Program-made: the position numbers and the translations under genes | Virus record (IMG/VR): IMGVR_UViG_3300020049_004016 | Length of the DNA: 20,000 nt | Direction: 5' to 3' (one strand) | DNA from: an uncultured virus (IMG/VR IMGVR_UViG_3300020049_004016) | Lineage: Duplodnaviria > Heunggongvirae > Uroviricota > Caudoviricetes | The notes under the pieces: model-generated | Database searches by the model: none | The model's input: the letters and a program-made list of their open reading frames with translations, nothing else | Told to the model about the DNA's origin: nothing | Shown: one piece after another, positions 1 to 20,000 of the stretch | How positions within the stretch are numbered: the stretch's first letter is position 1 | Layout: every line of letters starts with the position of its first letter

Positions 1-14
1 TGTATATGCGTATT

Positions 15-137
15 CTAATCAGTGGCAATTATTATCTGTGCTATCGCCCGCCAAATATGAGATACATTTACACCATCACACATATCGGCAATTTTTACAA
101 ACAACTCATTAACTTCATCACTATTATTTCTCATCAT
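15..137 (-). CDS. small hypothetical protein (40 aa, MMRNNSDEVNELF...)
   Basis: Manual translation; ATG preceded by ATAGGAG RBS within the end of the upstream gene; not in ORF track. Confidence 0.45.
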   Translation of the reverse strand: MMRNNSDEVNELFVKIADMCDGVNVSHIWRAIAQIIIATD

Positions 138-549
138 CTACTCCTATTCCGTGTAATTCTTCAGTTTTTCGCATCAAATAATATATTTGCCAAGGTCTCA
201 CATTAGAAAAATCAGCATCTTTTTTGATAATATCTACTTCTTTAGATAAAATAGAATCACTCAAAGGTTTACGGGTTGGAGGTGATGTGTAGAGTGGGGT
301 TATAATGTCTGGTCTTTTTAAGTTCTGGCTATCTTTAGCGTATTCTTCAGCATCACATAAAAGTTGAAACAGCTTAGCTGTATAGCCACCACCCTCATAC
401 TTTCTAGTCCACATCCAAGCTACAGGCTCATTAGATTGCTCAGGTTGGGCGAGAAGGGTTTGAGTATCTCTTAGTAACTTAATATCAGCATGTATCTTTC
501 CAAATTCGTCAAACCATCTTTCTAGCAATTTTCTTTCTTTACTCATCAT
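124..549 (-). CDS. MSKER/LAQPE-family modular phage protein
   Basis: Motifs MSKERKLL, LLAQPEQ, EPVAW, PLYTSPP, KPLSD, HGIGVDDE; shares motifs with five other ORFs in the window. Confidence 0.8.
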   Translation of the reverse strand: MMSKERKLLERWFDEFGKIHADIKLLRDTQTLLAQPEQSNEPVAWMWTRKYEGGGYTAKLFQLLCDAEEYAKDSQNLKRPDIITPLYTSPPTRKPLSDSILSKEVDIIKKDADFSNVRPWQIYYLMRKTEELHGIGVDDEK

Positions 550-835
550 CTTCTCCTATGCCGTGTGCTTTAGCTATTGCTTTCTTTGCATCATCTCTGC
601 ATTTCATCCATTCACTTGGATCATCCAACGCATTAATCCAATTCTCTAATGCTTCCAGCAATTCAGGTGCGGCAGATATTAAATGTTCATCACTCAAAGG
701 TTTTTGTTCAGGTTGAGCAAGATGTTTTTTTAAATATACCTCTATTGGAATTAAAGATTCATACTCATAACACACCCCTCCTAAATCATTAAGTGCTTCT
801 AATAAAACTTCTCTTTCTTTATTTGTCATTGACAT
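539..835 (-). CDS. MSKER/LAQPE-family modular phage protein
   Basis: NKEREVL, LAQPEQKPLSDE, LISAAPELLEAL module, HGIGEDDE; start at 835 or 829. Confidence 0.8.
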   Translation of the reverse strand: MSMTNKEREVLLEALNDLGGVCYEYESLIPIEVYLKKHLAQPEQKPLSDEHLISAAPELLEALENWINALDDPSEWMKCRDDAKKAIAKAHGIGEDDE

Positions 836-999
836 ATCTCCTTAATTTCGACAACCGTTCTATTGGCTCGCATCCCTTCAATTTGACAATTGTGTTTCTC
901 ACGAGCACTACTCTCATAAGATAAGGTGCATATGATTGCACCGATTAACACGAATGTTGTTACTATAAAACTTAACACTGCTTTAGCTTCTTCATCCAT
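826..999 (-). CDS. small membrane protein (57 aa, MDEEAKAVLSFIVTTFVLIGAIIC...)
   Basis: Manual translation; AGGAG RBS; overlaps both neighbours; one hydrophobic helix. Confidence 0.65.
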   Translation of the reverse strand: MDEEAKAVLSFIVTTFVLIGAIICTLSYESSAREKHNCQIEGMRANRTVVEIKEICQ

Positions 1000-1579
1000 A
1001 AATTTCTCCTAATCGTCTTAGTTCCAAGTTTCTCAAATGAAGTTCTTTATTATTTTTCATGAACATAATCAGACTGTGCGCCATCGTGTGCGGTCTGAAC
1101 ACGAACTGGTCTTTCTTCCTACCGTTTATCTTATGAAAAGCCAGTGCTTCTTTAGCGAACGGATACCAGTCGTTGATCTGCTGGCGACAGTACAAAAAGA
1201 TCAACCCGTTAGTGTGCACATGCTTAGGCATGCGATACCGTTCGTTTTTAGCGATACCTTCTATGTAAGTCAGCTTTACGCCCAGATCGTCAGCGATCTC
1301 TTTACGCGTCATGTACACCTTATCAATTGATTTGGTTCGCACAGGTGCATACTTTTCAGCAAGTTCTTTGAGAGAACTCTCTTTCTCAGCCTTCTTTTTA
1401 ATAGATACCTTCTTGTTATCAATCGCCCAGCGTTCTTTCAACTTTTCTTTATTCGCCTCACGATACGCTTTATTCTTTTCGATCACGCTAGCCGCATTGC
1501 GTTTATACCACTCCCGTCTTGTTTGTTTGTACTTCTCTGCTGTTTCTTCAGGTGTTAATTTTGGTTTTTTAAACATCAC
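992..1579 (-). CDS. basic hypothetical protein with possible HTH (MTRKEIADDLGV)
   Basis: K/E/R-rich N-terminal repeats followed by an HTH-like segment. Confidence 0.6.
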   Translation of the reverse strand: MMFKKPKLTPEETAEKYKQTRREWYKRNAASVIEKNKAYREANKEKLKERWAIDNKKVSIKKKAEKESSLKELAEKYAPVRTKSIDKVYMTRKEIADDLGVKLTYIEGIAKNERYRMPKHVHTNGLIFLYCRQQINDWYPFAKEALAFHKINGRKKDQFVFRPHTMAHSLIMFMKNNKELHLRNLELRRLGEIYG

Positions 1580-1585
1580 ATCATC

Positions 1586-1675
1586 CTAACTTTGTAATAT
1601 TGCTAATATCAATAGCGTTAGCATGCCAAGCGCACAGACTGCTGCGATAAATTGTTTTTCATTTTCTCTGTTCAT
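1586..1675 (-). CDS. small hydrophobic peptide (29 aa)
   Basis: Manual translation MNRENEKQFIAAVCALGMLTLLILAILQS; fills the intergenic gap. Confidence 0.45.
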   Translation of the reverse strand: MNRENEKQFIAAVCALGMLTLLILAILQS

Positions 1676-1686
1676 AATTTTTACTC

Positions 1687-1711
1687 AAAAAAAATACCCC
1701 ATTGCTGGGGC
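1687..1711 (-). terminator. intrinsic terminator
   Basis: Minus strand GCCCCA-GCAA-TGGGGT followed by A and T8. Confidence 0.75.
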
Positions 1712-1730
1712 GAGTTGAGGGATAGTTCGT

Positions 1731-1970
1731 TTAGTCGTACAGATTCATAATCTGCTCTTCAATACTACTTAGCGTCTCTTCGTCGAGTACATCTACTAGG
1801 TTAACAACCCAATCATCTTTACCGTAATACACGTTGATGATATCGATGTCTGAGAACTCTGTTAAAACTTGGTCATCATAATCTTCTTCAGCATTTTCCA
1901 CATCCTGTGTAAATTCAAACTCAACATCCATGTCAACACCTGCCACTATTACGTTAGTTGAATACGTCAT
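1731..1970 (-). CDS. acidic hypothetical protein
   Basis: ORF track 79 aa, D/E-rich, co-oriented with neighbours. Confidence 0.7.
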   Translation of the reverse strand: MTYSTNVIVAGVDMDVEFEFTQDVENAEEDYDDQVLTEFSDIDIINVYYGKDDWVVNLVDVLDEETLSSIEEQIMNLYD

Positions 1971-1973
1971 ACT

Positions 1974-2105
1974 TTACCCTTGGACTACTCTAAATTCTTG
2001 TTTCTTGGCGTATCGAGCGTACTTACGCTCTGGTTCATAATCGATCAACCACCAACCGTTTTTCTCAAGCGCATGACACTGCGCTACAAATTCTTTCTTA
2101 GTCAT
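1974..2105 (-). CDS. small hypothetical protein (43 aa, MTKKEFVAQCHALEKNGWW...)
   Basis: Manual translation; TAATG overlap with the upstream stop; GGAGG RBS. Confidence 0.6.
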   Translation of the reverse strand: MTKKEFVAQCHALEKNGWWLIDYEPERKYARYAKKQEFRVVQG

Positions 2106-2608
2106 TATAACCCTCCATTCTGTTTTTCAACAGCTTTTTTATACAACTCGTCTTGACGTTGTTTACTTTGATTAGTGATTGTTTGCTTCGACACGACAAC
2201 CGGAGCAACGTCTTCTATGCACGGTCTGCCTACACGTTTGAACGCAGCGCGTACATCCGCATTACCACACATGATTTCTTTAGCCACTTGAGCGTCACCC
2301 ATATTGCGGATCTCTCTAGCGTTCAATCGTCTCACACAATCAGAGTCTTCCCATGTTGTGCCGAGAGCGATACTACCACCAGAGAACCCAGCGCCCATCG
2401 AGGTACTACCCATGCACACGTCACTAAACGATGAGGATAAACCTGGTGCTACACCAACCCCAACCGCTCTGCTCGGATCAGAACCTGTCGATGAAGACAG
2501 GTTTCTTGCATCAACGACGGTGTTAGCCGTCACTGGTATGTTAGTCGACTGTGTTGCATCGGCAAACGCTAAACAAGGTAGCAGTAAAAACGGTAGTATC
2601 TTAATCAT
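2105..2608 (-). CDS. putative exported Cys-containing protein
   Basis: Likely start at 2608 (MIKILPFLLLPCLAFA signal peptide); DVCMGS...DSDCVRR...IMC...PC pattern. Confidence 0.7.
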   Translation of the reverse strand: MIKILPFLLLPCLAFADATQSTNIPVTANTVVDARNLSSSTGSDPSRAVGVGVAPGLSSSFSDVCMGSTSMGAGFSGGSIALGTTWEDSDCVRRLNAREIRNMGDAQVAKEIMCGNADVRAAFKRVGRPCIEDVAPVVVSKQTITNQSKQRQDELYKKAVEKQNGGL

Positions 2609-3008
2609 GATCGTGACCTGGTGTGATGGTTGACGTAGCGATCGGATAATCAACCACGGTTGTTACGACAGTACCCGTAGAAATCGCAGATACGCCTTGT
2701 GTTGCGCCATGCGAATCGACAATGTTCCATGTCGGTGACACATAACCATTACCGGTTGCTGTAGAAGCAGCCGTACCGCTGATCGAGTTAGCGATGGTTG
2801 GTGTTGCGCCCGATAAAGAAAGTGTTGACGAACCGGTTAAACTTGCAGTTGAAATTTGTGACTGCGCTTGACCTACGCCAGCCGATACGTTCGTACCCAC
2901 CATTACGGTGCCGTTCATTACAGAAGCGATGTTGGCAACAGGTGCCGGTTGTGTTGCAAAAGCAGTTGAAGTTAGTAATAAAGATGCAGCTAAAGTTAAA
3001 TGTTTCAT
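2601..3008 (-). CDS. putative exported low-complexity (A/S/T/G/V-rich) protein
   Basis: Signal peptide MKHLTLAASLLLTSTAFA; AGGAG RBS. Confidence 0.7.
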   Translation of the reverse strand: MKHLTLAASLLLTSTAFATQPAPVANIASVMNGTVMVGTNVSAGVGQAQSQISTASLTGSSTLSLSGATPTIANSISGTAASTATGNGYVSPTWNIVDSHGATQGVSAISTGTVVTTVVDYPIATSTITPGHDHD

Positions 3009-3138
3009 TTGTTTATTCCTATTAAATTAAAATTAAAAAGTGGTTAAGGGTTTGTCTTGCGAAGGGCTATCGGTACTTGGTTCCGGCCTTGCCAACCTTC
3101 GACGTGGTTGTTACGTTTTTGTGTTCCCTTGAGGAAGA

Positions 3139-3170
3139 ATTATACGGAAAGTTTAGTATTAGTAAACTTT
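3139..3170 (-). promoter_or_regulatory. putative sigma70 promoter with overlapping inverted repeat
   Basis: TTTACT-16 bp-TATAAT; inverted repeat AAAGTTTA-N7-TAAACTTT at 3148-3170. Confidence 0.5.
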
Positions 3171-3190
3171 TTATTTGCGCGTAAGGTGTA

Positions 3191-4543
3191 TTATTTTTCA
3201 AAGTGTTTATTTTTCAATGCGTTAAGTAGATTAGCTTGCGTCACATCTTTGGCAGCGAGTGCGGTTATCAATCTTTCGTCGATGGTATCTCTTGCCACTA
3301 TATGTATGATACGCACAGGTCGGGTCTGTCCTTGTCTATACACACGCCCATTGAACTGTTGATAAAGTTCGAGTGACCAGTTGAGACCGAACCATACGAT
3401 GATCCCACCGCCTTGTTGTAAATTTAGACCAAAACCGGCTGACTGTGGGTGTGCAAGAAGTAGTGGTATCTCTCCACCGTTCCACCGTGTGATTGTATCT
3501 GGACTCTTATCAAGCTGTTGCGCTTGTGGGAAGCGTTTTTGTAGACGCTCAAGATCTGTTTTAAAATTATATGCAACTAAAATGTTCTCCCCTTCGTTCT
3601 GCTCAATGATGTCTGCGAGCGCATCGAGTTTAACTGAGTGTATCTCTGCCCAGTTTTTATGCTCATCGGTATAGATTGCTCCAACCGAATATTGAAGCAA
3701 CTTGTTTGCAAGCACTGCTGCTGATATTGCTTCTACCACATCACCGGAATCGAGTTCTAAAAGAAGATGTTTTTCAAACTCGTCATATTGTTTTTGGATC
3801 TTTGCAGGTAGCTCTACATACTCGGTCAAATCGATACGCTCAGGTAACTCTAGATAATCCTCCGCACTCATAGACAGAACCATATGTTGGATCGCATTAT
3901 GTATCTGTATATCAGCGCCTACTCGTGGTGTGTATTTATAACCCATGTAATCAGGTTCAAAGAAGCGTTGCTTGTACGCGGTCATAGTGCGACCTAATGC
4001 GATACCACTATCTAATAGATAAATCTGCGCCCATAGATCGAGCAGACCGTTCGACGCTGGTGTGGCAGTCAGACCGATAAAATAGTTAGTGAACGGTAAG
4101 ATTTTCTTTAAATACTTATGACGTTGTGACGCAGAGCTCTTTAGACTTGATAATTCATCGACTACCACCATATCGAAAGGCCACTTCTTACCGTACAATT
4201 TGACCAACCACGGGATGTTTTCTCGATTGATGGTGTACACGTCTGCTGTACGATGTAACGCGGTCAGACGATCTTTTTCTGTGCCCGTGCACACTTGTAC
4301 TTTTAAGTGTGTTAAGTGCCGCCAATTGGCTGCTTCAGCGTGCCAGACTGAGTTAGCGACTCGGAGCGGTGCTATAACGAGTACCTTATGCACGTTCATC
4401 TGATCCTGAAGATCGGAAATAGCCGTAAGTGTTATCGTGGTCTTGCCTAATCCTAAATCTAACAGTAAAGCACAACGTCTCTTCTCTTTGATAAACTCGA
4501 CCGCTTTGGTTTGATACGCGTGCATATCACTTTTTAAATGCAC
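3191..4543 (-). CDS. SNF2-related DEAD/DEAH-like helicase
   Basis: HAYQ Q-motif, LGLGKT Walker A, VVDELS, GLTATP, GFGLNLQ, QFNGRVYRQGQ; likely GTG start at 4543 after GGAGG. Confidence 0.93.
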   Translation of the reverse strand: MHLKSDMHAYQTKAVEFIKEKRRCALLLDLGLGKTTITLTAISDLQDQMNVHKVLVIAPLRVANSVWHAEAANWRHLTHLKVQVCTGTEKDRLTALHRTADVYTINRENIPWLVKLYGKKWPFDMVVVDELSSLKSSASQRHKYLKKILPFTNYFIGLTATPASNGLLDLWAQIYLLDSGIALGRTMTAYKQRFFEPDYMGYKYTPRVGADIQIHNAIQHMVLSMSAEDYLELPERIDLTEYVELPAKIQKQYDEFEKHLLLELDSGDVVEAISAAVLANKLLQYSVGAIYTDEHKNWAEIHSVKLDALADIIEQNEGENILVAYNFKTDLERLQKRFPQAQQLDKSPDTITRWNGGEIPLLLAHPQSAGFGLNLQQGGGIIVWFGLNWSLELYQQFNGRVYRQGQTRPVRIIHIVARDTIDERLITALAAKDVTQANLLNALKNKHFEK

Positions 4544-4790
4544 GAGCGTCCTCCATTGAGTTGATAACGCGCACATCACAACCGAGTGCACGTCTACGTT
4601 CATGATCGAGTTCTTGTAACGGTGTCGCGTGTTTACCTTCGTTCTTCAGTTCAACGAATATGATCACTCCTCCAGGTAGTGTTACGATACGATCAGGTAC
4701 TGACCTTCGTCCGCTTATGAACTTTTCAGCCATACCACCCAATTCTTTAACTCGCTTGACGAGTGCTTGCTCAATGTGTCGTTCAAGCAT
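4527..4790 (-). CDS. VRR-NUC domain nuclease
   Basis: LERHIE..., VPDRIV, FVELK, LQ motifs; typical position between polymerase and SNF2 helicase. Confidence 0.9.
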   Translation of the reverse strand: MLERHIEQALVKRVKELGGMAEKFISGRRSVPDRIVTLPGGVIIFVELKNEGKHATPLQELDHERRRALGCDVRVINSMEDARAFKK

Positions 4791-5586
4791 TATATCCAAC
4801 CTCTTTTAATAATTCGTTAGCCATACTGATGTACACTGGGTAGTCCACATCTTGCGGGAAGATGTCTGGTAGATCCATTAACGGTCTTGCGCCACCTGAC
4901 ATCGGCACTCGGTTTGAATTCTTCGCGTAGTGTATGCAGATCTCTTTATCAACGTCACGCGAGTAGTAAAAGCGTACGGCTTTACCGAGGTAACCACCTT
5001 GCCATGTTGCACCGCCAGTCACCTTACGCACTGTGACGAACTGAGTTATGTCGTTACATTCCATGATGGTTTGCTCGATAGGGGTGTTGCGCGCCACGCA
5101 ATACGCAACCGCTTTCTGTACGATCGAACAGTTCGGGTTCTTAGCAAGACCTGTGGATGCGAAGATACCTTTGCCTTTGATCTTACCGTCGGTTTTAACA
5201 GCGATGTAGTTATTAACATCTCTCGATACGAGTTTTGAATACTCGGTAGTTTCTAACTGATAACCTGTATCTAGCTCCCAATCAAAAGCGACTTCCTCAC
5301 AAGCATCTAAAAGGGATAAGGGAGCATAGCAAACAATACCATCAGTGTTTGCAGATACTATTTGTATACCTTTATCCTCCATGCGTTCTATTAAAGACAA
5401 TAGCGCAAGCTGTCCGGTCAAGGTTGTTTGTAATAATAATTCTGGCGCATAGAGAACACTGTATTTTGATCCTAGCTTGCCGAACGAGCCATTGGTCGAG
5501 AGTTTTTTTGAATCTGATTCTGTTTTGTATTTTAGTAGTTCAGCTTTGGCTTCGGACAATCTATTTTTAATTTCTATTTTAGTCAT
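4783..5586 (-). CDS. DNA polymerase (family-B-type), C-terminal half
   Basis: Motif B KLSTNGSFGKLG, TLTGQL, motif C SANTDG, DVNNY, KGKG. Confidence 0.88.
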   Translation of the reverse strand: MTKIEIKNRLSEAKAELLKYKTESDSKKLSTNGSFGKLGSKYSVLYAPELLLQTTLTGQLALLSLIERMEDKGIQIVSANTDGIVCYAPLSLLDACEEVAFDWELDTGYQLETTEYSKLVSRDVNNYIAVKTDGKIKGKGIFASTGLAKNPNCSIVQKAVAYCVARNTPIEQTIMECNDITQFVTVRKVTGGATWQGGYLGKAVRFYYSRDVDKEICIHYAKNSNRVPMSGGARPLMDLPDIFPQDVDYPVYISMANELLKEVGYNA

Positions 5587-5587
5587 T

Positions 5588-6319
5588 TTATTTATCTCTC
5601 TTTTTCCAAATATAATTCATATATGTTGGTTTATATCCATTACAAACCGAATATATATTTTGCCATTTATACGTAGGATTTTCTAAAATTATATCGTCGA
5701 CAGAATCCCATGTTCTTATAAAAACATTTTCTCTAGTGAATTGATCAAATATATATTTCCTTTTAGCTATTTTAACTTTGGCTACCATATCTTTTCTTTT
5801 GTCAAAGTCAGACCATGTTTGTATTGAACTGATTGACATTTTGTTTCTCCATTCTTCACCATAAATAAGGCCTCCAGAATGTCTATCTTTTGCAATATCA
5901 GACATTTTTTGTTTTTGTTCGTCTGACCATCGATTACCATAGTTAGGGTTTTTCTCTCCCAAATTTGTCCCTTTCAATTCGTCACAATAATCTTTAGCCC
6001 ATTTTCCCCCCGATAAAGCATCTTGACGAATGTTATATCCAAATCCCCTATCTTTTGTATTATAGTGATCCATCCAATATGCTTCTCTATCTAATAAAAT
6101 AGATTTATCATAAGTTTCAAATGTTTCTATAATTTCAAATTTAAAAACATCTGCTCCGTAAATTCTTCCGTCAGCGTGGAGATGTTTGTTAAAATCTTTA
6201 TGTCTATTTTCTTTTTTTAAATTACATTTATGGCTATACCATCGAGATGTGGTATCTTTACACGCCCCGATGTATTTCTTATTATTAACAGTGTTTGTGA
6301 TTGAATAAATAGCGATCAT
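5588..6319 (-). CDS. GIY-YIG homing endonuclease with NUMOD3/NUMOD1-like DNA-binding modules
   Basis: AIY-x10-YIG, RWYSH, REAYW, GYN; GEKNPNYG..SDEQKQKMS; C-terminal IYSVCNG..YIWK; AT-rich. Confidence 0.9.
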   Translation of the reverse strand: MIAIYSITNTVNNKKYIGACKDTTSRWYSHKCNLKKENRHKDFNKHLHADGRIYGADVFKFEIIETFETYDKSILLDREAYWMDHYNTKDRGFGYNIRQDALSGGKWAKDYCDELKGTNLGEKNPNYGNRWSDEQKQKMSDIAKDRHSGGLIYGEEWRNKMSISSIQTWSDFDKRKDMVAKVKIAKRKYIFDQFTRENVFIRTWDSVDDIILENPTYKWQNIYSVCNGYKPTYMNYIWKKRDK

Positions 6320-6348
6320 GATGTTCTCCTAGTTGGGATAATACCATG

Positions 6349-7437
6349 CTACATGTTTTTTAATTCGTTTTCAAGATTATTTATTTCTTTAGTTAACTCA
6401 GCGATCTTTTTCTTTGCAAAGTTTCTTTTTTGAACAATATCTTTATATATTTTTAAGAAAGGTTTACCCATAGATTTTGGTGCTAATTTCTGCTGTAAGA
6501 TGATGCTTGGATAGTAGCCCAAACAATCTTTCTCTTTTAGGAACCATCCTTCTTTAACATTTATATACTGCGACTTCTCACATGAGTGTAGACCACCAAT
6601 ACCCATCTGATACTTACGACCGCCAATTCTAATGTCTTCTTTCTTTAACCAATCTGGTAGCACTAGCGCACCGTTGATACCTAACTTAAACGGTTCTTTG
6701 ATAACACGTGCCAAGATGTTGTTCAATTGCTCGCTCTTGAACGATACGATCTCAGGGTCTTGATAATAGAACTTCGCGTCATCAGCAACGGTAGGTCGTG
6801 AGGGTTTCTTACCGGTAATCTTTTGCAGTTCGCTGGAGATGACCGTCTCAGCAATCTGCGCATCAGACTTAGAGCGCAAATCCATACCGTACTGCTCAGT
6901 CATCGACTCGCGTAGCGTGATCTGAGGGATGAGTGCTTGATAGAGTTCTTGTGTGGTCTGTAAGTCGTTCTCACAATAGTTTCTTAGCTCAACCCGTTGC
7001 TCAGGTGAGATGAGTGCAGACGGTTCGATAGGTAGGTCTTGCAGTTTCTTTGAGTGCAGCCTTCCACCGTAGATCTTCAAGGAAGACATACCAGGTGCTA
7101 CTTCGATAAGATCAATATGATCCCATTTTGGGCAGGGTAGATTGTTATCTTGGTAAGTCCGATACGAGGATCGGTTTGATCCGATGATCGAGTCGCATAG
7201 ACTTTTTATGTGTTTGTTGTTCCATCCACAGAGTGCTGCCACGATAATGGGTAAGTCGAAGTTATTCCCGTTGAAGCTGATCGTGGTGTTCTTACGCATG
7301 ATATTGGACAGAACTGCTAGATCTAGCGGATGGTCTTCGTACAACTCAAGGTGGATAACTTTACCAGTCTCTACGCATTTGGCCGCGAAGAGAAAGTAGT
7401 TAGTGTAGATCTCTGTATCGATGATTATCTTTTTCAT
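6349..7437 (-). CDS. DNA polymerase (family-B-type), N-terminal half (3'-5' exonuclease and motif A)
   Basis: ExoI DTE, ExoII FNGNNFD, ExoIII YCEND, GIGGLHS, motif A DCLGYYPS; likely start MKKIII at 7437. Confidence 0.88.
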   Translation of the reverse strand: MKKIIIDTEIYTNYFLFAAKCVETGKVIHLELYEDHPLDLAVLSNIMRKNTTISFNGNNFDLPIIVAALCGWNNKHIKSLCDSIIGSNRSSYRTYQDNNLPCPKWDHIDLIEVAPGMSSLKIYGGRLHSKKLQDLPIEPSALISPEQRVELRNYCENDLQTTQELYQALIPQITLRESMTEQYGMDLRSKSDAQIAETVISSELQKITGKKPSRPTVADDAKFYYQDPEIVSFKSEQLNNILARVIKEPFKLGINGALVLPDWLKKEDIRIGGRKYQMGIGGLHSCEKSQYINVKEGWFLKEKDCLGYYPSIILQQKLAPKSMGKPFLKIYKDIVQKRNFAKKKIAELTKEINNLENELKNM

Positions 7438-7463
7438 TTTATGTTTCCTTGATAGGGTAGCTA

Positions 7464-7961
7464 TCAATTAATTGGTGCTGACGGGTGGTATATCTTTTTA
7501 GCATCTAAATATGCTTGATATGCTTCTTCTTTGGTATCAAAATATCCTAAATGTATGTTTTTATAATTTGCTTTTATTCTAGCTCTCCATTTTTTATTTT
7601 TCTTATTTACTCCTGGATATCCTGATGTGTTTATACTTTTTAATGTTTGATTATGACAATTCTCCATGTGTGTGACAAGTCGTAAATTGCATAATCTATT
7701 GTCAGACCTATTTCTATTTATATGATCTATCCTTAAGTGTTCTGGTATATCTCCATTTGAAATTATCCAAGCCAACCTATGAGACTTATATGGTTTTCTA
7801 TCAACCACTATGTATGGATACCCATAATGATCTAAAGGACCAAAAATAACTGTATCTTTTGTAGCGTTAGACCCAACCGTAATTAATCTTTTAAAACTAC
7901 CAACTTCAGGATCATATTCAAACAACTCTAACAATCTTTCTTGCGAAGGATGTGGGTTCAT
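7464..7961 (-). CDS. HNH endonuclease with AP2-like C-terminal domain
   Basis: HRLAW, IDHINRNRSDNRLCNLR, NTSGYPGV, WRARI, HLGYFDT; AT-rich. Confidence 0.92.
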   Translation of the reverse strand: MNPHPSQERLLELFEYDPEVGSFKRLITVGSNATKDTVIFGPLDHYGYPYIVVDRKPYKSHRLAWIISNGDIPEHLRIDHINRNRSDNRLCNLRLVTHMENCHNQTLKSINTSGYPGVNKKNKKWRARIKANYKNIHLGYFDTKEEAYQAYLDAKKIYHPSAPIN

Positions 7962-7972
7962 TTCTTTATCTC

Positions 7973-8080
7973 ATAAAAAAAGCTACACTCTCAATTCGCG
8001 GTAGGAATGGCTTGAAATTATGCCACGCGGTTTGAAAATATAGCTTTGTTTAAATTTCAATTTAAGGTTCCTACACCTGA
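7973..8080 (-). ncRNA. structured leader RNA copy 1 (c4/CI-like attenuator)
   Basis: 16-bp closing stem followed by U tract, internal TGGC/GCCA hairpin, two segments complementary to upstream sites; paralog at 9438-9545. Confidence 0.7.
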
Positions 8081-8085
8081 AACTA

Positions 8086-8094
8086 ATTATAACA
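8086..8094 (-). promoter_or_regulatory. extended -10 promoter (TGtTATAAT) for leader RNA/HNH
   Basis: TG-n-TATAAT directly upstream of the RNA element. Confidence 0.6.
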
Positions 8095-8105
8095 CGGTAA
8101 TGAGA

Positions 8106-8127
8106 AAGCCCCAACTTAATGGGGCTT
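8106..8127 (-). terminator. terminator-like hairpin after the SSB gene
   Basis: AAGCCCCA-ttaagt-TGGGGCTT just downstream of the stop codon. Confidence 0.65.
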
Positions 8128-8134
8128 AATTTAT

Positions 8135-8659
8135 TTAGAATACGTCGTCTTCGTCTGAATCGAATGCGTCGAAATCGTTTAGACTGCCTGAAGAACCATC
8201 TCCAAAAGGTTGACCATCCTTGAAGAACTGAATGCCTAATAGAGTAGCATTTATACGCTTACCCCACGCGTTATCTTGACTCCAGATCTCGATACTCGCA
8301 TTGACATAACAACCTGAGTAAGGCTTACCATCATCTTCGGCCAGTGGAGACTTGTCTCTGTCGATAACCAGTGGACGTTTTTTAGAGCTGGCTTTTAAAC
8401 TGAAGTGATTAGCGTAACCATCATAGTCAACCAAATCACCGTCACGTAAGCACAACTTTTCAGGGCCAACTTTAGCACCCTTAAGATTGGTCTTGATCAG
8501 TTCTTTGATCTGAGCTTGGATTGATTCGATCTGATCCGCTTGCGTTTCTTTGTCAAGCAGGAAAGTACCTTCGAACCCAGTTTCTTCACCGCTGAATACA
8601 GCTTTCTTGAATAATGAAGGGAAAGACAGACGTACGTTTTTTAAGATTATTTTAGCCAT
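8135..8659 (-). CDS. DUF2815-family single-stranded DNA-binding protein
   Basis: NVRLSFPSLF, LRDGD, YSGCYVNAS, IQFFKDG.PFG, acidic C-terminal tail ending in F. Confidence 0.9.
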   Translation of the reverse strand: MAKIILKNVRLSFPSLFKKAVFSGEETGFEGTFLLDKETQADQIESIQAQIKELIKTNLKGAKVGPEKLCLRDGDLVDYDGYANHFSLKASSKKRPLVIDRDKSPLAEDDGKPYSGCYVNASIEIWSQDNAWGKRINATLLGIQFFKDGQPFGDGSSGSLNDFDAFDSDEDDVF

Positions 8660-8705
8660 TGTTATTTTTCCTTTTAGGATTGAGTTTTAAGTTTTATTTT
8701 TACAG

Positions 8706-8752
8706 CGTGTTAAGTATAACTTAACTTTTATTCGGATGTCAAATTTTATTTT
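8706..8752 (-). promoter_or_regulatory. sigma70 promoter with UP element and palindromic operator
   Basis: AAAATAAAATTTGACA-18 bp-TATACT; GTTAA-N7-TTAAC at 8709-8725. Confidence 0.75.
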
Positions 8753-9425
8753 CTAATCTTGCCCAACTAACCGACTGAGCATATTCTGTTACTTTTTGTT
8801 TTGCGAACACATATATCTCTTTATAGTGCATGTTTTCATTCATACCTTTTCGTATCGCTGTGGAAGCTATGTTCTCAGCGACTTGTAAAAATCCTATCTG
8901 CATAAGATCTAGTGTATCTCTAAAATTACCAGAAGAACTTTTACTTTGTTCCAACATATCTAAAGCTTTATATTCCATCTTTGTTAAATTAGCATAATAC
9001 ATTTTTGCATTCACACTAGATTGATCGGTTGCATACTCTACAAAATCTTGGATAGTATCTGTCGTTTCTTTTCTAACAGCTTTGCCTTGAAGTCTTGCCG
9101 CTTTCCAATCTAGATTTGAACGTGTTTTTAATAACTCAGACTCCATCATATTGAAAGCTTCAAGAAACTTCTCTTTCCAAACCATTGCTTTCTTACCAGT
9201 AAAACCCATAACTAACATTGAGAAACCATTTCTAGTTATTACGTATTCTTGATAAGTCCTACCTTTATCATCTTGATAATCAATTTGCTCAAAATTGAGC
9301 CGATTAAATTCACTACTAGATTCTAAATTTTCTATTGCTCTGATAACATTCTTGTGAGCTTTGCCAAAATACTCAGCGATTATCCTAGAAGTGGTTGTCA
9401 TTTCTTTAGTAACTAACTCATTCAT
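8739..9425 (-). CDS. rha: Rha-family phage regulatory protein
   Basis: TTSRIIAEYFGKAHKNVIRAIE, FNRLNF, ITRNGFSMLVMGFTGKKA..WK..F.EAFN.ME. Confidence 0.92.
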   Translation of the reverse strand: MNELVTKEMTTTSRIIAEYFGKAHKNVIRAIENLESSSEFNRLNFEQIDYQDDKGRTYQEYVITRNGFSMLVMGFTGKKAMVWKEKFLEAFNMMESELLKTRSNLDWKAARLQGKAVRKETTDTIQDFVEYATDQSSVNAKMYYANLTKMEYKALDMLEQSKSSSGNFRDTLDLMQIGFLQVAENIASTAIRKGMNENMHYKEIYVFAKQKVTEYAQSVSWARLENKI

Positions 9426-9437
9426 TTTATTACTCGC

Positions 9438-9545
9438 ATAAAAAAAGCTGATCTCAATTGCCGGGTAGTAATGGCTCAGAAGTTTGCCACCGACATTTAG
9501 AGATACAGCTTTGTTTAACTACTGATTTAACGGTTACTACACCGA
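9438..9545 (-). ncRNA. structured leader RNA copy 2 (c4/CI-like attenuator)
   Basis: Same architecture as 7973-8080 with compensatory substitutions. Confidence 0.7.
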
Positions 9546-9592
9546 GGCTTAATAATAACCTCGGTTTGAAACATTTGTCAAATTTTATTTTT
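9541..9592 (-). promoter_or_regulatory. sigma70 promoter for leader RNA/rha
   Basis: AAAATAAAATTTGACA-18 bp-TATTAT; -10 enclosed by inverted repeat ACCGAGG/CCTCGGT. Confidence 0.65.
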
Positions 9593-9832
9593 CTCCTCGC
9601 ATTCTTGTAAAAACTTTTGAAATGCTTCGATAGCATCCCAATAACCATCTTGAGTCAAACTGCCTTGTTGTCTCAATTTTGCGTGCAATTCCATTTTCTC
9701 TGTATTACTCAAAAACCCACGTTCAGGCTGTGCAAGAAACTCTTGAATATCAATTTTTAGTTCTGGACACACTAGATTATGATATTGCATCTCATCTAAG
9801 CAGCTTTCTAACAAATCCCGTTCTTTAGACAT
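9578..9832 (-). CDS. MSKER/LAQPE-family modular phage protein
   Basis: MSKERDLL, FLAQPE. Confidence 0.75.
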   Translation of the reverse strand: MSKERDLLESCLDEMQYHNLVCPELKIDIQEFLAQPERGFLSNTEKMELHAKLRQQGSLTQDGYWDAIEAFQKFLQECEEKNKI

Positions 9833-9841
9833 TATAATTCC

Positions 9842-9910
9842 TTAACAAAACCAAAGCACAATAGCTACAAACACTAAAGACGTATATAGTATATTTTCAC
9901 TACTCATCAT
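9842..9910 (-). CDS. 22-aa hydrophobic peptide (MMSSENILYTSLVFVAIVLWFC)
   Basis: Starts within the conserved ATAGGGGTAGATGATGAG junction; stop abuts the next RBS. Confidence 0.45.
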   Translation of the reverse strand: MMSSENILYTSLVFVAIVLWFC

Positions 9911-10148
9911 CTACCCCTATATCGTGTGCCATTTCAATAGCTCTCCCTAGAATTGTTGGGTAACCACTATAATAATTTGTTAAATCCTCAAGGCGTTCAT
10001 TGCTCAAAGGCTGAAGTTTCTTTTCAGGTTGGGCGAGTAGCTCTATGGCTCTACCAATTAGAACATCAGCGTTACGCTGTAGACCGCCCATGCTCGTGCA
10101 TTCTAATAAGATTTTCATATCCTTTATTAACTCTCTTTCTTTAGACAT
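9900..10148 (-). CDS. MSKER/LAQPE-family modular phage protein
   Basis: MSKERELI, LLAQPE, QPLSNE, RAIEMAHDIGVDDE. Confidence 0.8.
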   Translation of the reverse strand: MSKERELIKDMKILLECTSMGGLQRNADVLIGRAIELLAQPEKKLQPLSNERLEDLTNYYSGYPTILGRAIEMAHDIGVDDE

Positions 10149-10383
10149 TTTTATTCCTCATAAAATTTACAAATTTCTCTGCGCAATTCATACACAACCA
10201 TTCGTTTTTTCTATCATAATTATTACCTGCACCATTACCTTGGTAATCCCTACTCCCTAGGTGACCTTTATAAGTTACTATCATTTCCCCCCATTTTTGT
10301 TTGTCTTTACCATTGCTTGTATCACCAATATGTCCGCAACGATCACATATACAATTTACTACCATGTGTTCTGTTTTAGACAT
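10141..10383 (-). CDS. Zn-ribbon-like hypothetical protein
   Basis: CDRC and CMNC pairs; GAGGAG RBS. Confidence 0.7.
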   Translation of the reverse strand: MSKTEHMVVNCICDRCGHIGDTSNGKDKQKWGEMIVTYKGHLGSRDYQGNGAGNNYDRKNEWLCMNCAEKFVNFMRNKNV

Positions 10384-10510
10384 TTTTCTCCTCGATCTGC
10401 TCTAATATTATTGCGATGATCTTCTCCGCGTAATGCTGGCGATCCTTGGAGCTGTTGGTCGGTTTTTGATACAGGTCGAGCAAGTTTTGTATATCTTTAG
10501 TTAGTCTCAT
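10376..10510 (-). CDS. small hypothetical protein (44 aa, MRLTKDIQNLL...)
   Basis: Manual translation; abuts the upstream stop, overlaps the downstream start. Confidence 0.6.
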   Translation of the reverse strand: MRLTKDIQNLLDLYQKPTNSSKDRQHYAEKIIAIILEQIEEKNV

Positions 10511-10780
10511 CTAATCCCCCAGTGTCATTTCGTATTGACGTTGTGCGTCTAAGAATCGTTCAGCGTCAATCTGATCGTTCTTCATTTGTTGTCTTGCTTG
10601 TTGCAGTTCGTTCAAGACCTGGATGCGTTGCATATTAGCGATCGCATGTTCAACCTCTTGCTGTTGTTCAAGCGAGCTATAACCATGGTAGCGATACCCG
10701 TAACCATAATCAGAGTCATCAACAGCATGGGCGTTTGTATGTACACACATTGTGAGTATAAGTGCGATTAGTTTTTTCAT
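10511..10780 (-). CDS. putative exported protein
   Basis: Likely start MKKLIALILTMCVHTNAHA (signal peptide); Q-rich helical body. Confidence 0.7.
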   Translation of the reverse strand: MKKLIALILTMCVHTNAHAVDDSDYGYGYRYHGYSSLEQQQEVEHAIANMQRIQVLNELQQARQQMKNDQIDAERFLDAQRQYEMTLGD

Positions 10781-11118
10781 TAGTAATCTCCTACGTCTTC
10801 TTGTGACACTTCGAGATAATCCCAAACAAGGTCTTCCAGTCTGTCATTGTTGATCAGATCCTCGATCAGAGCAGACTGCTCAGGTGTGATCTTGATCGCG
10901 TTACCATGCTCGTTATAGATCTTAGTGATAACGAGGTTCTCTACTTCAACGCTTGGTAGTTCTTCGGGTTGCCACATTGTGCCTGCGTAACCTCTGCTCG
11001 CCCAGACTTCCACTTCAAGTAAGAGTGAGGAGATCTCATCGGCAAGGTTGAGACGTTTACCGACGGTGTTGTCGATCTCTTGCTCGGTGGTCAACATGTA
11101 ATCTATTTCTATTATCAT
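10780..11118 (-). CDS. acidic hypothetical protein
   Basis: ORF track 112 aa with AAGGA RBS downstream of a promoter. Confidence 0.75.
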   Translation of the reverse strand: MIIEIDYMLTTEQEIDNTVGKRLNLADEISSLLLEVEVWASRGYAGTMWQPEELPSVEVENLVITKIYNEHGNAIKITPEQSALIEDLINNDRLEDLVWDYLEVSQEDVGDY

Positions 11119-11148
11119 TTTAGTTTTCCTTTTTAGGTTTTTTTAAGT

Positions 11149-11193
11149 CGTGTTAAGTATAAGTCAACACCTATGGTGTGTCAAATTTTTATT
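11149..11193 (-). promoter_or_regulatory. sigma70 promoter with palindromic operator
   Basis: TTGACA-17 bp-TATACT; GTGTTAA-N7-TCAACAC. Confidence 0.8.
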
Positions 11194-11390
11194 CCGTTTT
11201 TTTTTAACACGTTCGCCATAGAAAAATTAGAAGTTCTATAAAATTCAATTTCACCCAACCTTTTATCTATTTCTTTTTTATAAAAATCTATAAGGTTTTT
11301 ATAATATTTTATTTCTCCTTCACTCAATGGTTCTTGAAATCTAGCGTCGCTTTTGGTTGTATCGAAAGGTTTAAAATATCTTTCATCCAT
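11181..11390 (-). CDS. AT-rich hypothetical protein
   Basis: Likely start MDERYF at 11390 after GAGG; contains EPLSEGEI, similar to the PLSD module. Confidence 0.6.
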   Translation of the reverse strand: MDERYFKPFDTTKSDARFQEPLSEGEIKYYKNLIDFYKKEIDKRLGEIEFYRTSNFSMANVLKKNGIKI

Positions 11391-11400
11391 CTGTTTATCC

Positions 11401-12528
11401 TCAATCAAAGTCAGAGATGTCCCCAGAGACGATCTCTGCACGGGGGTCGTTTTGGTGTGCCAGGGTTGGTTTGCCTTGTGTTTTGGAGATCAGGCCGTTC
11501 AGCAGTGCGGCTTTCTTCTTGCCTAAAGCCTTTTCCGCGGCTGGGGCGGTGATTAGTTTCTTCGGTGCGAACGCTTTGTCACCCAACTCTTCAGTGAGTA
11601 TACGTTCAGCTGTTTGCTCATCTGACCATGATCGAGTCGATCTACCTACCACCAACTTGTAACCTGGGAAATCTAAACCTTCTTGAAGACGTTCGAAAGC
11701 GAGATCCTCGATCGCTTCAAGCCAGCTGATGATGAGTTTCTTATTCTCTAAAGCGAATCTTAGATCTCTGGTGGACAGTTTGTCCGGTGACTTAGGCGCT
11801 ACTGTTGCATCAGAGAAGTCGGCCAGCAGTGCGCTCTCAGTTAGATCCATGAGTTCTCGACAGGTCGCTTTGGCTTTGCAAAAACAACATTGCTTCTCTC
11901 CAGCGATGCGTGGCGCGTCAGGTAGTTCACACAGGCTTGCTCGATCTCTTACCCATTCAGCCCAACGGAGCAGAGTTGTGACATCTGTTGACCATACTGA
12001 GATGTGATCAAGGCGTGGTTGCACGATGTGGATCTCGATGGTTTCTATGTTGTATAAGAAACCAAAATCTGAGATCGCACCGAGTGCGTAGAGCTTCCCT
12101 TGAGGATTGTCGTCAGCGTCCACTCTGATACCTTTGCCGTACTTGAGGTCGATTACCTTCATGAGAGAGCCATCAATAATGATCGCATCGCTGGTACCAA
12201 ATGCGGCTGGGACCCACTCAGAGAAGTCCACTCTTTGCTCGATCATCCGTGTGCCAGGGTGAGAGTTAACGTAGTCTACGTATTCTTGCACGTAGATGCA
12301 CATCTCTTCATCGACTACCCAGCCCGACTCTGGTAGCGTGGTGTGTAGATAAGAGATCGCCTCACGATTGTTCTTAAGACAAAGCTCTGATAACTCGTGT
12401 GCAGCAGTGCCTTCGTGGGAAAATTTAGAAGACTTCTCAACTATTCCCTCTTCTGCTCTTACTGATCCAGGGCATGCAAGCCACCTGGATGCGCCCGATG
12501 CTGATAATTTTGCGTGTGCAATGCTCAT
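11401..12528 (-). CDS. DUF2800 / Cas4-like PD-(D/E)xK exonuclease
   Basis: HAKLSAS..RWLACPGS, EGTAAH, FGTSD, IDLKYGKG, Q.KLYALG, QPR, CCFCKAKATC. Confidence 0.92.
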   Translation of the reverse strand: MSIAHAKLSASGASRWLACPGSVRAEEGIVEKSSKFSHEGTAAHELSELCLKNNREAISYLHTTLPESGWVVDEEMCIYVQEYVDYVNSHPGTRMIEQRVDFSEWVPAAFGTSDAIIIDGSLMKVIDLKYGKGIRVDADDNPQGKLYALGAISDFGFLYNIETIEIHIVQPRLDHISVWSTDVTTLLRWAEWVRDRASLCELPDAPRIAGEKQCCFCKAKATCRELMDLTESALLADFSDATVAPKSPDKLSTRDLRFALENKKLIISWLEAIEDLAFERLQEGLDFPGYKLVVGRSTRSWSDEQTAERILTEELGDKAFAPKKLITAPAAEKALGKKKAALLNGLISKTQGKPTLAHQNDPRAEIVSGDISDFD

Positions 12529-12887
12529 GTTTTAGTTTCCTTTTCGAGTTCGCGTAGTCTACGCTTCTCTGCTCGGTCGTCGGCTTTCCACTGCCGGTAC
12601 CGTGCGTTACGATCGTAGGCCGCTTGCTGGAACTCGTTATACTCGATCTTCAGGTTATCCCACACGTAAAACGTATCGCTGAGTAAATTGAGTTGATGTT
12701 TAACGACCGCGCAGTCATCTTCACCGAAGATTTTTGGTTTGTACTCTGTTAAGTTCTTACAGTTACGACCCTTGGCAATAACCGTTGCGACCATCGCGAC
12801 AGCAATAGCGTCATCTTGAACGCTGTAGTTACGGATAATGATCCGTCTAGGCTCAAAGTCTGATTTTTTCTTTTCATTTTGGAACAT
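12525..12887 (-). CDS. hypothetical protein
   Basis: ORF track 120 aa; AGGAG RBS; ATGA overlap with the exonuclease gene. Confidence 0.75.
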   Translation of the reverse strand: MFQNEKKKSDFEPRRIIIRNYSVQDDAIAVAMVATVIAKGRNCKNLTEYKPKIFGEDDCAVVKHQLNLLSDTFYVWDNLKIEYNEFQQAAYDRNARYRQWKADDRAEKRRLRELEKETKT

Positions 12888-12888
12888 A

Positions 12889-13212
12889 TTATTCTCCTAT
12901 ACCGTAATACTTATCTGCAAACCGAACACCATCTCTAAAAGCAAGATCATGATAATTTTTATCTGAACTTTGATATCCTAAATCGATTTCATCATCACTC
13001 AAAGGCTCACGTTTTAATTTAAGTTTTGCTTCTGCATAACCTCTTTGATATGCTTCTTGATTCCAATATGAGTCAAGCGCATGCCGTGTTGGCTCTTGCT
13101 CAGGCTGGGCGAGTAGCCTTCTTATTTTTCCATGATTAATACTTCCAATATCAAACCGATCATCTTCATGTTGGTCTAGTATGTTTTGCAACAACTCTCT
13201 TTCTTTACTCAT
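12889..13212 (-). CDS. MSKER/LAQPE-family modular phage protein
   Basis: True start likely 13212 (GGAGG..TGATG); MSKERELL, LLAQPEQEP, REPLSDDEI, YGIGE. Confidence 0.8.
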   Translation of the reverse strand: MSKERELLQNILDQHEDDRFDIGSINHGKIRRLLAQPEQEPTRHALDSYWNQEAYQRGYAEAKLKLKREPLSDDEIDLGYQSSDKNYHDLAFRDGVRFADKYYGIGE

Positions 13213-13538
13213 CACCACCTCCAAGTTATACCGTGAGCTTTTTCTACTCTTCTTATCCATCTGATGACGTATCTGACTTGATGATCGTCCATATTTTCAA
13301 CAATCCCTTCTTTATCAAGAGCATATATAGCATCTTCTGATAAGGGTTTGGGTAGTGCAAACTCATTGACCCCTTGTCTAAACCCTTTCCCATACCATTC
13401 AATCTTTGTTTCTGCTAAAAGAGGCTCAGGTTCAGGTTGGGCGAGGAGTTCTTTAGTTTCTTCAAGTAGGCTCATATTAGAACCACGCCACATACACTCA
13501 ACTAACCACTTCTTAAGTAACTCTCTTTCTTTACTCAT
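13212..13538 (-). CDS. MSKER/LAQPE-family modular phage protein
   Basis: MSKERELL, LLAQPEPEP, KPLSED, VEKAHGI. Confidence 0.8.
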   Translation of the reverse strand: MSKERELLKKWLVECMWRGSNMSLLEETKELLAQPEPEPLLAETKIEWYGKGFRQGVNEFALPKPLSEDAIYALDKEGIVENMDDHQVRYVIRWIRRVEKAHGITWRW

Positions 13539-13698
13539 AACTACCCCTATTTTCCTTTCTCCAACGCCTTAAATCTCTCTTTTCGATAAAGTCATCGTAG
13601 ACAAACCCAGAAAACCAAATTACACAACAGACTACCAGCACAGCAAAAGCTGTAATCAAAACACAGCCCATAATTTGTACATAAAAACCACTTGTCAT
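13531..13698 (-). CDS. small membrane protein
   Basis: Likely start MTSGFY at 13698 (ATGA overlap, AGGAG RBS); one TM helix. Confidence 0.6.
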   Translation of the reverse strand: MTSGFYVQIMGCVLITAFAVLVVCCVIWFSGFVYDDFIEKRDLRRWRKENRGSYE

Positions 13699-13883
13699 CG
13701 TCGTTCTCCTGCGAACTTGCGTTGTAAGATTTTGGAGCATCTGACATGCGCACCACGTACACCTCTGGCCGTTTGGCAGATGGGGCACATAGACGTGTTA
13801 CTCATACCCGTATTGTTCTTGTTTCTTTCCTGCGCTAGCAGGTTGCCTTCCATTCTGTAGATCGTCTCACCGAATCTGTTCAT
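13695..13883 (-). CDS. hypothetical protein with CxxC...HxxC motif
   Basis: CPIC and HVRC; purine-rich RBS. Confidence 0.65.
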   Translation of the reverse strand: MNRFGETIYRMEGNLLAQERNKNNTGMSNTSMCPICQTARGVRGAHVRCSKILQRKFAGERR

Positions 13884-13901
13884 AGTGTTCCCCTATGATC
13901 G

Positions 13902-14312
13902 TTATAGTGCGCTTAAGCGCTCTTTAAGTTCCTCAAGATGTACATCCGCGACTTTGGCGAGGTGTGTAGCACCGTTGTACTCACTGATGATTTTTACAAT
14001 GTGAGGCTTTAATGTACGGTCTTTTACGATCTTGGACGAGCAGATCTCTTGCAACTCAACACGAAGCTGCGCAGGGTCGTTGACTTCCTTCTTCAAGTCT
14101 GCCACTGTTAAAGGCTCGCATGTTGGAGCGGGTTGCTCGACTTCGATCTTTGCCTTCGCTTTCTTAGGCTCAGGTTGAGCGGTTTGTTTCAACGATTCTT
14201 CAACTTGCGACAGATCGGGTCTCACCCCGTTGCTGTAGTTGAGCAGAGTGATCGCCAAGGTGAGTTGACCGATGCTTTCGTTTAGGGTTTTAATGCTTTC
14301 TTCTAGTGACAT
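13902..14312 (-). CDS. hypothetical phage protein
   Basis: ORF track 136 aa; AAGGA RBS downstream of a promoter. Confidence 0.75.
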   Translation of the reverse strand: MSLEESIKTLNESIGQLTLAITLLNYSNGVRPDLSQVEESLKQTAQPEPKKAKAKIEVEQPAPTCEPLTVADLKKEVNDPAQLRVELQEICSSKIVKDRTLKPHIVKIISEYNGATHLAKVADVHLEELKERLSAL

Positions 14313-14363
14313 TTGATTGTTTCCTTTTAGTTGACAGTGTTCCGTGGAACATATTTTGTTTTG

Positions 14364-14410
14364 ACGGTGTTAAGCATATGTCAACACCGTTGGCGTGTCA
14401 AACTTTATTT
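14364..14410 (-). promoter_or_regulatory. sigma70 promoter with palindromic operator
   Basis: TTGACA-17 bp-TATGCT; inverted repeat ACGGTGTT-N11-AACACCGT. Confidence 0.8.
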
Positions 14411-14418
14411 TGTGTTTT

Positions 14419-14694
14419 TCATCCTGCGTTATAAGACGCGAGGATTATTTTTTGAGTTGGGTTGTTTGAAGTGCCGAGCAGTGTGACTTGCACTTGGTCT
14501 GGCGAGTTCGCCCACACAGCTGCGCCTGGGTAACGGTGATCCTCTTCCCAGTGGTCTGTCGCATTTATTGTAAGTGTTGACCCTAAATAAGGGTGTATTT
14601 GTTTGGCACTTTCTTCGTCAGGTGCACAGACGACCATGGAGTCGTAGGTGTCGTAGTCGTCATTTACGTTTTGTTCTAGTAGATAAATGTTCAT
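14419..14694 (-). CDS. hypothetical phage protein
   Basis: ORF track 91 aa (YDTYDSMVVCAPDEE..HP pattern). Confidence 0.7.
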   Translation of the reverse strand: MNIYLLEQNVNDDYDTYDSMVVCAPDEESAKQIHPYLGSTLTINATDHWEEDHRYPGAAVWANSPDQVQVTLLGTSNNPTQKIILASYNAG

Positions 14695-14735
14695 AGTTTT
14701 TAATTTGGAATTAGTTGTTGTGATTAGAGGTTGTT

Positions 14736-14756
14736 ATGTTAAGCTATGCTCAACAT
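14736..14756. promoter_or_regulatory. operator palindrome in the divergent control region
   Basis: ATGTTAA-gctatgc-TCAACAT; same consensus as three leftward promoters; contains TATGCT on the + strand. Confidence 0.65.
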
Positions 14757-14781
14757 TAACACAAGCGGAGATTTAAAGAAG

Positions 14782-15003
14782 ATGATTATTGATGAGATTA
14801 TAGTGTATTTCGGTTCACGGGCGAAGCTCGCCAGGCTGCTGCAGGTGGATCGTTCGGCAGTGACGATGTGGGTTAACAAAGACCGCGCTATACCACCTAA
14901 GCGTGCGATCGAGATCGAGGTGCTCAGTGAGGGTAAGTTTTTAGCGAAAGATATCGTATTAGAGTGGTGGAGAGCGGGTGATCGTGATGACTCGGCTGTA
15001 TAA
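14782..15003 (+). CDS. Cro/YdaS-like HTH transcriptional regulator
   Basis: YFGSRAKLARLLQVDRSAVTMW..IPPKRAIEIEVLSEGK; start 14782 after GGAG. Confidence 0.85.
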   Translation: MIIDEIIVYFGSRAKLARLLQVDRSAVTMWVNKDRAIPPKRAIEIEVLSEGKFLAKDIVLEWWRAGDRDDSAV

Positions 15004-17455
15004 GATCGCGGTAGGTCGCGCGGACAAGGGGGTTATTGAGAACATCGAGAAGAGTTGGGCGGGGTTGGTTAAGGGGTTTACTCGGCACAAAGTGAGCGCG
15101 AAGAAAGGTGGTGCGTTTTTCGTCGGAGGTTCTTTTAAGGGGGCTCGAAGAGTGGAAGACGAGCTAGTGTCGCGGTCGTTATTGACCTTGGATATTGACG
15201 ATTCTGGCATGACGTTGGGCGAGTTGCAGTTAGGCTTGCAATTAGGGTTAGATTGTGCCTTCGTGGCTTACTCGACTTACTCACACTCGGTGGACGTACC
15301 GAAGATACGTGTTATCGTTCCGTTGTCAAGTGATATTAAAGCGTGCGATTACAGAGACTTATCGATGAAAGTCTGTTCTGGTATCGGTATCAAGGTGGAC
15401 GCGTGTTCGTTCAAGGCCAACCAGCTCATGTACATGCCGACCGCAGCGGATTTGGACGGGGTGTGGACTTTCGTGCAAGATGGTGATCCGTATTTGGTTG
15501 ACGAATTAGTGGGTGTTGATGGGGTGGTTGGAGTTGGTGTTGGTGTTGATGTTGCGGCTGTGGAGTCTAACGACGAGGCTCAGGGGCTGATAGACGCGCT
15601 GAAGGAAGAGCCCTTGGATATCTCTGACGCTGAGGTGGACGCGTATTTAGTCGCTTATCCAGCACTGGGGTTGTCGTACGATGACTGGTTCAAAGTGGGG
15701 TGCTCGTTGCATCACCAGTTTAGAGGGTCGGAGGCGGGTTTTGTTAGGTGGTACGAGTGGTCTTTGTTAGGTAAGTTTGATGAAGACGAAGACAAGATGC
15801 GGAGGAAGTGGCCTGGGTTGGGTAAGCGCGAGAATATTCGCACTTTCGCATCGGTTAAGTGGTCTGTGAAGGATCGTTTTGGGATTGTTTTGGATCGTGA
15901 AGTGGCGATTCGGGCAGATTTGTTTGATGATCTGTTAGTAGAGGCTTCAAATATCGACGATATGGGGTCATACAGCGCGTTTAAGACGAAAATACTCAAA
16001 ATCAATGCTACGGTACTGGGTAGCGATTTACGGGGCATGTTGGCCTCTGAGTTGGCTAATTCGTTTGGTAAGAGTGTTGGGATAACCAAGGCAGAGATTA
16101 AGAAGGCGTTAACACCTGTTAAGGGAGGTGGTGATTTTAGCAGGGGTGGTGATGAAGGTGATCTTCCTGGGTGGTTGGTAGGGTGGATCTACGTTGAGTC
16201 GCAGCTCTTGTTTTACCACGTTGAGTTAAATTACGGGATAAGACGGGAGGCGTTTAACGCCAAGTATGACAGGGAAGATGAATGCACGGGTGCGGGGATG
16301 CAGGCTTCTCATGTCGCGCTTGTTGTTTTTAAGATAGAGACAGTGGTCGATACGATTTATTGGGCTGGTGGCGCGGAAATACTTAGGTATGAGGGTAAGT
16401 CTATGCTTAACACTTATCGTCGCGTAGGGGTGGCTCCTTGTTCGAATTTGGGGTGGTTTAGCGAGGGTTCGGAGATCGTTGGGTTATTTCGTCGACATTT
16501 AGAGTTGTTGATTGAAGATCCGAAAGAGCAGGATCTTTTGTTGCATTCGTTGGTGTTTATTTACCAGAACCCTGGTAGGAAGATGAACTGGTCGATTGTG
16601 TTGCAGGGTGTACCAGGGTCGGGTAAGACTTATTTTGCAGATGTGATGAAGTTGTTGCTTGGGGATGGTGTGCGGTCTTTGGGTGCGAGTTCGATTGGTG
16701 GACGGTTTAACGGTTGGGCGACAGGGTGTTTACTTAACGTCGTTGAAGAGATACGGGTTGCAGGGTCAAATCGATATGAAATACTCGACATGATTAAACC
16801 GTTGATCTCGAACGATATGATACAGATTGAAGAGAAGGGGAAGGATCATAGGACAGTGCCTAACTTTACGTCGTATTTGATGCTGACTAACCACAAAGAC
16901 GCGTTGCCGTTGGGTGATAACGATAGGCGTTACTGCGTTATCTTTTCAAAGATACAGACCGAAGAGCAGTTATATGAGGTTTTTGGAGGTGAGGAAGGCA
17001 CAGAGCGTTATTTTGATACGTTGTTCGGGAAGAGTCGAAAACATTCGGACGAGTTAGCACGTTTCTTTACCGATTACGTTTTACCTGAGTCTTTTAAGCC
17101 GTTCGGACGTGCACCGGTGACTGTCGCTAAGGAAGAGATGAAAGAATTAGCGATCAGTGGTCCTCGGCAGGTTCTTGAAGATTTGTTAGATAAACATCGC
17201 TGCGGTTGCATTACGAAAGATTTTATTGATGTGTCGTATTTGAATGATTTGTGTGAAGGTTTGGGTGATGAAGTTCCGAAAAGAAAAGGGTTGTCATCAA
17301 TTTTATTAGAAATGGGTTATCGGCAGATGAAGGGGCGATATTTCAGAACTTACAAACCGGAAAGAAAACATTACATGTGGGTGAAGGAGGGTAAGAAAGA
17401 TGAGTGGGTGATTGAGCAAGTTAAAAAGTTTTTGAAAGATGATGGTGAGATTTGA
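14987..17455 (+). CDS. primase-helicase (prim-pol-like N-terminus, PriCT-2, DUF5906-type P-loop helicase)
   Basis: LDID, YSTYSH, PKIRV; YDDWFKVG.SLHH..W.EWS; QGVPGSGKT Walker A, VVEE, IEEKG, DRRY. Confidence 0.9.
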   Translation: MTRLYKIAVGRADKGVIENIEKSWAGLVKGFTRHKVSAKKGGAFFVGGSFKGARRVEDELVSRSLLTLDIDDSGMTLGELQLGLQLGLDCAFVAYSTYSHSVDVPKIRVIVPLSSDIKACDYRDLSMKVCSGIGIKVDACSFKANQLMYMPTAADLDGVWTFVQDGDPYLVDELVGVDGVVGVGVGVDVAAVESNDEAQGLIDALKEEPLDISDAEVDAYLVAYPALGLSYDDWFKVGCSLHHQFRGSEAGFVRWYEWSLLGKFDEDEDKMRRKWPGLGKRENIRTFASVKWSVKDRFGIVLDREVAIRADLFDDLLVEASNIDDMGSYSAFKTKILKINATVLGSDLRGMLASELANSFGKSVGITKAEIKKALTPVKGGGDFSRGGDEGDLPGWLVGWIYVESQLLFYHVELNYGIRREAFNAKYDREDECTGAGMQASHVALVVFKIETVVDTIYWAGGAEILRYEGKSMLNTYRRVGVAPCSNLGWFSEGSEIVGLFRRHLELLIEDPKEQDLLLHSLVFIYQNPGRKMNWSIVLQGVPGSGKTYFADVMKLLLGDGVRSLGASSIGGRFNGWATGCLLNVVEEIRVAGSNRYEILDMIKPLISNDMIQIEEKGKDHRTVPNFTSYLMLTNHKDALPLGDNDRRYCVIFSKIQTEEQLYEVFGGEEGTERYFDTLFGKSRKHSDELARFFTDYVLPESFKPFGRAPVTVAKEEMKELAISGPRQVLEDLLDKHRCGCITKDFIDVSYLNDLCEGLGDEVPKRKGLSSILLEMGYRQMKGRYFRTYKPERKHYMWVKEGKKDEWVIEQVKKFLKDDGEI

Positions 17456-17484
17456 TTTTGTAGCACGGGTGGTTGGAAATATCC

Positions 17485-17824
17485 ACCGCCCCAACCGCCT
17501 TTAATCAACGCCCATAAAAAAATGGTTATGGGCGTTGGTAACTTATTGATTTTTATTTATTTTATATACTATACCGCCCCAAAGCCTCAATAATATTATA
17601 AAAAGTATATTAGGAATTTAAAATATATTTTTTTAGTTTTATAATTTTACACATAGATATTTTTTTTTTTTCATAGTAAGAGTATGAAAAGTTATGGGCG
17701 GTGCTTTTATGGGCGTTGAAGAGTGCTGAAGTCAAGAGTACCAAGGTGTGGAGAGCCGCCCACAATAGTTTTTTTAATGGGCGGTTAACGCCTTTTATAG
17801 GTTATTTTAAAGTTACCGCCCCAA
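17485..17824. repeat. iteron-like CGCCC repeats flanking an AT-rich core; candidate replication origin
   Basis: ACCGCCCCAA at 17485, 17573, 17815; TTATGGGCG at 17526, 17692, 17707; AT-rich 17588-17690. Confidence 0.65.
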
Positions 17825-17849
17825 TCATTTTAATTTTTAGGAGAAAAAC

Positions 17850-18317
17850 ATGCGACACGGTGGAGGAAATACTCACTGCGAAAAGAAGCCAGAACCGGAA
17901 AATAATTTTGATCCGGAGACTGGTTTATATCATTATCGACAAATTGGCGGTTTTAATTGGGTACCGAGATGCCTCGGCTATAAGCCAAAATCGACAATTC
18001 AATGCGGTTTTGTCGCTCTAAAAAGTTCGAGAACTCAAAAATGTGTACGACATGGAGGCAATTCTGGGCATAAAAAGAACCCGACTTTGGCTAAAATTAA
18101 GACAAAAACAGGTGAATTTACGCGTGAGAAGAACGCTGCGAAGGTTCAAAAGAACCTCGATTTACGATTGATGGCCGAGGTTTTAGCGTTGACTGGAGGG
18201 ATAGAAATTGCCAAACCAAAGGGGAGAACGTCTAAAAATTACGTGCCTATCACGAATATTGAGGACGCAGAAAAGTTCCTTTTAGACAAAATGGAGCGAG
18301 ATTCTAAGAAGAAATGA
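17850..18317 (+). CDS. HGGxSTG-domain protein
   Basis: PRC-x10-C-x12-CVRHGGNSG; AGGAG RBS. Confidence 0.75.
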   Translation: MRHGGGNTHCEKKPEPENNFDPETGLYHYRQIGGFNWVPRCLGYKPKSTIQCGFVALKSSRTQKCVRHGGNSGHKKNPTLAKIKTKTGEFTREKNAAKVQKNLDLRLMAEVLALTGGIEIAKPKGRTSKNYVPITNIEDAEKFLLDKMERDSKKK

Positions 18318-18491
18318 GTTATTAAAACCTTATGATTTTGCTTTTGTCGGTACGATCATAAGGTGTGTTCCTATCACCCTATGAATAGATAAATATCGCT
18401 CAAAGGGTTATAGATCGCCCGTTCCTAACACAATATGAATAGATACTAGCTAGGCCTATCACGAATATTGTCGCCAGGATCCTGAGATTTT

Positions 18492-18878
18492 TTATAGTTT
18501 ACCCATGATATAAAAAACATGGCGCCCGATAGTTTTGACTTTTTTGCCTCGATCATGAGGTATTTTTTGGACGTTCCAACTATCGGCTGTGCCTATCGTA
18601 CTACTAGAGTGCAATGAGAGCTTGGCAAGTTGATAAAAGAAAGGTTTTAATGCCTTGTTTGGTGGTTTACGCGTTACGCCTTTTATATAGCATACGGGCA
18701 AGCCAGACCGTTTGGAGCGGTTTAACGATGCGTGTGCAACTGCTATCATCCCAAGTTTACTTTCGCCCCGTGACTCGCTGTAAATGATATCTGCAAGGCA
18801 TTTTACCTGGCTGCTTTGCGCGTGGGTAATAGTTGGTACGCATAATAGAACGCTGGATAATATTATTTTCTTAAGCAT
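18492..18878 (-). CDS. cell wall hydrolase (SleB/Hydrolase_2 family)
   Basis: Signal peptide; CLADIIYSESRGE, AVAH..LNR, IGRHVFY. Confidence 0.85.
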   Translation of the reverse strand: MLKKIILSSVLLCVPTITHAQSSQVKCLADIIYSESRGESKLGMIAVAHASLNRSKRSGLPVCYIKGVTRKPPNKALKPFFYQLAKLSLHSSSTIGTADSWNVQKIPHDRGKKVKTIGRHVFYIMGKL

Positions 18879-18905
18879 ATTTTAAAACCTTTAAATTCTA
18901 GACAC

Positions 18906-18940
18906 AAAAAAGGGTAGCTTTTAATAATTAAGCTACCCTT
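18906..18940 (-). terminator. intrinsic terminator
   Basis: 11-bp stem AAGGGTAGCTT/AAGCTACCCTT followed by a T run on the minus strand. Confidence 0.75.
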
Positions 18941-18951
18941 AAGGGGATAAT

Positions 18952-19176
18952 TTAAGGTTTTAAATGTTTAAACTTGCCAAATCTAACATCGTAATCAAAA
19001 TCAATCCACTCTTTACATTTATCAATGGTTTTATAAACCGAATTGTTATGAATGCCTGATATTGTAAAACCTTTTAAAAGAATGTTTTTAGTTATCCCGT
19101 CTTTTGTTTCTGTTTTACAATGATTGCTAATTACACAATGTTTATACCTTATTATTGTTGTTGTTAGTTCTATCAT
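18952..19176 (-). CDS. hypothetical protein
   Basis: ORF track 74 aa, tightly packed. Confidence 0.6.
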   Translation of the reverse strand: MIELTTTIIRYKHCVISNHCKTETKDGITKNILLKGFTISGIHNNSVYKTIDKCKEWIDFDYDVRFGKFKHLKP

Positions 19177-19177
19177 T

Positions 19178-19387
19178 TTATTTAATCCTTTTCATTTCTT
19201 GAAAACTGTCAGTCTCTGTTACCAGTTTTGAAACTGTATACAGGTTGCCATCCATTATCAAAAACAAACCCTGTTTAGTCCTTTGTATTACCACAAGATC
19301 TTTATCAATCGGGTAGTAAGACCCAGCCATAAAATCAAGGATTAAAACAAGGATTATTGATAATAGTATTAATATTTTATTTTTCAT
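19178..19387 (-). CDS. small membrane-anchored protein
   Basis: N-terminal hydrophobic helix; AAGGA RBS. Confidence 0.65.
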   Translation of the reverse strand: MKNKILILLSIILVLILDFMAGSYYPIDKDLVVIQRTKQGLFLIMDGNLYTVSKLVTETDSFQEMKRIK

Positions 19388-19401
19388 GGTCTTTTATCCT
19401 T

Positions 19402-19611
19402 TTATATTTTATAAAATCGATTGTTTTTATAGTGGTAACTTATAACCAATTCGTCCGGTAAATCGTCATAAACCGCATAAATTTTTATGAGATAATCATA
19501 ACCTGGACGCTTACAAGCATTTTTTAAGTCGTGTATATTCGTTCCGTTAACGCTTTCTTTTACCACATTATAATAATTGCTTATATCCGCTTTATATTTC
19601 ATTCTATCCAC
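19402..19611 (-). CDS. hypothetical protein
   Basis: ORF track 69 aa; exact start uncertain. Confidence 0.55.
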   Translation of the reverse strand: MDRMKYKADISNYYNVVKESVNGTNIHDLKNACKRPGYDYLIKIYAVYDDLPDELVISYHYKNNRFYKI

Positions 19612-19691
19612 CTTTATATTTAAAATTAACGTATGATTTTTTCTTGAGTGAAAACCTAACGAACGTTCGGTAAGCTTACAATCTTATTAAT

Positions 19692-19736
19692 CAAAAAATA
19701 GTTGTCAACCTAAAATCACCCGCTAGGTTGACAACT
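19692..19736 (-). terminator. terminator hairpin with embedded TTGACA
   Basis: 13-bp stem AGTTGTCAACCTA/TAGGTTGACAACT followed by ATTTTTT on the minus strand. Confidence 0.65.
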
Positions 19737-19747
19737 GTATAAAAAAA

Positions 19748-20000
19748 CTACAATTCTAAAGCTATTCCAGCCTTCTTTTTATAGGTGCCATGAACACGAA
19801 ACCCTATAATATAATCACGGTCTACTTTTTGGCATAACGTGCAAGAACTGCAGGTAGTTTTATCATTGGTTTGGGCGGGACAAACTACCACTTTGTTACC
19901 TTTATGTGTATAACTTACTTTGTCTGTATCTTCTGATACGATAACAACTACCGGCCCGATGTTTAAATCTTTATAATAATCCGCTTTTTTCAGATCATTA
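19748..20000 (-). CDS. partial (5'-truncated) Cys-rich phage protein, gp88/DUF7227-like C-terminus
   Basis: Manual translation ...VVVCPAQTNDKTTCSSCTLCQK..IIGFRVHG...; open to the window edge. Confidence 0.65.
   Translation of the reverse strand, partial: NDLKKADYYKDLNIGPVVVIVSEDTDKVSYTHKGNKVVVCPAQTNDKTTCSSCTLCQKVDRDYIIGFRVHGTYKKKAGIALEL

Follow-up and report, generated by a model that had tools for sequence, protein, structure and literature searches.

The window analyzed here, a 20,000-nt stretch of an uncultured virus of the Caudoviricetes (IMG/VR record IMGVR_UViG_3300020049_004016), carries a family B DNA polymerase gene (PHROG 1252) divided between two open reading frames (ORFs), with an intact GIY-YIG endonuclease gene in between and all three on the minus strand. 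The explanation we favor, and consider likely as a whole, is a two-chain polymerase that hosts a mobile cassette whose nuclease targets motif A of the polymerase gene and regulates itself. The N-terminal half (6349..7437, minus strand; 362 aa; PHROG 1252, E 4.9e-95) contains the 3'-5' exonuclease, motif A, the first fingers helix, and an added tail, and the C-terminal half (4783..5586, minus strand; 267 aa; PHROG 1252, E 4.2e-88) contains a head, motif B, motif C (NTDG), and the thumb; the two match positions 53-397 and 388-654 of the profile, respectively. The break falls between motif A and motif B, at the tip of the fingers, with 29 nt (containing AGGAG at 6330-6326) between the N-half stop and the start of the GIY-YIG gene and 1 nt between the stop of the latter and the C-half ATG. 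This arrangement had been described in an earlier note on this DNA, and the ORFs and profile matches bear it out. Polymerase motifs are intact in the 14 split N-halves aligned, residues K28, N32, G36, N80, T81, D82, and G83 are invariant among 59 C-halves, and family B membership is indicated by the exonuclease motifs, motifs A, B, and C, and a family B fold, the fold being that of a modeled, naturally fused relative (P0245). Going by passages of PMC7544198, the polymerase may belong to the crAss-like PolB group of Kazlauskas 2020. The cargo between the halves was established for 13 distinct loci, 9 with GIY-YIG and 4 with HNH genes.

Non-covalent reassembly of the halves without splicing is the best reading of these sequences. 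An Rfam scan of 4700-8200 gave no credible match, and the P, Q, and R elements of group I introns are absent from the window even with 2 mismatches allowed (at 1 mismatch, P, Q, R, and S are present in 6, 10, 9, and 12 of 13 intron-bearing relatives). A Pfam search found no Hint domain, and the ends at the break are 19- to 20-residue helices without intein termini. The earlier statement that neither an intron core nor intein motifs are present is thus upheld, and we rejected both a group I intron at the break (no RF00028 match, no P/Q/R core) and a split intein of the fractured-gene type (no Hint halves on the break ends). Stop read-through was also rejected, given that there is no recoding signal and that the N-half stop differs among relatives (TAG, TGA, or TAA). 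Close relatives of the nuclease are intron-borne, which would fit a single chain restored by RNA splicing, translational bypass, or protein trans-splicing, but the locus offers neither room for nor trace of group I elements, no Hint domain or split-intein ends, arms that are conserved as protein, and a C-half methionine in fixed register, making any such restoration very improbable. That the split polymerase is a dead pseudogene is barely credible: a second polymerase could lie outside the window, but the catalytic motifs are intact in both halves and the same kind of split is found in dozens of divergent clusters.

At the break, each half of the polymerase carries an arm with heptad character. 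The tail (K344-M362; 6352..6408, minus strand), delimited by the alignment and column profile of the 14 split N-halves, prolongs the first fingers helix with heptads I345-L348-I352-L355-L359-M362, and the head (M1-Y20; 5527..5586, minus strand), delimited by the start register of stand-alone C-halves, prolongs the second fingers helix with I6-L10-A13-L17-Y20. Heptad periodicity had been noted at both ends; a single-sequence test supports it for the tail (p 0.0006) but is not significant for the head (p 0.48), where the periodicity emerges from the alignment of the 59 C-halves. In 54 of 59 stand-alone C-halves, the first residue lies 31-32 positions ahead of the motif B Asn. Head positions 6 and 10 are I/L/V in all 59, positions 13 and 17 are I/L/V/M/F in 83% and 78%, and the a/d positions are conserved although the heads themselves share only 50-89% identity. 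The net charge of the arms is neutral to basic (+1 and +3), and in comparison with locus L170 synonymous changes outnumber non-synonymous ones in tail and head, as they do in the nuclease gene (41 versus 17 codon differences). In the AlphaFold model of P0245, which has nearly the same arms in a single chain, two 32-residue helices (327-358 and 364-395; pLDDT about 90) are connected by a 5-residue loop within a family B fold that matches archaeal PolB (E 1.5e-17). This geometry favors the earlier proposal of reassembly through an acquired antiparallel coiled coil, whereas the word "acquired" is called into question by the long fingers found in 18 of 153 unsplit homologs. We infer that the polymerase is made as two non-covalently assembling proteins, split in the loop between the fingers helices, and that the ~19-20 extra heptad residues of each half lengthen its helix, so that the native antiparallel hairpin would become a longer coiled coil. 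An active two-chain enzyme is predicted with good confidence and the pairing of the arms with each other is nearly as probable, while a requirement of the arms for activity is only slightly favored.

The tail, the nuclease gene, and the head appear to travel between phages as one mobile cassette, as is shown indirectly by comparisons among loci. Relative to the closest unsplit relative, L001, an exchanged tract of low third-position GC content (GC3) extends over approximately 5195..6565 (minus strand); it begins shortly ahead of motif A, includes the whole cassette, and ends beyond motif C. Identity to L001 in 60-nt windows is 88-96% outside this tract (91-96% at the nucleotide level for the N-half) and 50-86% inside it. 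By segment, GC3 in the window runs 50, 29, 30, 22, 24, 35, and 53, and it also steps at the cassette edges in L015 (66, 26, 20, 21, 14, and 73) and L045 (84, 95, 50, 41, 33, and 90). In GC-richer hosts, tail, nuclease gene, and head stand out as a low-GC3 block. The tails match the element in base composition, clearly in L015 and L045, visibly in the window, and weakly in AT-rich hosts, with the arm values being noisy at about 20 codons per segment. Split alleles are dispersed over the polymerase tree. On trees built from 115 and 245 alignment columns of genes that recombine, the split and unsplit states require 26 changes over 119 polymerase rows with L046 counted as unsplit, the starred branches force at least 9 such changes with L046 counted as split, and the 9 finger-site GIY-YIG genes need 3 changes on the nuclease tree, of which the starred branches force only 1. 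In 4 loci, arms of this kind enclose an HNH-AP2 gene instead. In a search for cultured phages with a finger split, the HNH cargo gave no match at E 1e-30, and among the best 40 of 266 matches to the head region there was no such phage, the 4 that were inspected being single-chain.

The free-standing endonuclease (5588..6319, minus strand; 243 aa; PF01541 and PF07460) comprises an I-TevI-like catalytic domain, NUMOD3, and a C-terminal helical plus small alpha/beta domain. Its residues Y5, Y16, G18, R26, E79, and N96 are invariant in 64 relatives, the best Foldseek match is the I-TevI catalytic domain (E 5e-6), and the combination of an intact GIY-YIG domain with a modular DNA-binding part is that of a GIY-YIG homing endonuclease; the genome contigs collection contained no match to this nuclease clade. 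Upstream of its Shine-Dalgarno sequence (AGGAG, 6326..6330, minus strand) lies a candidate sigma70-like promoter (6346..6374, minus strand) with 9 of 12 consensus matches, whose -35 element would lie within tail codons and whose -10 element would be formed by the stop codon plus 3 nt; such sites occur in the region at chance number, and this one recurs in matching register at 6 of 9 finger loci. Abutting it is a 10-nt motif (6336..6345, minus strand) that resembles the Tyr-Tyr-Pro codons of motif A and also supplies the 5' side of a weak hairpin that covers the ribosome-binding site (RBS) and start codon of the nuclease gene. The motif is present with at most 1 substitution in all 9 finger loci; in either orientation, it occurs in the 100 nt preceding the gene for 30 of 53 non-redundant nuclease relatives versus 2 of 126 other ORFs, a comparison in which the pattern was chosen after being seen and the carriers are related. 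A general phage promoter was rejected as an identity for this motif (1 copy in the window versus 0.84 expected by chance); that it is an operator is moderately probable.

Motif A itself (codons D304-P310; 6508..6528, minus strand), which reads DCLGYYP here and DVASYYP in most relatives, is the likely target of the nuclease in polymerase genes of non-carriers. Group I introns with relatives of this nuclease sit inside motif A (DV^ASYYP; equivalent here to 6523/6522), with an RF00028 match (E 8e-7) in 1 of 10 loci scanned. The residue before YYP is other than Ser in all 9 free-standing GIY-YIG carriers (at the finger site or adjacent to the polymerase gene), with varied substitutions (LG, QA, LA, RA, TG, QG, AG, and SR), as opposed to 11 of 151 non-carriers, 0 of 4 HNH carriers, and 0 of 6 palm-site carriers; the carriers are related to one another, and the 151 remain after 9 of 160 rows mis-anchored on a C-terminal motif were dropped (p 4e-8 with those 9 counted as non-Ser). 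P0249 and P0251 have retained the Ser and would accordingly be expected to be without this GIY-YIG clade. The low-GC3 tract starts at motif A in L015 but not in the HNH-bearing L045. Together, the intron-borne relatives in motif A, the recoded Ser codon, and the motif-A-like 10-mer point to motif A as the target, to self-immunity, and to autorepression. The nuclease would most likely recognize the motif A codons, which precede its own gene by ~200 bp, and cut cassette-free polymerase genes, whose repair would copy in the cassette along with the recoded motif A ("intronless homing"), and the recoded motif would render the carrier immune. It would probably also repress itself in the manner of I-TevI, through the target-mimicking operator by the internal promoter together with the weak RBS hairpin, and loss of the nuclease could join the halves again as one long-finger chain. 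Cassette mobility, the HNH cargo, and the evidence bearing on target and self-regulation extend beyond what the earlier note had covered.

The same cassette could instead encode a nuclease that cuts elsewhere, e.g., in motif B or the finger loop, with the 10-mer acting solely as an RBS-sequestering RNA arm. Folding of 6 loci predicted the RBS and start codon to be covered by a hairpin in every one (z -0.9 to -3.2), hairpins of this kind are known for I-TevI and mobE (PMC2988022), and pairing with the RBS could account for the conservation of the 10-mer at finger sites; the palm-site members of the clade, which keep the Ser, are without the 10-mer (0 of 6), so the target must vary within the clade. 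On the other hand, the 10-mer also precedes intron-borne relatives, where it is in reverse orientation, and the introns sit exactly at the codons that carriers have recoded in several different ways, leaving a target other than motif A somewhat unlikely. A further alternative accepts the two-chain enzyme but takes the heptads to be an old long-finger variant that nucleases invaded and that is dispensable, with ordinary exonuclease-palm-thumb contacts holding the halves together. The earlier note had expected the heptads to be insertions lacking in unsplit homologs, an expectation that the alignment contradicts: of 153 non-redundant unsplit loci, 135 have no such arms, but 18 have fingers of 61-89 residues instead of the usual 50, among them the cultured Loktanella phage pCB2051-A (74 residues) and Pseudomonas phage KP1 (64 residues), and heptad-like extensions occur in unsplit P0245/P0246, P0250/P0252, L002, and L057. 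The coil thus extends the hairpin of the native fingers, and the arms may be older than the split. Passages in PMC3061061 describe an engineered finger split of Pfu polymerase that works without added arms, and for seg43(25), Edgell 2010 (PMC2988022) left it undecided whether the nuclease gene produced the split in gp43 or entered one that already existed. Nonetheless, the a/d positions are conserved over the 59 heads, the arms share the low GC3 of the cargo, and monophyly of six fused forms with long fingers is rejected (p-AU 0.0002, with two long-branch rows left out after the tree was seen), so we consider dispensable, ancestral arms unlikely. Each fused form resembles a different split subgroup, and fused L342 reads as an L351-type tail followed by a head from its third codon, as expected for re-fusion; judging from these sequences, some long-finger unsplit forms may be re-fusions.

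Gene splitting with rejoining arms is known from two other phage enzymes, and what most likely distinguishes the present case is a cassette that is widespread and mobile and has a probable target. As reported in papers citing Petrov et al. 2006 and 2010 (PMC2988022, PMC3061061, and PMC2677866), gene 43 of Aeromonas phage 25 is likewise a family B polymerase gene split at the finger tip by a free-standing GIY-YIG gene (43A/seg43(25)/43B), and the halves of bicistronic T4-type gp43 co-purify and are active. To the extent that these citing papers describe gp43, the polymerase considered here belongs to another PolB group (PHROG 1252, of small phages) with a nuclease of a different clade, and it differs in having arms that travel with the nuclease at many loci, HNH cargo, apparently re-fused forms, and a predicted target. 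At the nrdA-a/mobE/nrdA-b locus of phage Aeh1, a free-standing endonuclease gene likewise divides an essential gene in the absence of an intron or intein, and the halves carry AT-rich tails that are essential and proposed to derive from the element (Crona et al. 2011, PMC3045599). That system is a single instance with an HNH nuclease and oppositely charged tails, whereas here hydrophobic heptads continue native helices in a mobile family spanning multiple lineages, and the absence of tails from all unsplit homologs that characterizes the Aeh1 type applies to only 135 of 153. Fractured genes with split inteins have the same layout of host N-half, free-standing nuclease, and host C-half and bring control elements along (Dassa et al. 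2009, PMC2677866), but the present locus has no intein parts. In the I-TevI/Seg group of T4, free-standing members cut at a distance with co-conversion, and a homing-site-like operator by the promoter and an RBS hairpin are known (PMC2988022); the GIY-YIG catalytic fold is common to both systems, and the operator and RBS hairpin are predicted here, such autorepression having been described for intron-encoded enzymes (PMC2988022). Unlike in the I-TevI/Seg group, members of a single nuclease clade are found here in introns located at the target as well as in free-standing form, either inside the target gene or next to it. The presence of relatives of the nuclease in group I introns inside motif A is new, and a literature search, mainly of open-access papers, returned none on this split in PHROG 1252 polymerases.

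The review PMC2988022 left two questions unanswered, namely how the parts of split phage enzymes come together again and whether the nuclease was the cause of the splitting. The loci compared here provide, in near-identical backgrounds, a natural series of polymerase forms (short unsplit, split by GIY-YIG, split by HNH, long fused, and intron at the target) that makes assembly, target, and direction of change testable with small proteins. The split also accounts for the annotation of such polymerase genes as fragments, and a further prediction is that the GIY-YIG nuclease is specific to the codons of motif A in a phage PolB that is widespread. More tentatively, the heptad arms may constitute a self-contained, portable "zipper" through which homing endonucleases can reside in essential genes, a third solution in addition to introns and inteins. 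It would spread by homing, swap GIY-YIG and HNH cargo, hold the nuclease promoter in its codons, and leave long-finger scars after cargo loss, with the nuclease lineage switching between this state and group I intron life at its target. If true, this switching between zipper and intron would offer a glimpse of collaborative homing in nature.

The polymerase gene (PolB) lies on the minus strand of the window in two pieces, an N-half ORF (7437-6349, 362 aa) matching part of PHROG 1252 and a C-half ORF (5586-4783, 267 aa) matching the next part, separated by a 243-aa ORF (6319-5588, also minus) that domain matches identify as a NUMOD3-bearing GIY-YIG nuclease. The spacers are 29 nt between N-half and nuclease and 1 nt between nuclease and C-half; an Rfam search gave no credible match at the split, an element search found no group I P/Q/R elements, and a domain search detected no Hint domain in the window. 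The earlier note described the split correctly. The flanking genes (SSB, DUF2800 exonuclease, VRR-NUC, SNF2 helicase, primase) read as an ordinary phage replication module. A second free-standing nuclease gene (HNH_3 plus AP2, 7464-7961, minus) separates the SSB gene from the polymerase; neither L001, the closest unsplit relative, nor L003 has it at this position, where the homologous locus L002 carries a 193-aa ORF of unrelated sequence. An AT-rich Rha-domain gene (8739-9425, minus) lies upstream of the SSB gene, in a region skipped in the aligned L001 stretch.

The split is real, a conserved genes-in-pieces cassette in which a heptad tail on the N-half and a heptad head on the C-half flank the nuclease gene. 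Among the best 120 of 620 protein matches to the C-half we chose 59 stand-alone C-halves with a non-native head, query included; in 54 of them the start lies 31 or 32 residues ahead of the motif B Asn (50-89% identity), and all 59 have I/L/V at head positions 6 and 10, with I/L/V/M/F at position 13 in 83% and at position 17 in 78%. The positions equivalent to L348, I352, L355 and L359 are all hydrophobic in an alignment of 14 split N-halves. Most of the C-half proteins come without genomic context, which is known for 13 distinct loci: nine (the window, L170, L003, L011, L015, L030, L067, L094 and L176) carry the window's GIY-YIG clade, and four (L045, L219, L351 and L377) carry an HNH-AP2 gene flanked by arms of this kind.

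Motif A and motif B are 50 residues apart in 128 of 153 non-redundant unsplit loci and 86 apart in the window, its two halves summed. A natural single chain, P0245, has almost the tail and head of the window, connected through a short linker; its AlphaFold model, which matches archaeal family B polymerases in structure comparison, has a helix at 327-358, a 5-residue loop and a helix at 364-395 (pLDDT about 90). The modeling supports the view that the arms lengthen the native finger hairpin. It also backs the antiparallel geometry through which the earlier note had the halves reassemble, albeit for a fused protein and not for separate chains. The earlier note's expectation that heptad segments would be restricted to split genes failed: 18 of the 153 unsplit loci, cultured phages among them, have long fingers (61-89 residues).

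Several long-finger single chains look, from their sequences, like re-fusions of split halves. L342/L057 correspond to the tail of the HNH-split L351 up to the cargo start codon plus the head from the third codon, and window-type heads accompany a recoded motif A in P0245, P0246 and L002. A single clade of six fused forms was rejected (p-AU 0.0002, with the long branches L004 and L007 excluded once the tree had been inspected), and at their deepest origin the arms may have been a new coil or an old long finger invaded later. Three single-chain long-finger polymerases (L232, L244 and L273, two in Bradyrhizobium genomes) have motif A recoded to RG but lack a neighboring nuclease; their long fingers are possibly old scars.

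Tail, nuclease and head apparently move as one cassette. Identity to L001 per 60 nt, 88-96% elsewhere, drops to 50-86% within a tract of about 6565-5195. Over seven successive segments (N core; motif A-finger; tail; cargo; head; motifs B-C; distal), GC3 is 50, 29, 30, 22, 24, 35 and 53 in the window, 66, 26, 20, 21, 14, 73 and 69 in L015, and 84, 95, 50, 41, 33, 90 and 78 in the HNH-bearing L045, 20-codon segments being noisy and AT-rich hosts offering little contrast. A tree built from the block that follows the head (119 rows, 115 columns) requires 26 changes between the split and unsplit states and does not distinguish gain from loss; split rows often have near-identical unsplit sisters.

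The window nuclease keeps the full set of catalytic residues, matches the I-TevI catalytic domain and, compared with that of L170, shows 41 synonymous and 17 non-synonymous codon changes. A nuclease alignment scan recovered 80 viral and 46 metagenome loci, mostly in or beside DNA polymerase genes, with motif A the largest site class (33 of 53 non-redundant relatives). At the 13 motif-A loci inspected, the nuclease sits inside an insertion placed after Asp-Val codons and most have group I P/Q/R/S elements; of ten scanned with Rfam, one matched RF00028, at an E of 8e-7 that falls short of the gathering score. A starred clade of 32 nucleases holds the window's and five intron-borne motif-A members. 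In free-standing carriers of the clade the two codons directly after the intron insertion point are altered, and the residue before YYP is non-Ser in 7/7 finger and 2/2 adjacent carriers, which are related to one another yet differ in their substitutions, versus 11/151 non-carriers, 0/4 HNH carriers and 0/6 palm-site carriers (322 of 414 loci with usable motif A, clustered at 90%, nine mis-anchored rows dropped). The foreign tract starts at motif A in L015 and not in L045. Motif A is the probable target of the nuclease. The pattern is that of intronless homing in which the cut lies at a distance, as described for Seg enzymes (PMC2988022); cleavage itself is inferred. L116 and L050 have a member of this clade immediately downstream of an unbroken polymerase gene whose motif A is recoded. 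In L008 (Flavobacterium phage Fpv1, KU599877.1; 3241-4186) and L009 the annotation gives two polymerase genes flanking a homing endonuclease; group I intron elements are present at motif A, and the "two genes" probably reflect an unannotated intron.

The 29-nt spacer contains a 10-mer (6345-6336) resembling Tyr-Tyr-Pro codons, found within one substitution in 9/9 finger loci; in six of the nine a sigma70-like promoter directly adjoins it, with the -35 in tail codons and the -10 including the stop codon. A degenerate form, its pattern chosen post hoc, occurs within 100 nt upstream on either strand in 30/53 non-redundant relatives, against 2/126 for other ORFs and an expectation of 2.0 in shuffled sequence. 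I-TevI binds an operator of this kind beside its own promoter (PMC2988022). Conservation could alternatively reflect a hairpin over the RBS and start codon, another known control of such nucleases, and the same bases do form a weak one in each of the six loci that were folded, with z from -0.9 to -3.2. That intron-borne members have the motif reversed favors protein binding. The 10-mer is a predicted operator for nuclease self-regulation, by analogy with I-TevI. In L116 a perfect 13-bp inverted repeat of the motif precedes the nuclease, just upstream of 3001.

Other split sites were observed. GIY-YIG genes split the palm just after the DxNNY motif in L002 (3336-3995), L118, L126, L128, L130, L131 and L185, almost or entirely without spacers, and helical arms are not evident; L002 has both this split and a fused long finger. 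L004 (720-1429) is split at a third site, just before motif A, by a close relative of the window's nuclease, with long extra ends on both halves. Clade members in L132, L133, L135, L137, L142, L120, L121 and L181 are found between, or immediately behind, genes for a primase-helicase and what looks like a family A polymerase, and L181 retains the window's spacer motif. In L005 (3385-5366) a distant GIY-YIG gene, set off by very short spacers, interrupts a thymidylate synthase gene.

The genes-in-pieces principle itself is already known. As in the window, gp43 of Aeromonas phage 25 is interrupted at the finger tip by a GIY-YIG gene, and its two parts are reported to co-purify and to be active (cited in PMC2988022, PMC3061061 and PMC2677866). 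Element-derived tails are essential in Aeh1 nrdA (PMC3045599), an engineered Pfu finger split functions without tails (PMC3061061), and introns are reported in crAss-like PolB genes (PMC7886860). A finger split of PHROG 1252 PolB is not described in the available portions of PMC7544198, PMC10448857 and PMC10580990, and our literature searches returned no paper on one. What is new here is the family-wide series, with interchangeable cargo, probable re-fusions and testable predictions of target and operator.

What the first reader, a model, noticed from the sequence alone, without database searches (positions are those of the whole stretch)
7973..9545. Two paralogous structured leader RNAs with covarying long-range pairings upstream of the HNH and rha genes
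Seen: 7973-8080 and 9438-9545 (minus strand) share one layout between a promoter and two unrelated genes. The layout is a small hairpin GGT-GTAGGA-ACC / CGGT-GTAGTA-ACCG, a TTAA..TTAA hairpin, then a long stem (AAAGCTATATTTTCAA/TTGAGAGTGTAGCTTT vs AAAGCTGTATCTCTAA/TTGAGATCAGCTTT) ending in a U tract. The stem encloses CGCG/CGCG vs TGTCGG/CCGGCA and a TGGC-N10-GCCA hairpin. The junction segment is complementary to the first upstream site in each copy (TTCCTAC:GTAGGAA vs TTACTAC:GTAGTAA, a compensatory change). The loop is complementary to the second upstream site (AATTTCAA:TTGAAATT vs AACTTCTGA:TCAGTAGTT, one mismatch). Established: P1/P7 c4 RNA and P4 CI RNA use two short single-stranded segments pairing to targets in their own leader to control downstream genes. 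Inference: these are two specificity variants of an RNA attenuation/immunity switch, one controlling a homing-type nuclease gene.
Basis: partly seen in the sequence, partly recalled or inferred. Interest (0 to 1): 0.85.

Follow-up and report, generated by a model that had tools for sequence, protein, structure and literature searches.

The report
Compact C4-like phage RNA attenuator
This phage carries two versions of a roughly 105-base leader RNA whose stop-signal hairpin matches two short "address" sequences at its own start; related phages keep the match with many different addresses, so it is probably a stripped-down, uncatalogued cousin of the phage C4 immunity RNA that throttles the gene behind it.

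Summary
Real. Both copies (9545-9440 before rha, 8079-7975 before an HNH gene, minus strand) are ~105-nt promoter-proximal leaders: small hairpin with site a1 in its loop, site b1, then a 21-27-bp rod with a b' loop and 7-nt a' bulge, ending in 7 U. I found 24 distinct members in uncultured phages; 33 of 37 pairs show compensatory change, including 6/6 a1:a' and 5/5 b1:b' pairs; 8 divergent held-out members keep their own match (1 of 40,320 permutations). No Rfam hit. The anatomy is that of P1/P4/N15 C4/CI (same a1-b1 spacing; copy B's a1/a' equals PY54's and phiKO2's), but without the P2 hairpin, a2/b2 targets or icd, and with the antisense rod serving as the terminator 4-5 nt behind b1. Best model (inferred, 0.55): cis a/b pairing favours read-through; terminated RNA pairs in trans with matching nascent leaders and favours termination. 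Downstream genes vary (10 antirepressor-like, 7 nuclease-like, RecT, methylases). The scan noted similar architectures before on other DNA (e.g. e1-5765255). New variant of a known kind.

The parts
9552..9581 (-). Promoter A (TTGACA-18-TATTAT); -10 box 7 nt before the first hairpin
   Evidence: 11 of 12 matches
9531..9544 (-). Copy A hairpin H1; a1 site GTAGTAA at 9540-9534 in its loop
9517..9525 (-). Copy A b1 site, single-stranded, one mismatch to b'
9444..9512 (-). Copy A rod (P1-P2-P3); b' loop 9485-9476, a' bulge 9471-9465
9440..9446 (-). Copy A U7 tract (predicted intrinsic terminator end); ATG 14 nt later
8739..9425 (-). rha-family gene, 228 aa (PF09669)
8086..8114 (-). Promoter B (weak -35 TTGGGG, 17 nt, TG-extended TATAAT); overlaps the hairpin 8106-8127 after the SSB gene
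8065..8078 (-). Copy B hairpin H1; a1 site GTAGGAA at 8074-8068
8053..8060 (-). Copy B b1 site TTGAAATT
7979..8047 (-). Copy B rod (P1-P2-P3); b' loop 8021-8012, a' bulge 8007-8001
7975..7981 (-). Copy B U7 tract; ATG 13 nt later
7464..7961 (-). HNH_3/AP2 endonuclease gene, 165 aa, abutting the DNA polymerase gene

Best explanation
A compact, self-addressed transcription attenuator of the C4/CI kind, carried as a promoter-RNA-gene cassette. Transcription starts at hairpin H1. As b' and then a' emerge they pair in cis with b1 and a1, which delays P3/P2 and hence the terminator rod, so a naive cell gets read-through into the downstream gene. Transcripts that do fold the rod stop at U7 and give a ~105-nt RNA in which a' and b' sit at the far end of a 21-27-bp rod and cannot reach their own a1/b1 (linker 4-5 nt). 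This RNA pairs in trans with a1/b1 of new transcripts of the same address, frees P3/P2/P1 and favours termination. The result is a burst followed by self-silencing that also silences co-infecting phages with the same address; copies A and B are orthogonal. Shown: structure, covariation, address diversity, cassette mobility, absence of a2/b2. Inferred: start site, termination, direction of the switch, trans action.
For: Covariation in 23 sequences: 33 of 37 pairs with changes on both sides, 96.3% of cells paired, 0 of 500 shuffles; a1:a' 6 of 6 and b1:b' 5 of 5 pairs compensatory (15-sequence MAFFT set). Held-out 8 divergent members: cognate assignment best of 40,320 permutations; a ninth, L637, also matches. 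12 bulge sequences and 19 a'/b' combinations in 23. Window copy A and its near relative L270 differ at 7 of 108 RNA positions, 6 of them in a1, b1, b' or a'. Both genomes with two copies use different addresses (window; G012). Nascent prefixes ending after P2 form P2/P3 (mean pair probability >0.5) in 3 of 23 when free and 20 of 23 when the a1/b1 stretch is blocked; full-length folds give the rod with no a/b pairs in 23 of 23. Every member has 7-8 U at the stem end. A -10-like hexamer lies 6-8 nt before H1 in 21 of 23. P4 CI RNA causes termination by pairing with seqA/seqC (PMC4825925, section 21). Cassettes sit inside apparent operons (before DNA polymerase here; between portal and capsid genes in G003), which fits read-through as the default (inference).
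Against: No transcript data. Only ~35 nt separate b1 from b' (58-142 nt separate b1 from the C4 stem in 4 canonical loci), so trans pairing must win a short race unless polymerase pauses. The folding programs cannot model pseudoknots or kinetics; the outer P1 pairs might still form beside a/b helices, and the rod is more stable (-24.6 to -41.3 kcal/mol) than the a/b fold. The terminated RNA also carries a1/b1, which could bind nascent a'/b' and push the other way; IsrK acts in trans to activate (PMC4825925). Copy A has a mismatch in b1:b'. U tract and ACAAAG were part of my search patterns, so their conservation is partly built in. No sign of lysogeny genes in G002 or G004, so the selective reason for address change is open.
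Confidence: 0.55

Rival explanations
1. Cis-only attenuator: a1:a' and b1:b' compete with the terminator during transcription and set a fixed or elongation-rate-dependent read-through; addresses drift neutrally by compensatory change.
For: The only a1+b1 site in the window, G002, G003 and G004 is the leader's own; no a2/b2; short b1-b' distance; co-transcriptional folds show the switch without any partner.
Against: Changes concentrate in the address segments (6 of 7 between copy A and L270); same-genome copies differ; homologous layout acts in trans in P1 and P4 (PMC5320573, PMC4825925).
Confidence: 0.22
2. Trans activation: the terminator is the default, and the 5' a1/b1 part of accumulated short RNA binds a'/b' of nascent transcripts to block it, giving delayed or copy-number-dependent expression, as IsrK activates its own operon.
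For: Rod is the most stable full-length fold in 23 of 23; IsrK, the a1/b1-bearing RNA of Gifsy-1, activates in trans (PMC4825925); late expression would suit homing nucleases (own knowledge).
Against: Nascent a'/b' are captured in cis first in most prefixes; cassettes upstream of essential genes would be polar by default.
Confidence: 0.12
3. A small RNA aimed mainly at other transcripts (host or competing phage), or a protein-binding fold, with the downstream gene incidental.
For: C4-like RNAs in Acinetobacter were proposed to target other RNAs (PMC5320573); host genome unknown, so host targets could not be tested.
Against: a' and b' track their own a1/b1 in every member; a start codon lies 11-15 nt behind the U tract in 19 of 23.
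Confidence: 0.08
4. Chance similarity or a DNA-level repeat without RNA function.
For: 7-8-nt matches are short; first members were chosen by patterns.
Against: G-U pairs are used in P1 and b1:b', as expected for RNA.
Confidence: 0.02

Closest known systems
C4 antisense RNA of P1/P7, CI RNA of P4, and the matching loci of N15, phiKO2, PY54 (Rfam RF01695) with c4-a1b1 targets (RF03163)
   Same: 7-8-nt a' bulge directly 3' of a hairpin whose loop holds b', both on a long closing stem; a1 in the loop of a small GG..CC hairpin; b1 6-9 nt later (7, 9, 8 in P1, P4, N15); nested order a1-b1-b'-a'; copy B's GTAGGAA/TTCCTAC is the address of PY54 and phiKO2; antirepressor-type genes downstream in 10 of 24 members.
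   Different: No P2 tetraloop hairpin; no first hairpin before a1; b1 lies 4-5 nt (not 58-142 nt) before the stem; stem ends in U7 instead of a CCAC/CCAUC-like tail; no a2/b2 (0 of 23 against a2 within 11 nt in 5 of 5 canonical loci); no icd-like ORF; AU-rich; neither Rfam models nor my models cross-hit.
IsrK / P4 SeqA leader RNA (Rfam RF01394)
   Same: Promoter-proximal short RNA bearing a1 and b1 and ending in an intrinsic terminator; acts on its own operon (PMC4825925).
   Different: There the terminator is a separate small hairpin and the antisense RNA lies downstream; here terminator and antisense rod are one structure.
c4-2 motif (Rfam RF02944; Weinberg 2017, PMC5737381)
   Same: Described as a likely distant homolog of a known RNA (passage).
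   Different: In Rfam 15 but gave no hit here. Its description is in a supplement I could not read, so an architectural likeness is not excluded.

Membership tests
C4/CI antisense RNA (RF01695, clan CL00128) | Score above Rfam gathering threshold for C4, c4-2, c4-a1b1 or isrK | tested here: not met
   No such family listed up to E 10 for the window or either copy or up to E 1 for 14 homolog loci; positive control 5 of 5 canonical loci hit C4
C4/CI antisense RNA | Three-stem fold with P2 tetraloop hairpin | tested here: not met
   Single rod with one hairpin loop in all members
C4/CI antisense RNA | a' 7-nt bulge 3' of the hairpin carrying b' | tested here: met
C4/CI antisense RNA | Upstream a1 (hairpin loop) and b1 targets in its own leader, 6-9 nt apart | tested here: met
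   a1:a' 6-7 bp in 23 of 23; spacer 6-9 nt in 22 of 23
C4/CI antisense RNA | Downstream a2/b2 (seqC) targets before the controlled gene | tested here: not met
   Best a2 match within up to 400 nt is 6 or less in 23 of 23; cognate no better than non-cognate (3.5 vs 3.6); control 5 of 5
C4/CI antisense RNA | Small icd/kil ORF translationally coupled to the antirepressor | tested here: not met
   Main gene starts 11-15 nt after the U tract in 19 of 23
C4/CI antisense RNA | Maturation by RNase P at a GGW start | not testable with these tools
   The GGW start described in PMC5320573 is absent (stem starts AAAG/AAAT); processing itself needs RNA data
C4/CI antisense RNA | Acts in trans to repress or terminate, with address-specific (hetero-immune) variants | not testable with these tools
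   Address variants shown by sequence; action not tested
C4/CI antisense RNA | Guards an antirepressor in a temperate phage | tested here: inconclusive
   Rha, BRO-N/KilAC or AntA follows in 10 of 24; no tyrosine integrase or CI repressor in 82 G002 and 54 G004 ORFs scanned

The most novel reading that the evidence does not exclude
A mobile family of minimal, processing-free RNA off-switches: one 105-nt transcript is target, terminator and trans-acting effector at once, exists in dozens of orthogonal addresses, and is bolted in front of nucleases, antirepressors, recombinases and methylases in phages with no evident lysogeny, giving per-gene burst-and-silence control and address-specific silencing of co-infecting kin. 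It would be the simplified (or ancestral) form of C4/CI immunity.
Probability: 0.35. Interest if true: 0.8.

Novelty: new variant of a known kind. Interest (0 to 1): 0.62.

Why it matters
It shows the C4/CI lock-and-key logic in an uncatalogued form half the size, decoupled from lysogeny genes and reused for unrelated cargo. Two orthogonal copies in one genome make the open question of how a1/b1 (seqA) pairing steers termination directly testable with short constructs, and the natural address series is a ready set of orthogonal RNA-controlled terminators. Copy B may gate the polymerase-helicase genes behind it.

Tried and rejected
Rfam membership: none. Second hairpin around b1: not supported. 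My first idea that target order is inverted relative to C4 was wrong; P1 has the same order. a2/b2 targets: absent. Second a1+b1 sites elsewhere in 4 genomes: none; weak G-U-rich matches only. Link to one gene family: the 5 closest Rha relatives (76-81%) and all 24 Rha and 27 HNH relative loci lack the RNA. Cellular genomes: 56 pattern loci gave no model hit; not found in 5 plus 151 genomes searched, the latter a sample of one class with only 25 candidates scored per genome. Cultured phages and plasmids: no real blastn match. Expression: no RNA holder listed. Whole assembly not held; nearest record G001 has no copy and does not cover this region. Host not identified; nearest cultured replication proteins are from Pseudoalteromonas, Vibrio and Acinetobacter phages at under 60%. 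Weak model hits that are plain terminators (L392, L395, L595) or unstructured (L391, L409, L414, L417, L418) were dropped. Literature searches found no description of this form; most classic P1/P4/N15 papers are not in the library.

Full report
Context. The window is the replication region of an uncultured tailed phage: DUF2800 nuclease, Enc34-type SSB, split DNA polymerase, SNF2 helicase, primase, Cro-like gene. No whole assembly is held. The two elements lie on the minus strand in front of a Rha gene (8739-9425) and an HNH/AP2 gene (7464-7961).

Observation. Both leaders fold as a small hairpin (H1), an open stretch, and a rod with a 10-nt loop and a 7-nt bulge ending in U7; z-scores -4.18 and -5.18, 0 of 200 shuffles. 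The claimed second hairpin is not predicted or conserved. Rfam gives nothing relevant for the window, either copy, or 14 homolog loci, whereas the same search finds C4 in 5 of 5 control loci from P1, P4, N15, phiKO2 and PY54.

Homologs. This gave 23 distinct members (pairwise identity 47-99%) and a 24th from a whole-record search. All are in viral or metagenome contigs; none of 56 cellular-genome pattern loci scored. On the 15-member MAFFT alignment the two long-range helices were the two longest conserved antidiagonals, 98.2% paired with 8 of 15 pairs compensatory. On the 23-member model-fitted alignment 33 of 37 pairs are compensatory, including all 6 a1:a' and all 5 b1:b' pairs counted, against at most 13 pairs in slid controls; that alignment leans towards the nested stems but has no term for the long-range pairs. 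Eight divergent members found after the model was built, by patterns that did not contain the bulge or loop, each match their own leader; the cognate assignment is the best of 40,320. Five of 23 have only 5 Watson-Crick b pairs extended to 8-9 by G-U; copy A and L463 have a mismatch.

Relation to C4. The P1 record places a1 in a hairpin loop, b1 7 nt later, then C4 with b' in a loop and a' in a 7-nt bulge, then a2/b2 before icd. The element has the same order and spacing, and copy B's a1/a' is the one used by PY54 and phiKO2. It lacks the P2 hairpin, a2/b2 (0 of 23 with a 7-nt match in up to 400 nt; control 5 of 5 within 11 nt) and an icd-like ORF; b1 lies 4-5 nt before the stem in 19 of 23 (the other 4 reflect mismatches or an alternative register) instead of 58-142 nt; the stem ends in U7. 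My models do not hit the canonical loci. So it works like C4/CI but fails membership.

Cassette behaviour. Genes behind the 24 members: Rha 8, BRO-N/KilAC 1, AntA 1, HNH 5, GIY-YIG 1, endonuclease VII-like 1, RecT 1, ParB-methylase 1, MT-A70 1, no family or short ORF 4. A relative 83% identical over 6475-8699 (L258) has cassette B but another gene where cassette A lies; another (L270) has leader A with a switched address and a barely alignable Rha gene, and lacks cassette B. The five closest Rha relatives lack the RNA. A second genome with two copies also uses two addresses. No second a1+b1 site exists in the window, G002, G003 or G004.

Mechanism. Equilibrium folds of nascent prefixes put b1:b' first and a1:a' next in most members, and the rod only at full length. 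Blocking the a1/b1 stretch raises P2/P3 formation from 3 of 23 to 20 of 23. A 4-5-nt linker cannot span a 21-27-bp rod (inference from helix geometry), so the terminated RNA should expose a'/b' without the RNase P step that C4 needs (C4 processing as described in PMC5320573). With P4 CI as precedent for RNA-induced termination (PMC4825925), I favour read-through by default and address-specific shut-off in trans (0.55). The short window for trans pairing, the lack of RNA data (no holder listed) and the IsrK precedent for activation keep cis-only (0.22) and activating (0.12) rivals alive. G002 (complete) showed a small serine resolvase but no tyrosine integrase or CI repressor among 82 of 90 listed ORFs of 95-1500 aa, G004 none among 54 of 60; shorter ORFs and those crossing region borders were not scanned. 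Lysogenic immunity is therefore not established.

Papers seen. PMC2864571: passages, supplement search and two parts of supplement 5. PMC5320573, PMC5737381, PMC8546580, PMC11701678, PMC13551039: passages; the supplement of PMC5737381, which describes c4-2, could not be read. PMC4825925: passage and section 21. Nine searches found no description of this form. The a/b, seqA/seqC names come from those sources; the Aeh1 comparison below is recalled.

Earlier scan notes. No look-alike by sequence or place. By words, several unchecked notes describe kissing-loop terminator leaders on other phages, one with loop and bulge pairing to two boxes before HNH genes. They agree in architecture, were read after my reading was formed, and are not independent support; they suggest this design is widespread.

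Verdict. A real, uncatalogued RNA family; new variant of the C4/CI kind; interest 0.62.

Noticed in passing
window 4783-7467 (-): DNA polymerase is split in two ORFs (PHROG 1252 positions 49-397 and 388-654) by a free-standing GIY-YIG gene (5588-6319); no Rfam intron hit; the halves end and begin with helical, charged extensions that could rejoin them, recalling the mobE-split nrdA of phage Aeh1 (recalled).
   Followed up: partly
window 9591-9576 and 8752-8737 (-): A 16-bp direct repeat (A-rich tract plus -35 box) flanks cassette A, shared by promoter A and the SSB promoter; a possible recombination point for gain or loss of the cassette (L258 lacks it).
   Followed up: partly
L646 1501-1590 (G018 13993-14082, +): Weak model hit (20.8-24.7 bits): terminator whose 7-nt tip loop is complementary to a 7-nt stretch at the leader start; may be a single-kiss form of the same design.
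   Followed up: partly
window 124-549, 9578-9832, 9900-10148, 12889-13260, 13212-13538 (-): Several small ORFs share an N-terminus of the MSKERELL type and an LAQPE motif, suggesting modular shuffling.
   Followed up: no
L333-L337, ~80 nt before the Rha start: The closest Rha relatives have a different short conserved leader with repeated TATGA(T) boxes next to the promoter, perhaps an operator.
   Followed up: no
G002 20417-20523 and G003 48284-48390: Same address and same site between portal and capsid genes, but BRO-N/KilAC cargo in one and Rha in the other.
   Followed up: partly
L005, L006, L008: Here the RNA follows an HNH-looking gene (judged by eye) and precedes only short ORFs.
   Followed up: no
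window 7650-7678 (-): Promoter-like site (10 of 12, TG) inside the HNH gene ahead of the polymerase; the scan found no more sites than shuffles give (12 vs 13.5).
   Followed up: no
L634 7066-12382: G004 encodes three RCC1-repeat proteins and a sulfotransferase-like protein.
   Followed up: no
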